Shown: positions 1 to 64,000 of the stretch, one piece after another
Layout of the letters: each line of letters starts with the position of its first letter
How positions within the stretch are numbered: position 1 is the first letter of the stretch
Origin: Nitrosopumilus sp.
Lineage (GTDB): Archaea > Thermoproteota > Nitrososphaeria > Nitrososphaerales > Nitrosopumilaceae
Assembly: GCA_965207075.1 (NCBI GenBank)
Contig: CBDBLO010000002.1
Coordinates: 1,312,001 to 1,376,000, forward strand
Direction of reading: 5' to 3'
Length of the DNA: 64,000 bases
The notes under the pieces: model-generated
Database searches by the model: none
The model's input: only the letters and a program-made list of their open reading frames with translations
What the model was told of the DNA's origin: nothing
Translations under genes and position numbers: made by a program

Positions 1-378
1 GACGCGGTGCGCAACGATCAGATCTCGAAATTCCAGCGCGGCGATTCAAAGCTGATGATCGCCGGGATCAGGGCCGGCAACGTGGGGATAAACCTGACTG
101 TTGCAAAATACGTGATATTCGCAGAGCTTGACTGGAGCCCGGCCGTCCACAGGCAGGCCGAGGACAGGCTGCACCGCATAGGGCAGAAGAACACCGTGTT
201 TGCGTACTATCTGATAGGGAGCGGAACGCTTGACGACCAGGTGGCCGGCGTGCTTGTGGATAAGAGCTATGAGATTGACGAGATAATGGACGCGACTGCG
301 GACAACTTTGAGAACCGGAACAAGTCGGAGTTCATACTGGCCCAGATACAGGACAGGCTGAAGACGGGTGGGCGGTAA
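1..378 (+). CDS. SNF2/SWI2-family helicase, C-terminal part (5' truncated by window edge)
   Basis: Helicase_C motifs AGNVGINLT, ELDWSPAVHRQAEDRLHRIGQ. Confidence 0.9.
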   Translation, partial: DAVRNDQISKFQRGDSKLMIAGIRAGNVGINLTVAKYVIFAELDWSPAVHRQAEDRLHRIGQKNTVFAYYLIGSGTLDDQVAGVLVDKSYEIDEIMDATADNFENRNKSEFILAQIQDRLKTGGR

Positions 379-409
379 ACCGGGGGCTGTCCCCGCACAC
401 GCTGCGCCG

Positions 410-1072
410 CTATGACTCGCCTGGCGCCGCACCCGTCTCGGACTCTGCGTGCGACGCCCCTATCATGTCGCGGAGGCCCGATATCTTTTGTAATACGGCG
501 CGCCGCTCGTCTGCTGACATCGTACTCGACGCGGATACGATACGCTCTATCTCGTTTATGAGGTTGTACGTGCCCGGACCCTTTGGAATCTGACTCGCGT
601 ACGTGCCGTCCCCCTCCTTTGATATGGCGTCTATCCTCTCGATCCCCTCTGGGAGTATCTCGTACACCTTCTGGGGGCTGCCGTCGCGTACCTGTGGGGC
701 CACCATTACAAACCCCTCCCTCTGGAGGCCCCCGAGCGCCTCCTCAAGCGGGCCGTTCCTGCCGATCCGCAATATGGCCATCATGTCTACGATGCTGCAC
801 GAACGTATCTCAAGCAGGCGCAGTATCCTTGCCCAGAGCGGTATCGAGTCTGACCACAGTATGGCGCGTGCAGCGTCCGTCATGACGAACGAGCCGCTGT
901 CCTTCTCAAGCCGCAAAAGGTCCCTGTCTCTGAGCGATGCCAAGGCGTCAAGTATCCTGCCTACTCCGAGCCTGCTGAGCGCAGAGTGCTCGATTGCCGA
1001 CTCGTTGATGCTGCCGCCTGACGCTGCCGCAAGCTGCAGTACCTCCAGGTCTATGGTGCCGAGCGTTCTCAT
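410..1072 (-). CDS. Hypothetical protein, probable tandem winged-helix DNA-binding protein
   Basis: 220-aa ATG ORF; wHTH-like segments (RILDALASLRDRDLL; LQREGFV...KVYEILPEG). Confidence 0.6.
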   Translation of the reverse strand: MRTLGTIDLEVLQLAAASGGSINESAIEHSALSRLGVGRILDALASLRDRDLLRLEKDSGSFVMTDAARAILWSDSIPLWARILRLLEIRSCSIVDMMAILRIGRNGPLEEALGGLQREGFVMVAPQVRDGSPQKVYEILPEGIERIDAISKEGDGTYASQIPKGPGTYNLINEIERIVSASSTMSADERRAVLQKISGLRDMIGASHAESETGAAPGES

Positions 1073-1333
1073 GCATGTGGTTGTGGCATGCCGTGTATAT
1101 CAATCTGCGACCGCCCGTATTCCCACGGTGGCGACGCCGGGACTGGCGGCGTAGCGCCATGCGGGCTGATCCCCCCCCGTCCCTACAGCTCGGAGTATGC
1201 GCCATTGATGACTTTGGAAGCGGCGCGTGCAAGAGAGCCTGTCGCGGGGCGGTAGTGCGATTTCAATATGCTCAGATTATATTGCCCGCAGCTGGCCATA
1301 CCCCTCGTCTGCGGGACGTCCCCCAAAAACGGA

Positions 1334-2656
1334 GGCTGCATCCGGCGGTTATATACCACGTCGAACAACCGCGGTTCCAATTTGACCATATGAAGAACGG
1401 AGATTTGCGCTCCGGTGGGAGTCACTGCACAAGACACGCAAAAACCCCTTCAAAAAAGGTTAAACGGCGTACAGTCCAACCAACCGTGCGCAGGCTGCGC
1501 TCCGCATGCATTCTCTTCGGAGGTCACTAAATGCATGCTCTAGGCCGCAACGGCCTCGAGCGACTGGCGCGTAAGCCTGCCGCTCCTTACATCGTGCCGC
1601 GCGATCAGCTCGATGTTGTAGCATATGATGCGGGCCGCCATCTCCCTGCGCTGGTTGTCCTTCCGCCTGCACGTGACGTAGCTGCCGTACATGGTCTTGA
1701 TTGCCCCGAACACGGCCTCTATGACGCTGCGCTGGTGGTAGTGCCGCTTGAACTCGGGCAGGTCGTCGTTGTACAGGTCCACCATCACGCGCCACGGCCG
1801 GCTGCCGCGGGCGTTGTGCGACGTGTTCTTCTTGGGCTTGATGTACGGCGCAAACCCCATGCCGGCAAGCCGGCTGCACATCTCCCTTGCCAAATACGCC
1901 GAGTCCAGGCAAAAGTCCGCGCTTCCGTCCGCGTCCAGGCACGGCCCGAACCGGTCAAGCAGGGTGCGCATGCCCGCGATGTCCGAGACGCGGCTCCGGG
2001 TCACGAAATAGTCGGTGATTACGCGCGACCCGACGTCTACTACGGCGTGCAGCTTGATCCAGCCCTTCCTGTGCCTGACCCTGTCGGTCCTGAAGTCGAC
2101 CCACCTGTCGGACCTGCGCTCCGCGACGCCCGTGGCGTCGCCGGCGTGCACCCTGCCGCGCTCCAGCCCCGACGCCACCCTCCTGTGCACCTCGTAAAAG
2201 TACGACTCCGGTATCCTGGCGTAGGCGTCGTTGATGGTGCTCGCCCCGGGCGTGCCGCCGGGCCCAAACCCGATCCTTTCGGCCACGTCCGGGTGGGCGC
2301 GCAAATACGACGCGGCCACGTGAAACGTCTTCCTCTCGGCGTCCCGTATCATGCACGCGACGGCCATGGCCCTGGGCGGATATCCCCGGGGGCCGCCTAT
2401 TCCGGGCCTGTTTACGTAGGGTGCGTCAAGCTCGCCCACGATCCTGACCATGGTGTTGAGTATCAGTCCCGAGAGGTGCCCCTTTACCAGGTCGTACGCC
2501 CGCTGATCACGCTTCTCCTCTGAGGTCACTGGACATGATCAGATCCGCTGATCTATATGCGCAGTTTTTAGAAAAGCAAAGCATATTGTAAAATTTTTTG
2601 ACGTTGCAGATTCTAACCTATCCACTTAATCGAGTATATAACCGCCGGATGCAGCC
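1334..2656 (-). mobile_element. IS5-family (IS903-group-like) insertion sequence, 1323 bp
   Basis: Perfect 23-bp TIRs GGCTGCATCCGGCGGTTATATAC (1334-1356) and its reverse complement (2634-2656); 9-bp TSD AAAAACGGA at 1325-1333, right copy split by the IS481 insertion and complete at 4009-4017; contains a DDE transposase. Confidence 0.9.
1540..2529 (-). CDS. IS5-family DDE transposase
   Basis: Motifs AGDATG, WIKLHAVVD, LDSAY, YHQRSVIEAVFGAIK; intact 329-aa frame. Confidence 0.9.
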   Translation of the reverse strand: MTSEEKRDQRAYDLVKGHLSGLILNTMVRIVGELDAPYVNRPGIGGPRGYPPRAMAVACMIRDAERKTFHVAASYLRAHPDVAERIGFGPGGTPGASTINDAYARIPESYFYEVHRRVASGLERGRVHAGDATGVAERRSDRWVDFRTDRVRHRKGWIKLHAVVDVGSRVITDYFVTRSRVSDIAGMRTLLDRFGPCLDADGSADFCLDSAYLAREMCSRLAGMGFAPYIKPKKNTSHNARGSRPWRVMVDLYNDDLPEFKRHYHQRSVIEAVFGAIKTMYGSYVTCRRKDNQRREMAARIICYNIELIARHDVRSGRLTRQSLEAVAA

Positions 2657-2664
2657 AAAAACGG

Positions 2665-4001
2665 TGTAGAGTCGGAAAATGATGTCACGGTGTGTCGTGA
2701 CATTGCTCCACGCATGCCTGGACTCCATATGAATTTTGAATTCCCGGTTCCGCTGGGCCAGCCCAAGCGGCCGGCAGCGTGCCCGACGTGCGCGAACTGC
2801 CGCGAAAGGTACGCTTTTACATGATCGTGCGCAGCATACGCTGGAGGGTCCTACGGCGGGGTTGACTGAGGTGTCTTACCCGTCGTCATCCTTGTATGAC
2901 CGGCCCTCTGGGAGCCTCCGCTCGCGGTATGCGTCCGCGGGCGTCTGCCCGTACAGGCTGCCGTGCGGCTTGTTGTTGTGGTTCCTGACGAACCTGGCAG
3001 TCGGGTCGCTCTCCATTGCGGCGGGGGCGCCAAACGGGGCCGCCGTGCCCGGCGGTCCCGCAACGTCGGCAAAGTGCCCGACCTTGTACTTGTACTCCTT
3101 GAACACGCGCTCCGCCTTGCCATTGGTCTGGGGATGCCCCACGCGCGCCAGGATCTGCTTTACGCCGGCGTCCCCGAGGTGCTCCTCAAAGTGCGTGCGC
3201 CCCCTTTCGCGCTTTGCCTCGGACTCCATGGCGTAGAACTGGGATCCGTGGTCGGTCAGGACCGAGTACGGCGTCCCGTGCGCCAGGCAGGCCTGCTTGA
3301 AGACCGCGGTGGCGTTCTCGGACGTGGCGCGGTCAAACACGCCGTGTCCGACGATGTACCGGGACGAGTCGTCCACGTATACGATCAGCCACCTCCCGTC
3401 CTCCAGCTGCGTATAGTCCGCGTGCCAGAGCGTGTTGCTGTGCCTCCGCTCGTACCTCACGTACCTGCGCTGCCTCTTCTTGGCGCGCTCCTCGCGCGCC
3501 AGCCCGTTCTCAAGCAGCACCCGGTGCACTACATCCTTTGGGACGTGGTCCCCCGCGTTCCTGATGTGCCAGTATGTGGCAGACGCGCCGTTTACGACCC
3601 GGCCGAACGCGGCCAAAACCGCGGAGTGCTCCCTGCGCCCCGGCTCGCCCTTCCGGTGCCTGCCGGGGCGCCTTGGAAGGTACAGTATCCGCCCCGTGTC
3701 GAGGCGCCTGAACCGGCTCCAGATGCGCTGCACCTGCCTTATGCAGACCTTCAGGATGCCTGCAATCGTCTTGTTGCTTGTCCCCCTCCTCTTTTCGCGG
3801 ACGATGAACCTTGCGTCAAGCGTGTCCAGCTTGCGTATGGGCTTCCTGCCCTTCTCGCTGGCGGTCTTGAGTATGCGCTCGGTCTCCTCCCTTTGTTCCT
3901 GTATGAGGACATGTTCGTCATACTTGGTTTGAGGTGTCATTACGCCTCCCTCCATGTCGGCTCTCTTATGCGTCGGGGTGACATGATTCCCCGACTCTTC
4001 A
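2665..4001 (-). mobile_element. IS481-family insertion sequence, copy 1 (1337 bp)
   Basis: Imperfect 24-bp TIRs TGTAGAGTCGGAAAATGATGTCAC / TGAAGAGTCGGGGAATCATGTCAC; 15-bp TSD TGCAGCCAAAAACGG at 2650-2664 and 4002-4016; near-identical to 24465-25801. Confidence 0.93.
2876..3955 (-). CDS. IS481-family transposase (rve integrase core)
   Basis: N-terminal HTH; DDE triad in WHADY, LTDHGSQF, HPQTNGKAER; start 3955 or 3940 (GGAGG upstream of the latter); the ORF-track start at 4054 lies outside the element. Confidence 0.92.
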   Translation of the reverse strand: MEGGVMTPQTKYDEHVLIQEQREETERILKTASEKGRKPIRKLDTLDARFIVREKRRGTSNKTIAGILKVCIRQVQRIWSRFRRLDTGRILYLPRRPGRHRKGEPGRREHSAVLAAFGRVVNGASATYWHIRNAGDHVPKDVVHRVLLENGLAREERAKKRQRRYVRYERRHSNTLWHADYTQLEDGRWLIVYVDDSSRYIVGHGVFDRATSENATAVFKQACLAHGTPYSVLTDHGSQFYAMESEAKRERGRTHFEEHLGDAGVKQILARVGHPQTNGKAERVFKEYKYKVGHFADVAGPPGTAAPFGAPAAMESDPTARFVRNHNNKPHGSLYGQTPADAYRERRLPEGRSYKDDDG

Positions 4002-4054
4002 TGCAGCCAAAAACGGACAAATGCTTTTAAACCCAGGACTGCTGTGATCCTCAT

Positions 4055-6286
4055 ATGAATTACCTTTTCATTATTGCCGCAATATCCGTGGCCCCCCTTC
4101 TAGTGACGGGCTCTGGCCCAAGTCCCTTGACCGAGGCTTTTGGCGCAAACAACGACGTATGCGGACTGCAACTCTGCTCCGAGATTGAGGGCGGCCGCGA
4201 CGCATGGGTTGCGGCGCAGGCAGGCGAGCCGGCCAAGGACACCCCGGACGTTGACGTTGCTGGCATCACAGTGCCCCTTCACAAGGGGTATTATGACGGC
4301 CAGGCCGCATATTACATCATAACGGAGGCAAGCGAGCGCGTGCATGCCGACGTGATCACCCGGGCCCAGGGGTGGACTGTCGAGTACGTGCCGTCCTTGG
4401 CGTCGGTTCCGGAGGACGTGCGCTCTGTCACATACATGTTTACAAACGGCGTGCGCGGCAGCGGCGTGCACGGATTCCAGAGTGAGGTCTTTACATCGGT
4501 TCCGGGACAGGACGACTATTCGCCGCTGGCCGGACACATACACGTGACGTGGTACGAGGGCGTGCTTCCAAGGATATTGACATCCGAGCAAGCCATACTG
4601 TCGGCCGCCGAGGCGGGTGACCTGGAACTGACCGAGCTTGACGTCGTGATTAACATGCCGCGATTCACAATGTCGCTGGTGCAGTCAGAAACACTGGACA
4701 GGACGCCTGAGAAGATACTGCGGGTGCCGCTTCACTATGGATTTTACGACGGGCAGAAGGTGTACAATACGATACTGGAGTCCAGCGACAAGACGCACTC
4801 CGAACTGGTGACAAGGCTGCAGGGACTTGACTCTGTGCACGTGCCAATGCTTGCAGACGTCGGTGCCGCCTCCGTCTCAAAGGTATATTTCTTCACGAAC
4901 GGCATAGAGGGACCCGGCGTGCACGGGTTCCAGAGGCAGGTGTTTACGTCGGTTCCGGGCGACGAGGCGTACAGTCCGCTCTCCACGCACGTGCACGTGA
5001 CGTGGACCAACGACGCGGATCCTCGACTCCTAACGTCCGAGGACTCGATTATGGCCGCAGAGGGATCCGGCGACGTGATTCTGACTGAGATTCCTATTGT
5101 AATCAGCATGCCGTTGCTGTCGCTTGATGCAAAGCAGGTTATGGAGCTTCCAAAGAACTTTGCACCATACGATGCCGCGATGGAACCCATGGCGCAAGAA
5201 GAAGAGGAGATGACGTCACAAGAGGGAGGAGAAATGATGGCGCAGGAAGAGGAGATGACGTCACAAGAGGGAGGAGAAATGATGGCGCAGGAAGAAGAAG
5301 CAATGATGGAAGAGCCAAAAGAGATGAAGCTGAGGCTTTCGAGGGCCAACGTTGCCGTAGACATTCCATTGCACATGGGATACCATGAGGGACAGGACGT
5401 ATACTATGTCATCACGGACACTAATGACGAGATCCATGCCGGCATAATCACCGAACTCCAGGACTGGAGGGTCGAGATGGCGCCCTTCCTTGGGAACGCC
5501 CCCGATGCGGCGCTCTCCACGACATACATGTTTACAAACGGGGTCGAGGGTGACGGCATACACGGATTCCAGAACCAGGTGTTTACAAGCACCCCGGAGC
5601 AGGCGGACACGTACAGCGCACTTGCCGCCCAGACGCATGTGACGTGGGCCGACTCGGCCGCCCCGCGCATACTTGATTCGGAGGCCGCCATAATGGAGGC
5701 TGCCGACGCCGGCGAGGTATCGCTTGACGACATCGGCGTGGTGATCAACATGCCGCACATCGTATGGCCGGGCGGACAGATGGTGGTAAAGGAGGATGCA
5801 TCCATAAACGACGACACGCCGTACGGAGGGGGGCAGATACTTGAAATCGACACTGAGGAGATGACCGTAACGTTTGTCGCCCACCGCGGATGGGGCCCTG
5901 ACGGGCGCACCATATACTATATAGTGACAGACGCCACGCCGAGCGGGCCTGCCAACATGATGGGGGTCGTCTCTGCAGACACTTCTGCCGCACTCATTGC
6001 AAACTCTGCCGCAGTTGACCTGTACCAGTTTGCAAACGGCATTGCCGGTTCCGGTCCTCTGGGATTCCAGCCCGGCATTGCAAGCTCTGCCCTTGGCGAT
6101 GCGGGGTATTCGCCCATGTGGCGCATCTATATCATAGAGTGGAAGGATCCTGCAGACGCGAGACTGTTAGAGACTACGGGCGACATCCAGGCATACCTGG
6201 AGGAGGGGCTGATAACTGCCAGTCTGGCCCGTCCGATGGACAGCGACCACATTGTCAACTGCCCGTTTGTCGATCCGTTCCAGTAA
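4055..6286 (+). CDS. Secreted repeat protein with four DUF7482-like domains and a Met/Glu-rich linker
   Basis: Signal peptide; VCGLQLCSE motif; four repeats of G(Y/W)..G...YYI.T....F.NG..G.G..GFQ.....S......YS; C-terminal VNCPF. Confidence 0.75.
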   Translation: MNYLFIIAAISVAPLLVTGSGPSPLTEAFGANNDVCGLQLCSEIEGGRDAWVAAQAGEPAKDTPDVDVAGITVPLHKGYYDGQAAYYIITEASERVHADVITRAQGWTVEYVPSLASVPEDVRSVTYMFTNGVRGSGVHGFQSEVFTSVPGQDDYSPLAGHIHVTWYEGVLPRILTSEQAILSAAEAGDLELTELDVVINMPRFTMSLVQSETLDRTPEKILRVPLHYGFYDGQKVYNTILESSDKTHSELVTRLQGLDSVHVPMLADVGAASVSKVYFFTNGIEGPGVHGFQRQVFTSVPGDEAYSPLSTHVHVTWTNDADPRLLTSEDSIMAAEGSGDVILTEIPIVISMPLLSLDAKQVMELPKNFAPYDAAMEPMAQEEEEMTSQEGGEMMAQEEEMTSQEGGEMMAQEEEAMMEEPKEMKLRLSRANVAVDIPLHMGYHEGQDVYYVITDTNDEIHAGIITELQDWRVEMAPFLGNAPDAALSTTYMFTNGVEGDGIHGFQNQVFTSTPEQADTYSALAAQTHVTWADSAAPRILDSEAAIMEAADAGEVSLDDIGVVINMPHIVWPGGQMVVKEDASINDDTPYGGGQILEIDTEEMTVTFVAHRGWGPDGRTIYYIVTDATPSGPANMMGVVSADTSAALIANSAAVDLYQFANGIAGSGPLGFQPGIASSALGDAGYSPMWRIYIIEWKDPADARLLETTGDIQAYLEEGLITASLARPMDSDHIVNCPFVDPFQ
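5189..5299 (+). repeat. In-frame tandem repeat (48 bp + 45 bp + partial unit) encoding MAQEEE(E)MTSQEGGEM
   Basis: ATGGCGCA(A/G)GAAGA...GATGACGTCACAAGAGGGAGGAGAAATG at 5189 and 5237, partial at 5282. Confidence 0.92.
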
Positions 6287-6399
6287 TGACTGACGGTGCG
6301 GAGCGCGCCATACAAATGTAATCCAAAATGTTCAATATCTAAAAATATTTTAAGTAATAATGTGGTTTTGTTTATTAATTATTGCCGCGTATATGGCAC

Positions 6400-6774
6400 A
6401 TGAGCATAGCAGGAATGTACATGCTCAACACCAGCAGGTACGACGAGGAAAAGGTGGAGCAGGCGCTCGAGATGCTGTACGTGGACCGCAGACACGAGTT
6501 CCGGACCCTCTCAGAGGAGCTCTTGTCCGAGAAGGCCCTCGAGTCCATGCCCAACTGGCGCGAGTTTGTCCTCAACTTTAGCCTGGACGTTGAAGAGGCG
6601 TTCAGGACGTGGACCGGTGACGCGCCCCTTGTGCCAAGCTCGCCGCAAAAGGCTCTGACGCTGCTGCGCCAGCTTGGCCATGACAAGACCTCTATGAACG
6701 AGCTTGCACACCTTCTCAACCTCTCGTTTAACCTCTCGCTGGAGTTCAAGGAGATCTACAGGCGCCTGCGATAG
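6400..6774 (+). CDS. Conserved-looking hypothetical protein
   Basis: Globular helical sequence; TATA-like TTTATTAA about 25 nt before ATG 6400 (alternative starts 6415/6421). Confidence 0.7.
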   Translation: MSIAGMYMLNTSRYDEEKVEQALEMLYVDRRHEFRTLSEELLSEKALESMPNWREFVLNFSLDVEEAFRTWTGDAPLVPSSPQKALTLLRQLGHDKTSMNELAHLLNLSFNLSLEFKEIYRRLR

Positions 6775-6831
6775 CGCATCGTCGCGGCGCCGTCCCCTGT
6801 TTTCGCATGTGCCGCGCGCCGTTGGCGCCGC

Positions 6832-8394
6832 CTAGCCGCCTTGGAAGTTTTCAGACAGAGCTTCGGCCGCGCAGTTGCCGCCGGCGAGGATCTTGCCCGG
6901 GTTCATCACGTTTGAGGGATCAAGCAGGCTCTTGAGCTCTGCAAACAGCCTTACGTTCTCCTGACCGTACTGCATTTCAACAAACTCCGAGCGGGCCAGC
7001 CCGTCCCCGTGCTCTGCAGTCGTGCTGCCCCCCAGTGCAATTATCCTCTCAAAGTATTCTGCCGCTATCCTCCCCAGGCGCCCCGCTTCTCCCTTTTTTA
7101 GTACGAGGCGCGCATGTATGTTTCCGCTGCCTGCGTGCCCGTACGTAACTATCCTGGCGCCGTACCTCCGCCGTATGTGGCTCAGCGACGCGAAGAGCTC
7201 TGGCAGGGAGCCGAGCGGAACGACCGCGTCCTCTATCACGTGGGGCACCACCTCTTCGGTGCCGTCGTCTATTGATATGAGGCTATAGTGCAGGGCCGAG
7301 TCCCTGTACCCCCACCACCTTGCTATCTCAATCTCATCGGTTATGACAGTCTGCCTTGCGGCCTTGCGCGCCAGCGAGGCTACGCCCTTCTCACCATTGT
7401 CCTCTGCCCCTCGCGCGTCGCTGCCGGAGCCCCCCTCGCGCGTCATGCCTGTCGGTGCGAGATCCCCGCCTTCGTACTCGACGAACAGGAGGCACTGCGC
7501 ACTGCTGCCAAAGCCGCCGCCTATGTTGTCCAGTATCGTCCTGTCGACAAACTCTGCTGCCGACGGCCTCGTGGCGCCTACAAGCTCCATGCAATCGGCC
7601 GCCGCGTCCTGCTCCGTCCCGTACTCCAGGATGTGCAGCGTCCTTGATTCGGGACGCCTTACTGCGTCGATTGTGGCCGATATGATGACGCCAAGCGTGC
7701 CCTCGGAGCCGACTATGGCCCTGTGGGCGTCCGCGGCCGACGATACGGCGTCAAGCCTGTATCCAGACGAGTTCTTTGGAACGTCGGGGTACCTGGACCG
7801 GTTTATTCGCCTTGCAATGTCCCATATTCCGGCCGCCGCGTCGGCGTCCTCCGGCAGCCTTGTGAGTCCGCCCGTCCCGTCTACGATTGTGACTCCAGAC
7901 ACGTTGTCTATGGTGGCTCCGTACTTTAGGCTCCTGCTGCCGGCCGCGTTGTTTGCAACCATGCCGCCTACCGTGCAAAATGGGCCCACCGACGGGTTTG
8001 GCCCGAACATCATGCCTGCGCCTTGCAAAACGTCATCAAGCCTTCCCCTGGTGGCGCCGGCCCCGGCCTCGACCGAGCCGCCTGCCGAGCCGAGCCGCAC
8101 GATCCTGATCCCGCTTATGCTTCTCATGTCAAGTATTATCCCGCAGTTGAGCGCGCCTCCGACGAGCCCCGTCCCCCCGCCCCTTGCCGTTATGGGAGCT
8201 CCCATCTCAGCTGCAACCCTTACGGCGGCCGACACATCCTCCACGTCCCGCGGTATTACGACAACGTCGGGCCTGACTGCATACGAGCTCGAGTCGACTG
8301 AATAGTATCTTATGTGGTGCGGGGATGAGCCCACATCGCCCGATATGACCGACTCTAGTTTTGAGACGAGGCGTGCCGCGTCATACGTGGTCAT
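6832..8394 (-). CDS. FAD-binding oxidoreductase (GlcD / D-lactate dehydrogenase type)
   Basis: ARGGGTGLVGG, CTVGGMVANNAAG, GSEGTLG, GHAGSGNIH, AEHGDG, DPSNVMNPGK. Confidence 0.9.
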   Translation of the reverse strand: MTTYDAARLVSKLESVISGDVGSSPHHIRYYSVDSSSYAVRPDVVVIPRDVEDVSAAVRVAAEMGAPITARGGGTGLVGGALNCGIILDMRSISGIRIVRLGSAGGSVEAGAGATRGRLDDVLQGAGMMFGPNPSVGPFCTVGGMVANNAAGSRSLKYGATIDNVSGVTIVDGTGGLTRLPEDADAAAGIWDIARRINRSRYPDVPKNSSGYRLDAVSSAADAHRAIVGSEGTLGVIISATIDAVRRPESRTLHILEYGTEQDAAADCMELVGATRPSAAEFVDRTILDNIGGGFGSSAQCLLFVEYEGGDLAPTGMTREGGSGSDARGAEDNGEKGVASLARKAARQTVITDEIEIARWWGYRDSALHYSLISIDDGTEEVVPHVIEDAVVPLGSLPELFASLSHIRRRYGARIVTYGHAGSGNIHARLVLKKGEAGRLGRIAAEYFERIIALGGSTTAEHGDGLARSEFVEMQYGQENVRLFAELKSLLDPSNVMNPGKILAGGNCAAEALSENFQGG

Positions 8395-8585
8395 TGCAAC
8401 CGCGCCCCGCGTTTCGTGACGCCGGCGCGCTTTCCCGTCCCCGCCGCCCGTGCGGCTGCCGCTTCCCTCGTGCAGTACTCCATACCTCCCACCGTCATCA
8501 CCCCCACTTGATCGTATCGGCCGCCCCGCGTCCTGCCCGCCCGTGCGTTCCTGCCCACACCCCGCTCAGCTGCCGCCTGCACCCG

Positions 8586-9905
8586 TCACAGACCTATGCG
8601 GTAATAGTCCCATCTCTCGGGATCAAACCGGGCCACGAACTCGGCCTCCTCCTTGCTCACCCTGGCGCTGACCACGTCCCGCAGCGCAAAGCTTGTGAGG
8701 TATGTGTATTTCTTGGCGCTCGCCTGCATGATGAACATGTTGCGCATGCCGCTTCCGCCTCCCAGCCCCCAGTACCCTATGCTGAGTCCCATTGGCTCCA
8801 GGAATATGGTGTTGGACATGCCGTGGTTCTCGTCGCGTATCTCCTCTCTGAGCTTGTATCTCTCAAGCGGCCCGCCCTTTGCATACCCGACAATCTTGCC
8901 GTTCCGGCCGTTTACGCGCAGCGTGGTCAGTACGGTGCCCGGATCCATCACAGACTCGCCAAACGCAGCGTGCTTGAACTGGAGCGGGGAGGGCAGCTGC
9001 TCAAATATGTTGTACAGCGTGCTGATAAACTCTGGATCGGTCCTGGTGTTTATTGACTCGATTGTCGGTATCAGCTTTAGGTTCTCGTACGCGTGTTCGG
9101 CCTGTATTGTAATCTCTTCCTGCCTGGTCTGGAAGAACGACAGCACTGTGCTGTAAAAGTTCTTTCTCATCTGGTTTGGAAGTATCTGCATTATGGCCCC
9201 TATCATGTCGTCCTCGTTATTCAGCAGGTCCTCAAAGTACGTGACCGCCCTGCGCACTATCAGCGAGGGGCTCCATCCAAGGGCGTGGGCGTTCATCTTT
9301 GCCATCTCCATGGCCTTTGCAAAGTCGCCCAGGGCGTATCCGCTCATGCGGTCAACGACGGACAGGTACCTGCCCATCTCCATCACGTGACTCCTGAATT
9401 CCTGGTCGTCCCTGGCCATGTCGGAGCGCTCAAAGCACTGGAGCGCCCTCTCTTCTGCACTTTTCCTCATCTCGCCGTCCCAAGGATACGTGGTGCGCAG
9501 TATCAGCACCTTTACAATCTCAAAGTCTATTCCGGCCGCCCTGATCTGTTTCTGCAGGTTCTCGTCTCTGGATATGAAGTTCAGAACGCTCTCCTCGTGC
9601 GGCTTGTCCACGTTCTTTAGCGGATCCAGGTCGTGAAAGAGCGCCGCGACATACAGGTGCTCTATGTCGCTCTGCGTAATGTCGATCCTGTCCTGATCCA
9701 TGGCAAGCAGGGTCATGTACGTGACCTCCAGCTCGTGCCTGATGTTGTGGTATCCGTAGTATTTGGTGCCAAGCCCCTTGGTCTCAAAGAGGTTTATCGT
9801 ATAGTCTAGCATCTCCCTGTAGCATTCCTTATCGATGCCGCGCCGCCTCATAAGGTCCAGTATTGTCTCCTTTGTTGCGTGCGTGTATGCTGCAGTCACC
9901 TGCAT
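8586..9905 (-). CDS. HD-domain protein with C-terminal GNAT-like domain
   Basis: YHNIRHE and ALFHD motifs; C-terminal VGYAKGG...YWGLGGG; likely start MQVTAAY at 9905 (the upstream extension is low-complexity). Confidence 0.75.
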   Translation of the reverse strand: MQVTAAYTHATKETILDLMRRRGIDKECYREMLDYTINLFETKGLGTKYYGYHNIRHELEVTYMTLLAMDQDRIDITQSDIEHLYVAALFHDLDPLKNVDKPHEESVLNFISRDENLQKQIRAAGIDFEIVKVLILRTTYPWDGEMRKSAEERALQCFERSDMARDDQEFRSHVMEMGRYLSVVDRMSGYALGDFAKAMEMAKMNAHALGWSPSLIVRRAVTYFEDLLNNEDDMIGAIMQILPNQMRKNFYSTVLSFFQTRQEEITIQAEHAYENLKLIPTIESINTRTDPEFISTLYNIFEQLPSPLQFKHAAFGESVMDPGTVLTTLRVNGRNGKIVGYAKGGPLERYKLREEIRDENHGMSNTIFLEPMGLSIGYWGLGGGSGMRNMFIMQASAKKYTYLTSFALRDVVSARVSKEEAEFVARFDPERWDYYRIGL

Positions 9906-10173
9906 ATCATATTGGTTTCGTGGCGTGCTTTTAAAGATCACCGCGCACGGCCGGGGGCGACGGCCGTGCGCGAATGCCCGTATGGCTGCTCCGCTTGGCG
10001 GCTGTGCGACAGGCGTGGCTCTGGGCTGCACACGGCCGGGCGACTGCGGGGTCTGGGCGCGAAGGGCGGTTTTTTTACCGGAGACTGGGCGCGGCTGGCC
10101 GATTAACCGAGCTTGACACACAAGCCTCTCTTTGACATCATAGTAGATCACGGGGCGCCGCATGAACAAGGTT

Positions 10174-11667
10174 GGGAATCATATAGTCAAGTAAACAACC
10201 ACAATCAATATACCGTACTCTGCCGTATGTAACGCGTGTTCACCTACAGAAAGTACCGCGTGCCCGTGAGGCTGACCACGGAGGAAGAGTCAGAGATATT
10301 GAGACTCCGCGACGCGCAGCGCCAGGCATACAACTGGGCCGTGAAACGCCTCAAGTCAGGGTGGAGTACTGGCAGCGAGTATGACATGCAAAAGCTGCAT
10401 ACGGTAGAGAGGCGCACATTCCCGTGGATGGGGGAGGCGCCCGCGGCCGTACAGAGGGCCGGCATCCGCGACGCGTTTACGGCGGCCAAAATGTCCGTCA
10501 GGCGCGGGCGTGGTATAGGAGACGGCCTGAAATACAGGTCGAGGAAGCGCGGGGGGCGCGGGCCGCTCAGGTGCGGGCTACCTCCCGTAGTGGTGGGCGG
10601 ACGTAAGATCAAGCTGCCGCGCTTCGGCACGGTTGAATGCCGAGGCCCCGTGCTAGACAAGCTGCTGGAGCACGAGCCCCGGTCGTACGAGTTTGTTGAC
10701 ATGTCACAGTCCAAAGACGGCAGGAATCCCCGGTACGTACTGTACGTGTCCTGCAGGGTGCGCGTGCCGGAGTCGTGGAACTCGCCGGCATCTGCGGCAG
10801 CCGCGGCCGCTGTCGCGCCGCCAAGGCGCGCCACCAAGGGCATCGACCGTGGAGTGGTGGAACCGACCGTGGTGGCAGCGCTGGATCCGCACGGAGAGGC
10901 CGTGGATAAGACGTCGTACGACACGGCCTCCCCGTTCAGGGAGAACCGCAGCTGGTACCAACGGCGGCAGCGCAGGATGTCCAATATGAACCCGCGTTCG
11001 GGCAGGTTCCAAAGACTGCGGCGCAGGATGCGCAAAAGAATGCAGAAGGTGGCGAACCGCCGGACGTACGCGGAGTGCGTCGCGGCCAAGCACGTGTGCG
11101 ACGACCACGCCCCGCACACCATAGTGTTTGAGGGCCTCAGGCTCGGGGAGATGACACGGAGGGGAAGGGGACAGTACAAGAAGGGCTTGAACCGCGAGAT
11201 GAGGTTCGTGCGCCATTCTGTGATAGAACAGAGAGTGCGCAACCGCGCGGAACTGACGGGTATCCGCGTCATCACGGTGGATCCCGGATATACGTCTCAG
11301 GAGTGCGCGCGGTGCAGGCACGTTGCAAAGAAGTCCCGTGTAACGAGGGACATGTTCAAGTGCGTCAGATGTCATTACATTCAACAGGCGGACATCAATG
11401 CCGCCATGGTAATCGGGAGACTCGGCCTGCCAACCGTTCCCGATACAGTGCATGAGGCAGGCCCTCCGGAGGTCGGAATGCCCTTCGTGAGACGCGAACT
11501 GGATGCGCGCCTCAACTGCTTCACCGAGGCGGTCGGGGGCGTCAACGGACGGCGCGACAACCAAGCGCCGGCGCATCACCTTGCCAAAGGCATGGAGAAA
11601 GAACGTCGCAAAGTATCAAAGGATGGAGGGCCGCGCAGGCGGCAACTCACCTAAGTATATAATTCCC
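10174..11667 (+). mobile_element. Non-autonomous TIR element (IS1595-like ends) carrying tnpB, 1494 bp
   Basis: Left end GGGAATCATATAGTCAAGTAA vs right end (reverse complement) GGGAATTATATACTTAGGTGA, 16/21 matches; 8-bp direct repeat ACAAGGTT at 10166-10173 and 11668-11675 abutting both ends; tnpB stop lies inside the right TIR. Confidence 0.8.
10236..11654 (+). CDS. tnpB: RNA-guided endonuclease TnpB (IS200/IS605 OrfB family)
   Basis: RQAYNWAV, RuvC-I KGIDRG, RuvC-II IVFEGL, zinc ribbon YTSQECARC...FKCVRC, RuvC-III ADINAA; about 80-aa tail after RuvC-III. Confidence 0.92.
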   Translation: MFTYRKYRVPVRLTTEEESEILRLRDAQRQAYNWAVKRLKSGWSTGSEYDMQKLHTVERRTFPWMGEAPAAVQRAGIRDAFTAAKMSVRRGRGIGDGLKYRSRKRGGRGPLRCGLPPVVVGGRKIKLPRFGTVECRGPVLDKLLEHEPRSYEFVDMSQSKDGRNPRYVLYVSCRVRVPESWNSPASAAAAAAVAPPRRATKGIDRGVVEPTVVAALDPHGEAVDKTSYDTASPFRENRSWYQRRQRRMSNMNPRSGRFQRLRRRMRKRMQKVANRRTYAECVAAKHVCDDHAPHTIVFEGLRLGEMTRRGRGQYKKGLNREMRFVRHSVIEQRVRNRAELTGIRVITVDPGYTSQECARCRHVAKKSRVTRDMFKCVRCHYIQQADINAAMVIGRLGLPTVPDTVHEAGPPEVGMPFVRRELDARLNCFTEAVGGVNGRRDNQAPAHHLAKGMEKERRKVSKDGGPRRRQLT

Positions 11668-11687
11668 ACAAGGTTCAATACTCCTGG
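11410..11687 (+). ncRNA. Putative omega/reRNA overlapping the tnpB 3' end (boundaries approximate)
   Basis: Stems GGCCTGCC/GGCAGGCC (11424-11463), GCCTC/GAGGC, GGCGC/GCGCC, GCCGC-GCAG-GCGGC (11630-11643) at the position where TnpB guide scaffolds normally lie; inferred only. Confidence 0.4.
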
Positions 11688-11703
11688 TCTTGAACGGATC
11701 CGC

Positions 11704-12240
11704 ATGGGCGGGGAGGATAACCACACGCGCGGCGCCAAGCAGAATAGCATCCTGCAACTGCGCACCGAGTTGTCAAACCTTGCCTCCCTGGGCTCTTTTG
11801 AGTTTGTCGCACGCTTTGGCGGCGATGCCGACGACGGGCCCGCCACGTACGTCCTGCGCGACGTGACTGTAAGCGGGCCGCCTCCCGAACGGGACGTCCC
11901 GGCGCGCGGTTCTGGGGGGGACAACCGGACCTATTTCACGAAGAGCCCGATATGCCGCATAAACTGTTCTGCGCGCGATGTATCCATACTTGATGAGATC
12001 ACGCCCAGGATGCTGGGGCCCGGAACGGACTTTGCGGCAGTGCGGGTGGACATCCGTGCTGAGTCCGGAGGCGTGACGGCCAGCCTTGTAGCAAACGTTA
12101 CGGGCAGTGTGGAGGAGCCGTCGGAGTCGCGCGTGCAGCTCGTACTTGTGGTGGTGGATGTGGTAGATCCTCGGCTCGGCTCCAGCATGGGGCGCGACGA
12201 GCTGCAGAATATTTCCAAAACAGGGCCGAAAAACCCCTGA
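11704..12240 (+). CDS. Hypothetical protein
   Basis: ATG just outside the right TSD; beta-rich globular sequence; no family recognised. Confidence 0.5.
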   Translation: MGGEDNHTRGAKQNSILQLRTELSNLASLGSFEFVARFGGDADDGPATYVLRDVTVSGPPPERDVPARGSGGDNRTYFTKSPICRINCSARDVSILDEITPRMLGPGTDFAAVRVDIRAESGGVTASLVANVTGSVEEPSESRVQLVLVVVDVVDPRLGSSMGRDELQNISKTGPKNP

Positions 12241-12412
12241 CAAGTTATCCCCTGCGCGCGGCGCTTGCCGGCCGCGTACTCAGTAGGAGTCTCTTTTCGT
12301 CCAAGCGCCGCACTCTTCGGACGCGGGCTTGCTTTTTTCCTTGGCAATGGCAGTACGCTTGCGCAGGCCGGGCACGGCGTGAAGATGCGCCCCTCTCCGC
12401 CGGGCGGCTCGT

Positions 12413-13129
12413 TTATCCGCCCGTGTGCGCGTCGTACTCTTTTCTCAGATCGTCGTCGGACAGCACCTCGTACGCCTTGTTGATCTCTGCCATTGTAATG
12501 TCGGGATCCGGCGCGTCACTGCCACCGCCCTTTCTGCCGCCCGCCTGTCCGGCCCTGTCCGGGTGTGCCTCCTTTGCAAGCCTCCTGAACGCCTCCTTTA
12601 TCTCGGGCTTGGCCGCGTCGCGGCTAACGCCCAGAATCCCATAATAGTCGGGAAGTCGGCCGCCGCTTGCGTCCTCGAAGAACTCCCTTGCGGCATCCTG
12701 CCGGCCCTTCTTCCTTGTTCCCACCTCCTCGTAGTCGTCTGTCCAGGACGAGTGGTACTTTTCATACGTACGCTCTCTCTTTGAGGCGTACTCCTCTGAG
12801 TTGTCGTAGTCGTTTCTCCTTCGCAGGATTGTGTCCCTTGCAAGAAACAGAAAGATCCCGATCACCGCGGCGGCAAACCCTGCAAGCACCGCAACGGTCT
12901 CCTCGTCTGACACTTCCAGCTCCATGTTGAGCCCCGGCTCCTGCGCGTATGCGTGCTGCTGCAGCGGGGGCGGCGCCAGTACAATGGCGTGGACAAGCGA
13001 CGCTTCCATCTCCCCCGCCGGTGCCGGCAGTGCCTCCGCTGCAGTCGCTGCTGCGGACGCCGCCACGGCCAACGCCAGGACCCCCGCCGCAAGCCCGGCG
13101 CGCGCGAAAATCCAGTATGACACGGGCAA
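12413..13129 (-). CDS. Membrane-anchored protein with C-terminal J domain (DnaJ family)
   Basis: DYYGILGV...[11 protein letters not shown]...[11 protein letters not shown]; hydrophobic segments upstream; start uncertain. Confidence 0.85.
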
Positions 13130-13156
13130 AATACACTCCGTGATTATTTATGCCAT

Positions 13157-13642
13157 TCACATCAGCCTAAAGTCTTCTTTTACCGTGTTCAGTACCACGT
13201 GGGTTATCGTATTCTTCACGTGCGTTATGTCCCCCAGTCCCTTGACAAACGTGCTCAGTTCCTGCCTCGACCTGAATTTTGCAATTATGAGCATGTCCGT
13301 TGCGCCCGTCATGTCGTATACGGCGCAGACGTTTTCATACTTGGATATCGACCCCTCGATGTGACTGATCTTGTTCTTTTCTGCAACAACCTCTATGATT
13401 GCAGTCAGCCCGTATCCGACCTTTTCGTGGTTGATGCTGGCGTGGTATCCTTGTATGACTCCAGTCTTCTCAAGCCGCTTTATCCTGCTCAGTACCGTTA
13501 CGGTCGACAGCCCTACCGCGAGGGACAGCTGGCGTGCGGAGCGCCTGGCGTCGCTCATGAGGTTCTTCATTATAAGCTCGTCCTTGCGGTCGTATCTTTC
13601 GTGCTGCCGCGCCTCTTCTGGGGGTTCTATGGGTTTGGTCAC
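13157..13642 (-). CDS. Lrp/AsnC-family transcriptional regulator
   Basis: DARRSARQLSLAVGLSTVTVLSRIKRLEKTGVIQGY; RAM domain YDMTGATD. Confidence 0.93.
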   Translation of the reverse strand: MTKPIEPPEEARQHERYDRKDELIMKNLMSDARRSARQLSLAVGLSTVTVLSRIKRLEKTGVIQGYHASINHEKVGYGLTAIIEVVAEKNKISHIEGSISKYENVCAVYDMTGATDMLIIAKFRSRQELSTFVKGLGDITHVKNTITHVVLNTVKEDFRLM

Positions 13643-13900
13643 AAACAGAATGGGCGGGAATTACTTATAATCTTATTTGGGGGGCTTCTCGGCGCGCGAG
13701 CGCCTGCGCGGGGGACACCGCGCTCCTTCCGGAGGAGCCACCTGACAGGAACCGGTGGCGTCGCGGCCTTGGCGCCGCACCTCCTGCATCTTCGGGCGCG
13801 CCCATGGCCGGGGCAGCCGCATCGGGGGCCGCCATGTCGTGCGCATGTGCGTCCCACCGTATCGTTAAACGGTTTTTAATGCGCGCGCTGCCCCATACAC

Positions 13901-14134
13901 ATGGCTGGGACTGCGAAGGACGGCCTCGCTGCGAGGGGCGATTCGCTCATGCAGGCGGGCAGGTTTGAGGAGGCGTTGGCCCTGTTTGAGGAGGCCCTAA
14001 AACTGGACGGCGGGGACCCGGACCTGTGGAACCGCGCCGGCGTGGCCCTCCGGAGCCTCGGCAGGTACACCGAATCGGTGGAATGCTTTGAGCAGTCGCT
14101 CCGGATAGATCCGCGTGACCGCGACTCTTCTTGA
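13901..14134 (+). CDS. Small TPR-repeat protein
   Basis: Two TPR motifs (GRFEEALALFEEAL; LWNRAGVALRSLGRYTES). Confidence 0.8.
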   Translation: MAGTAKDGLAARGDSLMQAGRFEEALALFEEALKLDGGDPDLWNRAGVALRSLGRYTESVECFEQSLRIDPRDRDSS

Positions 14135-14216
14135 CTTATAGCGCGCCGGCTTTTTCCCTCTCGTCGCCGGGGCGCGCGATCAAAGCTCGTATATTCAATA
14201 CTCTGCAACGTACGGC

Positions 14217-14711
14217 ATGGATTCGGCCGCGGAGAAACTGATCCGTGACGCCTCGTATCTGATAGAGGATGAGGATCTCTATGGCGCAATGCAGCTGCTT
14301 GACGAGCTGCTAAAGCAGGATCCCCGCAACGTCGGCGCGCTGCTAAACAAGGGGGCAGTCCTTCAGAACCTGGGCCACATGAAGCGTGCGGTCGCATGCT
14401 ATGACAGGGCGCTGCGCGCCGAGCCCGGCAACCCCGATGCCCTGCTAAACAAGGGCTCTGCCCTGCATGCCGAAGGGGACTACAGGGATGCGATTGCGTG
14501 CTACGACCTCCTACTGCGCGGCGGCAAAACGTCCACGCTTGCCCTCCTCTACAAGGGCCTGTCGCTTGCCGAGCTGGGCGAGCTGGAGGATGCAATACGG
14601 CACTTTGATGGGGCTCTGGGCGGAGACCCTGAGCTGGAACTCGCCCGTATCTCACGCGACATGGCCCTGAAGATGCTCGATGAAAAGACAGATCCGCGCG
14701 GCGCACAGTGA
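14217..14711 (+). CDS. TPR-repeat protein
   Basis: Repeated ALLNKG..L...G....A..CYD. Confidence 0.87.
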   Translation: MDSAAEKLIRDASYLIEDEDLYGAMQLLDELLKQDPRNVGALLNKGAVLQNLGHMKRAVACYDRALRAEPGNPDALLNKGSALHAEGDYRDAIACYDLLLRGGKTSTLALLYKGLSLAELGELEDAIRHFDGALGGDPELELARISRDMALKMLDEKTDPRGAQ

Positions 14712-14812
14712 CGGGTGGTACGGGCCTGCCGCCCCTGCATTGGCCGCGGCGCGCCCTTCTCTCCCTCCCTCCTGCCACGCGCCCTGCATCTGGGGGGAGC
14801 TACTGCGCCCTT

Positions 14813-14989
14813 CTAGAACACCGAAACGTCGCCCGGCGCGGGTCCCCTCTTGCTTGAGGCCTGATCATCCCTCTCGTACTCTTCTTTGTGCGCCCGGAGC
14901 TGGTGCTCCCTGAGGCCGTCTATGTCGTCGAACCCCTCGTGGCACGCGTGGCACTTTGGCTTGGCCTCGTCTACAATTGGAAGCACCAT
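14813..14989 (-). CDS. Small C2H2 zinc-finger protein
   Basis: KCHACHEGFDDIDGLREHQLRAH fits C-x2-C-x12-H-x4-H. Confidence 0.75.
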   Translation of the reverse strand: MVLPIVDEAKPKCHACHEGFDDIDGLREHQLRAHKEEYERDDQASSKRGPAPGDVSVF

Positions 14990-15238
14990 ACGTGGAAACA
15001 ACCACAGTCTTCAATTATCTCTTTTGCAGGGTGCGGCCGCCGCCCCGCCCCCGTCCCAGACGCGGCCCGTACCGGACTCCTACGTGTCCATGCGCCTGCG
15101 GTTATGTTGCAAGCGCTGGCAACGCCGCGTTTGGGCACTGCAACCGCGGCTAGGGCATCATACCGGCCTCCGACACGCGACTTTGCGCGGGAATCCACGC
15201 CTATCAAGGCATATATTCCACACGGGGCTTGGGCGCGC

Positions 15239-16336
15239 ATGCCTCAGCAGCTCGTGGACTGTCCTGACGCTCTGGGGCGCGCAATGTCCGGCGAGGAGCT
15301 CTCGGCCAAGGACGGCATGGACTTGCTGAACATGGAAAACATACACGCGCTCGGGGCGGCGGCGGACTCTGCAAGGAGGCAGCTTGCCGGGGACGACGTC
15401 TCGTTCGTCGCATCATACTACATGAATTACACCAACGTGTGCGCCGCCAGCTGCCAGATGTGCGCGTTCTACCGCAAGGACGGCGCCGACGACGCGTACA
15501 CGCTTGCCCCCGGGGAGATTGAAAAGCGCGTTGGCATTGCAAAGCAAATGGGCGCAACTGAGGTGCACATAGTGGGCGGGTTTCATCCCAGCCTGCCGCT
15601 TGAGTATTACGAGGACATGATCAGAACCATAAAAGAAAAGCACCCCGAGATGAACGTAAAGGCGCTCACCGCGGCCGAGATCTTTTACCTCTCAAAGCTT
15701 ACAAAGAACTCGACTGGCGAGATACTCTCCCGGCTGAAGGACGCGGGGCTTGACTCGATGCCCGGCGGGGGTGCCGAGCTGTTTCATCCCGACGTGAGGC
15801 GCAAGATAGTACGCGGCAAGTGCACCGGGCAGGAATGGCTCGACGTGATCGAACAGGCGCACGGGATGGGCATCAAGAGCAACGTTACCATGCTGTACGG
15901 CCACATCGAGAGGCCGGAGCACGTGATAGACCACCTGGTAAAGATACGCGACCTTCAGAAGAAGACGGGCGGGTTTCTGACCCTCATACCCCTAAAGTTC
16001 AGCCTGGAGAACACGGAGCTGGAGCAGGACGGACTGGTCCGGCACGAGTGCTCGTCCCTGTACGACATGCGAATAATCGCCATATCCCGGCTGATGCTTG
16101 CGGGGGTCCTTGACAACATATCGGTATACTGGGTCGCATACGGCAAAAAGCTCGCACAGGTCGCCTTGTGCAACGGCGGAAACGACCTGGTTGGCACCGC
16201 GTTCTCCGAGGAGATATACAGGGCGGCCGGCAGGCCCACGTCCTCGTCGCTTGACGAGCTGGCCGAGATGGCGCGGGAGATAGGGCGGAGCCCCGTGCAG
16301 CGAAACACCCACTTCGGGGCGATACGCAGGCTCTGA
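15239..16336 (+). CDS. mqnE: Aminofutalosine synthase (radical SAM, CofH/MqnE family)
   Basis: TNVCAASCQMCAF, HIVGGFHP, MPGGGAE, TMLYGHIE; mqnD nearby; start taken as ATG 15239. Confidence 0.8.
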   Translation: MPQQLVDCPDALGRAMSGEELSAKDGMDLLNMENIHALGAAADSARRQLAGDDVSFVASYYMNYTNVCAASCQMCAFYRKDGADDAYTLAPGEIEKRVGIAKQMGATEVHIVGGFHPSLPLEYYEDMIRTIKEKHPEMNVKALTAAEIFYLSKLTKNSTGEILSRLKDAGLDSMPGGGAELFHPDVRRKIVRGKCTGQEWLDVIEQAHGMGIKSNVTMLYGHIERPEHVIDHLVKIRDLQKKTGGFLTLIPLKFSLENTELEQDGLVRHECSSLYDMRIIAISRLMLAGVLDNISVYWVAYGKKLAQVALCNGGNDLVGTAFSEEIYRAAGRPTSSSLDELAEMAREIGRSPVQRNTHFGAIRRL

Positions 16337-16412
16337 GATCTCATCTGGGGTGCCTTTGCCGCGACGCTGTCGCCGCCTACGGTCTTTTTTGTGGACACAC
16401 GTTCCGCCGGTT

Positions 16413-16730
16413 CTATTCGGGGGGAGCCGACATGTGCCTTTTGACCGACTCGATCTTCTGGCTCATTGTAGTGTCGCGGTCGCGCCTCGAGTCCACCTTT
16501 ATCACGACGCCGACCCTGCCGACGCCCAGGTTGTGGACGGTCTCTGTCATGCGCACGACTGCCTCGTATATTTTACTCATATCTGTGGACTCTAGCACGG
16601 TGCCCATCGGGTTGAGCTGGTACTTGATGCCCCCCATGCCCTGTATGGACTCTATGGCCCTTGCAATGTAAAAGCTGGCGCTGGTGGTCTTGGTGGCCAT
16701 CGGGTACACGCTGACCTCTGCATGGATCAC
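16413..16730 (-). CDS. MTH1187/YkoF-family thiamine-binding protein
   Basis: AEVSVYPM...YQLNPMGTVLE...KVDSRRD. Confidence 0.88.
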   Translation of the reverse strand: MIHAEVSVYPMATKTTSASFYIARAIESIQGMGGIKYQLNPMGTVLESTDMSKIYEAVVRMTETVHNLGVGRVGVVIKVDSRRDRDTTMSQKIESVKRHMSAPPE

Positions 16731-16796
16731 ACGACTCCTGCGCAGCGGGGTGATTAAAAGATGGTGCGCGCGTGCCGGGACTGCCGCCCCGGCGCC

Positions 16797-17063
16797 TCAC
16801 TGCACCTTGCTTCCCTTTTTTCTCCTCTTGATGGCCCCGAAGCTTATGAGCACCAGCATGAATCCGACTGCAATCAGTATTCCGGACAGTATGCTATAGT
16901 CCTGCAGCTCCTGTTGCGCAATCAAGAGATCCAGCGTCTCCTCCTCCGTCATCCCGGACTGCCCTGCCGGCATAGACGAGCTGAACAGGGCGGATAGCGC
17001 GACTCCGACCGCGAGCATGGCCACGCCCCCCGCAAGTATCCTCTTGTCGACAAGCCATGCCAT
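16797..17063 (-). CDS. Small two-TM membrane protein
   Basis: Two hydrophobic helices and a basic C-terminus. Confidence 0.7.
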   Translation of the reverse strand: MAWLVDKRILAGGVAMLAVGVALSALFSSSMPAGQSGMTEEETLDLLIAQQELQDYSILSGILIAVGFMLVLISFGAIKRRKKGSKVQ

Positions 17064-17182
17064 GATGGGTATGTGCAGTCTTGGAAATATAATGTTAGCC
17101 TGGTTGCCGGTGTGTGCAGCGGAGCTACCCCTCCCTGCGGCCGCGCTCGCCTGCCGGGTGCGCCGCCTCCGGACTCGGTCCT

Positions 17183-18025
17183 TTACCCCGTCTGCAGTTT
17201 CGGGGCTATGCTGGGCCTAAACGGTTTTGGCAGCAGTCCCCTCTGCGACGCCATCTCAAACATCGTGTTGATCGCCTTCTCACCTGCGTCCCCCATGTCG
17301 ACGGTCTTCTCGTTGACGTACATGCGGACAAACTCCTTGATCATGTCACTGGGCTTGCCCCTCGAGTACCTCATGGCGTACTGCAGGGCTTCTTCCTCGT
17401 TCTCCTTCCCGTAGAGTATCGAGTCGTGCAGGTACCTGTCAAACTTTGCAATGGCCTCTGTCCCGATGTCCGTGCGCATTACGTTGACCCCGAGCGGCAC
17501 CGGCAGCCCGCCCGTGGCCTCGTCCCACCACTTGCCGAGGTCCGCCACCTTTGCGAGGCCCTCGTCCTCGTATGACAGCTGGGTCTCGTGTATGACGAGG
17601 CCAGCGTCGGCCCTGCCCGACCTGACCTCCTCTGGAACGCGGGAAAACTCGGTCTCCACGTACTCGAACTCCCCTATCGCGAGCTGCAGCAGAAGGAACG
17701 CCGATGTCATCCTGCCGGGTATGGCGATCTTGGCGCCCCTGAGGCCGTCCAGGCCCGTCCCGTCCATGGCGGTTACTATCGGGCCGTACCCGAGTCCAAA
17801 GCTTCCGCCGCTTCTGAGTATGGTGTATCCTGGAATGTACGCGCACGCGTGGACCGAGACGGCAGTCACGTCCAGCTGCGGCGAGGCGGCCCTCTTGTTG
17901 AGCGCCTCTATGTCCTCTACCACGTGCTCAACGCTGAACCCGGGCGACGGAATGCCGCCCTCCAGCATCCCGTAAAACATGAACGCGTCATCCGAGTCCG
18001 GCGTGTGCCCGACAGTTACTTTCAA
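17183..18025 (-). CDS. mqnD: 1,4-dihydroxy-6-naphthoate synthase
   Basis: GHTPDSDDAFMF, GYGP, AIPGRMTSA, GLVIHE, DLGKWW..TGGLPVPLG, YVN; TTG start at 18025. Confidence 0.88.
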   Translation of the reverse strand: MKVTVGHTPDSDDAFMFYGMLEGGIPSPGFSVEHVVEDIEALNKRAASPQLDVTAVSVHACAYIPGYTILRSGGSFGLGYGPIVTAMDGTGLDGLRGAKIAIPGRMTSAFLLLQLAIGEFEYVETEFSRVPEEVRSGRADAGLVIHETQLSYEDEGLAKVADLGKWWDEATGGLPVPLGVNVMRTDIGTEAIAKFDRYLHDSILYGKENEEEALQYAMRYSRGKPSDMIKEFVRMYVNEKTVDMGDAGEKAINTMFEMASQRGLLPKPFRPSIAPKLQTG

Positions 18026-18221
18026 TGAATCGCGCGTGCAATGTCGTAATAAAAACCAAAATACCGGAGCGTCTGGGCCGCACGACCGGACAACGCAACC
18101 CCGGCGCCGGGCATCCCAGAATATGGCAGGGTGCCGCACGCGTGGGGGGGGGGGGACGGAGATGGGATGGGAAAGGACGCGCCGACGTCACGTATATAGC
18201 GCCGCCTTCCACGGGCGGTGT

Positions 18222-19229
18222 TTGAACAGCATCGACGCGTACAGGAAGGAGATCCGGATGCAGGTGCCGTACGTGCAGGAGTATGATCCGTCGCCAATAC
18301 GGCCCATCCCAGACGGCTCCCTGGATGGCGCAATATTTGCCGGCTGCGGCGACTCGCTTGCGGCCGCGATGCTCGCCGAGTACTTTTCGGGCTGGCGCTC
18401 AAAGGCGGCGGATCCAAGCGAGCTGGCGGAGGGCCCCGCGCCTGCATCCCTGCCCCCCGGGAGAAGGGTTCCGTACCTGATATCTGTATCCGGCGAGACT
18501 GCCGCCAACGTCAGGGCGGCCGGCGCGTGCCGTAATGCCGTAGCGGTAACCGCAAACCCGGACAGCAGGCTTGCCGACCTTGCGTCCGGCCACACCGTCC
18601 GGCTTGACTTTCCGCGCACCGGCGTGTCCACTGCCGGAAGCATCTCCTTTACGTCAAGCGTCCTTGCATGCCTCTCCCTCGTGAACCCCGGTGCGCTCCC
18701 GCCGCTTGCGGAGCACGCGCGCTCCATGTTTGAGCGTGCGGAGCGCGACGCCACCCGGATCAGGATCCGCGGCTCCCTCTACATACTGGGCGGCGTGGCA
18801 ACGTATCCGCTTGCGATGTATGCGGCGGCAAAGTTCTACGAGGTCCTCGGATACGACGCCAGGCATGTGCGCACCGAGCAGTTCCACCACATGGAGGTCT
18901 TCTCCGCGCGCGAGGGTGATACCGTCATGCTGTTCGAGGAGCCGCGGGGGCGCACATCGGATCTGGTCGGCCCGCTTAGGGAGGCGGGGCTGCACGCGTT
19001 CTGCGTCTCCCCCTCGGGTTCGGCGGCTGCCTCGGGTGACGCCGATGTCTCGGATGGCAACGGTGCCGGTGACGGCCGCGGCCCCCGTGCGTGGGCCCCG
19101 CGCGTACTGTACTATGCGTTTTTGTCACAACTGCTGACGCTCAGGATTGCAGACGAGTCGGGCATTTCAGAATGCCACTATGTGTCTGCCGCGCGGCTGC
19201 GGGGCGCAAGCAACGCGGCGATATACTGA
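18222..19229 (+). CDS. SIS-domain sugar isomerase (GlmS/AgaS-like)
   Basis: FAGCGDSL, ISVSGET, VTANPDSRLA, AAKFYE, EQFHH; TTG start inferred. Confidence 0.82.
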   Translation: MNSIDAYRKEIRMQVPYVQEYDPSPIRPIPDGSLDGAIFAGCGDSLAAAMLAEYFSGWRSKAADPSELAEGPAPASLPPGRRVPYLISVSGETAANVRAAGACRNAVAVTANPDSRLADLASGHTVRLDFPRTGVSTAGSISFTSSVLACLSLVNPGALPPLAEHARSMFERAERDATRIRIRGSLYILGGVATYPLAMYAAAKFYEVLGYDARHVRTEQFHHMEVFSAREGDTVMLFEEPRGRTSDLVGPLREAGLHAFCVSPSGSAAASGDADVSDGNGAGDGRGPRAWAPRVLYYAFLSQLLTLRIADESGISECHYVSAARLRGASNAAIY

Positions 19230-19305
19230 CGGCGCCGCGCCCGGGCCCGCTTCCGCGCGCGTCTTCCAAGCCAAGATTTAATAGATGATCTCAGAGCGTC
19301 CGGCT

Positions 19306-21498
19306 ATGGTAAAGTTCAAGTCGACCGGCGAGGTCCTCAAGATAATCAAGAACAAGGATCAGATCCGCAACTTTGGCGTCATCGCCCACGTCGACCACGG
19401 CAAGACGACGATGAGCGACAGCCTCCTTGCATATTCCGGCATCATAGCCCCGTCGGCTGCAGGAAAGGCGCTCGCCATGGACTTTGACAAGGAGGAGCAG
19501 CAGAGGGGCATCACCATATACCAGGCAAACGTCACGCTGCACTTTTCGCAGGCCGGCAAGGAGTACGTGATAAACATGATAGACACCCCGGGGCACGTGG
19601 ATTTCAGCGGCAGGGTGATCAGGAGCCTGCGCGCCATCGACGGCGCGGTGGTGGTGTGCGACGCGGTAGAGGGCATAATGACTCAGACTGAGACCGTCAC
19701 GCGCATGGCCCTCGAGGAGCGGGTGCGCCCTGTGCTGTTCATAAACAAGGTGGACCGCCTGATAAAGGAGCTCCGGCTCACCCCCGAGAAGATGCAGCAG
19801 CAGCTCGCGGACGTGGTGTCCAACTTTAACCGGCTCATAGACACGTACGCGGAGCCCGAGTACAGGGAGAAGTGGAAGGTCTCCATACAGGACGCAAGCG
19901 TAACGTTCGGCTCCGCAAAGGACAGGTGGGCCATCAACATAGACATGATGAAGGAGCGCGGAATCACATTCAAGGACGTCATCGACGCCTACGAGGGCGA
20001 GAAGGTGCCGGAACTGGTGGAGAAGGCACCCCTCGCCGACGCCGTCCTCGGGATGGTGGTAAAGCACCACCCCCCGCCACACGAGGCAGTAAAGTATAGG
20101 ATACCACAGATATGGAAGGGCGACCTCGACTCGGACGTCGGCAAGGCGCTGCTGGCGTGCAGCGACGACGGGCCCACCATAATGATGGTCGTAAACATGG
20201 TGCTCGATCCGGCCGCCGGACCCGTCGCCATAGGCAGGCTGTTCTCCGGTACGGTCAGGGACGGCCAGACAATCCACATAATAGACGAAAAGCGCGAGGG
20301 GCGCATCCAGTCCGTCAACTTCTTCATGGGGAACCAGCGTGAGCAGGTCGGCGAGCTGGGAGCAGGGAACATACCCGCGCTGCTCGGACTCACGGAGGCC
20401 AGGGCCGGGAACACCGTGTCCGCGGTCAAGGAGATGCCCGTGTTTGAGGGGGTAAAGTACGTCTCCGAGCCCGTCGTGCAGGTGGCCATAGAGCCAAAAC
20501 ACCCCAAGGACCTGCCAAAGCTGGTCGACGTACTAAAACAGCTTACCATAGAGGATCCGAACCTCGTGGTGAAGATAGACGAGGAGAGCGGCGAGACCAT
20601 AGTCGCGGGGATGGGGGTGCTGCACCTCGACGTCGCGACGCACCGCATACAGGACGCAAAGCTCGAGATCGTCACGTCCGAGCCGCTGATAAACTACCGC
20701 GAGACCGTGCACTCCTCCTGCGAGGCCGTCATGGCAAAGTCCCCCAACCGGCACAACAAGATCTTCATGAGGGTCGAGCCGCTGGAGCCCGAGATTGCCG
20801 AGATGCTCCGCACGGGCGAGATCAGTGACATGAAGGACAAGAAGACGGTATCTGACCTGCTAAAGGGGGCCGGCTGGGACACGGACACCATAAAGAGGGT
20901 TATGAGGCTCGACTCGCGCGGAAACGTGCTGATAAACGGCACCAAGGGAGTGCAGTTCGTCCAGGAGTCGACTGACTCCATAAACTCCGGGTTTGACGAG
21001 GTGATGAAGGAGGGACCGCTGTGCAGGGAGCAGATGCGCGACTGCAAGTTCACGTTTACGCACTTTGTGCCGCACGAGGATACGGCGCACCGCGGGCTCT
21101 CGCAGCTGGGGCCCGCGTCGAGGCGCGCGTGCATGGGGGCCCTGCTGACTGCTGGCACCGCCATACTGGAGCCGATGCTTGCAATAGAGGTGCGCGTCCC
21201 GACCGATTTGGTCGGTAACGTCGCGACCGTCCTGTCCGGCAAGCGCGGCAAGGTACTTGACATGTCGCAGATGGGCGCGTCAAGCATAGTGACCGGTGAG
21301 ATACCCGCCTCCGAGACGTTCACTTTATCCGAGGAGATGAGGGGACAGACTGCCGGCAGGGCCACGTGGAATACGTCGTTCAAGGAGTGGAGCGAGGTGC
21401 CAAAGTCCATGCTCACAAGCACCATATCGGAGATTAGAAAGCGCAAGGGACTCTCGCCGGAACCACCCAGGGCCGACGAGTTCATCGACAAGGAATAG
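19306..21498 (+). CDS. fusA: Translation elongation factor EF-2
   Basis: AHVDHGKTT, RGITI, DTPGHVDF, NKVD, diphthamide loop HEDTAHRG. Confidence 0.98.
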   Translation: MVKFKSTGEVLKIIKNKDQIRNFGVIAHVDHGKTTMSDSLLAYSGIIAPSAAGKALAMDFDKEEQQRGITIYQANVTLHFSQAGKEYVINMIDTPGHVDFSGRVIRSLRAIDGAVVVCDAVEGIMTQTETVTRMALEERVRPVLFINKVDRLIKELRLTPEKMQQQLADVVSNFNRLIDTYAEPEYREKWKVSIQDASVTFGSAKDRWAINIDMMKERGITFKDVIDAYEGEKVPELVEKAPLADAVLGMVVKHHPPPHEAVKYRIPQIWKGDLDSDVGKALLACSDDGPTIMMVVNMVLDPAAGPVAIGRLFSGTVRDGQTIHIIDEKREGRIQSVNFFMGNQREQVGELGAGNIPALLGLTEARAGNTVSAVKEMPVFEGVKYVSEPVVQVAIEPKHPKDLPKLVDVLKQLTIEDPNLVVKIDEESGETIVAGMGVLHLDVATHRIQDAKLEIVTSEPLINYRETVHSSCEAVMAKSPNRHNKIFMRVEPLEPEIAEMLRTGEISDMKDKKTVSDLLKGAGWDTDTIKRVMRLDSRGNVLINGTKGVQFVQESTDSINSGFDEVMKEGPLCREQMRDCKFTFTHFVPHEDTAHRGLSQLGPASRRACMGALLTAGTAILEPMLAIEVRVPTDLVGNVATVLSGKRGKVLDMSQMGASSIVTGEIPASETFTLSEEMRGQTAGRATWNTSFKEWSEVPKSMLTSTISEIRKRKGLSPEPPRADEFIDKE

Positions 21499-21657
21499 CC
21501 GCCTCTGTCGTTGCTGTACCCGGGGTACGCTCGAAGTCCGAGCACCTCTGTCTTATTCGGATACGGGCAGGCCTTGCGCACGTGGGGCCCGGAGGATGTG
21601 AAAGGGCGGAGTGACCCACCCCCAGGCTCCTCCACGTCGCAGTCTGTAATAATACTT

Positions 21658-21685
21658 ATATTATGTCATATGTATTACATAATAT
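21658..21685. promoter_or_regulatory. AT-rich promoter with a perfect 9-bp inverted repeat (candidate operator)
   Basis: ATATTATGT-N10-ACATAATAT upstream of the 21694 ORF and cdc48. Confidence 0.55.
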
Positions 21686-21693
21686 TGAGAAAT

Positions 21694-21846
21694 ATGACAA
21701 CGTTCCTAGACTATGGGTCTGAGGGAATCATCAGGCGCGCGCCCGACGGAATATTTGCATGGCCCTCCTGCAGGGACGGCATCCCCGGGACGGCGCCCGG
21801 GACGGCGGAGGCTGGGCCTCCTCAAACCATTGGGGGGATACCATGA
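21694..21846 (+). pseudogene. Short ORF overlapping the cdc48 start; possible hsp20 remnant
   Basis: 50 aa ([15 protein letters not shown]...), ATGA overlap with cdc48; no alpha-crystallin domain; identity inferred from recalled hsp20-cdc48 gene order. Confidence 0.35.
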
Positions 21847-23984
21847 GCGAGATTGTCCTGAAGATCGACGAAATCCCGCAGCAGTATGTCGGCGGGGGCA
21901 AAGCAATCGTCGATCCCAAGGTGCTCGAGGGCGCAAACTGGGGTACCGGGCAGATCTTGGAACTGTCCTATAACAAGAAGACCCACGTGAGGCTGTGGCC
22001 GGGGCTCCCTGAAGAGTACGGGGCCGGGCTGATCAGAATCGACGGGGTTACCCGGCAGAACATCGGGGCCGGAATAGGGGACAGGATCTCGATAAAGTCC
22101 GTAGAGGCCGCGGACGCCGAGCAGATCGTCCTGTCGCCGACCGAGAAGGTCCGCGCGGAGGGGCTGGAGGACTACATGACATACAACTATCTCAACCACG
22201 TCTTTACGACCGGCGACACGATCACCCTCGGCACGCAGCTGGGCGGGAGGGTCCAGTTCGTCGTCACGAGCACAAAACCTGCAAAACCCGTGATCGTCAC
22301 GGAGGACACCTCCTTCCGGCTGGGTTCCATGACCAAGGCGGTGGACGCCACGGTCTCCAGAATTACCTACGACGAACTGGGCGGGCTCAAGGGCGAGGTC
22401 CAGAAGATCCGCGAGATGGTCGAGCTGCCGATGAGGCATCCCGAGCTGTTTGAGAAGATAGGCGTAGAGGCCCCGAAGGGCGTTCTCCTGTACGGCCCGC
22501 CCGGGACCGGCAAGACGCTGCTGGCAAAGGCGGTGGCAGGGGAGACCAACGCCCACTTCATCTCGCTGAGCGGGCCCGAAATCATGGGCAAGTACTACGG
22601 GGAGAGCGAGGAGAGGATCCGGGAGATCTTCAAGCAGGCAGAAGAGAACTCGCCGAGCATAGTATTCATTGACGAGATCGACTCCATTGCGCCAAAGCGC
22701 GACGAGGTGTCCGGGGAGGTGGAAAAAAGGATCGTCTCCCAGCTCCTGACCCTGATGGACGGGATGGAGAGCAGGGGCAAGGTGGTGGTCATTGCAGCCA
22801 CGAACAGGCCCGACTCGATTGATCCGGCTTTGAGGAGGCCCGGGCGGCTCGACAGGGAGATCGAGATCGGAATTCCCGACGACGACGGACGGCTTGAGAT
22901 CCTCTCAATACATACGCGCGGAATGCCGATAGACGAGAAGGTGGACTTGAAGAGGATCTCAAAGATCACGCACGGCTTTGTCGGGGCGGACCTCGAGGTC
23001 CTCTCAAAGGAGGCCGCAATGAGGTCCCTGCGGAGAGTCCTGCCCGAGATTGACCTTGACCAGGAAAAGATCCCCCCGACACTGCTGCAGAAGATCCAGA
23101 TCACCGAGGAGGACTTTGGGAGCGCGCTAAAGGAGGTGAGGCCGAGCGCGCTGCGCGAGGTCCAGGTCCAAGTCCCTGACGTGGAGTGGGACGACGTGGG
23201 GGGCCTCGGGGATCTCAAGGAGGAGCTGCGCCAGGCCGTGGAATGGCCGGTCAAGCACAGGGAGGCCTACGACTACGCGGGCGTCGAGGCGCCAAAGGGG
23301 ATCCTCCTGCACGGCCCCCCGGGGACCGGCAAGACCCTGATTGCCAAGGCGCTGGCAAAGATGACTGACTCTAACTTTATCAGCATCAAGGGGCCGGAAC
23401 TGCTCTCAAAATGGGTCGGTGAGTCTGAAAAGGGCGTAAGGGAGATATTCAGAAAGGCCCGGCAGGCAGCCCCGTGCATAGTATTCCTTGATGAGGTGGA
23501 CGCGCTGGTCCCGCGGCGGGGCAGTTCTGGCTCCGACTCGCATGTAACCGAAAGCGTGGTGTCCCAGATCCTGACTGAGATTGACGGGCTTGAAGAGCTG
23601 CACGACGTGCTGATAATCGGCGCCACGAACAGACTGGACATCGTAGACGAGGCCCTGCTGAGGCCCGGAAGGTTTGATCGCGTCATCGAGGTGCCGCATC
23701 CAGATCCCAGGGGTAGGGAGCAGATCCTCAAGATCCACACAAAAAAGAAACCGCTTGCAGGCGACGTCAGCATGCCGGAGCTGGTGGAACTGACGGACGG
23801 CTTTAGCGGCGCAGAGATCGCAGCAGTGGCCAACGCCGCGGCAACTGCCGCATTGAAGAGGTACGTCAGCGGCAAGCATGGGGGCCTCGAGGAGATCAAG
23901 ATCACCCAGAAGGACTTGGTCGAGGCGGCAGGCAGGATCAGGCCTGACAAAAGAAGTGTGCTCGCGGCACGGCCTGCAAAATAA
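21843..23984 (+). CDS. cdc48: CDC48/VCP-family AAA+ ATPase
   Basis: N-domain plus two AAA modules (GPPGTGKT twice, FIDEID, FLDEVD, RPGR); start MSEIVLKI. Confidence 0.97.
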
Positions 23985-24132
23985 CCCCGTCATAATGCCC
24001 TCTTGCGCATCTGCTCGCGCAGGTACCCTTGAGACGTGTTGCATCTGGGGCCAAAAATTAGTCGGCCAACCCTGCTTTGGCCCTGCTGCCGGCCCCGCCT
24101 AGTTTTTTATTCGGGGGCACGTTGCGGCCCCC

Positions 24133-24372
24133 ATGGGACTGCTGTACACAAAGCTGTACATTGACTTTGACCCCGGGCAGTGGGAGCAGGTTGCAAGCGA
24201 TCCGGTGTCGTTTAGGACCCGCGCAGAAGGGGTCACGCTTGACGTGGAGGACACGTCCCACAAGCCCTACCGGCTTGTGTTCAAGGAGGGCGGCAGGGTC
24301 TCGATAATGCGCGTCACAGGCAAGTACCGCATCTTGTGGGATGACGGCGACGCGTCTGTGCAGCGTCAGTAG
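24133..24372 (+). CDS. Small hypothetical protein
   Basis: 79-aa ATG ORF with beta-rich sequence, T-rich TATA-like element about 25 nt upstream. Confidence 0.65.
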   Translation: MGLLYTKLYIDFDPGQWEQVASDPVSFRTRAEGVTLDVEDTSHKPYRLVFKEGGRVSIMRVTGKYRILWDDGDASVQRQ

Positions 24373-24464
24373 CAACAGTAGCGGCGGCCGCAGCGGGGGC
24401 TGCCGCGACTGCCGCATGCGGGTCCTGCCTGCGGGGGAAAAACCTTGCTGTTTCTGGCCCTGAC

Positions 24465-25801
24465 TGAAGAGTCGGGGAATCATGTCACCCCGACGCATAA
24501 GAGAGCCGACATGGAGGGAGGCGTAATGACACCTCAAACCAAGTATGACGAACATGTCCTCATACAGGAACAAAGGGAGGAGACCGAGCGCATACTCAAG
24601 ACCGCCAGCGAGAAGGGCAGGAAGCCCATACGCAAGCTGGACACGCTTGACGCAAGGTTCATCGTCCGCGAAAAGAGGAGGGGGACAAGCAACAAGACGA
24701 TTGCAGGCATCCTGAAGGTCTGCATAAGGCAGGTGCAGCGCATCTGGAGCCGGTTCAGGCGCCTCGACACGGGGCGGATACTGTACCTTCCAAGGCGCCC
24801 CGGCAGGCACCGGAAGGGCGAGCCGGGGCGCAGGGAGCACTCCGCGGTTTTGGCCGCGTTCGGCCGGGTCGTAAACGGCGCGTCTGCCACATACTGGCAC
24901 ATCAGGAACGCGGGGGACCACGTCCCAAAGGACGCCGTGCACCGGGTGCTGCTTGAGAACGGGCTGGCGCGCGAGGAGCACGCCAAGAAGAGGCAGCGCA
25001 GGTACGTGAGGTACGAGCGGAGGCACAGCAACACGCTCTGGCACACGGACTATACGCAGCTGGAGGACGGGAGGTGGCTGATCGTATACGTGGACGACTC
25101 GTCCCGGTACATCGTCGGACACGGCGTGTTTGACCGCGCCACGTCCGAGAACGCCACCGCGGTCTTCAAGCAGGCCTGCCTGGCGCACGGGACGCCGTAC
25201 TCGGTCCTGACCGACCACGGATCCCAGTTCTACGCCATGGAGTCCGAGGCAAAGCGCGAAAGGGGGCGCACGCACTTTGAGGAGCACCTCGGGGACGCCG
25301 GCGTAAAGCAGATCCTGGCGCGCGTGGGGCATCCCCAGACCAATGGCAAGGCGGAGCGCGTGTTCAAGGAGTACAAGTACAAGGTGGGGCACTTTGCCGA
25401 CGTTGCGGGACCGCCGGGCACGGCGGCCCCGTTTGGCGCCCCCGCCGCAATGGAGAGCGACCCGACTGCCAGGTTCGTCAGGAACCACAACAACAAGCCG
25501 CACGGCAGCCTGTACGGGCAGACGCCCGCGGACGCATACCGCGAGCGGAGGCTCCCAGAGGGCCGGTCATACAAGGATGACGACGGGTAAGACACCTCAG
25601 TCAACCCCGCCGTAGGACCCTCCAGCGTATGCTGCGCACGATCATGTAAAAGCGTACCTTTCGCGGCAGTTCGCGCACGTCGGGCACGCTGCCGGCCGCT
25701 TGGGCTGGCCCAGCGGAACCGGGAATTCAAAATTCATATGGAGTCCAGGCATGCGTGGAGCAATGTCACGACACACCGTGACATCATTTTCCGACTCTAC
25801 A
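24465..25801 (+). mobile_element. IS481-family insertion sequence, copy 2 (1337 bp)
   Basis: Same TIRs as copy 1; 15-bp TSD GTTTCTGGCCCTGAC at 24450-24464 and 25802-25816. Confidence 0.93.
24511..25590 (+). CDS. IS481-family transposase
   Basis: DDE triad in WHTDY / LTDHG / GKAER; three amino-acid differences seen versus copy 1. Confidence 0.92.
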   Translation: MEGGVMTPQTKYDEHVLIQEQREETERILKTASEKGRKPIRKLDTLDARFIVREKRRGTSNKTIAGILKVCIRQVQRIWSRFRRLDTGRILYLPRRPGRHRKGEPGRREHSAVLAAFGRVVNGASATYWHIRNAGDHVPKDAVHRVLLENGLAREEHAKKRQRRYVRYERRHSNTLWHTDYTQLEDGRWLIVYVDDSSRYIVGHGVFDRATSENATAVFKQACLAHGTPYSVLTDHGSQFYAMESEAKRERGRTHFEEHLGDAGVKQILARVGHPQTNGKAERVFKEYKYKVGHFADVAGPPGTAAPFGAPAAMESDPTARFVRNHNNKPHGSLYGQTPADAYRERRLPEGRSYKDDDG

Positions 25802-25972
25802 GTTTCTGGCCCTGACGTCACGGCAAGCAGTACAACCGCGCAAAAACGGCGTGCGCCATGTCGGGTGCCGCCCTCCCGGCAGCCCGCCCGGCTCTCCCCC
25901 GCGCCTTGCGCGCCTTTTCACTGGAAGTCCACGGCGCCAGAAAATAAAAGGGGGCCGCTAGGCGTCCGTGTC

Positions 25973-26209
25973 GTGAGTCTTGAGGATAGCGCCCGCAGTC
26001 TGGCCGCGGACTTTGATAACGCGCCTGTCCAGGACGTTCTCTCGGTACTTGAAGGGGTGATCCCGCTGCTTCGGAGCGAATCTGTTGCCTCTTATCTGCA
26101 GAAAAAACTGGACGGGCTGAAGGGTGAGACTGACGAGTCGGCGCGCCGCGCAAAGTGCGCCGCGCTCAGGCCCTACGTGGACTGGTACCTGCAGGGATTG
26201 CAGAAATAA
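25973..26209 (+). CDS. Small hypothetical protein
   Basis: GTG start about 25 nt after AAAATAAAA; helical 78-aa sequence ending LRPYVDWYLQGLQK. Confidence 0.6.
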   Translation: MSLEDSARSLAADFDNAPVQDVLSVLEGVIPLLRSESVASYLQKKLDGLKGETDESARRAKCAALRPYVDWYLQGLQK

Positions 26210-26474
26210 CGCATTTCACATAGTGGGCGGCAAAACCGCTTTTCCTGCATGCTTGTGTCCACAACCGTCGCGCAGCCAGATGCTGCCCGCGCCCTGCCCC
26301 GAATGATCTTCGCACCGCTCGGGGCCGTGCGGGCGCTAGTCCTATCCTACGGGACCGGAGGACATCTGCAATGGTGGTGGCGGCGCGGGCGCTGTTTTTT
26401 CATTTTCTGTCGGGCAGAGTCCGGACGCTCGTGGATCCTGCAGTCTGCGCCTACTGCATGACCGTCATGTCAGC

Positions 26475-26963
26475 TTACTCTTCCATTCCTGTCGCCTGTC
26501 GGCCTCCGCCTTCAAACACCCCTATGCTCTGGAGCGCCCGCTCGATCTCGTCCTTGTCCCCCACTGCGGCCTCCATGTCTCCTATCAGCTTTACAAAGTA
26601 CTCGTATCCCGTATCTTGGGCTTTGGCTATGTCGGATCTGTAGCACGCAAGCGCCTTTTTCATGAACGGCACGTCGTCGGCAAGGCCGCCAAGACCTCCT
26701 TTGCCGCTGCCGCCGCTCTCTGCGCCACTCCCACCACCGCCAAGACACTCGAGTACCCTGCGCGATACAGCGTCGATCTCAGGTATCGTCTTGGCCGCTT
26801 GCTGCTGCAGGACCGACGAGAACATGCCGGCCGCGCCCTTTAGCTCCGGGCTTTCTGACAGCGTGCTTAGCCTCCTCTTGTAATGGTTCAGTGACTTTAG
26901 TGTGATCTTGTATCCTCCCTCTTCTTTTAGGTATATGCCGCCCAGCCAGATCCTGTCCACCAT
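26475..26963 (-). CDS. Hypothetical protein
   Basis: MVDRIWLGGIYLKEEGGY...; TATTAA upstream; the upstream part of the 448-aa ORF is low-complexity. Confidence 0.7.
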   Translation of the reverse strand: MVDRIWLGGIYLKEEGGYKITLKSLNHYKRRLSTLSESPELKGAAGMFSSVLQQQAAKTIPEIDAVSRRVLECLGGGGSGAESGGSGKGGLGGLADDVPFMKKALACYRSDIAKAQDTGYEYFVKLIGDMEAAVGDKDEIERALQSIGVFEGGGRQATGMEE

Positions 26964-27169
26964 GCGCCCAGTCTGCTGTGGCGTCGTTAATAGGTTGTTG
27001 CGGCAGGTGCGCATGCGCCAACCATTAAGGACTTGTGCCTGCCGCCCCGCACCCCCGTTCTCGCGGGCAGGGGGCCTGAGCCTGCACGTAATTACTCGCG
27101 GCATGCCGCCGTTGCCCCTCCGCGTCGCTGCAGCCGCCCATGCATCCCCGCCCCGCCCGGTGCATTCGC

Positions 27170-27742
27170 CTAGTTCCGCAGACCTATCTCGCGCGACATG
27201 CGCCGCACCTTGTAGGCCGTCAGCCCGTTTAATCCAAAAACCACCGCCAGTCCTGCATATGCCAGGATCTGGCTGTTCTCTATGAGCACGCCCGAGACCC
27301 CCGCCCCCAGCACGCTTGGCAGCAGAGACAGGACGTAGAGCCACCACCCGCAGCACCCAAGCGGCACCAACGCAAAGAACGAAAAGAACGAGGCCGCCGC
27401 AGACGATGCTGCCACTCCCCCCGTTCCCCTGCCTTGATCCCCGGCGCCTGCCTCCCCTCCGCCTCTCCCGGAGCCTGGCGCGACCCTGCATCCTGCGAGC
27501 CTCCTCCTCTTCTCTGCAAGGTGCGCCTGGAGCCCGGTCCCTGCGCCTATCCCGACTATTATGGCCGGGTTTGTCACCAGGGTCACGTACAGGGCGGACT
27601 CTGCGGGAAGCGACGGGGTTGTTGCAACCACCACGGCCGCGTACGCCAGGATGGCCAGCCCCCCGAACAGGACAGGCCTTACAGGAATGGAAGATACGAT
27701 TATGGCTCGTACACCTCCGTATCCGGATGGAATGCGATCCAC
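27170..27742 (-). CDS. Four-TM membrane protein with an intramembrane CC pair
   Basis: Hydrophobic helices, LVPLGCCGWW; overlaps the 3' end of the DUF3179 gene; start uncertain. Confidence 0.65.
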   Translation of the reverse strand: MDRIPSGYGGVRAIIVSSIPVRPVLFGGLAILAYAAVVVATTPSLPAESALYVTLVTNPAIIVGIGAGTGLQAHLAEKRRRLAGCRVAPGSGRGGGEAGAGDQGRGTGGVAASSAAASFFSFFALVPLGCCGWWLYVLSLLPSVLGAGVSGVLIENSQILAYAGLAVVFGLNGLTAYKVRRMSREIGLRN

Positions 27743-28839
27743 TCGAACCAGAATCCGGGGCTAATCGCAAGGCGCTCCATGCTGCGCCCCTCAAGGGGGC
27801 CTGACACTGCCAGGCCGCCATAGTCCCACGAGGATCCCGTCTGCACGTCTGTCAGTGCGGAGCCCTCGTACTCGAACTCCAGCAGCTGCCCGTCTACTAC
27901 CGGCCTCTCAAACGCCCGAGCGCTTCCCTCGAACTCGGATACAATCAAGACGGGCAGGTCGCCGACCGCGTCGTTTATTGCCCCCGAGTCCTCCGCGTCA
28001 CCCTGCTTGTACGCCTTGTATGTATCGCCGTTCTCAAATCCCAGTATGACCTCCTTTGGGTGCATGGCGTCTGGCGACGCCCCCGCATTGTCCACCGGGA
28101 ATATTATGCGGTAGTCCGTATAGTATCCGCCGTAGGGGTCCACGTCGTATGCGCGCACGTGGCCGGTCTCGGTGGTCAGCACCACGGTATCCTGGTGCAT
28201 CCCCCTCCAGTCGTCCCACCTGATTACGTCAAACGGTACGGTGCCGAGCCTCTGCCCTGCGAGTTCCCCCTTGATGGCGGCCCCTAGGGCCTGGCTCCAG
28301 TATGTCCCGGTTGCCCTGTCGTACATCACTAGGTTGCTGTTGTACAGCTTTCCAGACGTTCCGAACTCTACTGCCCGGTCTCCAAGCGTTCTCTCAAAGA
28401 CCTGGCTCGTATAGCACAGCGGGCAGTACGTTACGGCGACCGGGACCCCCCCGACCACGTCGTTTACGATCTCGTGCCATACCAGTATGCGGAGCGGATA
28501 CGCCTTTGCCTCCCCCCCAATCTCGAGCCCTATCACGACGTCGGAGCCGGACATGAACCCTGCTTCCGCCGCATGCGCGAACTTTGGATCGTCTATTGAC
28601 GGGATTCCGTCCGGCGGCGGGCCGCCGCTGATTATCTTGTCAAGCGGGACCGTGTGCTTTTGGCCGTTTGTTACGGTGACGCTTGAGTAGTCGGTCGGAA
28701 GCACGTCGGATTCAGGGCCGGGCACCAGGCTGTCTGCCGCGGACTCCGCTGGGCCGCCCGCGTCATACGCGTAGAGTATGGCCACCCCTAGGACTATTGC
28801 GGCAGCTCCGGCCGCGCCGGCGGCCATTTTCGGATTCAA
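27700..28839 (-). CDS. DUF3179-family membrane-anchored protein
   Basis: GGPPPDGIPSID.P.F, AYPL.IL.WHEIVND, VTYCPLC, FGTSGKLYNSNLVMYD, FWFEW.AFHPDT. Confidence 0.9.
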   Translation of the reverse strand: MNPKMAAGAAGAAAIVLGVAILYAYDAGGPAESAADSLVPGPESDVLPTDYSSVTVTNGQKHTVPLDKIISGGPPPDGIPSIDDPKFAHAAEAGFMSGSDVVIGLEIGGEAKAYPLRILVWHEIVNDVVGGVPVAVTYCPLCYTSQVFERTLGDRAVEFGTSGKLYNSNLVMYDRATGTYWSQALGAAIKGELAGQRLGTVPFDVIRWDDWRGMHQDTVVLTTETGHVRAYDVDPYGGYYTDYRIIFPVDNAGASPDAMHPKEVILGFENGDTYKAYKQGDAEDSGAINDAVGDLPVLIVSEFEGSARAFERPVVDGQLLEFEYEGSALTDVQTGSSWDYGGLAVSGPLEGRSMERLAISPGFWFEWIAFHPDTEVYEP

Positions 28840-29050
28840 ATCTGATTATAAAAATTCTGTAAAATATTAAAGGATTGTTCCACGTCTGCGAAGTGGGTTC
28901 GCCGCCCCTGCGCGGGAGGTTCTCCTGCAGGGCATACGCTGCACTGATCGAGCGTGGGCATGGTGCCAGCGCGCCGGAGAGCCGGAGATGTGACGCTTTG
29001 GCCCCGAGTATGGAGACGCCAAACCGCGGGGAGCGCCTGCCGCGCGCCGC

Positions 29051-29260
29051 TCACCTCCCCACAGGTTCGCCCCTGCTGAACAACGTCAGCAGCACGCCCG
29101 CCATCGTGGCGCCTATTCCGGCCAGCCCGACAAAGATTCCTGTGTTCTTTACGAGCCTGTACTCCGGTTCGAACTGGCCCGTCTCGATTGAGTAGAACAT
29201 GCCCAGCCCTGCCGCGAACATAACCATCCCGATTATCATGGTCGCGGCCGAGTTCTTCAC
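29051..29260 (-). CDS. Small two-TM membrane protein
   Basis: GTG start about 25 nt after ATTAATAG; two hydrophobic helices. Confidence 0.6.
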   Translation of the reverse strand: MKNSAATMIIGMVMFAAGLGMFYSIETGQFEPEYRLVKNTGIFVGLAGIGATMAGVLLTLFSRGEPVGR

Positions 29261-29493
29261 GCCTTGTGTGGGTACTGCTGCTATTAATCTCATGGGCGTG
29301 CGCGTGCGGCCCGGCGTCGTTGTCACTGCCTGATGGTGCGCCTCCTGATGCGAATACCTGCGGTACGGGCATCCTCCTTGTGCCTGCCTTGCCCGCACCG
29401 ATTCAGTTCCCCTTCCCCCTCGGCCGTGCGTGGATGTGGAGCACTCGCGTCGCATGATCTAGCTTATATGTCCCTCAGATTTTTTCTCTGCTA

Positions 29494-29871
29494 ATGGCAT
29501 ATGCCACTGTCGATCTTATTGACGTCGTGCAGAAAATTCTGGATCTTGATCCCAAGATGAGATTTGCGGCTATAATCAACCTGCAGGGAAAGATACGGGA
29601 GGCCATAATGAAGACGGGAAAAACCAGCCTCAAGTCGCAAAAGGAAGAGGAGCACTTCTGCCAGCAGGTGTCCCAGAGAAGGAAAATGCGAAAGGAGTTT
29701 GACCGGTCGCTTGGCAAGGTGACGTACGTGCACGTTGAGCGCGAAAAGGTCTCCCAGATGGTCGTGTATACGAGCCGAAACACGATCTATTTCACGATTG
29801 AGCGCGACATGCCCATTCAAAAGAAGATCCGGATCGTCGAAAAGGTGAAAAAGATTACGAGCGCCATATGA
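29494..29871 (+). CDS. DUF6659-like (profilin/roadblock-like) protein
   Basis: ILDLDPKMRFAAIINLQG...FDRSLGKVTYVHVEREKV. Confidence 0.75.
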   Translation: MAYATVDLIDVVQKILDLDPKMRFAAIINLQGKIREAIMKTGKTSLKSQKEEEHFCQQVSQRRKMRKEFDRSLGKVTYVHVEREKVSQMVVYTSRNTIYFTIERDMPIQKKIRIVEKVKKITSAI

Positions 29872-29985
29872 TCGTTGGCGCTATTCTGAGCGTTTAGCGG
29901 ACTGACGGGGCATCTGCCCTGGTGATTCTTGTTTGTCCTGACCGTCTTTGAAAATGATATAATGGGCACCGGAGCGTGAGGCGTC

Positions 29986-30264
29986 ATGAAGGTCCTGGTG
30001 GATGAGCACTCTGACGGATGGGATGTAAAGCTCCGCGAGCGGGGGTTTGAGGCGCAAAGCGTCAAGAAGCTCAGAACCGAAGGCATGGCCCTTCAGGCTG
30101 ATTTCTCCGTATTGAAGTATGCACAGTCCAACGAGATGGTGCTGGTAACAAAGGACAAGGAGAACATAATGGGATGCCGGGAAAACGGAATCCGGTGTGT
30201 GCCGCTGGACGACAACGCGCTCTTCGAGCTCGCGGTCTCCGAGCTTGAGCGCCTCGGCAAATGA
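29986..30264 (+). CDS. DUF5615 / Mut7-C PIN-like protein
   Basis: MKVLVDEH...LRERGFEA...ADFSVLKYA....VLVTKD. Confidence 0.8.
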   Translation: MKVLVDEHSDGWDVKLRERGFEAQSVKKLRTEGMALQADFSVLKYAQSNEMVLVTKDKENIMGCRENGIRCVPLDDNALFELAVSELERLGK

Positions 30265-30291
30265 CTATACGCGCGAACACACCTACCCGTA

Positions 30292-30756
30292 TCAGCGTCC
30301 CTGTGTCCCTGCGCCCTGCCCGTCCCCCGTGCCGTCCTGGTCCCTGAGCAGGTTTTTCCTGACTAGGATTGGAATCTTGTAGAGCGACGCTAGGGCTATC
30401 GCGTCCGACGCGCGGTAGTTCTTCAGGACAATGTCCTTTTTTCCCGTGAGGTACAGGTTTGCGCGCAGGACGCTGCCGCTCTGGTACACCTTGACCTTTA
30501 CTAGCACGATCTCGTTCTCCTCGCATATGTCCGATATCATGCTGTATACCGAGGGGATCTGGATCGGCGCCGCGTCGGCATCCGACATGCACACGATGTG
30601 CTTTGCCACCTCGCCTGAAAAGGCCCTGACGTGGAACTCTTTCCCGTCTTCTGAGCGCAGGACTGCCAGCCCCTCCATCCCGTAGGGGTCAAGGAACCCC
30701 ACCGTCTCGATCCTGGCGGACTGGTAGTCCGGTTCCTGCTCCTCGGCGATGTCCAC
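30292..30756 (-). CDS. Bifunctional nuclease family protein (DUF151)
   Basis: LVKVKVY...LRANLYL...RASDAIALA...IPILV. Confidence 0.8.
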   Translation of the reverse strand: MDIAEEQEPDYQSARIETVGFLDPYGMEGLAVLRSEDGKEFHVRAFSGEVAKHIVCMSDADAAPIQIPSVYSMISDICEENEIVLVKVKVYQSGSVLRANLYLTGKKDIVLKNYRASDAIALASLYKIPILVRKNLLRDQDGTGDGQGAGTQGR

Positions 30757-30903
30757 GACGCTACGGGGCGCTGCAGTGCTTATAAAGATACAAGGAAGCC
30801 GCGCCGCACCCCGCCCCCGGGGTGCCCGCACGCCCGGTGCATGCCGCGAACCTGCGCACCTGCCATGCGCATTTATTTAACGGCCAATCGCAGCTGGTTG
30901 AAC

Positions 30904-32721
30904 ATGTCCTCAGAGCACCAGCGCTCCCTGAAATACATCCGGGCAAAGCGCGTCAGGGAGTACATGCGCAAGGACTTTACCATAATGCGCGTGTGGGACA
31001 GCACCCGGAGCGCGGCGCAGAGGATGAGCGACAACAACACCGACACCGTCATCGTGACGGACGTCCGCGCGCGCCCGGTCGGAATAGTAACGGACGTGGA
31101 CATACTTGAGACCGTCAGCAACCCGGAAGTGAACGTGGAGAAGACCCGGCTCGACGAGATAATGAGCGCGCCCATGATCACCACCACCGAGAAGACCACG
31201 CTTGCAGACGCCGCCGTCCAGATGAAGGACAAGGGCGTCCACAAGCTCCCGGTGATATCCAACAACGCCGTGGTCGGAGTGATACGGCAGACTGCAATAT
31301 CCACCGCGATAAAGGAGGCAGTCGGCAGCCCCCCGCGCCTGCTCAGCCCGCCTGTCAGGGCGGTGCTCGGAAACCTGGGGTTCGTGCTCCAGTTTGCAGG
31401 CGTGCTGCTGTTCGTGCCCGCGATCGTGGCCACCATCCTAGAGGACACCACGACTGCCACCGGCATCTATCTCAGCACGGTGCTGCTCTTGGCAACTGGC
31501 TTTGCACTCAACTCTTACGGCGAAAAGGCCGGGCTCAACATGCGGCAGGCGTCTATACTGGTCTTTGCAAGCCTGTTTCTCATGTCCCTGTTCGGCTCCA
31601 TCCCGTACTTTTACGTCATGCCCGAGGACATGCCCCCAGAGGAGGCCTTTGCAAACTCGTTCTTCTCGAGCGCCGCTGGTTTTACCACGGGCGGCCTGTC
31701 GCTGTTTGACACGCCGGAGGACCTGGGGCACAGCTTTACCTTCTTCCGGAGCTATACGCAGCTGGTGGGCGGCATGAGTTTCATATACCTCGTAATCACC
31801 GCGTTCTACTCGGAGGCCCAGCTAAGATCCATGCGCGGCTTTATCACGGGAAGGGCGCTCCATCTCAAGGAGCTCTTCCTGTCGATTACCGTGATATTCA
31901 TGCTCTACATCTCGACGCTTGCCCTGCTGCTGTTCGTGCTGGGCAAGCGCGACCTGCTTGACAACTTTTCGCTGTCCATGAGCACCCTCGCGACGGGGGG
32001 GTTCCTCCCCTCCTCGACCATACTTGACGACCTGATGTGGTACGACTACACGCTGCTGATGATAGCGATGATAATGGGGGCGCTCCCGTTTACGTTCCAC
32101 TACAGCTTTGTAAGCAAGAGGTTCCGCGTCCGAAAGCTGGGCCGCGAGGTGGTGACGTATTTTGTGATACTGGGCGCCGGCGTCGCCATATTCATCGCGA
32201 TAAGCGGCACGGACTTCCTGCTTGCGGCGTTCTACGCGGTCTCGGCCAGTACCACTGCGGGGCTGCAGCACGAGAGCATATCGGGTCTCAACGGGGCCGC
32301 GTACGGGATACTGGTGGTGCTGATGTTCGCCGGCGGCTGCGGGTTCTCCACTGCGGGCGGCATGAAGATATTCCGACTCATGGCCCTTCGCAACCTTGTG
32401 AGATTTCTGCGCTCCTCGGCCCGCAAGGCCATGGCGCCTGATGTCAAAAAGGAGGTTATGAGCACGCTGATTATAGTCGCGCTGTTCCCGATAATCGCGG
32501 CGGCGGCCGGCGCCCACCTCGCGTCGGTTACGGGGGCCCCGTACACGGAGTCCTTCTTTGAGGCCAGCGGGGTGATTACCACGGGCGGGCTCTCGGCCGG
32601 AGTGATAGACTTTGAGACGGATCCGGCCACCAAGATGATGCTCGGCTTTCTCATGATATTTGGGCGCCTTGAGATAATTGCCATAATCTACATATTTCTG
32701 CCGAGGCTGGGGCCGTCGTAG
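30904..32721 (+). CDS. trkH: CBS-pair / TrkH potassium uptake fusion protein
   Basis: N-terminal Bateman domain (PVGIVTDVDI, IMSAPMIT, HKLPV); four pore-loop motifs FTTGG, LATGGF, STTAG, ITTGG; MIFGRLEI. Confidence 0.88.
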   Translation: MSSEHQRSLKYIRAKRVREYMRKDFTIMRVWDSTRSAAQRMSDNNTDTVIVTDVRARPVGIVTDVDILETVSNPEVNVEKTRLDEIMSAPMITTTEKTTLADAAVQMKDKGVHKLPVISNNAVVGVIRQTAISTAIKEAVGSPPRLLSPPVRAVLGNLGFVLQFAGVLLFVPAIVATILEDTTTATGIYLSTVLLLATGFALNSYGEKAGLNMRQASILVFASLFLMSLFGSIPYFYVMPEDMPPEEAFANSFFSSAAGFTTGGLSLFDTPEDLGHSFTFFRSYTQLVGGMSFIYLVITAFYSEAQLRSMRGFITGRALHLKELFLSITVIFMLYISTLALLLFVLGKRDLLDNFSLSMSTLATGGFLPSSTILDDLMWYDYTLLMIAMIMGALPFTFHYSFVSKRFRVRKLGREVVTYFVILGAGVAIFIAISGTDFLLAAFYAVSASTTAGLQHESISGLNGAAYGILVVLMFAGGCGFSTAGGMKIFRLMALRNLVRFLRSSARKAMAPDVKKEVMSTLIIVALFPIIAAAAGAHLASVTGAPYTESFFEASGVITTGGLSAGVIDFETDPATKMMLGFLMIFGRLEIIAIIYIFLPRLGPS

Positions 32722-32885
32722 CCAGCATCTCCCACTCACCCCCTCCCCCCCCCACCACTCCACGTACACCACTTCCCTCCCACACCCACCCATTCCTCTT
32801 GCGTGCTGGCCGCCACCCACAGGCCGCCGTCTGTGCCGGGGCTGCAAATCGCATGGAATTTAATCGAGATGCGCCCCTTTTGCAC

Positions 32886-33758
32886 ATGGAAGAGACAGAG
32901 GGCGTGCGCATGGGAGGCGGCGGCCGCCGCCGCCGCGCGGCCGGCGGAACGCGCCTGGTCGCGGCCGGCTTTGTGGCGGTGGCCGCCCTGTTTCTCATAT
33001 ACGGCCGGTACCAGGATCCTGCCAGCCTTACGCCTGATGCAATACACGTGGTGCAGAGGCTTGCGTATGGGTTCTACGTTGCCCTGCTGGCCTCGCTGGG
33101 TGCAGTCGCGTACGGGATGTACCGTTACCACTCGTCCAAGGTGGAGGAGTGGCGCGCAGGGGTGCGTGATCTGGGCTCCGTCATTGCAATGCACACGTGG
33201 AACAGAAGGTCCCGGAGGATATTTGCAGCAGTCTTTGTCGGATACGGGCTGTTCTTCTCCCTAGCGTCCGGCACCCTGGTGTACCAGCCGGGCATCAACT
33301 TTGCCACGCATTATGGCGCCGAGATACCGTCCGGATTCGTCTCGCCGTGCTGCGACGCGCCGGGCTACATGCCAAAGATAATCGTATACGTGACTGAGAC
33401 CGTGGGACTGCAGGTGGTGCCCGTCAACATTGTGCTGCAGGTAGTGGTGTCATATTTGGTGGGGCTTAACGCGTCGGTTGCGGTGGGGGCGTACTCCGTA
33501 TCAAAGAAGCGCCGCGGGCTTGGGACCGTCGGGGCCGCCACCGGGCTGTTCGTCGCGTGCCCGACGTGCGCGGGCACGTTTCTGTCCCTGTTCGTGGGCA
33601 CGGCAGGCGGCATCGCGGCGTCCGCGGCGCTTGTGCAGGTGCAGACCCTCCTGATAGCCGTGTGCATACCCGTACTGTTGGCCACGCCATACCTGATGGC
33701 AAGGCGCCTGAGGGACGAGGCCGACGGGGGCCAGTGCAGGATCGACTGTGCGGACTGA
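32886..33758 (+). CDS. Multi-TM membrane protein with PCC and CPTC motifs
   Basis: About six TM segments; SPCCD and VACPTCAG; start uncertain. Confidence 0.7.
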   Translation: MEETEGVRMGGGGRRRRAAGGTRLVAAGFVAVAALFLIYGRYQDPASLTPDAIHVVQRLAYGFYVALLASLGAVAYGMYRYHSSKVEEWRAGVRDLGSVIAMHTWNRRSRRIFAAVFVGYGLFFSLASGTLVYQPGINFATHYGAEIPSGFVSPCCDAPGYMPKIIVYVTETVGLQVVPVNIVLQVVVSYLVGLNASVAVGAYSVSKKRRGLGTVGAATGLFVACPTCAGTFLSLFVGTAGGIAASAALVQVQTLLIAVCIPVLLATPYLMARRLRDEADGGQCRIDCAD

Positions 33759-33970
33759 CCGCGCGGCGCGCCCACTTCCGTACGTCTGCGGCCTGGCCCG
33801 CCTGCGTCTGCATTGCGGGGATCCCCGTGCACGGGGCCGGCGTCGCGGCGCGCGCCGTGACTGTATGTCGGCCCGCCGGCTTCCCCGTCCCTTCCCGCCC
33901 CGCCCACGCGGATCTCCCGGATCTGCCCCGATCATACAGGCTTTAAAGCGCCGACAACGGACGCCTTGCA

Positions 33971-34840
33971 ATGAGAATCGCGTCGATGCCCGAGTCTGAG
34001 CTTGCGCGCGCGCTCCTGCCCGTCGACGCCCGGATAAGGGAAGCGTACCTGAAGCAGATGACCGCACTGGTGGCCGAGACACCGACCAAGGTGATGCTGG
34101 GCGACACCACTGTCACCGACCAGACCACGTTTGACGCGGGCGGCGTCAAAGCGTACATGCAGGAGATAACTGCGCGCCTGGGCCCGTCCTGGCACGCGCG
34201 CGAGGTGACCGAGACGCGCGACGACGACGTCCGCCGCATATTTACCAAGCTTGAATCCGTGGCGTCCGGATACGCGCTGTCCGTGCACCTGTCGGTCCAG
34301 TACAAGGCTCTGCTCTACTACAAGCCGGACGCCAGGGTCGAGCAGATCCAGAGGGAGCTTGGGAGGATCGACGAGTCTGCCAGGAGCGACAGGGAGTCGA
34401 TCGCGGACGCGGGCGACCGGATAGCCGCGGAGCGGCTAAAGGCCGCGGGGTGCGCGGAGTCCGACCCTGCGGAGCTCTTCGAGACCCTGTACCGCGACGA
34501 GTCGCTTGCCGGAAGCATCGAGGCCGAGATAAAGAAAACAGTCGACGACGCGGGGCTTGCAGTGCATGCCGACAGGCGCGACTCGCTGTTTGCGGAGCTC
34601 GACTCGCTCCTGACCGAGGTGTACAGCACCACTGCCCTGATGATAGACGACGCGCGGCTGGTTACTGGGGAGGACGGCTTTCTCTATACCGCCGACATCG
34701 AGAAGATCGCGGAAACGGCAGCAGGTCCCGCCGCTAGGGCTCCGAGGGACGGCCGCTTTGACCCCGATGCCGTCCCAAAGGACGCGCGGGAGGCGCTCGC
34801 GTCCCTACTCGGGGAGCTGGCGGGCGCCATAGACGGGTAG
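33971..34840 (+). CDS. Hypothetical protein (coiled-coil-rich)
   Basis: 289-aa ATG ORF after TTTAAA box. Confidence 0.7.
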   Translation: MRIASMPESELARALLPVDARIREAYLKQMTALVAETPTKVMLGDTTVTDQTTFDAGGVKAYMQEITARLGPSWHAREVTETRDDDVRRIFTKLESVASGYALSVHLSVQYKALLYYKPDARVEQIQRELGRIDESARSDRESIADAGDRIAAERLKAAGCAESDPAELFETLYRDESLAGSIEAEIKKTVDDAGLAVHADRRDSLFAELDSLLTEVYSTTALMIDDARLVTGEDGFLYTADIEKIAETAAGPAARAPRDGRFDPDAVPKDAREALASLLGELAGAIDG

Positions 34841-35244
34841 AACTGTCTTGCAGGTTGTATTAATCAAGGAACCGGAGTAGAGATGTCTCTCTCATGGGGG
34901 AGCTCCGATCCCCCGATATGCTTTTTGCGATCTAACTAGAGTATTTAATCATTTTGATCGCATGGAAACGGCCCGTTTTTGAGCCCTGCGCTCTCCATTA
35001 TGTACAGTTAAGCGGGTTTTTGGCGAGCCTGGTGTCCCCTCCTTCCACCCCCCCCCCACAGCCGCAACTGCGGCGCGCCGGGCGGCAGATCTCCGGTCTT
35101 TGGCACGCGGTGGTTCCGCCCGCGGCAGGCCCGTCCGTGGAGCTTTGAAGGGCTGCGCCAGGCGTCTCCCGGATGGAGCGGCCCCGTCCGCGCCCTGCTG
35201 CGATAACAACCCAAATAGGTAGGGGCGTCGGGGGACTGTCTGTG

Positions 35245-36459
35245 ATGATCATACCTACGTACGCGGACGTGAAGAGGGCCGACTCGATGAGGGGCTCGCA
35301 GATCAAAAGGACCCCGCTGGTGCGCTCGCCGTCGCTTTCCGACATGTGCGGCTCTGACGTCTACCTCAAGGCGGAGTTCCGGCAGAAGACCGGCTCGTTT
35401 AAGATCCGCGGGGCGTACCACAAGATGAGGTCCCTCTCCCCCGGTGAAAAGGCAAGGGGCGTGGTGGCCGCCTCCGCGGGGAACCATGCCCAGGGGGTCG
35501 CGCTGGCCTCGTCGCTTGAGGGCGTCAAGTGCACCATCGTGATGCCAAAGAACGCATCGCCGGCAAAGATTGCGGCAACCCGCGGATACGGGGCGGAGGT
35601 GGTGCTGGAGGGCTCAAACTACGACGAGTCGTTTGAGAGGGCCACGCGCATTGCGGAGGAGACAGGGGCCACAATGATACACGCCTTTGATGATCCGGAC
35701 GTGATAGCGGCCCAGGGCGTGATAGGGCTCGAGATCCTCGACGAGCTGCCGGATGTCGAGGAGGTGTACGTCCCCGTGGGAGGGGGCGGCCTCGCCGCCG
35801 GCATGCTGATTGCCATAAAGGAGACCCACCCCCACGTGCGGGTGGTGGGCGTGCAGTCCGACTCGTTCCCCTCCATGCACCTCTCCGTGCGCAACTCGGC
35901 CAGGACGCCTGTTGCAGACGGGCCACGGACCATATCTGACGGCATCTCGGTCCGGATGCCCGGGGAGATCACGTTTGACGTGGTCAGGCGCCTGATAGAC
36001 GACGTGGTGCTGGTGGACGACACCGCGATCACAAAGACCATGTTCCTGCTGATGGAGCGCATGAAGTTCGTGGTGGAGCCCGCGGGGGCCGCAAGCCTGG
36101 CGTACGTGCTTGAGAACAAGCCCGCCCCCGGAAAGAAGATTGCCGTGGTACTGGCCGGGGGCAACGTGGACATGTACCTGCTGGGGCAGATTGTAGACAA
36201 GGGGCTCGCCGCCATGGGGAGGCTGCTGAAGATATCCGTGCTGCTTCCCGACAGGCCTGGCGCGTTCAAGGGGATCGTAGACGAGATTACCGCCGCAAAC
36301 GCAAACATTGTAGAGGTGGTGCACGACAGGCTGAGCTCGGACATCAGCGCGGGCTCGGCCGGCGTCACGATGAGCCTGGAGACGGAGGGCACGGAGCAGG
36401 CCAACAGGCTGATCGAGAGCCTCAGGGCAAAGCACGTCCAGTTCCGGCTGCTGACCTGA
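35245..36459 (+). CDS. ilvA: Threonine ammonia-lyase with C-terminal ACT domain
   Basis: GSFKIRGA, SAGNHAQG, VGGGGL, VEPAGA, GGNVD, LPDRPG. Confidence 0.93.
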   Translation: MIIPTYADVKRADSMRGSQIKRTPLVRSPSLSDMCGSDVYLKAEFRQKTGSFKIRGAYHKMRSLSPGEKARGVVAASAGNHAQGVALASSLEGVKCTIVMPKNASPAKIAATRGYGAEVVLEGSNYDESFERATRIAEETGATMIHAFDDPDVIAAQGVIGLEILDELPDVEEVYVPVGGGGLAAGMLIAIKETHPHVRVVGVQSDSFPSMHLSVRNSARTPVADGPRTISDGISVRMPGEITFDVVRRLIDDVVLVDDTAITKTMFLLMERMKFVVEPAGAASLAYVLENKPAPGKKIAVVLAGGNVDMYLLGQIVDKGLAAMGRLLKISVLLPDRPGAFKGIVDEITAANANIVEVVHDRLSSDISAGSAGVTMSLETEGTEQANRLIESLRAKHVQFRLLT

Positions 36460-36484
36460 CGCCGTCAGGACGCGTTGGCGGGGC

Positions 36485-37027
36485 CTAGAGCCCCCTTGAC
36501 TGCAGCTCCTCGGACTCTTTGAGGACGGCGTCGTGCTGCGACCGCTTCATGTCTGCAAGGGCCCCGCGTACCGAGTCGTCTGTTATCGCAAGAATCATTG
36601 CGGCGTACATGCCCGCATTCTTTGCCTTGTTGACGCCCACTGACACCACGGGCGCCCCCGCGGGCATCTCGGTTATGGAGAGCAGGGAGTCGAGGCCGCC
36701 GAATGCTGAGAGGCGGGGCGTCTCGGCCCCCGTCTGGTTCTTGTTGTTGTATGCCATTATGGGCACCCCTATTACCGGTATCACGGTGTGGGACGCGATC
36801 ATGCCCGGCAGGTGGGCGGCCCCGCCGGCTCCGGCTATGATTGCCGCAAAGTTCGACGACTCGGCGTGCCTGGCGTACGTGGCAAGCCTGTCTGGTGTGC
36901 GGTGCGCCGAGACTATCTGATCCTCGTGCGGGATTCCAAGCGAGTCTAGCGTGCGGGCCGCGTCCGCCATTACGGCCGCGTCCGAGCTGGACCCCATTAT
37001 GATGCCTATACGCGCCGCGCCTGTCAT
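36485..37027 (-). CDS. purE: N5-CAIR mutase
   Basis: IMGSSSD, SAHRTP, AGGAAHLPG, PVIGVP, DSLLS. Confidence 0.96.
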   Translation of the reverse strand: MTGAARIGIIMGSSSDAAVMADAARTLDSLGIPHEDQIVSAHRTPDRLATYARHAESSNFAAIIAGAGGAAHLPGMIASHTVIPVIGVPIMAYNNKNQTGAETPRLSAFGGLDSLLSITEMPAGAPVVSVGVNKAKNAGMYAAMILAITDDSVRGALADMKRSQHDAVLKESEELQSRGL

Positions 37028-37220
37028 GCAGTTGGTGCGCGGCGAGGGTAATTAACGATAGCGTTGCGCCGCGGCGGCGGCGGCGCCTCCGTGGGGGGGG
37101 GGGGTGGTGGTGGAGCGCCGCTGCCACCGCCTCTGCCGCTGCCGCCGCCGCGCGGCCGTGCGCAGGGGCGCTTTGCCGGCATTAGATTGGTTTTTTTATT
37201 TGGAGTGCGGCGTGCCTGCA

Positions 37221-38381
37221 ATGGCGCAGGTGCTGGGAATAATCGGCGGCGGGCAGCTTGGCATGATGCTGACAGAGGCCGCCTCGGCAATGCCCGACCG
37301 CATATCAAAGATCGTGGTGCTTGATCCCACCGAGGGGTGTCCCGCATCCCTGGCCGGGGCCGAGCAGATCGTGGCCGACTTCAAGGACAGGGACGCCATA
37401 GTGGAGCTGTCGGGGCGCGCCGACGTGATAACGTACGAGATAGAGTCCGGCGACAGCGACGTGCTGGAGTCCGTTGCCGACCGCGCCAGGATAGAACCCT
37501 CGCCTGCGACGCTCCGGATCATACAGGACAAGCACGCGCAAAAGTCGTTCCTCGCAGAGAACGGGATTCCGGTGCCGGACTTTGTGGCCATAGACGGGCT
37601 GGACGGCCTCCTGGGGGCGCTGGAGGAGTTTGGATATCCCGCGCTGCTAAAGGCGCGCAGGGACGCGTACGACGGCAGGGGGAACTGCAAGATAGACTCC
37701 CCCGGCGAGGTGCGCGGAGCATACGGGAGGTTCGAGGGCAGGCCCATGATGCTTGAGAGGTTTGTGCCGTTTGTCAAGGAGGTGTCCGTAATCGCCGCAA
37801 GGAGCACGCGCGGCGAGATCAGGACGTACCCGCTCGTGGAGAACGTGCACGAGGAGAGCATCCTGCGGACGACGATAGCCCCTGCAAGGGTGCCCGACGG
37901 CGTGGCGGCGCGCGCCAGGCGCATAGCGGAACAGACCATGGGGGTGCTGAAGGGCGCCGGCGTGTTTGGGATAGAGATGTTTGTCACCGGCGGCGGCGGC
38001 GTGATGATAAACGAGATTGCGCCGCGCGTCCACAACTCCGGACACCACTCGCTGCAGTCCAGCGAGACGTCGCAGTTTGAGCAGCACCTGCGCGCCATCC
38101 TAGGCATGAGTCTCGGCGGCACCGCGCTGAGGGTGAGCGCAGTCATGTACAACATACTGGGGATACATGGATACGAGGGGCCCTACCGCAGCCCCGAGGT
38201 GCCGCAGGCCGACGGGCACACGTTCCTGAAGATGTACGGCAAGAAGACCTCCAAGCCCCTCCGCAAGCTGGGACACCTGAACCTGACAGGCAGGGAGGGG
38301 CAGGGGGCAGAGCACGTGCTTGATAGGCTTGAATCGATAAGGGCAAGGGCCGTGGCGCTGCCCGCACGCGATCCGCAGTAG
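37221..38381 (+). CDS. purK: N5-CAIR synthetase (ATP-grasp)
   Basis: IIGGGQLG, YDGRG, INEIAPRVHNSGH, SQFEQHLRA, RKLGH. Confidence 0.96.
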   Translation: MAQVLGIIGGGQLGMMLTEAASAMPDRISKIVVLDPTEGCPASLAGAEQIVADFKDRDAIVELSGRADVITYEIESGDSDVLESVADRARIEPSPATLRIIQDKHAQKSFLAENGIPVPDFVAIDGLDGLLGALEEFGYPALLKARRDAYDGRGNCKIDSPGEVRGAYGRFEGRPMMLERFVPFVKEVSVIAARSTRGEIRTYPLVENVHEESILRTTIAPARVPDGVAARARRIAEQTMGVLKGAGVFGIEMFVTGGGGVMINEIAPRVHNSGHHSLQSSETSQFEQHLRAILGMSLGGTALRVSAVMYNILGIHGYEGPYRSPEVPQADGHTFLKMYGKKTSKPLRKLGHLNLTGREGQGAEHVLDRLESIRARAVALPARDPQ

Positions 38382-38499
38382 ATCGCCAAACACCCCGTCG
38401 GCCGCGGCGGTTGCCTGCCCGATACGCCTGCCGTCGGGGCCCGGAACCCACCGCACGGCGTCGGCAACGGTTTATTAGAAGTTCCTTCGAAACTGGTTC

Positions 38500-38907
38500 A
38501 TGCTGACCGGAATAGCAATCGGCATCACGGGAATATCGATTGCACTGCTTGTGGTATACGGGGCCGACGTGGCAGCAATCCAGGCATCTGGCGACGCGGA
38601 ACAGGGTTTCCTGCCGTTTGATGCAAAGGTGCGCGGAATGGCTCTGGGCGCCCCCGCGCTAGTGCTCCCGTTTATCGCATTTGGAATGACCTGGAGGAGC
38701 CCCTCCGGCGTCCTGGGGGCCATGATAGTCGTAACCGGCATACTGATAATGGCCGGAGGCGGGTTCGTCCTTGCCAACGCGGACATGGCCGAGGCAGAGG
38801 AGACCGGCAGGCCGGTGGTCATGGAGAGCGCGATGCTGCTTGGGGCAGGCGCCATCCACATCGCAATGGGCGTCTTTGGCGCGTACCGCTCGCGCAGACG
38901 GCAGTGA
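38500..38907 (+). CDS. Four-TM membrane protein
   Basis: Four hydrophobic helices; YGADV...GFLP. Confidence 0.7.
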   Translation: MLTGIAIGITGISIALLVVYGADVAAIQASGDAEQGFLPFDAKVRGMALGAPALVLPFIAFGMTWRSPSGVLGAMIVVTGILIMAGGGFVLANADMAEAEETGRPVVMESAMLLGAGAIHIAMGVFGAYRSRRRQ

Positions 38908-38916
38908 TGATGGCAG

Positions 38917-39105
38917 TTGGATGCCCCGCTTCCAGCCGTATGCGCAAAGTGCCACAACGGCGCAAAAAAGACGTACAACTGCGACCATACGGACTATGCC
39001 GAGTACTGCACGGAGTGCTATACGGAGCTGCACTACTATCTTACCGAACCCGGGCAGGGACAAGATGCGCAGGGGGCGAGCGGCGACAGTGACGACGTGC
39101 CCTGA
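38917..39105 (+). CDS. Small Cys/His zinc-binding protein
   Basis: CAKC...CDH...YCTECYTELH. Confidence 0.65.
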   Translation: MDAPLPAVCAKCHNGAKKTYNCDHTDYAEYCTECYTELHYYLTEPGQGQDAQGASGDSDDVP

Positions 39106-39202
39106 TGCTGGCGGCAGCAGCAGGGACGGATCCAGTACGCCTGCAGGCCCGCATCCTGCCGCTGCCCTAAATTTACATTATACATGGTACAGCCTCAAGT
39201 AG

Positions 39203-39964
39203 TTGAAGGCTGTCATACTGGCGGGGGGAAGGGGCAAGAGGATGAGGCCTGTTACGGACTATGTGCCAAAGCCGCTTGTGCCGGTCTGCAACGTGCCCAT
39301 ACTGGAATGGCAGATAAGACACCTCCTGAAGTTCGGCATACGGGACGTTATAGTCTGCACCGGATACAAGACCGGCATGATACGCGACATGATAAGCGCA
39401 AAATCCTACGGCGCCAGGGTGGAGATATCTGAAGAGGAGACCCCCCTTGGGACCGGGGGCGCCATAAGGCGCGCCGCGGACTACATAGGGCGCGACGACT
39501 CGTTTGTGGTGATGAACGGGGACGTCATAACGGACATCGACATCGGGTCCCTCATAGAAGTCAGAAATTCGGTCGCCGCCATACCGCTGCGCACGAACTA
39601 CGGTGTGATGCTACTAAATGACGGCGGCGGCGGCGCCAGCAAGGGCGGCACGGGAGCAGGCCATGATCCTCGCACGATTGCCAAGTTTGATGAGAAGCGC
39701 GACGTGCCCGGCCTGTGGATGAACGCCGGACTGTACCACCTGGGCCGCGAGGTGCTTGCCGATCTTCCGGAGGTGGGCGACATTGAGAAGACGCTGTTTC
39801 CAAGATATGCCGAGTCTGGCAGGCTGAGGACCGTCACGTTCGGGGGGCCCGCAGCAGGGGGCAGTGCGCCGGCCATGTGGCAGTCGGTGGACTCGTTCAA
39901 GGATCTCGAGGCGTGCGAGTCCATGCTGCGAGAACGCGGCTCCGGTACTGGCAGGGTCGGATGA
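39203..39964 (+). CDS. Sugar-phosphate nucleotidyltransferase
   Basis: AVILAGGRGKR..P.T...PKPL, PLGTGGA, VMNGDV, NAGLY. Confidence 0.92.
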   Translation: MKAVILAGGRGKRMRPVTDYVPKPLVPVCNVPILEWQIRHLLKFGIRDVIVCTGYKTGMIRDMISAKSYGARVEISEEETPLGTGGAIRRAADYIGRDDSFVVMNGDVITDIDIGSLIEVRNSVAAIPLRTNYGVMLLNDGGGGASKGGTGAGHDPRTIAKFDEKRDVPGLWMNAGLYHLGREVLADLPEVGDIEKTLFPRYAESGRLRTVTFGGPAAGGSAPAMWQSVDSFKDLEACESMLRERGSGTGRVG

Positions 39965-40053
39965 CGGGCGCCGCGCCCCGGACCTACCCCCTGATCGGAC
40001 TGCATCTCGAGCGCACCGCCGCTTCCCTGCAGCTCTGGCGCGGCAGGGCCGGC

Positions 40054-40242
40054 TCAGTTGCCCGTCCTGTGCAGCGTGACCATCATATATGCCACCTCGT
40101 CGACGAAGGACTCGTCGTTGCTGGCCGCCGCATACCTTGTGGCGTCGTCCCAGAAACCGCCCCCCCTCTTGGGATCCTCCATGAGTTGACTGCTCATAGC
40201 GCGGACTGGCCGGGTGGATTGATAATGTGCCACCTCAACCAT
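40054..40242 (-). CDS. Possible small hypothetical protein
   Basis: ATG about 22 nt after an AT-rich box; 62 aa; no motif. Confidence 0.35.
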   Translation of the reverse strand: MVEVAHYQSTRPVRAMSSQLMEDPKRGGGFWDDATRYAAASNDESFVDEVAYMMVTLHRTGN

Positions 40243-40418
40243 ATCAAACCTATTGCTCAAATTTTTGAACACTAAACTCCCCGGCATTCCGGCAGCTGCA
40301 TCGGGGGCGCATGCCGCGGCGCACGGGACGGCCGAGGCCCCCGCACGCGAAGGCGTCTGCCTGCAGCATGGCCGCCGCATCACATGCTAAATATTACAAG
40401 ATGGGGGGATGTCACGGC

Positions 40419-41465
40419 ATGAGACTGTCATGCAGCCTCGGCTCGCTGCTGTCCATAAACGAGATCCTGTCGTGCGCCAAGGCGCTGTCGAAAACCGACG
40501 TTGACGCAATCTGGGTGCCGGAGACGTGGGGCATGGAGTCCTTTGCGATGCTGGGCGCGGTGTCCGCCGCCGCGCCGTCGCCGCGCATAGGCTCGTCCAT
40601 TGTAAACGTGTATTCGCGCAGCCCCGCCGCTATCGCAATGGGGGCCGCCACCGTTGACACCCTCTCCGGCGGCAGGCTTCTGCTTGGAATCGGCGCAAGC
40701 AGCCCCGCCATCGTGGAGGGGCTGCACGGCGTGCGATACGAGAGCCCTCTCAAACGCGTGCGCGAGACTGTAGAGGTAGTGCGGCTGGCCACGTCCGGCA
40801 GGCGAGTCGACTACGAGGGCGAGCTGTTCTCGCTGAACGGGTTCAGGCTCCTCGTGAGGCCCGTGCAGGACCGCATTCCGATATACCTGGCCGCCGTCAA
40901 CAGGGGAATGGTCCGGCTTGCATGGGATGTGGGGGACGGCGTAATCTTCTACCTGAGGCCCCTCGACGAGATGAGGCGCACGATACGCGCAATGCACAAA
41001 GAGTCCGGCAGGCGCATCGACGTTGCGTGCCAGCTGATAGCCTGCGTATCGGACGACGACGGCGGGGAGGCCGCGGTGGAAAGGGCAAGGCGCACGATCG
41101 CGTTCTACGTGGCAGTCGGCGACGTTTACAGAAACTTTCTGTCTGCCAACGGGTTTGCAGACGAGGCCGCGTCGATATATGGCGAGTACCGCAGCAGCGG
41201 GCTTGCAGGCGTGCACCGGTACGTGTCCGACGGGATGCTTGACGCGCTTGCCGTGTGCGGCACTCCCAAGTCCTGCAAAAACCGACTTGGCGCGTTCCGG
41301 GACGCTGGATTGGACCTGCCCATACTGCAGTTTAACCCGGTCGGGGACGTGGCGGGATCGTTTGCCCTGTTTGCAGAGACGTTCTTTGGTTACGACGGCG
41401 CCGGCTCGACAAAGCATGATGGTGACGGCAGCCGCGGCGGCGGCGATGGCGGTGGGATGCCATGA
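40419..41465 (+). CDS. LLM-class (probably F420-dependent) oxidoreductase
   Basis: WVPETWG, IVNVYSRSP, LSGGRLLLGIG, IPIYLAA, GDGVI. Confidence 0.88.
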   Translation: MRLSCSLGSLLSINEILSCAKALSKTDVDAIWVPETWGMESFAMLGAVSAAAPSPRIGSSIVNVYSRSPAAIAMGAATVDTLSGGRLLLGIGASSPAIVEGLHGVRYESPLKRVRETVEVVRLATSGRRVDYEGELFSLNGFRLLVRPVQDRIPIYLAAVNRGMVRLAWDVGDGVIFYLRPLDEMRRTIRAMHKESGRRIDVACQLIACVSDDDGGEAAVERARRTIAFYVAVGDVYRNFLSANGFADEAASIYGEYRSSGLAGVHRYVSDGMLDALAVCGTPKSCKNRLGAFRDAGLDLPILQFNPVGDVAGSFALFAETFFGYDGAGSTKHDGDGSRGGGDGGGMP

Positions 41466-42778
41466 GGCGTGCATGCATAGTGGGCTGCGGCACGACAAGG
41501 TTCACAAGCGACACCTCCGAGGCCCTGGAGTCTGTGCTGCTGCGCTCCGTAAAAAATTTGTTCGACTCGACTCCCGAGTGCGACAGGCGCGACGTGGAGG
41601 CTGTAATCGTCTCAAACGCGTCGGGCGGACATACAGGAGCCGAATCAGCAGGCCATGGCAGTTATGGGGGTGACAATAGTGATGGTGATGGAGAGGGCAT
41701 AGATGGCGGTAGTGACAGCCGCCGCCGCGGCCGTCCTGCTAGCGCCGGAAGCCCGCCTGCCCTCGACCGCCATGCGCCCAGGATGGGATCCGGATACATG
41801 GCGCCCATACTTGCGGAACTGGCAGGTATGCGCCCCCGCGCGGCCCATACGGTGGAGAGCCTGTGTAGTTCGGGGACGAACGCCATCGTGTCCGGATACG
41901 CGCACGTCGCGTCCGGGCTTGCCGACGTGGTGCTGGTAAGCGGGGCCGAGATACGCGACACGCCGGGGCGTATACTGTGGTGGGACGACTCGAGGGGTCA
42001 GTTCAAGCACCCCGTATACTGGGCGTCCCTGCTCACGAGCGGCTACAAGAGGGCGTTTGGAGTCTCCGATGACGATCTGGCCGTAGTGCCGGCGCGCGCA
42101 TACGCGAATGCGAGTTCAAACCCTGACGCGCTACGGCCGGAAGCAACTCCGACGGTAAAGGACGTGACAGGCTCAAGGCGCCTGACCGGGGACCTCAGGC
42201 TGCTTGACTGCTCCCGGCCCTGCACGGGAGGGGCGTCGATACTGATTGCATCCGAAGACGCCGCCGGCAGATACACGGACGACCCCGTGTTGATAGCGGG
42301 CGTAGGACAGAGCGTCACGTCGGCCGGGTTTGCCAAGCACTCTGAGCTTTCGCGCATCGAGTCTGCCAGGATGGCGTGCCGCGACGCCCTGCGGATGGCC
42401 GGAAGCAGGAACGGTGGCGCGGCGCGCGGGGGCGGCGCGACCCTGTCGATATCTGATGTGGACGTTGCGGAGATACACGATGCGTTCTCGGTGTGCGAGC
42501 CGATGATACTCGAGGCGCTCGGCATGGCGGAGCCGGGCAGGGGCGCCGCGGCCAGCCGGGAGCTGTACGAGACTGCAAGCCGCCGGGTAAACCCTCGCGG
42601 GGGGCTGATCGGCTCGGGGCATCCGCTGGGGGCGACGGGGCTTGCGCAGGCCGCCGAGGTCGCACGGCAGCTGTGGCGCCAGGCTCGCGGCAGGCAGGCG
42701 GACAGCCCCGAGGTCGGACTGGTCCACAACATGGCGGCCGCCGGTACCTCGTCTACTGCACTGGTGATGGTACGATGA
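41462..42778 (+). CDS. Thiolase-family protein (SCP2/archaeal type)
   Basis: ESLCSSG, EIHDAF, VNPRGGL..GHPLGATG, HNM; ATGA overlaps with both neighbours. Confidence 0.9.
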   Translation: MRRACIVGCGTTRFTSDTSEALESVLLRSVKNLFDSTPECDRRDVEAVIVSNASGGHTGAESAGHGSYGGDNSDGDGEGIDGGSDSRRRGRPASAGSPPALDRHAPRMGSGYMAPILAELAGMRPRAAHTVESLCSSGTNAIVSGYAHVASGLADVVLVSGAEIRDTPGRILWWDDSRGQFKHPVYWASLLTSGYKRAFGVSDDDLAVVPARAYANASSNPDALRPEATPTVKDVTGSRRLTGDLRLLDCSRPCTGGASILIASEDAAGRYTDDPVLIAGVGQSVTSAGFAKHSELSRIESARMACRDALRMAGSRNGGAARGGGATLSISDVDVAEIHDAFSVCEPMILEALGMAEPGRGAAASRELYETASRRVNPRGGLIGSGHPLGATGLAQAAEVARQLWRQARGRQADSPEVGLVHNMAAAGTSSTALVMVR

Positions 42779-43209
42779 GCGCGGTACTCTCTGAGTTTGA
42801 GCAAGCCATTGGGCGCGGGCTGTTCAGGGTGCCCGAATGCACAGAATGCGGCGCGGCCGTATGGCCCCCGTCAGAGTTCTGCAGTGTCTGCCTTGGCGGG
42901 GTCCGGCTTGGATCCGGATACGGCGGCGGCGGTGGCAAGAGGCTGCGGGGCCGCATAGTAGAGTGCAGCATGGAAATACCTGCCGGGCGGCTCGCCGGCG
43001 GCAGCAGCGTTAGGCGCTCGTTCTTTTGTCTGGTTGCATTTGAGTGCGGCATACGGCTGATTGCACGGCTTGTGGCGCCCACGCCGCCGGCGCCTGGCGA
43101 CTTGGTGGTGCTGAGCTCCTGCGGCATGGGCCCAAACGGATCGGGCTACGTATTCGAGGTCTCCGCGCCAGATGCCTCAGAGTACCCTGCAAGCCCGGCG
43201 AATATGTAG
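42775..43209 (+). CDS. DUF35 zinc-ribbon / OB-fold protein
   Basis: CTECG..WPP..FCSVC; translationally coupled to the thiolase. Confidence 0.82.
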   Translation: MSAVLSEFEQAIGRGLFRVPECTECGAAVWPPSEFCSVCLGGVRLGSGYGGGGGKRLRGRIVECSMEIPAGRLAGGSSVRRSFFCLVAFECGIRLIARLVAPTPPAPGDLVVLSSCGMGPNGSGYVFEVSAPDASEYPASPANM

Positions 43210-44036
43210 GGCGTCTCTTTATCCTGATCAAACGTCCAGACAGTCGGAAGGCTTATCACGCGCCTTGCCGACAGTCCGTACTTTGCTATTATGGACTCCC
43301 ACCCTCCCAGGCCGCCCGCTCCCTCTTTTCTCCTCCTTGCTGCGGGGCCGCTGCTGTCCCCCTCGCCTGCAAGTATCACGACGGCCTCCGACATGACGGA
43401 GCCGCCGCAGTCTTTGATCTTTTCAAGTAGTCCCTCAGCCAGCATCTCCCCGCCCATCTGCGGCAGTCCTCCCACGGCAAACGCGGGCCTCGTGATATCC
43501 ATGCCGCCGTAGTCCGCCGCAAGCGCGTCCATGCATACGGGGCCGAAGTCCGTCCCCGTCGAGGCCGCCACCTCCTCTTGAAGTTTGACAAGCGAGTCGT
43601 CTATCTCTATGCTGTGCGCCTTCATTCCAAGCAGGGCGGCGCAAAACGCGATGCGTCCGTCGCCGGACCCGATGTCGACTAGTTCGGTGCAGCCAAACCC
43701 CTTGGCGGCCGCGGCCAGGACGTACGCAGAAGCCAGCCACGTGGGGTAGAACGGCTGGCAGCTTGTCCCGTGCTTTATGCTGCCAAGCCAGTACTCGTTT
43801 ATGTCCCCCTCGTATATGGTGCACTCCGTGCCCGCCAGATCCTGCCGGAACGAGCCGTGGTATATCGGGTTGGACGCGGCAAACCCGTGGAGGGCCCTCA
43901 GGTGAGACTTCTCGATTGGGAATGTCTCATTTGACGGTCTTACGGGAAGCGCCTCCTGTATGTGAGCTCCTCTGGAGTAACTCTTGGACATCTCCCTCTT
44001 TACGAACGTAATCCCATCTGCGATTGTACTGTACAC
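43146..44036 (-). CDS. SAM-dependent methyltransferase-like protein
   Basis: Motif I VDIGSGDGR, SIEID; PFYPT. Confidence 0.75.
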   Translation of the reverse strand: MYSTIADGITFVKREMSKSYSRGAHIQEALPVRPSNETFPIEKSHLRALHGFAASNPIYHGSFRQDLAGTECTIYEGDINEYWLGSIKHGTSCQPFYPTWLASAYVLAAAAKGFGCTELVDIGSGDGRIAFCAALLGMKAHSIEIDDSLVKLQEEVAASTGTDFGPVCMDALAADYGGMDITRPAFAVGGLPQMGGEMLAEGLLEKIKDCGGSVMSEAVVILAGEGDSSGPAARRRKEGAGGLGGWESIIAKYGLSARRVISLPTVWTFDQDKETPYIFAGLAGYSEASGAETSNT

Positions 44037-44559
44037 TGCAGATGCGTAGGGAAGGGCGCTGATAAACGCATTGTGCGGGGCGCGTGCGTGGATGAGGGAG
44101 GGGGGGGGGGGGCGCGTGTGGAGGTAGAGGAAAAAATTAGAAAACAGAGTTTATCCAAGTGACGTCACATCAAAAGTCGGAGATTCCGAGTAACTGGAGG
44201 CCAGACCCGCCAAAGACAGAGCAGATTGTTCGTAAAATGCAAAAGGACGAAAGTAACACGGGGCAGGTCGCCAAGAGTTTCCCGCCCCGATGCACAGCTA
44301 TAGTTAAATTTGTGCCATGCGATGCTGTCACTGGTGTACGGGATGCTTGCAAACCACGGCCGCATTGAGGGAACATCTTTTTGGATGCCCCGGCGGAGCG
44401 CCGTTGCACCACACGTGATAAGCCGGTCTTGGAGCTGGCCGATAAACAGAACAGGTCGCGGCGCCGTTGTTTTTACGGCGCATGGTTTGGGCAGCTCCCG
44501 GGCCAACTGTCCGGCATCTGTCGGCAAATTAAGCGGGCCAAGTTTGATATGGTGAAGGC

Positions 44560-45696
44560 ATGAGGATCCGAATCTTCGACACCACGCTACGAGACGGGGA
44601 GCAGACAGTCGGGATATCACTGACCCCTGATCAAAAACTCGAAATCGCAAAAAGACTTGACGCGCTGGGGGTGGACGTAATCGAGGCCGGCTTTCCGACG
44701 ACGTCAGAGGGCGAGCGGCAAGCGGCAAGGATGATAACAGACGAAGGACTGTCGTCTGAAATCTGCGGAATGACAAGGGCCAACAAAAGGGACATCGACG
44801 TTGCCGCCGACACGGGGCTGAGTTACATCAACACCTTTGTTGCGACCTCGGACATTCACCTAAAACACAACCGTGAAATGACCAAGGCCCAGGCGATTGA
44901 ACAGGCAGTCGAGGCAGTCGAGTATGCAAAGTCCAGGGGTTTGAAGGTGGAGTTCGGGGCAGTGGACGCGACAAGAACCGAGAGGGGGTTCTTGAGGGAC
45001 ATACTTGGCGAGGTCGCAAAGGCAGGGGCCTATACAGTTACCATTCCGGACACTACCGGATGCGCCACCCCGGAGTACATGGCCGAACTCACGCGCGACG
45101 CCGTATCCGCCGCGGCCGGCACCCCGGTAAGCGTTCACTGTCACAACGACTTTGGGCTGGCGGTGGCAAATACGCTGTCCGGAATCAGGGCCGGGGCCTT
45201 TTGCGCGCAAGTGACGATCAACGGGATCGGGGAGAGGGCCGGGAACGCGTCACTAGAGGAGCTTGCAATGGCGCTAAAGTGCCTCCGGTATGATCAAAAG
45301 TACGAGACGGGGATAAAGTCCGAACGGATCTATGACACGTCAAGGTTCATATCCAAAGTCATGGGAATACGGGTGCAGCCAAACAAGGCGGTCGTAGGCG
45401 ACAACGCGTTTAGCCACGAGGATGAGATTCACACCGATGCCATGCTGGACAATCAGATGACATACGAGCCGTTCAGTCCCGAACTAGTGGGGCGAAAGCA
45501 CCAGATCTACGTGGGGAAGCACACCGGAGTCCTGGGACTGAACGCCGCCCTGGGCAACTACGGCATCAGACCGACAGAGGGACAGTCAAGGCGGATCCTA
45601 GACCGGGTCAAGGCGTCGGCCGACCAGGGAGCGAGGATTACCGACGCGCAGATGTTGCTGATCACGCGCGAGGTCCTTGGTGAAGAGCGAGACTAG
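44560..45696 (+). CDS. 2-isopropylmalate synthase-like DRE-TIM enzyme, divergent, lacking the C-terminal regulatory domain
   Basis: [34 protein letters not shown]; 378 aa; non-canonical YINTF, EFGAVD, HEDEIH. Confidence 0.88.
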
Positions 45697-46023
45697 CGAC
45701 GGCCACGCGTCAGGGCGACCTCGACAAAAGGACACCGCCCAGAGGGCGGGCCTGCCGGTCTTGTGATGCAGATGATCGATTTTGCCGTTGCTGCTGCCGC
45801 TGGGACAGGCCGCGCATTATTCCTGTGATCTGCAATAAGGGGCCAGTCCTGTGTCCGTTTGGCACGGTACGCGTTTTATTGGCGGGGCTTGGGGAAGATC
45901 AGCAATGACACGCTTGCGTCCGCACCTGCACAGAAAGGCGCCGACGAGACGACGCGGAGCGCGGTCACTAGTGTGCCGCCACACATTAACATCTATTTAA
46001 GCAGCACATCCGTAACGCCCATC

Positions 46024-46938
46024 ATGAAGGAATCCCGCAAGATATGGATGGACGGCCGCCTGGTGCCGTTCCAGGACGCAAAGGTGCACGTCTTGACGCA
46101 CGCGCTGCACTACTCCACGGCGGTATTTGACGGCATCAGGTACTACAACACGCGCGAAGGCCCCGCAATATTCAGGCTTGAGGATCACGTAGAGAGGCTG
46201 TTCCGCTCGGCCAAGATATACTCTATGAAGATCAGATATACCAGACGGCAGGTCCGCGATGCCATAATCGATACGGTGCGCGCGTGCGGGCTCAAGGAGG
46301 GTTACATACGCCCCCTGGCATACTACGGGTACGGCGAGACGGGCCTCACGCCTACGAGGAACAAGGTTGATCTCTCCATATCGTGCTGGCCCTGGAAGAT
46401 GGGCGAATCGAAGGCCGGCAAGTTTTCCGGTGCACGACGCATGGTGTCAAGCTGGGTCAGGATAGACCCCAGGGCCCAGCCCATACAGGCAAAGGTGGCC
46501 GCCAACTATTCTAGTGCCGCGCTCGCAAGGATCGAGGCGTCTGAGAACGGGTACGACGAGGCCATCATACTGAACACAGACGGCAGGGTGGCAGAGGGCT
46601 GCGTCGAGAACATATTCGTATGCAGGGACGGCTCGATACTGACGCCGCCGCTCTCGACTGGGTGCCTGGACGGCATCACGAGGGACAGCGTGACGCGAAT
46701 AGCAGAGGCAGACGGGATGGATGTCGCAGAGTACGACTTGTACAGGGACGACCTGTATGTCGCGGACGAGGTGTTCATGACAGGCACGGTCGCAGAGATA
46801 AGGTCGGTCACGCAGGTGGACAGGGCCAGAATTGGAACAGGACGCATGGGCCGAATTACAAAAGGACTGCAAAAGTCGTTTGCAGATGTCGTAGCGGGCA
46901 GGGACGGCAGGTTCAGGCAGTGGCTGACTGTCATCTGA
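46024..46938 (+). CDS. ilvE: Branched-chain amino acid aminotransferase (fold type IV), divergent
   Basis: LHYS..FDGIR, FRLEDHVERL, YIRP, AK..ANY, EG..ENIF, LDGITR, EVFMTGT. Confidence 0.88.
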   Translation: MKESRKIWMDGRLVPFQDAKVHVLTHALHYSTAVFDGIRYYNTREGPAIFRLEDHVERLFRSAKIYSMKIRYTRRQVRDAIIDTVRACGLKEGYIRPLAYYGYGETGLTPTRNKVDLSISCWPWKMGESKAGKFSGARRMVSSWVRIDPRAQPIQAKVAANYSSAALARIEASENGYDEAIILNTDGRVAEGCVENIFVCRDGSILTPPLSTGCLDGITRDSVTRIAEADGMDVAEYDLYRDDLYVADEVFMTGTVAEIRSVTQVDRARIGTGRMGRITKGLQKSFADVVAGRDGRFRQWLTVI

Positions 46939-47164
46939 CAGGTATAGCGCCTAGCATGTGACGGCCTCGGCCTGCAGCCGGCGAATCGCCATCCCACGGC
47001 GCCACGGCTTGGAGGCATGGCCGACTTACGTCCCGCCTGCGGGTCAGTCGGACGGACTGCGCCGTGTCGCAGGGCCGCACCCCCTTGGCGGAGCGGATTG
47101 GGGAATCGCGCAGCACGCCACATCTGACATAACGCTAATATTGCTTCCTTCCTACACTGTACCA

Positions 47165-49777
47165 TTGGCCAGCCGCCCATTATTCTTGTTACTTGCACTT
47201 TCTCTAATTGCAGCCGGGGCGTCCGGGGCGGCGTATGCCGACATGGACAACCCATCGCCCGCAAAACAGGTTGCAAAAGGCACGGCGCCAGAGGACGTCG
47301 CATGCAACGGCGAGCGCGTACTGATGCTCAAGGCAAACGGTGATCCGATCTGCGCACTCCCCTCGTCGGTGGACCGCCTGGCCGCCATGGAATTTGCGAC
47401 CATAGTTGAGGCTGCCTCAATAGACATGGAGGCGGCGGAGCCCGAAGACGTCGAGATGGCGTCCCCCGAGGATGCGGCAGAACCGGAGTCCGCCCTTGTG
47501 GTGTCGATGACCATGTTTAGCGACCGATTTGCCGTTATGAAGGAGGATGTCAGGACCTTGGTTGCCGAGTCCATCGAAGCGTACGAGTCGGACGGCGAAG
47601 GCGCACTTGATGCAATAACCGCGGGCGCAGAGACGTACGATGCAGAATCGCCGTATGTGTTTGTAATCGACTACGACACGCTGACCATACTTGCGCACGG
47701 ATTCAATACCACCCTGGTCGGCACCATGTCGAGCGCGCTAGACGACGGCGAAAAGACGTACGACGAGATCAAGGCCGAGCTTGACGAGGACGGCGAGACT
47801 TGGGTCATGTATCCGTTTACAAACCCCGCAACCGAGAAGATGCAGACTAAAAAGTCGTACCTCGCGCTGCACGGCAGCCACATATTTGCCAGTGGATTCT
47901 ACCTCAATGATCTTGAAGCCGAGATGATCGTAGCAATGTGGGTTGCAAACTCGGCGGCCGGATTGTACGACGAGCACGGGACCGACTCGTTTGGCATGAT
48001 AACTGATGCCGCCGAGGACTACGTGCCGGGAGGCACCTATCCGTTTGCCGTCGACATTGAAGCCGGGGTGGTGGTGGCGCACGGTGCCGACGCGGCCCGC
48101 GTGGGCGACGTGTCCGTGTCCGTTACAGACTCGAACAAGCCCCTTGAACTGATCCGGGCAGAGTCCGAACTCAACGGCGGCGCCTGGGTGACGTACACGT
48201 TTACGAACTTTGAGACTCAGGCAGAGGAGATAAAGCTCTCCTGGCTTGTGATACGCGACGGCTACGCGTTCGGGGCGGGATTCTACCCCGACGAATTCCA
48301 GACGAAAAAGATCAACGCCATCATGTCTACTGACAACGCCCTTGCGATGTATGCCGAGGGCGGGCAGGACGCCTTTGCCGAGATTACGGCCCTCAACGTC
48401 GAGGAGGAGTGGTATCCGTTTGTAATGGACTCGGAGGCAAACACGGAGCTCGCAGACGGTTCCATACTAGACCGGACAGGCCAGAAGATCTGGGAGCCGT
48501 ACCAGATGAGCGCGGCCATCCGGGACTCCAGGGGCGCGTTTGACGAGGGACAGGGGGTGTTCGGAAAGTACGTGTTCTTGAACCCCGAGACCGGCGAGGA
48601 GCAGGCCAAAAAGGCATGGTTCATCATGCACGACGGCTACATATTCGGAGCCGGGTTCTACCTGACAGGCGAGTACGCCGAGAAGACAGAGGTTATGTGG
48701 TCCGTGGGCACCACTGTCGAGATGTACAAGGAGCTTGGAATGGACGCGACGTTTGCGGCCGTAGACGCAATGAACACGGACTATCCGTCGTACCCGTTCG
48801 TGCTTGACGACATGCTTGTAATCGCGGCGCACGGCGCGAACACGGATATTGTCGGGGGATACCTGTTTGATATAGTCACTCCGGACAAGGACGCGGAGCA
48901 GATAATGGAGGAGCTGGCAGGCGACGGGGCCCGAACGTGGATAACCTATACGTTTGTGAACCCCGAGACCGGCGAGGACGCCGAGAAGGTCACGCTGCTT
49001 GAGATGCACGACGGCTACATATTCGCAGCCGGCTACTATATGGATCCCGAACCGCCGGTAGCGGAGGTCTCATTTGACGACGCGGAGCAGGCCTGGCTTG
49101 AGGATCATCCGGTGATAACGGTCGCGTATGACCCTGCATGGCCCCCGTACGAGTACGTGGATGACGAGGGAAGCCTTGCCGGGGTGTCCGGAGCCATTGC
49201 AGACGCGCTCGAGGGCATGACCGGCTCCCAGTTCGCGGAGGCGGATCCCGTAATTGAATCTTGGAACGATGCGCTCGACCGCATGAAAGACGGAACGGCC
49301 GACGTTCTGTTCGTGGTCGAGAACACTGCCGAGAGGGACGAATACATGGACTTTACGGAGCCGTGGATAACAATACCAATCTCTATAATCACGCTTGAGG
49401 AGAACGCTGATGTCATAACGTCCGAGAACCTTGCAGAATACAGGGTGGTGACGGTGGACGGCTATGCCGTGGAGACCTGGCTGGATGAGAACATGCCTGA
49501 CGTGGCGTACGAGTCTGCCGACTCCGCACAGGCGGCGCTGACCATGGTATCAGACGACAGCGCCGATGCATTTTTGGACGTGTGGGAAGTTGCAAGATAC
49601 ATTGCGGCCAGTAACGGCATCGAGAACCTGGCAGAAGCGGGTACGATTGCCGACGAGTACACGCTGTCGGTAGGATACACGGAGGGCGACGACACGCTTG
49701 GCGGCATACTGCAAAAGATGCTCGACGCCATGTCCAAAGGCGAGATTGAGCGCATCGTAAACGAGGCCGTCTCGTAG
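47165..49777 (+). CDS. Secreted protein: Cys-pair N-domain, four single Cache domains, C-terminal family-3 solute-binding domain
   Basis: TTG start with signal peptide ending AYA; SPAKQ..C..C motif; four Y.F..D...A(H/D)G...Y.F.N..T....K......G..F..G.Y repeats; BvgS-like EQAWLEDHPVITVAYDPAWPPYEY; no internal or C-terminal TM. Confidence 0.82.
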   Translation: MASRPLFLLLALSLIAAGASGAAYADMDNPSPAKQVAKGTAPEDVACNGERVLMLKANGDPICALPSSVDRLAAMEFATIVEAASIDMEAAEPEDVEMASPEDAAEPESALVVSMTMFSDRFAVMKEDVRTLVAESIEAYESDGEGALDAITAGAETYDAESPYVFVIDYDTLTILAHGFNTTLVGTMSSALDDGEKTYDEIKAELDEDGETWVMYPFTNPATEKMQTKKSYLALHGSHIFASGFYLNDLEAEMIVAMWVANSAAGLYDEHGTDSFGMITDAAEDYVPGGTYPFAVDIEAGVVVAHGADAARVGDVSVSVTDSNKPLELIRAESELNGGAWVTYTFTNFETQAEEIKLSWLVIRDGYAFGAGFYPDEFQTKKINAIMSTDNALAMYAEGGQDAFAEITALNVEEEWYPFVMDSEANTELADGSILDRTGQKIWEPYQMSAAIRDSRGAFDEGQGVFGKYVFLNPETGEEQAKKAWFIMHDGYIFGAGFYLTGEYAEKTEVMWSVGTTVEMYKELGMDATFAAVDAMNTDYPSYPFVLDDMLVIAAHGANTDIVGGYLFDIVTPDKDAEQIMEELAGDGARTWITYTFVNPETGEDAEKVTLLEMHDGYIFAAGYYMDPEPPVAEVSFDDAEQAWLEDHPVITVAYDPAWPPYEYVDDEGSLAGVSGAIADALEGMTGSQFAEADPVIESWNDALDRMKDGTADVLFVVENTAERDEYMDFTEPWITIPISIITLEENADVITSENLAEYRVVTVDGYAVETWLDENMPDVAYESADSAQAALTMVSDDSADAFLDVWEVARYIAASNGIENLAEAGTIADEYTLSVGYTEGDDTLGGILQKMLDAMSKGEIERIVNEAVS

Positions 49778-49886
49778 AACACGCGTCGGCTACGGCGGCA
49801 CCTAGATGCTTTGCAACCTGCATCCCAAACGCGGCTTCCTTTTTGGTGCGGGCGCCGCCGTACTGCAGTCCGGCCCGCCGCCACAG

Positions 49887-50636
49887 CTAGTTGCCGCGAT
49901 ACCATGGATCGTATCCGAGCCTATCGAGGAAGTGCTCCCACGACTTGAACTCTCTTTTGTAGTCTGATATGGCAAACCGCGAGTGTTCCAGCATGTCCTG
50001 CGGCGTCGGAACCCTGCCCGCCTTGGCCCTTGCCATCTCAAAGTCCGCTATCAGAGATATCTTGTTGGGCTCGCTGCCGACGGCGTGCCTCACCACCTCG
50101 CCAAACCCTGCGTCAAACTCCGTCGCGATGTCCGATGCGGTCCACCCGTGCCGCAGAGGAAAGCCCTCGGCCAGATTTTCGGGATCATGGCCCATGCGGG
50201 CCATGAGCGCGCCGAGCTCCTTGAGCATCAGGGCACGTTTTTTGTTAAAGTAAGACAGGTCTATGCGCGGATGCTCCTCCTCCTCTTTGTCACCTCCCGC
50301 CCACAAGGACGCGCCTCTGGGGCCCCTGCCTGCCCCCCTCATCCCGAACTCGTCCGTGGCGGTCATGGAGCCTGCGTCATAAGCGTTGCTCCGCAGCTTT
50401 GACTTGTACACTATGTTCCTTGGATTGCGCCTGACCCTGTAGTTGCAGCAGTTGCAGAACCATCCCTTCGAGCCCGCCGTGGCGGGCCTGCCACCAAATA
50501 GGTGCGCCCCCTGGTGGTCTATCCACATGTCACACGTCTGGCACCTTGCCTGCCCCGCCACGTACCTTCCCCCGGCCGCAGGCTTCTTTACGCCGTAGTT
50601 TTTGCACGTGCCGTCGCAGATGCGCTTGAGGGCCAC
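49887..50636 (-). CDS. Zinc-finger protein with a C-terminal homing-endonuclease-associated (HNH_repeat-like) module
   Basis: CDGTC, CQTC, CNCC; GRVPTPQDM......SDYKREFKSW..FL..LG. Confidence 0.65.
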   Translation of the reverse strand: MALKRICDGTCKNYGVKKPAAGGRYVAGQARCQTCDMWIDHQGAHLFGGRPATAGSKGWFCNCCNYRVRRNPRNIVYKSKLRSNAYDAGSMTATDEFGMRGAGRGPRGASLWAGGDKEEEEHPRIDLSYFNKKRALMLKELGALMARMGHDPENLAEGFPLRHGWTASDIATEFDAGFGEVVRHAVGSEPNKISLIADFEMARAKAGRVPTPQDMLEHSRFAISDYKREFKSWEHFLDRLGYDPWYRGN

Positions 50637-50807
50637 GGCATGTATGGGCGCGCGAGATATAACCGTTTTTCGTAGGCGCGACTTTAAATTTGATCATCGG
50701 CCCCCACCCCTCCGGAATGCCCGCAGCCTGACCGCGCTGTAACTCGGACCGCGCTGTCCACGCCGCAATCAGAACAAGATATAACCGCCGTACGGGGAGT
50801 GGCTGGC

Positions 50808-51485
50808 ATGACTACGGCACGCCGGGCAAGTCCGCCCGCGCACGGCGCCCCCGATCCAGGGCAGGCCGGTGATGTGCGCGGCCGCGGCCCTGCCGCGGGA
50901 CGGCGCCAGAGTCGTGCAAAGTACGAACGCAGCGACAACGGCAGTGGCAACAGGACCGCCGCACGCACCCGCCGCCAGCGCGGCTACCAGTGGGAGGACA
51001 CACTGGTAAAGCGGTTCAACTCAAGCGAGGGATGGAGGGCCTTCCGGCTCGGCTCCCCCAGTACGGGGCTGCCGGACATACTGGCCGTGAACCCAAAGAG
51101 GGGGCACCTAGTCGTAATCGAGGCAAAGTCAGGTTCGGGCACCGCGCTGTCGGTTCCGGCCGAGCAGGTGGAGCGCTGCAGGGTATGGGCCGACACATTC
51201 TCGGCATTCAAGAAGCGCCATGTCATACTTGCCTACAAGTTCATCTCAAAGAGGCGTGTAGGGACTGCCGAGTACCGTCCAAGGGCGCTCCATGAGTTTT
51301 ACAAGGTCAGGGGCCACAGGTCGAAGACGACCGAGTGCATATGCACGTACGACGGGAGGTTCTATACAAAGCGAGAGGGGCTCGACAGCGACTACAGGGT
51401 GCCGGTCCGTGGTGCCGAGTGCGTCATGCCGTTTGAGACGCGGCAGCCCGCAGAGGCCGTCCGCGGCGCGCGAATCATTTTTTAG
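50808..51485 (+). CDS. Hjc-like PD-(D/E)XK endonuclease / resolvase
   Basis: RGYQWE, LPDILAV, VIEAKS, EQVER; start uncertain. Confidence 0.8.
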   Translation: MTTARRASPPAHGAPDPGQAGDVRGRGPAAGRRQSRAKYERSDNGSGNRTAARTRRQRGYQWEDTLVKRFNSSEGWRAFRLGSPSTGLPDILAVNPKRGHLVVIEAKSGSGTALSVPAEQVERCRVWADTFSAFKKRHVILAYKFISKRRVGTAEYRPRALHEFYKVRGHRSKTTECICTYDGRFYTKREGLDSDYRVPVRGAECVMPFETRQPAEAVRGARIIF

Positions 51486-51507
51486 TAGTGGGGGCGTACG
51501 ATCTGCG

Positions 51508-51960
51508 ATGTCGTCGGGCAACTTTGACGTGGAGGAGCCGGCCACCACGGAGACAAAGTCCCTGCTCGACACGGTGTCCGACACCGAGTCAGGCTCGCGC
51601 ACCAGCTTTGAGGAGTTTACCGACGAGCGGATGCTCACCAGTTACGACGTTTTTCGGACAAAGCAGATGAAGATAAAGGTGCTGGAGGTCTCCGACGAGG
51701 TCCCCTCGTCCCGGTGGAAGTTTGGCGACCGCGTCAAGGTGACAAAGATACTGGTTACGATAAAGCACCTGACTACCCAGGAGGTAGAGGAGGCGGAGTT
51801 TGACATAGAGGCAATCGAGAGGGAGCTTGCCGAAAAACGGCACTATACGTCCACAAACAGGTGGATTCCCACCGCCGACATCAAGAACGGATACGTGCTC
51901 GGGGTTCGGCACACCAGGCTGATCAGCGACGCGTCGGCGCTTGACTATATCGTATTCTGA
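51508..51960 (+). CDS. Hypothetical protein
   Basis: 150-aa ATG ORF directly downstream of the nuclease; globular sequence. Confidence 0.7.
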   Translation: MSSGNFDVEEPATTETKSLLDTVSDTESGSRTSFEEFTDERMLTSYDVFRTKQMKIKVLEVSDEVPSSRWKFGDRVKVTKILVTIKHLTTQEVEEAEFDIEAIERELAEKRHYTSTNRWIPTADIKNGYVLGVRHTRLISDASALDYIVF

Positions 51961-52142
51961 GCTCATGCATGCGGCGCACGCGCCGCTGCCCTCCCGGAAG
52001 TGCCATTCGGGCCATGGTTGTCCCTGTATCGTGGCTTGTGCGACGGAGGCCGCGCCCCGTCTGCCACAGGATGCGTCACCCCCTGCCGGAACCAGGATCA
52101 TTTTTCGTTAAAAGTTATAAGCACACCTCTCAGAGGCCCATT

Positions 52143-52478
52143 GTGAGTTCAAGGGAGTTCAGCATAAACGGAACGGATTACAGAATCATGCTGACCGATC
52201 AGGTCGTCGAGCACGTCAACACGCTGCGCAACCTGTATGGAGCCGCATACGAGGATCCGGAGAGTTTTGAGGATCTGAGCGCGGAGATATCCGAGACGAT
52301 CCACGAGATCGCATCAGGGGTGGAGCCGCCCGTGGACGACAGCGATCTCGACGGCATGATTCAAGAGGTGATAAGGGCCGTGGACAGCAAGGCCGAGGCC
52401 AGGGAGAACGAGCTTAACGAAAAGCAGGCGCCGGCAAGCGGCCGCCGGAAGAGCCGGAACCCGGCGCGGCGGCGGTGA
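52143..52478 (+). CDS. Hypothetical protein
   Basis: GTG about 25 nt after GTTATAAG; acidic helical sequence. Confidence 0.7.
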   Translation: MSSREFSINGTDYRIMLTDQVVEHVNTLRNLYGAAYEDPESFEDLSAEISETIHEIASGVEPPVDDSDLDGMIQEVIRAVDSKAEARENELNEKQAPASGRRKSRNPARRR

Positions 52479-52566
52479 CTGGCCGGCGCGGCGGATCCTG
52501 CGGCGTGCCGGGCCGGACGCCGCGCCTGGAGCATCTATTATATGCTGATCCCGCATATCATATGTG

Positions 52567-52686
52567 ATGGCAAGGAGCTGCGAGTGCGGCATATGCGGGC
52601 ACCACCACGAGGACGAGTGCATCGAGAAGGAGTGCGGGTGCTGCCTCAACTTTCACATAAGGTCGGGCCCCGGAAGGCGGGGCTAG
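52567..52686 (+). CDS. Metallothionein-like Cys/His microprotein (39 aa)
   Basis: Hand translation MARSCECGICGHHHEDECIEKECGCCLNFHIRSGPGRRG; TATTATAT about 25 nt upstream. Confidence 0.7.
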   Translation: MARSCECGICGHHHEDECIEKECGCCLNFHIRSGPGRRG

Positions 52687-52825
52687 CGGCCTCCGGCCCC
52701 TCTGTTTTTGCACGAGCACCTGCCCGCCGCATGCCTTGCGCACCCGAACACCCTGTGGTCCCGGCATCCGCACAGCACGCACCTCCTCTCGCCCCTGTTC
52801 CGGCCGCCGTCGGCCGCGCCGCGCG

Positions 52826-53200
52826 TCATAGCTGCTCTGCCATCTCCATCGTGGATTTCATCATCCCCTTGTCCTCGAGCGCCTCTAATATCTTGGCCCT
52901 GACGTTGTTTATGCGCATCACGTCCTCTGCGTACAGCATGTACATCGCATCAAGCTCGCCCTCAAAGTCGTACGAGTCGAGGTATGCGGCAAACTTTGCC
53001 CGCAGCGCCTTGTAGTCCGAGTTGGCAATGCTCGACTCTGGAACGCTTGAGAGCACCGCCTTGAGCGATCCGTTTATCCGGAGCATCTCCCTCTTTAGCC
53101 CGTCAATGTCAAGCGGGGCGTCCTTGATGTCGGCAAGCACGCCGTACGACTCGAGTACCTGGAGCAGCACCCTCTTCAAGTGCCCCGAATATGTGACCAT
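52826..53200 (-). CDS. Hypothetical protein
   Basis: Helical 124-aa ORF, AT-rich box upstream. Confidence 0.7.
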   Translation of the reverse strand: MVTYSGHLKRVLLQVLESYGVLADIKDAPLDIDGLKREMLRINGSLKAVLSSVPESSIANSDYKALRAKFAAYLDSYDFEGELDAMYMLYAEDVMRINNVRAKILEALEDKGMMKSTMEMAEQL

Positions 53201-53551
53201 GCCGTTACGCGGCACGTTCTTAATCTAAATATTGCCCACGCCTGCGCCGGCTCGGACGCAGGGTGGACGCGCCGGTCGCGGGCGCGCCCGGGGCGCCGGG
53301 GGACCCTGTCGGATTGGCCGCCACGTCGGGCAGCATAGCGCGAATGCAGGGCCGCCCGGCGCGAAGGGCCCCTGTCCAAAAGGGACCGCGCGCCTGCGGC
53401 TGCCACTGCCCCCGGCACGAGATGCGCGGGGGGCGGGACAGACTGCCGCGCGGGGATCCGGCGTGCCGGGTGTGTTGCGCTCGGCATGCCGCGTCCGGCA
53501 GCCGGGGTTTTGATTACAAATGCTTAAAAAAACACGCCCCGGCCTCTTGGT

Positions 53552-54898
53552 ATGGACGGCCAAAAGGCTGGCGCGCATCTTGAGTGCATACACCCCAAGT
53601 GCCCCCTTCGCTACGAGATTGGAGAGGCTAGGGTCGAGTGCGAGGGGGGGCACCTCCTCGACGTGACGTACGACCGGGGGCCCCACGTGCGCACAAAGGA
53701 CGTTTTTTACAGGCGCCGCAACTCGCAGGGGAACATATTTGACGAGAGCGGGGTCTGGCGGTTCCGGGAACTGCTCAACTTTTGCCAGATCGACACGGAG
53801 GACGCGCAGGCATGCGCGTCCGTGCTGGTGTCCCTGGACGGGGCCGAGGGCAGGCAGGCAAAGCCGTACCACATGTCCAAGGCGGCCGAGTTTGCCGGCA
53901 TCGCAAGCGACGGGCTGTGGCTCCAGCCGGAGGGCTACAACCCGAGCGGCTCGTTCAAGGACAACGGGATGACCACCGCCGTCACGCACGCCAGGCTGAC
54001 CGGCGCAGACCGCATCGTGTGCGCGTCGACCGGCAACACGTCCGCGTCGGCAGGGATGTTTGCCGCAAACGAGGGCATGTCCTGCGACGTGTACATCCCG
54101 GCCGGGCAGATTGCCCCCGGCAAGCTCAGCCAGGCGTACCAGTTCGGAGCCCAGATAATAGAGGTCGACGGAAACTTTGACGACGCGCTGCAGCAGTCGC
54201 TGACAGACGCCCGAACCGGGGGAGGCTATACGGTCAACTCGATAAACCCGTTCCGGATAGAGGGGCAGAAGACCATACCGTTCAGGGCGCTCGAGTACCT
54301 GAACTGGGCGGTCCCTGACTGGATCGTGTACCCCGGGGGGGCGCTCGGGAACACGTCAAGCTGCGGCAAGGCCCTGATGGAGCTGTACGGGTGGGGCTGG
54401 ATAAAAAAGATGCCGAGGATAGCCGTGATAAACGCGGAGGGGGCGCGCACGCTGTCGGATCTGTACAACGGGGCATTTGAGGGCACGGAGCTGCGGTGGA
54501 ACGCCGGGCTGCCCGACGAGGACGCCATCGCAAGATACTATGCAGGCCTTGACGGGCGCGGCGAGAGGCCGCGCACAAAGGCCACCGCCATACAGATTGG
54601 GAGGCCCGCCAACATACTAAAGGGGCTCAGAGCCCTGGAGCTGACCGACGGGGTCGTCACCACCGTGTCCGACGCGGAGATGCTTGACGGCATGTCGGTG
54701 GTGGGGCTCAACGGGTTCGACTGCGAGATGGCGTCCGGGGCCACCGTCGCCGGAATCAGAAAGCTCGTAAGGCAGGAGGTGATAAAGCGCGACGACGTGG
54801 TGGTGGGGATCCTTACGGGCCGGCAAAAGGACGCGATGCTGCCCGTCAAGTATCACCAGGATCCGGCCAACCGCTTTGCGATACCGCCAAAGAGGTAG
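53552..54898 (+). CDS. thrC: Threonine synthase
   Basis: NPSGSFKD, CASTGNTS, NSINPFRIEGQKT, ATAIQIG. Confidence 0.93.
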   Translation: MDGQKAGAHLECIHPKCPLRYEIGEARVECEGGHLLDVTYDRGPHVRTKDVFYRRRNSQGNIFDESGVWRFRELLNFCQIDTEDAQACASVLVSLDGAEGRQAKPYHMSKAAEFAGIASDGLWLQPEGYNPSGSFKDNGMTTAVTHARLTGADRIVCASTGNTSASAGMFAANEGMSCDVYIPAGQIAPGKLSQAYQFGAQIIEVDGNFDDALQQSLTDARTGGGYTVNSINPFRIEGQKTIPFRALEYLNWAVPDWIVYPGGALGNTSSCGKALMELYGWGWIKKMPRIAVINAEGARTLSDLYNGAFEGTELRWNAGLPDEDAIARYYAGLDGRGERPRTKATAIQIGRPANILKGLRALELTDGVVTTVSDAEMLDGMSVVGLNGFDCEMASGATVAGIRKLVRQEVIKRDDVVVGILTGRQKDAMLPVKYHQDPANRFAIPPKR

Positions 54899-54924
54899 GG
54901 GCCGGTGCGGGCCCGCGTGTGGGC

Positions 54925-55035
54925 TCAGGGGCCTGTCACGCGCACGAGCATCTCCCACATGACGTACGCGCCCGCGGCAATCCCCGCGGCGCCGACTGCC
55001 ATCGCCAGCAAAAGAAAGCTTTTTCGCTCGGCCAT
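54925..55035 (-). CDS. Possible single-TM microprotein (36 aa)
   Basis: MAERKSFLLLAMAVGAAGIAAGAYVMWEMLVRVTGP; ATAATAG about 25 nt upstream. Confidence 0.4.
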   Translation of the reverse strand: MAERKSFLLLAMAVGAAGIAAGAYVMWEMLVRVTGP

Positions 55036-55387
55036 CTGCCTCTGGCGCCCGCCGCGGCCTATTATCGCTATCGTCGCGGCCGTAACCGGTGCACAAATTC
55101 GGGGGGGGGGATGTGCCCGGTCCTCTCTCCAGTGAATGGGATTCCAAATAGCATCACATGTCAATCTCGCTTCAAGCACAAGGGATGCGGTGCAGCATAG
55201 ATCAGACCGCGCTCTGAGTTTCATGAGCGGCCCGTCTCGTCCGGATGTGCGGCTTTTGTGTCAAGAGCGTGAAAGACGGGGGGCGGGGCCGCCGGAATGA
55301 CTGCAGATGCGGACACCTTGCCAAAGGACATGCATGCCAGCCGCCACAACCCGCGCCCTGCAAACCACAGTGCGGCCTGGAACGGCC

Positions 55388-56182
55388 TCACCGCATTCCG
55401 AGGTACAGCCGTCCAAGCTCCCGGTGCGCCAGCAGCTCCTCCGGGGTCCCGTCAAAGACGTTCTTGCCGTTTGCCAAAAGGTACACAGAGTCCCCCAACC
55501 TCAGTGCACGCCTGACGTTCTGCTCCACCAGAATCACGGAGATGCCAAACTCGTCCCTCAGCTGTCTTATCTTTGAGAGGACCTCCAAGGCGAGCTTGGG
55601 CGACAGGCTGGCAGTCGGCTCATCAAACAGCATGACGGTGGGCCTCCTGATGAGCGCCATGCCCATCGCGAGCATCTGCCGCTCCCCGCCGCTGAGCGTC
55701 TGCGCCTTTGAATCCTCGTACGTCCTCAGTATGGGGAACGTCTCTAGTATCTCAGGCACCCTCTCTGCGAACTCTCTTGCATCCAGTGTGTACGCGGCCA
55801 TGACAAGGTTCTCCCTGATCGTGAGGTTGGCAAAGACGTTGTTGACCTGCGGCAGGTATGCTATCTTCTCCCTTGCTATCTCGTGCGGCGTGAGCTCGGT
55901 GATCGGTCTGTCATGGAACCTTATCTGCCCCCCGTATATGGTGCACAGCCCGAATATGCTCTTTAGTAACGTGCTCTTGCCGCTCCCATTGGGCCCGACT
56001 ATGACGGTGATCTCTTGCTCCATTGCCTCAAAGTGCACGTCAAAAAGTATGTGGCTGCTTGCGTAGCCGGAGCTCAGGGTGCTGACCCTGATGATGGGGC
56101 TGTCGTCGCCATCCTCCTTGACGGCGCCTCCCCTGTTGGCGCCTGTGCTGATGCCACCGGCAGTCTCGCCCATCCTACTCAC
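55388..56182 (-). CDS. livF: Branched-chain amino acid ABC transporter ATPase
   Basis: GPNGSGKST, LSGGERQMLAMG, FDEPT, LVEQN. Confidence 0.92.
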   Translation of the reverse strand: MSRMGETAGGISTGANRGGAVKEDGDDSPIIRVSTLSSGYASSHILFDVHFEAMEQEITVIVGPNGSGKSTLLKSIFGLCTIYGGQIRFHDRPITELTPHEIAREKIAYLPQVNNVFANLTIRENLVMAAYTLDAREFAERVPEILETFPILRTYEDSKAQTLSGGERQMLAMGMALIRRPTVMLFDEPTASLSPKLALEVLSKIRQLRDEFGISVILVEQNVRRALRLGDSVYLLANGKNVFDGTPEELLAHRELGRLYLGMR

Positions 56183-56936
56183 CTAGGTACGACTCCACGA
56201 CCTTTGGATCCTTTGTGACCTCATCCGGGTCGTCCTCCGCGATGATCTTGCCCCTGTTGAGTACAAAGACGCGCTCTGCATACTGCAGTGAGATGTCCAG
56301 CCTGTGCTCGATTATCAGAAACGTGATCTTTTGCTCCCTGCAGATCCTCTTGATCCTCTCAAAGATCTCGTGCGCCAGGGTGGGGTTCACCCCTGCGATG
56401 GGTTCGTCCATCAGGATCATCTTGGTGTCTGCCATCATGGCCCTGCCGAGCTCTAGCAGCTTCTGCTGCCCTCCGCTGAGGTTCCTGCTCCAGACGACCC
56501 CCTGCCCGGTCAGGTTTACCATCTCCATAATCTCCGATGCCTTGTCCGTCGCCCTCTCCTCGTCATGCCTCCATCTTGACCTTGTCGGGGCCGCAAGGAA
56601 TCCCTCGCCGCGGTTTTCGCCGCTTGACACCAGAAAGTTCTCCTCCGTCGTAAGGTTCCTAAACGGCTGCGGTATCTGCCACGTCCTGACCAGCCCCGTC
56701 TTGAAGGTGTCGAACAGCCCCCTCTGCGTGATGTCGGTCCCGTCAAATGTGACGCTGCCCGCGTCCGGCTTCATGAGCCCGGAGATCACGTTTATCAGCG
56801 TGGTCTTGCCGCTCCCGTTGGGCCCGATCATCTGGTATATCCTGCCCGCTTCCATCCCCATGTCTATTCCGTCAAGGACGACCATGCCCCCGAATTGTTT
56901 TCGGATACCGGAGAGTGACAGGATCATTGCCATCAC
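56175..56936 (-). CDS. livG: Branched-chain amino acid ABC transporter ATPase
   Basis: GPNGSGKTT, RTWQ, LSGGQQKLLE, MDEPIAG, IEH, YLG. Confidence 0.92.
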   Translation of the reverse strand: MMAMILSLSGIRKQFGGMVVLDGIDMGMEAGRIYQMIGPNGSGKTTLINVISGLMKPDAGSVTFDGTDITQRGLFDTFKTGLVRTWQIPQPFRNLTTEENFLVSSGENRGEGFLAAPTRSRWRHDEERATDKASEIMEMVNLTGQGVVWSRNLSGGQQKLLELGRAMMADTKMILMDEPIAGVNPTLAHEIFERIKRICREQKITFLIIEHRLDISLQYAERVFVLNRGKIIAEDDPDEVTKDPKVVESYLGE

Positions 56937-57254
56937 ATCTGGGAGGCCGCTGCATGATTAAGGGTTTCTGCAATGGCCAAGACGTCGCGGGGCCGCCTAG
57001 TTGGTAGACTGACCCCTCGGGTGGGAGGTGGGGAGGGGAGCGGGGAAGGGAGGGGGCGGTGGTGACGGGGTTTCCGGGACATGTGCGTGCAAATGGATGC
57101 CGCGTCAGACCTTGCGATATGTAGATTAACTCTGAGTTTCCCCCTACCGGAGATGAGCCGATCATTTGCAGCAGGCAAGCCCGCGGGCCACACATGCACC
57201 CGAACCGGCGGCGCCGGGAGAGAGGCAGGGCAGCCCGCGTAACGGAGACATGAA

Positions 57255-58193
57255 TTGGCTCTCGACCCAATATTCTCTGATGCAGTCATATTTGCAAGCC
57301 TCCTGTCTCTCTTGAGCATAGGCCTGACGCTCACGTACCTCACCACGCGCGTCCCGAACTTTGCGCACGCCTCCTTTGCCACGATCGGCGTCTACATGGC
57401 GCTTGTCGCGACCCACGTCTGGGGGGTCACCCCGTACGCCTCGATCCCGGTCGCGTTCGTGGTGTCCGGGCTGGTCGCCGTCTCGTTGTATGTCTTCATA
57501 CTAAAGCCTCTGATACGGAAGGGAGCCTCGCAGGCGATCCTGATGATCGCCACACTTGCCTTTGACCTGATACTGATCGCGGGTCTGAACATCTTCGCGG
57601 ACTTTGTGGTACAGACGTTCAGGATCGCATCAAGGGAGTTTACGCTGCGCAGCTACGACGCCGAACTGGCGGGCCTTCCGATGGTAGTCTTCGTGGCGCC
57701 CGCCGCCATAGCCGTCCTGTCGCTGACGTTGTATGTAGTGCTGAAGAAGACAAAGTTTGGCATCGCGATGCGGGCCGCCACCGAGAACCAGGACCTCTCA
57801 GAGACCGTGGGGATCAACGTAAATCTAATCTACGTCGTCTCCTGGATGCTGGGGGGCGGGCTTGCGGGGGTGGCGGGCGCGCTCATGTCCCTGTGGTTCC
57901 AGGGAGATCCGAACCTGGGCCCGCTGATGATCCCAAGCGTCTTTGCCGCTAGCATCGCGGGGGGCTTTCTGAGCATCTACGGTGCGATTGCAGGAGGCTT
58001 GCTGCTTGGGCTTACGGAAGTTCTGGGAACCAGGTTTCTCGCCGGCGAGTTTGGCTCCTGGCTCATCGCGTACCGTCCGCTCATCCCGCTTGCGTTCATC
58101 GTGGTGACCCTGATGCTGGCGCCCCGGGGGATGGCAGGAATTGACTGGTCGAGGCTGGGAAGGAGAGTGAGGAGGCATGGTTCTGGAGACTGA
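57255..58193 (+). CDS. livH: Branched-chain amino acid ABC transporter permease
   Basis: GLTLTY...NFAH, TKFGIAMRA, PRG. Confidence 0.9.
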   Translation: MALDPIFSDAVIFASLLSLLSIGLTLTYLTTRVPNFAHASFATIGVYMALVATHVWGVTPYASIPVAFVVSGLVAVSLYVFILKPLIRKGASQAILMIATLAFDLILIAGLNIFADFVVQTFRIASREFTLRSYDAELAGLPMVVFVAPAAIAVLSLTLYVVLKKTKFGIAMRAATENQDLSETVGINVNLIYVVSWMLGGGLAGVAGALMSLWFQGDPNLGPLMIPSVFAASIAGGFLSIYGAIAGGLLLGLTEVLGTRFLAGEFGSWLIAYRPLIPLAFIVVTLMLAPRGMAGIDWSRLGRRVRRHGSGD

Positions 58194-59256
58194 AGCCATA
58201 TTCCTCATAGACCTGCTTGCAATATTCGCGGTCTACGTGATCGTCAACCTGAGCCTGAACATGGAGTTCGGGTATACAGGGATCCCGAACTTTGGCAAGG
58301 TGCTGGCAGTCGGGGCAGGGGCGTTCGTCGCCGCGTCGGTTCCCGGCAGGATATTCGCAGCCATGGCGGGCATCGAAGGGGACTACGTACTCGACAACCT
58401 CGCCATCGTCTCCCAAGTTAACGCATGGCTGGTGGACAACACGGGAATCGGGTTTGCCATCTTCTTCCTGACGCTGGGAGTAGCTGCCGCCGTGGGAGGG
58501 GGGCTGGGAATTCTCACGTCATATCCTGCGATACGCATGCGCGGCGACTACCTTGCCATCACGCTGCTGGCGTTTGGCGAGAGCATCCGCATAATCGGCA
58601 ACAACTTCACCCCGCTCGTGGGCGGGACGCTGGGAGTCCAGCTGCCGGACCCGCTGTCCTTCCTTCCCGACGAGATCCGCTTCTCGGTGGCCACGCTGGG
58701 ACTGGTTCTCATTGCGGCTGCCGTCTTTGTCTTTAGCGAGAAGATGATCCGCTCGCCGCTTGGAAGGCTACTTCGGGCCGTCCGCGACAACGAGGTCGCT
58801 GCGGAGTCCCTAGGAAAGGACACGGCGCGGATCAGGATGAAGGTGATCATGATCTCGGCCGCGCTCGCCGCGGTGGGCGGCGCGCTATACGCATTCTACG
58901 TGGGCGGCGCCATTGCGTTTGCATACGACAGGGCGAGCTGGACGTTCTGGCCGTTCCTCATGATTCTGATAGGCGGGCTTGCAAACAACAAGGGGGTCCT
59001 GTTCGGCACACTGATCTTCGTCACCGTGCGAAAGCTCATCATCTTCTTCAAGGACTCCTTTGAGGGACTGGTCCCCTTTGACATCATCTGGCTTGATTTT
59101 CTGCTACTGGGCGTGATACTGCTGGTGATACTGCTGTACCGCCCGCAGGGGCTGTTTGTGGAAAAGCCTACCGCGACGATTGGGAGAGGGGCGGGACGCG
59201 TCAGAAAGGATCGGGGCGGGGCAGGAAGAAGGCTGTTTGACTTTCTCTTCAGGTAG
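58177..59256 (+). CDS. livM: Branched-chain amino acid ABC transporter permease
   Basis: LNMEFGYTG..NFG, RMRGDYLAITLLAFGE, SPLGRLLRAVRDNE, RPQGL. Confidence 0.92.
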   Translation: MVLETEAIFLIDLLAIFAVYVIVNLSLNMEFGYTGIPNFGKVLAVGAGAFVAASVPGRIFAAMAGIEGDYVLDNLAIVSQVNAWLVDNTGIGFAIFFLTLGVAAAVGGGLGILTSYPAIRMRGDYLAITLLAFGESIRIIGNNFTPLVGGTLGVQLPDPLSFLPDEIRFSVATLGLVLIAAAVFVFSEKMIRSPLGRLLRAVRDNEVAAESLGKDTARIRMKVIMISAALAAVGGALYAFYVGGAIAFAYDRASWTFWPFLMILIGGLANNKGVLFGTLIFVTVRKLIIFFKDSFEGLVPFDIIWLDFLLLGVILLVILLYRPQGLFVEKPTATIGRGAGRVRKDRGGAGRRLFDFLFR

Positions 59257-59725
59257 GTCGTGCAGGCCCGGCCCATCCGTATGCGCCATCCCTCCCCCCC
59301 CCCCCGCCTAGCGACCTCTGGCAGGAACCACGACTCACCGGCATTCCGGGAGATGCTCGGGGGGATTCCGGACGGCGACGGGTACGTCGTGACGGACGCG
59401 TCGTATCCTATCAAAAGGAGGTGCCATATGATCGCGTACAGCAGAAGAGCCGGCTCCCCCCCCCACCCCCCAAGTGCATCTGTTGCAACCTCTCGTCTTA
59501 TCCCTGCGCGCTCCTTTCCCCGCGAACACATCACGTGGGCGCTGTAGATGGGTTTCGGATTTTGAGGCTGGGCCGACGGAACTGCCCGCCATGATCAGAA
59601 TTTTCCGGGCTTTCGACGGCTTGACCGCGTCTGCACCCGTTGAAACGTCCGCAACAATCACCAGAATATCGCCGAGTTGGACGCGCCAGATTGTGCCAAG
59701 CATTTAAGAACTATGCATCGCAGGT

Positions 59726-62194
59726 ATGATATTGGACTCAAAGAAGGGAGCCGCGATCGGGGTTGGCATAGCCGTGGTAATTGCCGCCGCCGTGGCGGCA
59801 GGCATTATGGGTTCGGCGCCCGTGGACGAGGCAGATGATCAGGTAGCTCCGGATGACGAAGGCGTGCCGGAGGCGCCGGCCGTTGAGGAGACGGTAGTGG
59901 AAGGAGGAGACGGACTCTCAGGCGACGTTACGATAGGGCTGATCCTGCCGCTCACGGGGGACCTGGCGCACAAGGGTCACGAGAACTGGGAGGGCTCAAA
60001 GTTCGGGCTGCAGCAGTTCAACAAGTACCTCGAGGAGAGGGGCGAGCCGTGGCAGCTCAGGATGGTCTCAGAAGACTCTGCGACCAACCCGGTCGTGGCG
60101 CTCGAGAAGCTCACCTCGCTCAAGGCAAAGGGGATCGACATCGTGGTCGGCCCCGAGACGAGTTCCAACATACGAAACATCAAGGGCTATGCGGACTCAA
60201 ACAACATGCTGCTGTTCAGCTGCTGCTCAACTGCGCCTGCGCTCTCGATCGCAGGCGACAGCGTCTACCGCTTGGTTCCAAACGACACGTTTCAGGGCAC
60301 GGCAATCGCAAAGAAGATACAGCACGACGGCGCCCAGGTTCTGGTCCCGATGTGGAGGGGAGACGCATGGGGCGACGGGCTCACGGAGGCCACGGTAAAG
60401 TCCATTGAGGAGCGCGGCCTTGCGGTGGCAGAGGGGGTGAGGTACAACCCCGAGTCCCCCGAGTTCTCCGCGTCCGTGTCGCTACTGGCCGCACAGGTGC
60501 AGGAGCTGGCAGAGGACTACGAGACGGATGAGATAGCAGTCGCGATATTTGGCTTTGGCGAGACGGTGAACGTGGTGCAGGCTGCGGCGCAGCACGACAT
60601 ACTTGACGACGTCAGGTGGTACGGCGGAGATTCCAACGTAAAGGAGATCGGGTTCATAGAGGATCCGATAGCATCCGAGTTTGCAGACAAGGTGCAGTTT
60701 ACCGCCAGCCAGTTCTCGATATCAGAGAACGAGGTTACAGAACAGATCGATGAGCACGTGCTAGAGGCCCTGGGACGTGAGGGATACGCCTACATCAACA
60801 CGTCCCACGACGTGGTGTGGCTCCTCGGGCTCTCCATACTGGAGGCGCAGAGCACGGACGTGGACGCGGTAAAGGCCGTACTTCCGGAGGTGGCCTCCAA
60901 GTACTCGGGCGCCCTTGACTCGGTAGACCTGAATGAGGCCGGGGACCTCAGCGGCGCGGACTATGGGGTCTGGAGTATAATAGACAACGAATGGGTGCTT
61001 GCCGACGTGTATGACTTTGAGACTGACTCCATAGTAGACCCGGCCGCCGACGCGTCCGAACTCTCAGGCGACGTTACGATAGGGCTGATCCTGCCGCTCA
61101 CGGGGGACCTGGCGCACAAGGGTCACGAGAACTGGGAGGGCTCAAAGTTCGGGCTGCAGCAGTTCAACAAGTACCTCGAGGAGAGGGGCGAGCCGTGGCA
61201 GCTCAGGATGGTCTCAGAAGACTCTGCGACCAACCCGGTCGTGGCGCTCGAGAAGCTCACCTCGCTCAAGGCAAAGGGGATCGACATCGTGGTCGGCCCC
61301 GAGACGAGCGCCAGTATACGAAACGTCAAGGGCTATTCGGACTCAAACAACATGCTGCTGTTCAGCTGCTGCTCCAGCGCGCCAGGACTTGCGATCGCAG
61401 GCGACAGCGTCTACCGCTTGGTTCCAAACGACACGCTGCAGGGCACGGCAATCGCAAAGAAGATACAGCATGACGGCGCCCAGGTTCTGGTCCCGATGTG
61501 GAGGGGAGACGCATGGGGCGACGGGCTCACGGAGGCCACGGTAAAGTCCATTGAGGAGCGCGGCCTTGCGGTGGCAGAGGGGGTGAGGTACAACCCCGAG
61601 TCCCCCGAGTTCTCCGCGTCCGTGTCGCTACTGGCCGCACAGGTGCAGGAGCTGGCAGAGGACTACGAGATGAATGAAATAGCAGTCTCTATATTCGGCT
61701 TTGGCGAGACGGTAAACGCGGCCCAGACCGCATCCCAGTACGACATACTCGGTGACGTCAGGTGGTACGGCGGGGCATCCAACGTAAAGGAGATCGGGTT
61801 CATAGAGGATCCGATAGCATCCGAGTTTGCAAACAAGGTACGGTATACTTCCAGCCAGTTCTCAATATCGGAAAACGAGATCACCAAAAAGATAGACGCC
61901 CACGTGCTAGAGGCCCTGGGACGTGAGGGATACGCCTACATCAACACGTCCCACGACGTGGTGTGGCTCCTCGGGCTCTCCATACTGGAGGCGCAGAGCA
62001 CGGACGTGGACGCGGTAAAGGCCGTACTTCCGGAGGTAGCCTCCAAGTACTCGGGCGCCCTTGACTCGGTAGACCTGAATGAGGCCGGCGACCTCGGCGC
62101 CGCGGATTATAGGATCTGGAGCGTCATAGACAACGAGTGGGTGATTGCCGACGTGTATGACTTTGAGACTGACTCCATAGTGCCCCCGGCCTGA
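59726..62194 (+). CDS. livK: Membrane-anchored ABC substrate-binding protein with two tandem LivK/LivJ-type domains
   Basis: N-terminal TM; two copies of IGLILPLTG...VVGP..S...CS(T/S)AP...YRLVPND...DAWG. Confidence 0.88.
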   Translation: MILDSKKGAAIGVGIAVVIAAAVAAGIMGSAPVDEADDQVAPDDEGVPEAPAVEETVVEGGDGLSGDVTIGLILPLTGDLAHKGHENWEGSKFGLQQFNKYLEERGEPWQLRMVSEDSATNPVVALEKLTSLKAKGIDIVVGPETSSNIRNIKGYADSNNMLLFSCCSTAPALSIAGDSVYRLVPNDTFQGTAIAKKIQHDGAQVLVPMWRGDAWGDGLTEATVKSIEERGLAVAEGVRYNPESPEFSASVSLLAAQVQELAEDYETDEIAVAIFGFGETVNVVQAAAQHDILDDVRWYGGDSNVKEIGFIEDPIASEFADKVQFTASQFSISENEVTEQIDEHVLEALGREGYAYINTSHDVVWLLGLSILEAQSTDVDAVKAVLPEVASKYSGALDSVDLNEAGDLSGADYGVWSIIDNEWVLADVYDFETDSIVDPAADASELSGDVTIGLILPLTGDLAHKGHENWEGSKFGLQQFNKYLEERGEPWQLRMVSEDSATNPVVALEKLTSLKAKGIDIVVGPETSASIRNVKGYSDSNNMLLFSCCSSAPGLAIAGDSVYRLVPNDTLQGTAIAKKIQHDGAQVLVPMWRGDAWGDGLTEATVKSIEERGLAVAEGVRYNPESPEFSASVSLLAAQVQELAEDYEMNEIAVSIFGFGETVNAAQTASQYDILGDVRWYGGASNVKEIGFIEDPIASEFANKVRYTSSQFSISENEITKKIDAHVLEALGREGYAYINTSHDVVWLLGLSILEAQSTDVDAVKAVLPEVASKYSGALDSVDLNEAGDLGAADYRIWSVIDNEWVIADVYDFETDSIVPPA
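59914..62181 (+). repeat. Intragenic direct repeat with 1146-bp period (59914-61035 vs 61060-62181)
   Basis: Long identical nucleotide blocks separated by divergent patches. Confidence 0.95.
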
Positions 62195-62263
62195 CGTTAG
62201 CCGCAACCGAATTCTGGCCGTCGTCGCCAAAGCAAGTCCGGAGCAGACAGGGTCACGGGCTGT

Positions 62264-62609
62264 TTGGCCTCTTCTGTAGCGGTCATCCGATCGGGGGAGC
62301 TGTCCGTCCACAGGGACGGGCTGAAGAACGGAGCGGCAGAGGAAGCCATGCGCGGCGATGTCAGACCAAAGATGATCCGTGATAGTGCGGGCGGGGAACC
62401 GCCGGACATGAGGTGGCCAAGAAAGATGGCGATTCCGGCGAAGTGAAGAGAAGGGCGGGCGCATAGGCCGGCCGCAGGGGGCCGTCCGTGGGGGGGGAGG
62501 GAGAAGCACGGCAAACTGCGCGATGCGCTTCTCCATCGGGCTGCGTGACACGCGTGGTAGATCCGACATGGCAGTCGCGAAGATTGCACGCAAGATGATC
62601 CACAACTAG
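62264..62609 (+). pseudogene. Possible degraded IS110-family transposase fragment
   Basis: Frame-broken pieces SVAVIRSGE, PKMIRDSAG, LRDTRGRSDMAVAKIARKM resemble the IS110 C-terminal domain. Confidence 0.3.
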
Positions 62610-62984
62610 CCGGGGCCCGCCAGAAGATGGTCTCGCGCCTGTACGTGGCCTAGGTCGGGTGGCGCTCCGCGTGTCGCGTCATGACCGCCCCGTGCATCGA
62701 CGCCATGCCGTGCACGTCGTTTGAGCCGCTGGTGCGCGTCACAACAGCGGGAGCCGGGGCTGGCCGCCGACAAGGGCAGAACCCGCGACGCCCGCGCAAT
62801 GTCACGCCCCGCCTCCCCCCCCTCCTCCCACCAGAGGAACGATGCAAGGACATGGCCGTTACCACGCGAGTCGTGGCACGAATCTAACCTGAACTTATGC
62901 TGTTCGGAAGAGATGAGGCGAGGTGACGCCGTCACGCAACGGCGCCGTCCTGCCGGCTCATTGCAATGCCGCTTCGGTTTTCTG

Positions 62985-63887
62985 TCACTGTGGCATTGAT
63001 GCCGCCTCTGCATTTATTATCGCAAGCGCCCCCATGATGGCCTCCTCCAGCCTGACGGTGGCAGTCTGCTGCCCCGGAAAAAAGTCCAGTATGCGGGCGC
63101 TGCTCATGGCCCCTACTCCTCCCCCGAGTATCTCGTGGACCCCGCGCTCAGGCGAGCCGAACACGACCAGCAGGTCGGAGCGGTCCCGCAGTATGCGCGA
63201 CGGCGGCACGTCCGTGCCGCCGCCCTCCTTTCCCCCACCGGCGGGCGCCCCACGCACGGGCCTGCCCTTTCTTGACGTTACTATGACCTGCCCCTCCCAC
63301 TCCGCGAGCAGTGACTTGAGGGATGCGCGCCCCCTTACCAAATAGCCCCAGTACAAGCCCGCCTGCTTCCTGTCGATCTCCGCGTACGTGGCGTCCGGCC
63401 CCGCGTTCTTTATGCGGACAGTCACGCGTCTTCCTGGCGGGGCCCTGCCCGTATACCTGAGGGGCCTGTTTGCCCCCACGTCTATGAATTTTCCTCCGCC
63501 CTTGCCCTCCCTTCTTCCCTTCCTTCCTCCCGCGGGGATTACGACGCCTTCGCGCACCTGCCCCGCCTCGAGCCTTCTGGAGGTAGCGTGGCTGGGTATG
63601 CGGAGGGGGAGCATCACGCCTGCAAACTTTAGATCGTCAGTGCGTGCAAACAGGTGCCTGCGTAGAAACTGTGGTGTCTCCAGGTACTTCAGGGACGTGA
63701 TAAGCAGGTCCGCGTCTGACCTGCCGCTGCTGCCGCCCTTGGAGCCGCCCCCCTCGCCATACACGTAGATGGTCTCGACCCCGAATATCGCGCACGCCCT
63801 TGCAATCACCGACGCCTTGCGAGTCTTTGCGGACTTTTGGGACTCGTCGGACAGGGACGTCTCTGGAATCGCGACGGATATGTTCAA
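62985..63887 (-). CDS. SPOUT-family RNA methyltransferase (MTH1/DUF171 type)
   Basis: VAIP..L, IARACAIFGV, YLETPQFLR, GLYWGY, LVVFG, TATVRLEEA. Confidence 0.9.
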   Translation of the reverse strand: MNISVAIPETSLSDESQKSAKTRKASVIARACAIFGVETIYVYGEGGGSKGGSSGRSDADLLITSLKYLETPQFLRRHLFARTDDLKFAGVMLPLRIPSHATSRRLEAGQVREGVVIPAGGRKGRREGKGGGKFIDVGANRPLRYTGRAPPGRRVTVRIKNAGPDATYAEIDRKQAGLYWGYLVRGRASLKSLLAEWEGQVIVTSRKGRPVRGAPAGGGKEGGGTDVPPSRILRDRSDLLVVFGSPERGVHEILGGGVGAMSSARILDFFPGQQTATVRLEEAIMGALAIINAEAASMPQ

Positions 63888-63893
63888 GCGTGA

Positions 63894-64000
63894 TTACTCG
63901 CCGCCACCGCTCTCGGGTGGCTGGTACTTTGACTTTGCGGCCGCGGCGTGCTCCGAGACCGACTCTGCCGCGACATTCTCAAAGGCGGCCGAGGACGTGC
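63894..64000 (-). CDS. C-terminal fragment of a gene starting beyond the window
   Basis: Open frame ...AAFENVAAESVSEHAAAAKSKYQPPESGGGE with stop 6 nt before the SPOUT start. Confidence 0.45.
   Translation of the reverse strand, partial: TSSAAFENVAAESVSEHAAAAKSKYQPPESGGGE

What the first reader, a model, noticed from the sequence alone, without database searches (positions are those of the whole stretch)
10166..11675. TnpB carried as sole cargo by an element with IS1595-type terminal inverted repeats and an 8-bp TSD
Seen: tnpB fills almost all of a 1494-bp segment with imperfect TIRs (GGGAATCATATAGTCAAGTAA / GGGAATTATATACTTAGGTGA, 16/21) and an exact 8-bp duplication ACAAGGTT abutting both ends. 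No TnpA (Y1 or serine) or DDE transposase is inside, and all three RuvC acidic residues plus the zinc ribbon are intact. Established: IS200/IS605 and IS607, the normal prokaryotic TnpB hosts, have no TIRs and make no TSD, whereas IS1595-family elements make 8-bp TSDs, carry passenger genes, and (as I recall) the ISNwi1 group has ends ggnnatTAT, which GGGAATTAT fits. Inference: an archaeal non-autonomous DDE transposon has captured an RNA-guided nuclease and is mobilised in trans, a prokaryotic parallel to Fanzor capture by eukaryotic TIR transposons.
Basis: partly seen in the sequence, partly recalled or inferred. Interest (0 to 1): 0.9.

Follow-up and report, generated by a model that had tools for sequence, protein, structure and literature searches.

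The report
TnpB cassette with IS1595 transposon ends
A 1.5-kb jumping element in a marine ammonia-oxidising archaeon carries only an RNA-guided nuclease gene (tnpB) but has the ends and 8-bp insertion scar of IS1595-type cut-and-paste transposons, so it is a hitch-hiker moved by a transposase encoded elsewhere: a rare but already described kind of arrangement.

Summary
Window 10174-11667 is a 1494-bp element with 16/21 terminal inverted repeats (TIRs), an exact 8-bp duplication (ACAAGGTT) and one real gene, an intact tnpB. Two related genomes hold the empty site with a single ACAAGGTT.

The ends begin GGGAATTAT. Transposase-bearing IS1595-family elements of other Nitrosopumilaceae genomes have the same tips and also make 8-bp duplications. 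In two further genomes an IS1595 transposase gene and a tnpB of the sister clade lie together. Each pair is bounded by an IS1595 left end and a tnpB-side right end, and the whole is flanked by a perfect 8-bp duplication. The IS1595 machinery therefore uses tnpB-side ends.

This genome holds no IS1595 transposase and no Y1 TnpA, so the copy is stranded.

Seven paralogous tnpB elements sit in the same genome, each with its own TIR pair. Some carry IS6-type ends instead, and the tree needs at least 2-3 switches of end type.

The general idea is published (Altae-Tran 2023): TnpB in DDE transposons, and solo TnpBs moved in trans. I did not find IS1595 or IS6 named as partners. The scan noted the same kind of element before in another genome. 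How TnpB finds a TAM without a fixed target site is unresolved.

The parts
10166..10173 (.). left copy of the 8-bp target-site duplication ACAAGGTT
   Evidence: a single copy stands in the empty sites of G107 and G125
10174..10194 (+). left terminal inverted repeat GGGAATCATATAGTCAAGTAA (IS1595-type tip GGGAAT.AT)
   Evidence: It is 19/23 identical to a TIR-like end 335 bp behind an IS1595 transposase fragment in L061. The tips are shared with the IS1595 elements L177, L180, L158 and L171
10207..10212 (+). TATA-like box about 25 nt before the tnpB start (inferred archaeal promoter; possibly a leaderless mRNA)
   Evidence: an A/T-rich ATATAA-like box stands at the same distance before the start codon in all paralogs; its function is inferred only
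10236..11654 (+). tnpB, 472 aa, GTG start; RuvC-type RNA-guided nuclease family, catalytic and zinc-ribbon residues conserved
11476..11607 (+). nucleotide block conserved beyond what the protein needs, overlapping the 3' end of tnpB; probable omega-RNA scaffold
   Evidence: conserved between clades whose proteins are only 33-35% identical; a few covarying pairs in RNAalifold; no Rfam match; no RNA data
11630..11643 (+). small G+C hairpin GCCGC-GCAG-GCGGC between the conserved block and the right TIR
   Evidence: the fold of 11580-11667 is -10.9 kcal/mol, z -1.33, not significant on its own. By my reading, each paralog has a different G+C hairpin at this place
11647..11667 (-). right terminal inverted repeat (reverse complement GGGAATTATATACTTAGGTGA)
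   Evidence: Its first 13 nt are identical to both TIRs of the transposase-bearing IS1595 element L177
11668..11675 (.). right copy of the 8-bp target-site duplication ACAAGGTT

Best explanation
Window 10174-11667 is a non-autonomous, transposase-less member of the IS1595 family of DDE transposons. Its only cargo is an intact tnpB with a probable omega-RNA region.

An IS1595-family transposase encoded elsewhere recognised the two GGGAAT(T/C)AT-tipped inverted ends. It inserted the element into the intergenic DNA between two divergently read host genes. The staggered 8-bp cut was filled in, which gave the ACAAGGTT duplication.

Such solo cassettes most likely come from composite IS1595-transposase + tnpB units, of the kind still seen in two other Nitrosopumilaceae genomes, by loss of the transposase half. 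Alternatively, tnpB elements acquired IS ends through adjacent insertion.

The present genome has no IS1595 transposase, so this copy is stranded.

Shown: the ends, the duplication, the empty site, the shared ends with transposase-bearing IS1595 elements, and the composites with one duplication each.
Inferred: that the IS1595 enzyme moved this very copy, the direction of derivation, and any role of TnpB.
For: Anatomy and empty site.

Family-wide pattern. The same genome holds 7 full tnpB paralogs (52-56% aa identity by tblastn) plus a 573-bp deletion derivative. Each lineage has its own co-varying TIR pair.

Copies F and G are 97% identical over 1408 bp. They sit at different loci with different duplications (GGCCGAAG and TGTCAAGC). 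That is real transposition.

In G041, 9 elements with GGGRAYTAYATA tips were found. Of the 7 whose flanks I read, 6 have a perfect 8-bp duplication and 1 has 7/8. Left and right TIRs co-vary out to about 25 nt (GAGTGC versus GAGTTACAA sublineages).

IS1595 link. A classical IS1595 transposase query hit 17 of 301 Nitrosopumilaceae genomes at E <= 1e-15, and 0 hits in G000. Of the 17 loci I analysed, 6 gave clear GGGAATTAT-type TIRs:
- L177: GGGAATTATATACAATAGTGACGT at both ends, duplication AAACCAAA.
- L180: GGGAATTATCGTGATT[A/G]ATACA, duplication GACGCATG.
- L158: duplication CAATGGGG.
- L171, L161 and L178: the same kind of tip.

Composites. L182 (G201) reads: left TIR AGGAATTACCG, IS1595 tnp, GGGAATTAGCG, 6 bp, GGGAATTACATAC, tnpB of 441 aa, right TIR GGGAATTATATGC. 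The whole is flanked by CTAGACCC on both sides. L181 (G276) has an IS1595 tnp of 320 aa and a tnpB of 441 aa between GGGAATTATCGTG and GGGAATTATAGAC, flanked by GATACCGG on both sides. Pfam confirms both genes in both loci.

Further linked remnants. In L086 (G041) an IS1595 pseudogene is fused in the same orientation to a tnpB 3' end and its TIR. In L061 (G043) an IS1595 fragment is followed by a TIR that is 19/23 identical to this element's left TIR.

A Y1-type mechanism has no enzyme: PF01797 was found in 0 of 4 genomes, while the control rang in 6 named genomes.
Against: - No IS1595-family transposase is in this genome: PF12762 gave 0 hits at E <= 1, and the classical query gave 0 hits. The genome is 95.4% complete. 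G042, which also holds relatives, has none either.
- The 7 intact IS1595-family copies of G041 belong to another subgroup with unlike ends (CGCTCATATTCCGAATCG). No element there with the tnpB-type ends holds a working transposase.
- The two composites carry tnpBs of the sister clade, 33-34% identical to this one. No composite with a tnpB of this element's own clade was seen.
- Identity with transposase-bearing IS1595 ends is confined to the first 9-13 nt.
- Of the 17 IS1595 loci, 11 gave no clear TIR with my simple aligner.
- Other DDE families that make 8-bp duplications do live in this genome: IS6-like, an IS5-like family and IS66.
Confidence: 0.85

Rival explanations
1. The element is moved by another DDE transposase that is actually present in this genome and also makes 8-bp duplications. 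The candidates are the IS6-family enzyme (C2:1024436-1025368), the IS5-like IS_c/IS_m family, and IS66.
For: All three are in G000. IS_c/IS_m and IS66 show 8-bp duplications there. The IS6-family gene is in all four tnpB-bearing genomes. Sister paralogs B, C, F and G carry IS6-type ends (GG tip, CTGTT, CAAA-like; family traits from passages of PMC7986276). So this tnpB clade does ride on more than one DDE family.
Against: The ends of this particular element have no CTGTT/CAAA motif. They do not resemble the IS_c/IS_m ends (AATTCTGTTTCCTAATTC) or the IS66 ends (GTACACCCTCAGG). Their first 13 nt equal those of a transposase-bearing IS1595 element.
Confidence: 0.08
2. It is an ordinary IS200/IS605 (IS1341-group) tnpB element moved by a Y1 TnpA through single-stranded DNA, and the inverted repeats and the duplication are incidental.
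For: TnpB is normally found in such elements (passages of PMC10691335 and PMC13565253). A small hairpin lies near the right end.
Against: The empty site shows a true 8-bp duplication, which peel-and-paste does not make (passage of PMC13565253). TIR pairs co-vary within each lineage. The left 87 nt do not fold (-3.5 kcal/mol, z +1.08) and the right-end fold is not significant (z -1.33). PF01797 was found in none of G000, G041, G201 and G276. There is no conserved tetra- or pentanucleotide before the insertion points (my reading of 13 sites).
Confidence: 0.02
3. TnpB itself, an RNase-H-fold nuclease that leaves staggered cuts, drives insertion of its own element, and the duplication comes from its own cut.
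For: No autonomous partner with the same ends is present in G000 or G041, although G041 copies are recent (L056 and L089 nearly identical). TnpB shares the RNase H fold with DDE transposases (recalled).
Against: The duplication is a constant 8 bp in 15 perfect cases, as expected of a DDE enzyme. The ends match those of IS1595 elements that have no tnpB at all (L180, L158). The composites use an IS1595 left end. No strand-transfer activity of TnpB is known (recalled).
Confidence: 0.02

Closest known systems
DDE-transposase-associated TnpB branches and solo TnpBs with the same ends (Altae-Tran et al. 2023, PNAS, PMC10691335; section 9 read in full, other passages by search)
   Same: tnpB lies between inverted terminal repeats. 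The tnpB 3' end is close to the transposon end (13 bp here; within 250 bp there). Solo tnpB copies are bounded by ends like those of transposase-bearing relatives, which that paper reads as mobilisation in trans.
   Different: The partner family named in the main text is IS630. A 2026 review (PMC13565253, passage) lists ISL2, IS630 and IS1031, and all of these make short, sequence-specific duplications. Here the partner is IS1595, with an 8-bp duplication that shows no site consensus. IS1595 does not occur in that paper's main text. Its supplements and Zenodo tables could not be opened and may hold such a branch.
IS1595-family insertion sequences with passenger genes ('tIS') and their transposase-less derivatives
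   Same: 8-bp duplication, GG-tipped short inverted ends, and cargo in place of or beside the transposase. The composites L181, L182 and the 2046-bp L177 are such cargo-bearing units.
   Different: The cargo here is an RNA-guided nuclease. The description of tIS in IS1595 and the ISNwi1 end consensus ggnnatTAT are recalled (Siguier, Gagnevin and Chandler 2009; ISfinder), not seen here. PMC7986276 (passage) only states that several IS families have tIS.
Fanzor (eukaryotic TnpB homologues) inside TIR transposons (Bao and Jurka 2013, PMC3627910; search listing and abstract only)
   Same: A TnpB-family nuclease rides in cut-and-paste DDE transposons with inverted ends and target duplications.
   Different: This case is prokaryotic and the protein is of ordinary TnpB length. 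No evolutionary link to Fanzor was tested here.
IS200/IS605 family, IS1341 group (tnpB-only elements)
   Same: tnpB is the single gene, and the protein family is the same.
   Different: Those elements have no inverted ends and no duplication. They have subterminal hairpins, a fixed target oligonucleotide and Y1 TnpA dependence. None of these holds here.

Membership tests
TnpB (OrfB_IS605 / Cas12f-like RuvC nucleases) | Pfam OrfB_IS605 and the zinc-ribbon TNB domain above curated cut-offs | tested here: met
   PF01385 32.5 bits (cut-off 30.5); PF07282 58.1 bits (cut-off 26.3)
TnpB (OrfB_IS605 / Cas12f-like RuvC nucleases) | full-length homology to structurally solved TnpB; RuvC D-E-D and CCCC residues kept | tested here: met
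   The profile matches ISDra2 TnpB chains over positions 7-383 (E 1.4e-10). D204, E299, D386 and four Cys are invariant in 5 lineages. The assignment of these residues as catalytic is by recalled motifs.
TnpB (OrfB_IS605 / Cas12f-like RuvC nucleases) | an omega-RNA encoded at the 3' end of the gene, with a guide | tested here: inconclusive
   A nucleotide block at 11476-11607 is conserved between clades with 33-35% identical proteins. Covariation support is weak. There is no Rfam family and no RNA run. The place of the guide is unknown.
IS1595 family (as a non-autonomous derivative) | 8-bp target-site duplication | tested here: met
   ACAAGGTT twice and a single copy in two empty sites
IS1595 family (as a non-autonomous derivative) | terminal inverted repeats like those of elements that encode a DDE_Tnp_IS1595 transposase | tested here: met
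   The first 13 nt of the right TIR equal both TIRs of L177. The GGGAATTAT tip is shared with L180, L158, L171, L161 and L178. The left TIR is 19/23 identical to an end beside an IS1595 fragment in L061.
IS1595 family (as a non-autonomous derivative) | encodes a DDE_Tnp_IS1595 transposase (an autonomous member) | tested here: not met
   None inside and none in the genome. It can therefore only be filed as a transposase-less derivative.
IS1595 family (as a non-autonomous derivative) | moved by an IS1595 transposase | not testable with these tools
   Indirect support only: two natural composites use one IS1595 end and one tnpB-side end and carry one 8-bp duplication each.
IS1595 family, ISNwi1 subgroup | end consensus ggnnatTAT | not testable with these tools
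   GGGAATTAT fits, but the consensus is recalled from ISfinder. Searches for it in the paper library found no source.
IS200/IS605 (IS1341 group) | no inverted ends, no duplication, subterminal hairpins, fixed target oligonucleotide, Y1 TnpA in trans | tested here: not met
   TIRs and a true duplication are present. The left end does not fold and the right-end fold is not significant. There is no site consensus in the 13 sites read. PF01797 is absent from the 4 genomes searched.
DDE-associated TnpB (Altae-Tran 2023) | inverted terminal repeats, tnpB 3' end within 250 bp of the end, solo copies with the ends of transposase-bearing relatives | tested here: met
   criteria taken from section 9 of PMC10691335
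DDE-associated TnpB (Altae-Tran 2023) | placement in one of their branches DDE-1 to DDE-6 | not tested
   Their sequences and supplements were not available.

The most novel reading that the evidence does not exclude
This small thaumarchaeal TnpB clade behaves as a free-riding cassette that repeatedly changes its ends between two unrelated DDE families, IS1595 and IS6. Adjacent insertion and use of the outer ends is the likely route, as the composites suggest.

Both partner families insert with 8-bp duplications, and no target-site consensus is seen. The usual rule that the TAM equals the transposon's target site and the guide equals the right flank therefore cannot hold. TnpB here must then either be very relaxed about TAM, take its guide from somewhere other than the flank, or serve a role other than restoring the donor site.
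Probability: 0.3. Interest if true: 0.7.

Novelty: new member of a known kind. Interest (0 to 1): 0.55.

Why it matters
TnpB is thought to persist because it re-cuts the scarless empty site left by IS605/IS607 excision, using the transposon's fixed target site as its TAM. A TnpB that rides in cut-and-paste DDE transposons with no evident site preference does not fit that logic. The 2026 review I read in passages (PMC13565253) treats the rarity of such prokaryotic cases as an open point.

These archaea supply a clean natural series:
- autonomous IS1595 elements;
- IS1595+tnpB composites with intact genes;
- many solo tnpB cassettes with datable insertions and a preserved empty site.

That makes two questions testable with defined parts. 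Can an IS1595 transposase move a tnpB cassette? Where does the guide of such a TnpB come from?

IS1595 is usually described as the prokaryotic relative of the eukaryotic Merlin transposons (recalled; the title and abstract of PMC8101967 were seen only in search listings). The series is therefore also a prokaryotic counterpart of Fanzor-carrying TIR transposons.

Tried and rejected
- IS1595 partner in the same genomes. PF12762 gave nothing in G000 or G042. The 7 intact IS1595-family copies in G041 have unlike ends, so that subgroup was rejected as the partner.
- Search for any element in G041 with the tnpB-type ends and another gene. Only tnpB elements came up. The two long ones hold nested IS3-like and IS110-like insertions by my reading of the ORFs; Pfam was not run on them.
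- A 2.2-kb stretch of G000 between two CTTCCAATTCGTGATA motifs (C2:2130843-2133055). By my reading of the ORFs it holds no transposase; Pfam was not run.
- IS_c/IS_m (IS5-like, 8-bp duplication) as partner. Its ends resemble the IS6-like ends of paralogs only partly, and they do not resemble this element's ends.
- The ends of the IS6-like gene in G000 and G042. Only one plausible end was found in each. Of 22 IS6 loci from other genomes, my aligner gave one clear TIR pair (L186). The rest were A+T-rich chance matches.
- Rfam: no family near its gathering score. RNAalifold on a 12-sequence alignment gave only two short helices.
- No RNA holder was listed for the stretch.
- Contigs of 3 runs bridge both junctions of the filled site. 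No joint of the empty form was seen in the 4 runs laid. Contigs show presence only.
- The metagenome scan gave only 3 loci. The big protein search gave 37 relatives without context.
- Guide or TAM ideas considered and dropped. A TAM in the left flank has no consensus in the 13 sites read. A guide equal to the right TIR fails because the bases before the two ends differ.
- One protein comparison failed on stop codons. The comparison was then made by eye from translations.
Full report
**What is there.** The coordinates and letters of the finding are exact.
- ACAAGGTT stands at 10166-10173 and at 11668-11675.
- Between the two copies lies a 1494-bp element. Its ends, GGGAATCATATAGTCAAGTAA and (in reverse complement) GGGAATTATATACTTAGGTGA, match at 16 of 21 places.
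- The repeat finder found the same arms.
- The one real gene is tnpB (10236-11654, 472 aa). It passes both Pfam models of the family.
- A profile of the tnpB paralogs, headed by this protein, matches solved ISDra2 TnpB over positions 7-383.
- It keeps the acidic and cysteine residues that are invariant in its paralogs.
- The two long antisense frames inside match nothing in Pfam.
- The element sits between two host genes read away from each other. The left one has a weak HD-domain match.

**It is a real insertion.** I searched 121 genomes, G000 included, drawn from the genus with window 9300-12600. Two of them (G107, G125) have both flanks on one contig without the 1.5 kb. Read out, both show a single ACAAGGTT followed by CAATACTCCTGG. 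In G125 the left side even reads GCCGCATGC, against GCCGCATGA in the window.

**It is one of a family.** The genome is 2.23 Mb with 60% G+C. Titles of related records place it in the Nitrosopumilaceae. It holds seven full-length tnpB paralogs, 52-56% identical in protein by tblastn, plus one 573-bp deletion derivative. D and E are one insertion inside a duplicated segment.

Each lineage has its own pair of inverted ends. The duplications I read are:

| Copy | Duplication |
|---|---|
| A | 8 bp |
| B | CAGAAAAA, 8 bp |
| F | GGCCGAAG, 8 bp with a ninth base also matching |
| G | TGTCAAGC, 8 bp with a ninth base also matching |
| D | 6 of 8 |
| short C derivative | 5-7 bp |
| C | none |

F and G are 97% identical over 1408 bp at two loci, so the family has moved in this lineage.

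**Relatives elsewhere are few.**
- The 5.8-billion-protein search gave 37 proteins at E <= 1e-20.
- The species-genome scan gave 16 loci in three assemblies.
- The metagenome scan gave 3 loci.
- In G041 (34% identical proteins), pattern search and follow-up found 9 elements with GGGRAYTAYATA tips. Of the 7 whose flanks I read, 6 have perfect 8-bp duplications and 1 has 7 of 8. The two ends co-vary between sublineages.
- L046 and L049 (G042) and L048 (G043) add three more perfect 8-bp duplications.
- L045, L054 and L092 share a left flank with C. I could not set their left boundary, so they count as 'none seen'. In L047 I found no TIR, and L093 is cut by its contig.

**Who moves it.** No IS1595 transposase (PF12762) is in G000 or G042. 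G041 has 7 intact copies of an IS1595-family IS with 8-bp duplications, but their ends (CGCTCATATTCCGAATCG) differ. I inventoried the multi-copy IS of G000. None of these has ends like this element:
- IS481-like elements with 15-bp duplications;
- an IS903-like element (9 bp);
- an IS5-like family (8 bp);
- an IS4-like element (5 bp);
- IS3;
- two IS630;
- a PIF-like element;
- IS66.

The break came from two decayed loci.
- L086 (G041) joins an IS1595 pseudogene of a different, 'classical' type, in the same orientation, to a tnpB 3' end and its TIR.
- L061 (G043) holds the C-terminal half of such a transposase (116.6 bits on PF12762). It is followed 335 bp later by GGGGATTATATCGTTAAGTAAAC, which is 19 of 23 identical to this element's left end.

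With that fragment as query, 17 of 301 Nitrosopumilaceae genomes had hits, and G000 had none. Among 17 loci with whole genes, 6 gave clear ends. All 6 begin GGGAATTAT. The three whose flanks I read have 8-bp duplications:
- L177: GGGAATTATATACAATAGTGACGT at both ends, duplication AAACCAAA.
- L180: duplication GACGCATG.
- L158: duplication CAATGGGG.
- L171, L161 and L178: the same tip.

The other 11 gave only chance matches with my aligner.

**The composites.** Two of these loci also hold a tnpB right behind the transposase. I extended them and read them.
- L182 (G201): CTAGACCC | AGGAATTACCG... IS1595 tnp ...CGCTAATTCCC | AAATTG | GGGAATTACATAC... tnpB ...ATATAATTCCC | CTAGACCC.
- L181 (G276): GATACCGG | GGGAATTATCGTG... 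IS1595 tnp (320 aa) ... tnpB (441 aa) ...CTATAATTCCC | GATACCGG.

Pfam confirms PF12762 and PF12760 in the first gene of each, and the TnpB domains in the second. One 8-bp duplication around each whole unit means the pair inserted as one piece. It used an IS1595 left end and the end behind tnpB. This is the nearest thing to a natural experiment showing that the IS1595 enzyme accepts tnpB-side ends.

**What it is not.** A Y1 TnpA is found in none of G000, G041, G201 and G276, while the control rang in 6 named genomes. The left 87 nt do not fold as single-stranded DNA, and the right-end fold is not significant. The 13 insertion sites I read show no shared bases before the duplication. The IS200/IS605 mode is therefore excluded as far as sequence can do so.

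**How it most likely works.** An IS1595-family DDE transposase, supplied in trans or once in cis in a composite, binds the two GGGAATTAT-tipped ends and inserts the element with an 8-bp stagger. In this genome the enzyme is gone and the copy is fixed. Contigs of three sequencing runs bridge both junctions, and none shows the empty joint.

TnpB looks functional, and a nucleotide block at its 3' end (11476-11607) is conserved even against the sister clade. That fits an omega-RNA, but the structural support is weak and there are no RNA data. In paralogs the conserved block stops 45-80 nt before the end, followed by a lineage-specific G+C hairpin and the TIR. In G041 conservation runs to the tip. 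Where the guide lies is not known. With no site consensus there is no obvious fixed TAM.

**Side result.** Paralogs B, C, F and G, and L045, L046, L048, L049, L054 and L092, have ends of a second type: GG tip, CTG(T/C)T, then C.AATTCG.
- These fit the IS6-family signature of GG tips with cTGTt and caaa motifs and 8-bp repeats (passages of PMC7986276).
- In L061 an IS6-like transposase fragment ends about 30 bp from GGTACTGCTGCGAATTCGTGAC. That is letter for letter the left end of the tnpB elements L054 and L092.
- An IS6 element with the related ends GGTTCTGTGTAATCTTCGTGATATGG and the duplication CTATTGTG stands in L186.
- PF13610 genes are in all four tnpB-bearing genomes.
- The G000 protein hits 95 of 301 family genomes. 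That tally includes six genomes marked unpublished (G331, G228, G213, G350, G227, G375). No other claim rests on them.
- In the quick tree (the careful search did not finish) the sister clade carries only IS1595-type ends, whereas in this element's clade the two end types interleave. The tree needs 3 changes, and at least 2 are forced by well-supported branches.

**Compared with what is known.** Altae-Tran et al. 2023 (PMC10691335; section 9 read) report six DDE-linked TnpB branches, all with inverted terminal repeats, and solo TnpBs with the same ends, read as mobilisation in trans. The kind is therefore known. The main text names only IS630. A 2026 review adds ISL2 and IS1031 (PMC13565253, passage). 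'IS1595' does not occur in the main text of the 2023 paper. Of the 9 library papers that hold both 'TnpB' and 'IS1595', none, by title and abstract start, is about such an element.

**Verdict.** This is a new member of a known kind, with moderate interest.

Noticed in passing
G000 C2: B 1066645-1068042, C 639556-641088, F about 19498-21082, G 58954-60430 (outside the window): Four tnpB paralogs in the same genome carry IS6-type ends (GG tip, CTGTT, C.AATTCG) and 8-bp duplications instead of IS1595-type ends. In L061 an IS6-like transposase fragment ends about 30 bp from the identical TIR. A 2021 review (passage) says only one IS6 member is known with a passenger gene.
   Followed up: partly
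G000 C2:1513954-1514037, 1517680-1517862 and about 8 more places: About 85-bp MITE-like repeats with the ends GGCACTGCTTCCAATTCGTGATA, the same end type as tnpB element C; two stand in tandem. Their boundaries and duplications were not settled.
   Followed up: partly
L086 (G041:C1 about 1682490-1684000): An IS1595-type transposase pseudogene (one frameshift, truncated) is fused by deletion to the last 240 nt of a tnpB and its right TIR, in the same orientation. It is probably the wreck of a composite like L181 and L182.
   Followed up: partly
L119 / L057 (G041:C1 about 103700-105060): An IS5-like element (ends GACAGCGTTTCATAATTC, duplication CAACGGCG) sits 4 bp from the left end of a tnpB element. 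Its duplication overlaps that of the tnpB element.
   Followed up: no
window 1332-2657, 2665-4001 and 24465-25801: The window holds one copy of a 1326-bp DDE_Tnp_1 IS and two copies of a 1337-bp rve-type (IS481-like) IS that makes 15-bp duplications. The first two lie 7 bp apart.
   Followed up: partly
G000 C2:1-33000 versus 2120787-2179734; C1 versus C2:33000-87000: Long near-identical stretches (88-99%) lie between the two ends of contig C2 and between the small contig C1 and C2. They include the tnpB copies D and E. This is either a segmental duplication or unresolved strain variants in the assembly.
   Followed up: no
window 59911-61045 and 61057-62191: Two adjacent 1135-bp stretches are 93.6% identical (a tandem duplication).
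   Followed up: no
L177 (G218:C1, element of 2046 bp): An IS1595 element with perfect 24-nt TIRs carries about 1 kb of extra DNA behind the transposase, with small ORFs of 73-82 aa. It is a possible passenger-bearing form.
   Followed up: no

Follow-up and report, generated by a model that had tools for sequence, protein, structure and literature searches.

A tnpB element with inverted ends in a Nitrosopumilus genome

The window analysed here is a 64,000-nucleotide stretch of the genome of a Nitrosopumilus sp. (host genome, G000). Positions 10174-11667 of this window are occupied by a tnpB element, hereafter W, which is 1494 bp long and whose sole gene is tnpB. W is bounded by imperfect terminal inverted repeats (TIRs, GGGAATyATATA), the left one (GGGAATCATATAGTCAAGT) at 10174-10192 on the plus strand and the right one (in reverse complement GGGAATTATATACTTAGGT) at 11649-11667 on the minus strand, as defined by repeat search and comparison of ends. 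The arms as computed (10173-10192 versus 11649-11668) span 20 nt and are 80% complementary, with mismatches at 4 of the 20 positions that become more frequent further inwards. Two identical copies of an 8-bp target site duplication (TSD), ACAAGGTT, flank the element at 10166-10173 and 11668-11675, and a genome of the same genus (G377) contains a natural empty site in which this sequence is present as a single copy (GCATGC, then ACAAGGTT, then CAATACTCCTGG) between flanks that are 80-97% identical. Compared to the initial annotation of the locus, the coordinate of the element end is corrected to 11667, while all other sequence features named there are present. In contigs of four runs aligned to 9700-12200, each junction of the occupied allele is spanned, the other joints come from paralogous copies, and none skips 10174-11667; rare empty alleles, like expression, lie outside the reach of this test. 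W is best explained as a non-autonomous cut-and-paste-type transposon with IS1595-type inverted ends and an 8-bp TSD. It is not an IS200/IS605 or IS607 element: it possesses TIRs and an 8-bp TSD, and a search of the host genome for the Y1 TnpA transposase (Y1_Tnp, PF01797) returned no match.

The tnpB gene (10236-11654, plus strand, GTG start, 472 aa) was delimited from the list of open reading frames and by Pfam and NCBIfam profiles. Its product matches OrfB_IS605 (PF01385) and Cas12f1-like_TNB (PF07282) above the cut-offs, as well as the guided_TnpB profile NF040570 (135.5 bits with a cut-off of 100, residues 8-395), and its closest solved structures are TnpB/Cas12f chains (E = 6e-11). Residues D204, E299 and D386, along with C357, C360, C376 and C379, are invariant in an alignment of six paralogs, the three acidic residues falling in the motifs GIDRG, FEGL and QADINAA that we take to be the RuvC catalytic D-E-D positions. 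Judged from these residues, W tnpB is apparently catalytically intact. The reading frame extends for about 77 codons beyond the guided_TnpB profile, in keeping with the roughly 80 codons that had been noted past RuvC-III, and its TAA stop codon (11652-11654) indeed lies within the right TIR arm, 13 nt from the end of the element. The TnpBs of W and its paralogs in the host genome are compact (445-472 aa); no other copy of the W subfamily is present there, the paralogs showing 52-56% protein identity.

A conserved structured RNA overlaps the 3' end of tnpB

The initial annotation had proposed an omega-RNA that overlaps the end of the gene and runs through the right TIR. Comparison of the 3' tails of 14 related elements defined a conserved core of eight helices (H1-H8) at 11424-11607 on the plus strand, with 44 pairs, that overlaps the last ~77 codons of tnpB. 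H1 is formed by GGCCTGCC and GGCAGGCC (11424-30 with 11457-63), H5 by GCCTC and GAGGC (11510-16 with 11532-38) and H7 by GGCGC and GCGCC (11552-55 with 11565-68), and the four stems listed initially all map onto conserved helices, namely these three and the core of a terminal stem-loop that is described below. Across the 14 tails, standard pairs occupy 96.7% of 600 pair cells, compared to 38.8-46.7% in slid controls (partners shifted by 1-3 columns), and two-sided (compensatory) changes occur at 21 of the 44 pairs versus 2-5 in the slid controls. None of 500 shuffles reached the observed covariation. As the structure resides within coding sequence, constraint on the protein offers no explanation for the compensatory changes. 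The single-sequence fold (z = -2.38, with 3 of 200 shuffles folding equally well) is weaker evidence than the covariation.

A covariance model (R1) retrieved all seven paralogs in the host genome, and in addition a deletion derivative and one fossil. An Rfam scan of 9800-12100 at E values up to 10 yielded 11 matches that were all far under the gathering scores and none of which was relevant. RNAalifold also predicted that GGRA (11415-11418) might form 4 bp with the final UUCC/UCCC; this pairing shows no two-sided change and is broken in E/F, and was set aside. The covariation over 14 tails, together with the pairing of the inner TIR as 3' arm of the final stem-loop, gives good support to a conserved, omega-RNA-like structured RNA that overlaps the 3' end of tnpB and continues through the right TIR.

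Kinship with IS1595-family elements and distribution of W

The terminal bases of W (GGGAATTATA...) are common to TnpB-only elements and to IS1595-family elements in related genomes, and the interpretation of W as a DDE-type element is supported by such IS1595-family elements, which have the same terminal bases and 8-bp TSDs. One genome (G140) harbors a 2144-bp element of this family (L087/L089) with a PF12762 gene, a TIR beginning GGGAATTATAGTG and the 8-bp TSDs AAAATTAT and AAAAAAAT, and other IS1595 genes of this genome (L083/L090) are preceded by GGGAATTATATAC. W resembles the family at its ends in both respects, having an 8-bp TSD and termini like those of the autonomous elements. All four genomes searched in genus g34 carry the DDE_Tnp_IS1595 domain (PF12762), whereas a profile search gave no match for it in the host genome (95.4% complete) or in G377 (0 matches each). 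For elements with A/B-type TIRs, the IS5-family elements IS1427/IS1487 were noted as a candidate autonomous partner, sharing the core CTGyTTCC.AATTCG and an 8-bp TSD.

No IS1595 DDE gene was found in G000 or G377, and W may be stranded. In an alternative reading, W, its tnpB and its RNA would all be leftovers of a past invasion that are conserved only by their youth and no longer active in this genome. The host genome, in which neither an IS1595-family DDE nor a Y1 TnpA gene was found, holds no second member of the subfamily, among 151 genomes of the genus only three carry the W clade, and the contigs of the four runs contain no empty allele or joint across W. A search of the genus uncovered no further W-like copy with both ends (relatives of 73-75% identity in G405 are masked by N), a metagenome scan returned only three loci, and the other copies are degraded, with E lacking the left TIR, one deletion derivative and one fossil RNA half. 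On the other hand, the reading frame is open over 472 codons with its catalytic and zinc residues kept, the two TSD copies are identical, and paralogs that are only ~55% identical retain the RNA helices by compensatory changes, which calls for long-standing selection on the RNA. We regard an inert relic as unlikely, though it is the alternative to be taken most seriously.

The right end is predicted to form a terminal stem-loop

At the right end of W, folding of the 14 W-clade tails predicts a terminal stem-loop (11613-11660, plus strand) with the core GCCGC-GCAG-GCGGC (11630-11643). In the predicted RNA the inner part of the right TIR supplies the 3' arm of this stem-loop, and the final 7 nt of W (AATTCCC, 11661-11667) stay free of pairing ahead of the element boundary. 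A terminal hairpin with the inner TIR as 3' arm recurs in 14 of 14 W-clade tails, leaving 1-9 nt unpaired, and 12 tails from related genera show the same terminal design, with a hairpin followed by an unpaired end in 10 of them. Although the sequence varies among TIR types (W, A, E/F, L026), every type is matched by a complementary 5' arm of its own. The right end of A/B-type elements (in reverse complement) begins GGAAC in 10 of 11 cases, the exception being GGAGC in L028, while AA at positions 3-4 never occurs in A/B-type left ends or in non-TnpB elements with these TIRs. This marks a constraint specific to the right end.

Thermodynamic and shuffling measures of the terminal helix are less clear-cut. 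In W it is interrupted and weak (the duplex of inner TIR and upstream sequence scores -6.0 at the right end versus -9.6 at the left), and although the right-end duplex is more stable than the left one in 17 of 22 elements, the difference is modest, W shows the opposite, and whole-end folds provide no clean controls for comparing right with left. In an alignment of 11 terminal hairpins, 101 of 500 shuffles reach the observed pairing and 4 of 18 pairs are compensatory.

A predicted guide from adjoining host DNA

Closely related elements (B versus L022 and L023) contain no hypervariable internal segment, and a variable guide must therefore sit outside the element. The DNA directly past 11667 begins ACAAGGTTCAATAC, and by analogy with characterised TnpB we predict the guide to be ACAAGGTTCAATACTCCTGG (11668-11687, plus strand), comprising the TSD and 12 nt of flank. 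This sequence matches the G377 empty site at 20 of 20 positions, and the occupied and empty alleles that the initial annotation had reconstructed agree with this natural site. The 20-mer at 11669-11688 is unique in the host genome at up to 2 mismatches. Of 18 listed sequencing runs, none is recorded as RNA. By comparison with TnpB and Fanzor systems, the guide is most likely copied from adjoining host DNA in the form of TSD plus flank.

We propose that the scaffold would extend over ~11424-11667, consisting of the multi-helix core, the terminal stem-loop and the 7 unpaired bases, and that the transcript would read across the boundary so that ~16-20 nt of host DNA from the boundary onwards (right copy of the TSD and flank) would serve as guide. 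The TnpB-RNA complex would then recognise the guide sequence where it follows host DNA and not where it follows the TIR end, i.e. in element-free alleles, whose cleavage might favour the copying-in or retention of W, and movement of W itself would need a DDE transposase supplied in trans. As a whole, this model (an IS1595-type element with a TIR-crossing omega-RNA, a guide from the flank, targeting of empty alleles and a DDE enzyme in trans) seems to us the probable one, if by no great measure. Against it stands the point that cut-and-paste excision itself leaves a break, so that it is not evident what a homing nuclease would add (2026 review, PMC13565253). B, L022 and L031 lie at a single genomic position although their TIR types differ and a TSD is lacking; guide-directed homing was considered there, but is not separable from recombination or MAG misassembly.

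A different position of the guide would follow if the scaffold stopped before the TIR and ~20 nt including the right TIR acted as a fixed guide, with TnpB cutting TIR-bearing DNA. The 24 nt that separate the core hairpin GCCGC-GCAG-GCGGC from the boundary of W are of guide-like length, and a single guide could address both ends as each bears a TIR. Cleavage by TnpB-type nucleases takes place at the end of the target distant from the TAM, which would put the cut near the tip of the element. On this reading TnpB would cut the ends of W itself or those of related elements, with RNA-guided excision or rivalry among elements as a possible outcome. However, the inner TIR is paired in 14 of 14 W-clade and 10 of 12 related-genera tails with only 1-13 nt unpaired, the arms of W diverge at 4 of 20 positions and increasingly so inwards, and the two ends of a 1407-bp family (G105/G184) have only ~9-10 terminal nt in common, so that a guide from one TIR could not address both. 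As the architecture is moreover constant among paralogs whose TIR types differ, we judge a fixed TIR guide improbable. It is very improbable that TnpB itself is the transposase of such TIR/TSD elements, with or without its RNA and without a DDE enzyme, for even though TnpB-only elements occur in multiple near-identical copies (at least nine with intact TSDs in G140) and both G000 and G377 have TnpB elements and no IS1595 DDE match, the genomes with many TnpB-element copies carry 15, 8, 13 and 20 IS1595-family DDE matches and at least one autonomous IS1595 element with the same terminal bases and TSD length, a separate TSD (TGCAATGA) flanks the deletion derivative, in which the nuclease domains are missing, passenger elements other than TnpB and MITE-like pairs share A/B-type TIRs, and TnpB is described as dispensable for transposition in published work (PMC13565253).

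An orientation-specific base upstream of the left TSD

Under the favoured flank-guide model the TAM should lie 5' of the left TSD, where CATGA (10161-10165, plus strand) had been put forward as a candidate. This proposal is not supported: the G377 empty site reads CATGC, with C at position -1 of the TSD compared to A in W, and families with W-type TIRs have no conserved motif upstream. G at -1 is found in 5 of 12 elements of a 34-35% clade and, within a 1407-1444-bp family, in 3 of its 10 copies, both groups having the W-type TIR. Since the upstream bases are not conserved in these clades, a fixed left-flank TAM is unsupported for the TIR type of W. W-like copies with both ends are too few for a TAM logo of the W subfamily. 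DDE elements insert without a fixed target, so that insertion site and TAM cannot coincide in the way they usually do.

Comparing the bases upstream of the left TSD across insertions, which the initial annotation had suggested as a check, gave no conserved motif for W-type TIRs and an orientation-specific G in 14 of 14 cases in two other families. In a G140 family all 9 copies have G at -1 (ATNG|T), with no mirror motif on the right side, and the same base is present in 5 of 5 A/B-type elements. Such a pattern is what insertion or retention adjoining a TAM would look like. That ATNG, or G at -1, is the TAM of the nuclease and that a flank-guided TnpB acts as a retention or drive module of a cut-and-paste element is an idea that we put forward tentatively, rating it below an even chance by a good way. 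If true, either only TAM-adjacent and correctly oriented insertions would persist or TnpB would bias DDE insertion, a coupling of RNA-guided nuclease and DDE transposase that is undescribed for prokaryotes.

Comparison with known systems

W bears on the question of how an RNA-guided nuclease earns its place in a DDE cut-and-paste transposon, and offers a clean test case owing to its exact limits, an empty site in a sister genome that corresponds fully to the predicted guide and a well-supported scaffold. Related families provide many dated insertions and an orientation-specific motif that is testable as a TAM, and the pool of candidate editors gains, with W and its paralogs, compact TnpBs of archaeal origin whose scaffolds are defined.

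In IS200/IS605 (ISDra2, IS608) and IS607 elements the omega-RNA overlaps the 3' end of tnpB and the guide lies beyond the right end. W shares with them the nuclease family and an omega-RNA-like structure overlapping the tnpB 3' end, but they have no TIRs, no TSDs and a fixed 4-5-nt target that doubles as TAM, whereas W has TIRs, an 8-bp TSD of no fixed sequence and no conserved TAM for its TIR type. The termini of W also match what we take to be the ISNwi1-like end consensus of the IS1595 family (ISfinder). Like IS1595-family insertion sequences, W has an 8-bp TSD and termini beginning GGGAATTAT, with autonomous relatives in related genera; unlike them, it has no transposase gene, its cargo is tnpB plus the RNA, and its right end is part of a structured RNA. 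The role proposed for TnpB of IS200/IS605 and IS607 is the cutting of element-free alleles (PMC13565253).

Among eukaryotic relatives, the guide RNA of Fanzor overlaps the TIR of a DDE transposon (Jiang 2023, Sci Adv, PMC10530073). W is reminiscent of this arrangement, as its predicted guide RNA extends into the right inverted repeat of an element that likewise has TIRs and a TSD. The Fanzor TAM agrees with the insertion site in some cases; W differs in being archaeal, in having neither introns nor NLS and in its 8-bp TSD without evident specificity, and its RNA is largely within the ORF whereas that of Fanzor is far downstream of the ORF (PMC10530073).

Literature searches judged by title or abstract brought up no TnpB-IS1595 association, and no paper on TnpB transposons of Nitrosopumilus and its kin. 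The 2026 review lists ISL2, IS630 and IS1031, not IS1595 (PMC13565253), and IS1595 is not named in the main text of the study of DDE-associated TnpBs (Altae-Tran 2023, PNAS, PMC10691335), whose supplements may cover it. In that study, which names branches DDE-1 to DDE-6, these TnpBs have inverted ends and a TnpB 3' end within 250 bp of the element end, and solo TnpBs are mobilised in trans. W is similar in that its TnpB lies inside an inverted-repeat element, in that the TnpB 3' end is near the transposon end (its stop codon being 13 nt away), and in being a solo TnpB with ends resembling transposase-bearing elements and a guide presumed to lie beyond the end; it is distinguished by ends and an 8-bp TSD that match IS1595 and by a cognate transposase that was not found in the host genome. 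W is a further instance of this published class, the DDE-associated TnpBs with inverted ends.

An empty site in a related genome fixes the limits of W

The tnpB-bearing transposon W occupies window 10174-11667 (1494 bp), as judged from its terminal inverted repeats (TIRs), its target-site duplication (TSD) and an empty site. Its termini (GGGAATCATATAG... on the left and ...GTATATAATTCCC on the right) are imperfect inverted repeats with 20-nt arms that are 80% complementary, and identical 8-bp direct repeats, ACAAGGTT, flank it at 10166-10173 and 11668-11675. The orthologous locus in G377, a genome of the same genus, lacks the element: the alignment extends over the left flank to window 10173 and resumes on the right from 11667, in pieces that are 80-97% identical, and the junction reads GCCGCATGC, ACAAGGTT, CAATACTCCTGGCC. 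Since ACAAGGTT is present only once there, the limits of W are fixed and the 8 bp represent the target duplication.

The tnpB ORF (10236-11654, plus strand, 472 codons) encodes a protein that matches OrfB_IS605 and Cas12f1-like_TNB in a Pfam profile search and the NCBIfam profile guided_TnpB with 135.5 bits (cut-off 100) over residues 8-395, and its top relatives of solved structure are TnpB/Cas12f chains. About 77 codons lie beyond the end of the guided_TnpB profile and the stop codon (11652-11654) falls within the right TIR, as the initial annotation had noticed for the stretch following RuvC-III; its coordinates were correct in general, with the element end now placed at 11667.

Copies and relatives of the W clade

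Seven full-length members of the TnpB clade of W and one internally deleted derivative are present in the assembly of the source genome, G000 (2.23 Mb in 2 contigs, 95% complete). The other six full-length copies are 52-56% identical to W at the protein level, and copies C and D are situated in a segmental duplication. Stretches of tens of kilobases recur at 80-99% identity among contig C1, C2:1-87000 and C2:2120000-2180000, copies C and D included; this is either genuine segmental duplication or strain variation that the assembly failed to resolve. In copy F the left TIR occurs twice in tandem at a distance of 35 bp (G000:C2:58954-59007), and a direct repeat, TGTCAAGC(G), is compatible with an 8- or 9-bp TSD, while copy E (C2:19676-21082), 97% identical to F, is entirely devoid of a left TIR. 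The deletion derivative (L042, G000:C2:1472345-1472899) is of B-type. It has kept both TIRs, about 110 N-terminal tnpB codons and the scaffold sequence of the 3' half, has lost the nuclease domains and is surrounded by its own 8-bp TSD, TGCAATGA.

Apparently one intergenic site harbors copy B (G000:C2:639558-641081), L022 (in G377), and L031 and L053 (in genome G405 and a metagenome contig), with differing TIR types. Copy B, L022 and L031 share the right flank TCAAyAAGAGATAAA and the left flank TTATGACTTGTGAG and have no TSD; at L053 the left flank is present and the right one is not. Recombination between copies, replacement or misassembly could account for the differing TIRs at this site.

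The W clade is rare in the genus (3/151 genomes at E <= 1e-60). Relatives at a greater distance (34-40% identity) occur commonly in g34, another genus of the family, where 6 of 10 genomes have a match at E <= 1e-20; the family-wide figure at this threshold is 11/401 genomes. Judging from public contig names, the carriers are Nitrosopumilaceae MAGs.

An omega-RNA scaffold in the 3' region of tnpB is well supported

When the paralogs are aligned as nucleotides between the RuvC-III motif and the right end, blocks conserved beyond the protein level stand out, with visible compensatory changes. RNAalifold, applied to an alignment of 14 tails (three genomes, one metagenome), predicted 48 pairs, of which 21 vary on both sides. 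Pairs were then counted over 44 core pairs, excluding a doubtful 4-bp terminal helix: standard pairs occupied 96.7% of 600 cells versus 38.8-46.7% when partners were slid by 1-3 columns, and 21/44 pairs were compensatory versus 2-5 with slid partners. Neither value was reached by any of 500 shuffles, nor was the covariation score; because the sequences are related, the shuffle control overstates and the slid control is safer. Further pair types were not in excess of shuffles (221/500) for these core pairs.

The core comprises helices H1 (11424-30 with 11457-63), H2 (11468-73 with 11480-86), H3 (11491-94 with 11604-07), H4 (11502-08 with 11571-77), H5 (11510-16 with 11532-38), H6 (11540-43 with 11548-51), H7 (11552-55 with 11565-68) and H8 (11579-85 with 11589-95). 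The stems named in the initial annotation correspond to H1, H5, H7 and the final hairpin. The single-sequence fold of W is mildly better than shuffles (z = -2.38), and Rfam contained no family matching the W scaffold. A covariance model of the core built from multiple copies (R1), the check originally proposed, found nine places genome-wide in G000: each of the seven TnpB copies (133-153 bits; all but one had served as training sequences), the deletion derivative (57 bits) and a fossil at C2:956903-957046 (35 bits). This fossil consists of the scaffold 3' half followed by a hairpin and the end ...GTTCC, and no tnpB remnant is found near it.

The scaffold is best read as passing through the right TIR

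Downstream of the H3 closure (…GAACGUC), a few A-rich bases lead to a terminal stem-loop that is predicted to span 11613-11660 in W, with a GCCGC-GCAG-GCGGC core at 11630-11643 and three short outer helices whose 3' strands lie within the right TIR; the final 7 nt, AATTCCC, are unpaired in this fold. The same terminal design recurs in 14/14 W-clade tails, with 1-9 terminal bases unpaired, and this across at least four unrelated TIR sequence types (W/C, A-like, B, E/F), each with its own complementary upstream arm (by TIR type, GTATC/GATAT-like, TGCGG/CCGCA, ATTGC/GCAAT and GGACCAA/TTGGTACC). In L030, the closest W relative whose tail can be read (74% protein identity), the stem is far longer and differs in sequence, but the GCAG loop is the same. 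Among tails from related genera, 10/12 form a stem (for example CCTGGG...CCCAGG), after which 11-13 bases remain unpaired (TATATAATTCCC or the like), and the remaining two fold differently.

An alignment of 11 terminal hairpins lends weaker support: 83.8% of cells are paired (17-54% when slid), 4/18 pairs are compensatory and shuffles often reach the observed pairing (101/500); in this set it is mostly sequence conservation that maintains the hairpin. The right end is more stable than the left in 17/22 elements, a modest excess, with W showing the opposite. A separate indication of constraint on the right end comes from the end bases of A/B-type elements, in which the right end is ...GTTCC in 10/11 cases (...GCTCC in L028) and the left ends (GGTGC, GGCTC, GGTTC, GGTAC, GGCTT) never carry AA at positions 3-4; nor do two non-TnpB passenger elements with A/B-type TIRs (GGTAC/GGTAC, GGTAC/GGCAC). 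On the basis of the tail folds, the hairpin alignment, the end comparisons and the A/B right-end bases together, the best reading is that the omega-RNA scaffold passes through the right TIR to the element boundary.

A likely guide beyond the right end and a TAM-like motif in relatives

Copy B, L022 and L023 exhibit single-base differences over the final 80 nt, and no hypervariable segment was detected within the element between close relatives. Any guide that varies by copy must thus be located outside the element; from the analogy with TnpB and Fanzor systems that have been characterised, it is likely the DNA directly past the right end, 11668-11687 (TSD plus 12 nt). The 20-mer 11669-11688 is unique in G000 at <= 2 mismatches, and the real empty site in G377 is identical at 20/20 positions to the guide proposed in the initial annotation. 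That the TIR itself serves as guide fits poorly, as the inner TIR is base-paired in the predicted fold, the arms of W are unlike at 4/20 positions and the ends of the 1407-bp family from genomes G105/G184 have just ~9-10 nt in common.

If the guide is TSD plus flank, the TAM in the empty allele would be the host DNA directly upstream of the left TSD. We compared this position across families; the subfamily of W itself offers one copy with both ends. CATGA, the candidate TAM first put forward for W, is unsupported: the guide-matching sequence is preceded by CATGA at the left flank of W and by CATGC in G377, and two families with W-type TIR have no motif. Twelve elements of a 34-35% clade with W-type TIR (TSD match 7 or 8 of 8) share no motif (G at -1 in 5/12), copies of a single subfamily differing upstream (AGTA/CTAT, CAAC/GGGG, CAGA/CAAC), and the 1407-1444-bp family of G105/G184 has none in 10 copies (G at -1 in 3/10).

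The TAM idea finds support in two other families. Nine copies of a 1426-1472-bp family in G140, a g34 genome (L097-L103, L106 and L113, near-identical TnpB-only elements with TSD matches of 7 or 8 of 8), have A at -4 in 8/9, T at -3 in 8/9 and G at -1 in 9/9; their TSDs are AT-rich, with T as first base in 8/9, and no mirror motif follows the right TSD (C at +1 in 2/9). The G140 motif is orientation-specific and resembles a TAM. G is also found at -1 in 5/5 A/B-type elements with intact TSD (ATG, TTG, GTG, CTG, AGG), and two non-TnpB passenger elements with A/B-type TIRs have T and G upstream. A symmetric DDE transpososome should not leave an orientation-tied motif; such a motif would be expected if a TAM were selected for or if insertion were biased in a way linked to the TAM.

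DDE transposases as likely movers in trans

Neither a Y1 TnpA nor an IS1595-family DDE gene was found in G000 (95% complete). W-type elements are plentiful in g34, with 5-23 matches of the TIR pattern per strand in five genomes (0-1 for the reversed control), and IS1595-family DDE genes gave 15, 8, 13 and 20 matches in four g34 genomes and 0 in G377. G140 harbors two copies, 99.9% identical, of a 2144-bp element with an IS1595-family DDE gene, the TIR GGGAATTATAGTGATGG.. and the TSDs AAAATTAT and AAAAAAAT, and GGGAATTATATAC, the initial 13 nt of the TnpB-element TIR, precedes two other DDE genes in this genome. The A/B-type TIRs (GGTACTGyT..AATTCGTGA) are also found in G000 on two passenger-carrying elements and MITE-like pairs, and they resemble the ends of IS1427/IS1487, an IS5-family element with 8-bp TSDs and DDE_Tnp_1 and DDE_Tnp_1_5 domains. 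L040 and L041 (G000:C2:712462-714343 and 2130842-2133056), which measure 1.9 and 2.2 kb, end in TIRs of the A/B type (GGTACTG...) and have the 8-bp TSDs GCAATCTC and TCCCGCCG; they encode neither transposase nor TnpB, one having a long APAE-repeat membrane-protein ORF. Given the shared TIRs and TSD length, the DDE-rich g34 genomes and the nuclease-less derivative with its own TSD, the best-supported mechanism of movement is the action of DDE transposases in trans, and W may now be stranded.

The window also contains two copies (2665-4001 and 24465-25801) of a 1337-bp insertion sequence with an rve-type integrase, present in seven copies in G000 (97.5-99.9% identity) and with a 15-bp target duplication at a copy outside the window.

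Comparison with known TnpB systems

The initial sequence observation is confirmed. The canonical TnpB carriers IS200/IS605 and IS607 are described as having neither TIRs nor TSDs (PMC13565253, PMC3119063), whereas W has both and thus differs from these carriers. A literature search of titles and abstracts retrieved no work on a TnpB-IS1595 association and nothing on TnpB in Nitrosopumil- transposons. A 2026 review names ISL2, IS630 and IS1031 as DDE partners of TnpB (PMC13565253), IS1595 being absent from its main text and from that of PMC10691335. The DDE partner family of W is possibly one that no publication has named so far. Six TnpB branches associated with DDE transposases are known from Altae-Tran et al. 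2023 (PMC10691335), who describe every one as having inverted terminal repeats and the TnpB 3' end as lying mostly within 250 bp of the element end, report solo TnpBs whose ends resemble transposase-bearing elements, and infer mobilisation in trans and a related route to guides. In Fanzor systems, the guide RNA overlaps the TIR of a DDE transposon and the TAM at times matches the insertion site (PMC10530073). W is a further member of the published class of DDE-associated TnpB elements, and its natural empty site, along with the orientation-specific upstream motif in relatives, makes it a good system for studying the role of TnpB in a cut-and-paste transposon.

Follow-up and report, generated by a model that had tools for sequence, protein, structure and literature searches.

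The locus and its genes

The stretch of DNA analysed here (64 kb, C2:1312001-1376000, referred to as the window) comes from a genome that holds archaeal amoA. At 44560..45696 of the window, on the forward strand, there is a gene for a 378-aa protein with the architecture of the LeuA/HCS/CimA-type DRE-TIM enzymes, i.e., an HMGL-like TIM barrel (PF00682, residues 2-264, 275.5 bits) followed by an HCS_D2 subdomain (PF22617, residues 278-357, 70.3 bits). Sequence identity to the solved IPMS 3rmj (E 3.9e-82) settles its fold. The LeuA_dimer regulatory domain (PF08502) was not found in the protein by Pfam, and a tblastn search with LeuA C-terminal domains detected no remnant 3' of the gene (intergenic noise only, E >= 0.18) and no match at E <= 0.01 over the whole window. 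The translation contains the motifs LRDGEQ, HCHND, GERAGN, YINTF, EFGAVD, TVTIPDT and HEDEIH, so that the open reading frame, Pfam and tblastn all bear out the description of a DRE-TIM enzyme without regulatory domain given in an earlier note on this DNA. The motif differences are not due to chance, since they are fixed in all or in 13 of the 14 sequences of what we call the short family, against 42-46 of 46 LeuA from Nitrososphaerota and outgroups. A predicted archaeal TATA-box-like element (AAATTAAG, 44526..44533, forward strand) precedes the ATG by about 30 bases. No Rfam match was obtained between 40000 and 52000. The neighbouring reading frame on the minus strand (43146-44036) had no Pfam or NCBIfam match, and we have left it out of any module because its Atlas features suggest a class I methyltransferase that occurs across Nitrososphaerota.

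The next gene on the forward strand, BCAT2 (46024..46938), codes for a class IV branched-chain aminotransferase of 304 aa that duplicates the host IlvE. The frame as called mechanically (45859-46938) starts at a TTG at 45859 and would give 359 aa; however, homology begins at the ATG at 46024 and the product is therefore probably the shorter one. Across the 327-base spacer, a second TATA-box-like element (TATTTAAG, 45993..46000, forward strand, ca. 27 bases 5' of that ATG) suggests that BCAT2 has its own promoter, both elements being predicted from sequence only. BCAT2 had been described as a divergent aminotransferase with the motifs FDGIR, EGCVEN and GTVAE. The motifs are indeed there, and ten fixed changes fall at positions invariant in eight IlvE sequences, mostly within the FEGIR, QAKA, NYSN, EGSAEN and GTAAE motifs. 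Strong divergence, in contrast, did not hold: BCAT2 is a recent duplicate, 80% identical to the host IlvE and above the NCBIfam cut-offs for IlvE equivalogs (376.6 vs 279 for NF005146 and 351.8 vs 245.55 for TIGR01122), with a dN/dS of 0.10-0.12. Nor do the two genes form an obligate pair, as had been proposed. BCAT2 is intact beside the short gene in three of the six genomes with an intact short gene, carries a TAG stop in G058 and was not found in G118 or G469. The partner is dispensable. A protein from elsewhere, P0262 (684 aa), naturally joins a LeuA catalytic domain that lacks the regulator to a class IV aminotransferase.

Further 3' lies a cluster for a LIV-type branched-chain amino acid ABC transporter (55388..62194), which we treat as context that is possibly linked to the short gene. 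Its members are a LivG-like ATPase (56175-56936, minus strand), an adjoining reading frame (55388-56182, minus strand) counted in the cluster by its position, the permeases (57255-59256) and a binding protein of 822 aa with a double Peripla_BP_6 (59726-62194). A LIV transporter is located about 8-15 kb 3' of the short gene here and in G118, whereas in G436 the LIV cluster is not near the short gene. LIV-type permeases were found in all seven genomes that have the short gene or its pseudogene, compared with 52 of 151 in the genus.

Genomic background and distribution

Elsewhere in the same genome we found a full-length LeuA gene adjoining LeuB and IlvB, a canonical IlvE, and an HCS-like gene adjoining an aminotransferase of the ArgD/LysJ type. 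The separate full-length leuA and canonical ilvE for which the earlier note had proposed a search are thus both present, and the short gene, a third paralogue, is accessory and not housekeeping. Its statement that no leuBCD genes are adjacent also proved right, as none of leuB, leuC and leuD is located within the 64-kb window. LeuB maps to G000:C2:1580676, and aconitase-family genes map to C2:952606-955834 and C2:675110; in total we counted three loci of the aconitase family and two Iso_dh loci in the genome, with no extra copies of LeuCD or LeuB.

The carriers of the short gene are a few sponge-associated ammonia-oxidising archaea. At a threshold of E <= 1e-178, intact copies were present in six of the 151 genomes of the genus, and in the sampled genomes of the family they were found in 5 of 401 and in one of 27 genera. 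The five genomes holding L071, L075, L079, L066 and L047 had full-length LeuA only, without a second match of the short type, and a scan of metagenome contigs with generic patterns from the short-family alignment gave no member of the family (best match 67%). The copy in G077 is disrupted by a TAG and two frameshifts and counts as a pseudogene. The neighbours of the short gene in G469 (FeoB-like, flavin oxidoreductase, PALP enzyme, ThiS-ThiF and methyltransferase genes) have nothing in common with those in the window.

Phylogeny, selection and family membership

The short family consists of eleven full-length clusters at 90% identity plus one fragment, 97-78% identical to the protein in the window. 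PF08502 is absent from all of them, and the next matches are full-length LeuA at no more than 72% identity. The family is monophyletic (SH-aLRT 100), on a stem of 0.46 changes per site, and nests inside the LeuA of Nitrosopumilaceae. In the free tree it is placed beside P0012, P0020 and P0022 and not beside the host LeuA, although an AU test did not reject its union with the LeuA of the host clade (delta lnL 24.6, p 0.122).

The dN/dS of the short gene over four pairs of genomes was 0.08-0.17, to be compared with 0.08-0.11 for canonical LeuA. We conclude from these values that the gene is under purifying selection and maintained. The copy in G469, a genome of about 42% G+C as judged from the 20-kb locus, has been recoded to low G+C (GC3 0.33) and differs from that in the window by a dN of 0.13 with saturated dS.

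The short protein missed all the NCBIfam cut-offs for IPMS, namely those of TIGR02090 (470.4 vs 484.75), NF002085 (463.6 vs 517), NF041069 (443.2 vs 600), NF002086 (413.7 vs 532) and TIGR00973 (375.3 vs 598.7). It also fell below those for CimA (195.8 vs 450 for TIGR00977 and 174.4 vs 950 for NF042433) and HCS (310.1 vs 413.55 for TIGR02146 and 333 vs 462.9 for TIGR02660).

Substrate pocket and catalytic site

Fifteen of the 378 columns hold substitutions that are diagnostic of the short family, among them M71, N91, G133, V135, T166, C168, S285, D288 and D293. Four correspond to L73, H97, S139 and E141 of E. coli LeuA. In the alignment to the E. coli K-12 protein N91 matches H97, G133 matches S139, T161 matches N167 and P163 matches P169, and the pocket changes read L73 to M, H97 to N (V in one member), S139 to G, and N167 (or D) to T. 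In other words, the Leu, His, Ser and Asn/Asp of the LeuA pocket are absent and the short protein has M71, N91, G133 and T161 instead, together with V135, D288, E289 and D293 at its catalytic site. The earlier note had taken the changed His, Ser and Asn for pocket positions, and this agrees with what is known of other LeuA derivatives. These sites are among those altered in the plant MAM synthases, where H/N/P/S of AtIPMS become L/T/G/A in AtMAM1 and Gly229 is constant among MAMs (PMC6603273), and in engineered E. coli LeuA, in which S139G, N167A, H97A and P169A on top of the feedback-resistant G462D allow the elongation of larger keto acids (PMC3370425). The Leu, Ser and Asn of IPMS have moreover been described as substrate-selecting positions in HphA, HCS and IPMS (PMC12961565). 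An AF2 model built on an alignment of 18 rows (A1) was poor (mean pLDDT 62.6, residues 218-323 below 50), and for this reason gave no pocket geometry.

Throughout the short family, R11, D12, Q15, T165, H193, H195, H291 and Y302 do not vary. They align, through 6e1j, to Arg89, Asp90, Gln93, Thr257, His288, His290, His388 and Tyr399 of BjMAMS, which include the metal ligands (Asp, His-x-His), the substrate Arg and Thr, the Gln, and a Tyr on which the catalytic His is stacked (PMC11532901). By this alignment the short protein retains the site for the metal and the 2-oxo acid as well as the His-Tyr pair of catalysis. However, the conserved Glu of the EFSAED motif (Glu227 in BjMAMS, E141 in E. coli) is Val135 in all 14 short sequences. 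This change was overlooked in the earlier note and raises a real question about catalysis, as both E227A and E227D of MAMS are reported as inactive (PMC11532901). Among 150 diverse relatives the position is Glu in 134, Met in 12 and Leu, Tyr or Val in three, and one of the proteins with Met (P0155) passes NCBIfam cut-offs for IPMS equivalogs (670.9 vs 532 and 626.4 vs 598.7). Next to the catalytic His, two further positions that hardly vary among the relatives are changed: Asp at position 288 was found in none of the 150 relatives and Glu at position 289 in only one, Gly being present in 146. Because of the altered Glu and of these two positions, the chemistry may differ from that of LeuA.

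Comparison with known enzymes

The LeuA of Nitrosopumilaceae (of the NF002085/TIGR02090 type) has the same HMGL-like and HCS_D2 domains, is 63-72% identical to the short protein and shares with it the metal ligands, Arg, Gln, Thr and the catalytic His and Tyr. The short protein differs in the missing LeuA_dimer, in the fifteen fixed substitutions that affect the pocket and the conserved Glu, and in being accessory, patchily distributed and below all family cut-offs. A regulatory-domain-less archaeal IPMS is already known (IPMS_Sufob, NF041069), with a similar length and domain set, but it comes from a different lineage and the short protein scores below its cut-off (443.2 vs 600).

The plant MAM synthases (PDB 6E1J) are also derived from LeuA, have lost the regulatory domain and are changed at the His, Ser and Asn positions of IPMS; the Ser to Gly replacement is identical, Asn to Thr is as in AtMAM1 and the His is replaced in both. 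This likeness is convergent: the short gene nests within the LeuA of Nitrosopumilaceae and does not descend from plant IPMS, its origin being independent and archaeal. In MAM, Glu227 and the Ser-Gly preceding the catalytic His are retained, where the short protein has Val and Asp-Glu; MAM changes Pro259 and Ser290, both of which the short protein keeps. With the engineered E. coli LeuA the short protein has in common the removal of feedback and changes at three of the four pocket positions (H97, S139 and N167). The short protein, however, occurs in nature and carries Asn or Val, Gly and Thr as its replacements and not Ala; P169 is kept, and the loss of feedback is by deletion of a domain and not by a point mutation.

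The homologation synthases HphA and HtyA likewise stand at the LeuA-like start of a one-carbon homologation that ends with a transaminase, and involve the same substrate-selecting positions. Those synthases have dedicated isomerase and dehydrogenase genes in their clusters. The short locus has neither adjoining it, nor extra copies elsewhere in the genome, a difference in gene content.

Proposed function and alternatives

Given its sequence, the short LeuA probably makes something other than leucine. The reading that we prefer, with a probability of about one half, is that the short protein works without feedback as a synthase for some 2-oxo acid exceeding 2-oxoisovalerate in size; it would depend on the housekeeping enzymes LeuCD and LeuB, and the aminotransferase would be an optional addition. 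In this reading it is a neofunctionalised accessory paralogue of Nitrosopumilus LeuA that lacks the leucine-binding regulatory domain, and it would condense acetyl-CoA with the larger 2-oxo acid without leucine feedback. Housekeeping LeuCD and LeuB would handle the product next, since no dedicated copies exist, and its amination would fall to IlvE or, in genomes that have it, to the neighbouring specialised IlvE duplicate. More speculatively, the source 2-oxo acids might derive from branched-chain amino acids imported through the LIV transporter.

An extension of this scheme, which we offer as a tentative and rather unlikely proposal, is a natural "+1" elongation of keto acids in the sponge-symbiotic ammonia oxidisers. 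Branched-chain amino acids of the host would be imported by LIV and deaminated by IlvE or BCAT2, and the short LeuA would elongate the resulting keto acids, each round being completed by the housekeeping LeuCD and LeuB. The products would be re-aminated to a non-proteinogenic amino acid, for instance homoleucine or homoisoleucine, or would stay at the stage of a longer keto acid, and would serve the symbiosis. If true, archaea would have arrived convergently at their own version of the MAM elongation of plants, with a catalytic site rebuilt by Glu to Val and by Asp-Glu on the His helix.

The main rival to a synthase for larger 2-oxo acids is a feedback-insensitive isopropylmalate synthase that still acts on 2-oxoisovalerate and, with the extra IlvE, supplies the first and last leucine-specific steps; it could direct valine/KIV to leucine despite imported leucine, or overproduce leucine. 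The clean loss of the regulatory domain, the true LeuA among the closest relatives, and the LIV permeases in every carrier, with the transporter nearby here and in G118, all fit this explanation. The S139G-type variants of E. coli LeuA, built for larger keto acids (PMC3370425), might be invoked too if they retain the native KIV reaction. We consider it unlikely, given that five pocket positions invariant or nearly so in 46 LeuA have been changed and then fixed, while loss of feedback alone would need none of these changes; every IPMS cut-off is also failed, and in G436 the LIV cluster is not near the gene.

Changed chemistry appears less probable still. The substrate of the enzyme might be another acyl-CoA or a 2-oxo acid that is cationic or unusual in some other way, or its reaction might be that of a lyase or aldolase instead of an acetyl-CoA Claisen synthase. 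This would make sense of the fixed Val135 in place of the Glu that positions the Tyr-His pair (the one whose mutants are inactive in MAMS) and of the new acidic cluster D288, E289 and D293 on the catalytic helix, of which the first two are essentially unique among the relatives. The DRE-TIM superfamily includes lyases and aldolases, and we obtained weak profile matches to them. Yet the remaining Claisen-synthase residues and the HCS_D2 subdomain are kept, natural IPMS-like proteins have Met at the Glu position, and nothing points positively to any particular alternative reaction.

That the gene is a non-functional or decaying duplicate is very improbable: the pseudogene in G077, the stop in BCAT2 of G058, the failure to find BCAT2 in G118, and the loss of the catalytic-site Glu could be read in this way, but the low dN/dS, the intact frames in six genomes and eleven protein clusters down to 78% identity, and the copy of G469, recoded to low G+C with a dN of 0.13, speak against it. 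As for an ordinary citramalate or homocitrate synthase orthologue, a length typical of HCS and partial scores to HCS and CimA models are outweighed by the missed cut-offs (TIGR00977, TIGR02146 and TIGR02660), the separate HCS-like gene, the nesting within Nitrosopumilus LeuA and the lack of an intact copy in 145 of the 151 genomes of the genus (E <= 1e-178), so that phylogeny and distribution rule out this identity.

Implications

LeuA has been recruited repeatedly to chain elongation, as in MAM, HphA, HtyA and AksA. The short LeuA relies on residue changes of the kind selected by engineers for a wider LeuA pocket. It also provides a natural template for keto-acid elongation enzymes, and the loss of the conserved Glu, accompanied by apparently compensating changes, is of interest as a question of enzymology. 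Ammonia-oxidising archaea are usually regarded as metabolically minimal chemolithoautotrophs. If our preferred reading is true, a few of those associated with sponges would represent an independent archaeal recruitment of LeuA to chain elongation.

The short LeuA paralogue and its relatives in the host genome

The short gene (44560-45696, plus strand) encodes a 378-aa LeuA paralogue with the Pfam domains HMGL-like and HCS_D2. As the earlier note had claimed, the regulatory domain is missing: there is no match to LeuA_dimer (PF08502) in Pfam and no remnant of it was found downstream of the gene. The motifs quoted at that stage were all recovered in this protein or in the neighboring aminotransferase. 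The top NCBIfam model was TIGR02090 (archaeal LeuA/CimA/HCS subfamily) at 470.4 bits, under its cut-off of 484.75, and the protein fell below the cut-offs of all the IPMS, CimA and HCS equivalogs. The nearest solved structures were IPMS 3rmj (E 3.9e-82) and the plant methylthioalkylmalate (MAM) synthase 6e1j (E 2.4e-74). A long G run (44097-44112) is located within the 523-base divergent spacer between the short gene and a methyltransferase-like gene, and the G-rich loose end of one sponge-metagenome contig falls there.

The host genome (2.23 Mb, 60% G+C, archaeal amoA present) contains three HMGL-like genes: the short gene, an HCS-like gene that adjoins an ArgD/LysJ-type aminotransferase, and a separate full-length leuA. 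The last lies in a 571-aa ORF flanked by an IlvB-like gene and LeuB, with the motifs YVHTF, EFSAED, IDIPDT and HESGIH. This canonical LeuA (L001, G000:C2:1581615-1585340) carries a 12-residue Gly-rich insertion after CLSHGT, absent from the other aligned LeuA, and its ORF has a long upstream extension.

A rebuilt pocket and catalytic site

Columns fixed in at least 13 of the 14 short sequences and differing from at least 90% of 46 LeuA sequences were taken as diagnostic. We found 15 among the 378 (LeuA to short: L71M, H91N, I94V, K104N, R109K, S133G, E135V, F149L, V166T, Y168C, H217Q, G285S, S288D, H293D and L300M). At position 161 the short sequences have Thr where LeuA has Asp or Asn, and at position 289 they have Glu (Arg/Lys in three members) where LeuA has Gly. 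In the alignment to E. coli K-12 LeuA, M71, N91, G133, V135, T161, P163, H291 and Y302 correspond to L73, H97, S139, E141, N167, P169, H300 and Y311, respectively. Some of the residue lore reportedly goes back to Koon 2004, de Kraker & Gershenzon 2011, Zhang 2008 and Marcheschi 2012.

A passage of PMC6603273 gives positions 186/257/259/290 as H/N/P/S in AtIPMS and L/T/G/A in AtMAM1, and the IPMS Ser position as Gly229 in all MAMs. In an excerpt of the review PMC3370425, E. coli LeuA with S139G, N167A, H97A and P169A plus the feedback-resistant G462D elongates larger keto acids. The pocket Ser to Gly change of MAM and of this engineered enzyme is identical to that of the short family. Section 16 of PMC12961565 names an IPMS Leu, Glu, Ser, Asn and Glu as substrate-selecting positions, which in the short protein are M71, E131, G133, T161 and E225. 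The short family thus unites feedback loss with changes at four pocket positions.

Part of PMC11532901 describes His388 of BjMAMS2A as the likely general base, with Tyr399 stacking on it and Glu227 holding Tyr399; the E227A and E227D variants lacked activity, and E227Q retained it at 22- to 37-fold lower efficiency. In the alignment of the short protein with 6e1j, His388 is the second His of HESGIH. The short protein retains the His and the Tyr, but the Glu is replaced by Val. Among 150 diverse relatives (representatives at 50% identity), position 135 was Glu in 134, Met in 12, Leu, Tyr or Val in one each and a gap in one; position 288 was Ser in 105, Ala in 41 and Asp in none, and position 289 was Gly in 146 and Glu in one. 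One protein with Met at 135 (P0155) clears the NCBIfam IPMS equivalog cut-offs, and therefore a non-acidic residue here does not by itself mean inactivity. Val135 together with Asp288-Glu289 is nevertheless peculiar to the short family, and Asp288 or Glu289 may be standing in for the lost carboxylate.

Distribution, origin and selection

Within the genus, all of whose genomes were searched, 6 of 151 contained an intact short gene: the host (G000), G436 (97%), G100 (94%), G058 (92%), G118 (91%) and G469 (78%). In a family-level sample it was present in 5 of 401 genomes, all within one of 27 genera. In a large protein collection the short family was represented by one fragment and 11 full-length clusters (97-78%), and PF08502 was absent from every one of them. 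Beyond these, identity dropped to 72% or below and the matches were full-length LeuA, some labelled Nitrosopumilus or Nitrosarchaeum by source. Contigs of four "sponge metagenome" runs (four studies) span the region at 80-99% likeness, one of them bridging the short gene and the aminotransferase gene BCAT2.

A pseudogene was found in G077, with residues 1-252 at 93-94% identity to the high-G+C version and, beyond them, two frameshifts and a TAG, inside a patch of 48-53% G+C in a locus of ca. 41%. The patch lies at about 6500-8500 of L037 (G077:C1:726000-740000), and after the pseudogene comes a long low-complexity repeat whose ORFs translate to poly-Leu, poly-Ala and poly-Cys. The picture suggests that the gene passed recently between lineages living together and then decayed.

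The short family formed a single clade in a tree of 60 rows (SH-aLRT 100, stem of 0.46 changes per site), nested in Nitrosopumilus-type LeuA, beside clusters P0012, P0020 and P0022 (96), with the host LeuA in a different clade. Joining it to the host-clade LeuA was not rejected by the AU test (p 0.122), and therefore both duplication and transfer are possible origins.

Decay of the intact copies is excluded. The pairwise NG86 dN/dS values of the short gene were 0.084, 0.171, 0.099 and 0.091 (dS 0.14-0.53), against 0.08-0.11 for canonical LeuA; BCAT2 gave 0.10-0.12 and four neighboring genes 0.14-0.42. GC3 was 0.33 for the G469 copy and 0.71 for the host copy, with dN of 0.13 between the two and dS saturated, indicating that the gene has been held under constraint across lineages of very different base composition.

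The adjacent aminotransferase and the neighboring genes

BCAT2, read from the homology-supported ATG at 46024, codes for a 304-aa class IV aminotransferase above the IlvE equivalog cut-offs (NF005146, 376.6 vs 279; TIGR01122, 351.8 vs 245.55). Genomes of the genus typically carry two class IV aminotransferases, an IlvE (63-69% identity) and another (ca. 37%); the host has three, BCAT2 being the third copy, with 80% identity to the canonical IlvE encoded elsewhere in the genome. Against eight IlvE sequences it shows 10 changes at otherwise invariant positions (G5R, S33A, E36D, C40Y, A158V, N164S, M182I, S193C, A194V and A256V), most of them in motifs that we take to line the PLP and substrate site.

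G000 and G436 share one gene order: F420-type LLM oxidoreductase, thiolase, DUF35, methyltransferase-like (minus strand), short gene, BCAT2 and Cache/SBP protein. G058 has the same order, with a TAG at a Trp codon of BCAT2. In G118 (89% complete) the Cache/SBP gene directly follows the short gene and no BCAT2 was found, in G100 the short gene and BCAT2 are at contig ends, and in G469 the context is wholly different, the only close IlvE (73%) being 8.7 kb distant. Of the six genomes with an intact short gene, three therefore have both genes intact and side by side. BCAT2 is an IlvE duplicate, specialised yet dispensable.

The 939-aa product of the Cache/SBP gene (46958-49777, plus strand) combines a WING-49 domain, Cache hits (sCache_2/dCache_2, residues ~215-323) and a C-terminal SBP_bac_3 amino-acid-binding domain, and no output domain could be recognised in it. 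Its divergence is fast (relatives 66-93% identical), and the G077 pseudogene likewise adjoins a Cache protein. The 296-aa methyltransferase-like protein (43146-44036, minus strand) has a SAM-binding-like GxGxG motif and no Pfam or NCBIfam match; Atlas features group it with "Methyltransferase type 11" clusters across Nitrososphaerota. Just past the block are an HNH_repeat (homing-endonuclease-associated) protein (49887-50636, minus strand) and an Hjc-like resolvase-fold protein (50799-51485, plus strand), and the 44-50 kb region has 57-59% G+C vs 62-64% on either side; these may be traces of mobility.

Pathway context and related architectures

The host has three aconitase-family loci (two in tandem and one long aconitase) and two Iso_dh genes, one being the LeuB adjoining LeuA. 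No dedicated isomerase or dehydrogenase lies alongside the short gene, and therefore any homologation has to draw on LeuCD and LeuB. LIV-type permeases occur in 52 of the 151 genomes, among them every one of the seven that carry the short gene intact or as a pseudogene; these seven stem from only ca. three independent lineages. The G436 transporter is ~530 kb away from the short gene. The host has two clusters for LIV-type branched-chain amino acid ABC transporters (55388-62194 in the window and G000:C2:2029566-2036521) and 13 Peripla_BP_6 matches. The binding proteins are thus multiplied: one in the window has 822 aa and two such domains, and an ORF of 1245 aa elsewhere has three in tandem.

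Regulator-less LeuA catalytic domains were also found fused to a class IV aminotransferase (P0262, 684 aa) and to an aconitase domain (P0147). The former shows that other lineages also pair such a domain with an aminotransferase, albeit in a single one-member cluster. Six 50%-identity clusters (P0156, P0159, P0190, P0203, P0204 and P0219; 827-865 aa) join an N-terminal UbiA prenyltransferase to a regulator-less LeuA-like catalytic domain, to our knowledge not a recognised architecture.

The observation in the earlier note is thus confirmed and extended, and its interpretation as an amino-acid homologation module is supported in part. LeuA-derived chain elongation is a known kind of system. We found no account of the short paralogue in the literature searched, and an archaeal instance with this rebuilt catalytic site appears to be undescribed. 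The short gene is a maintained, clade-restricted and probably neofunctionalised LeuA paralogue, with a pocket like those of MAM and the engineered LeuA and no feedback domain.
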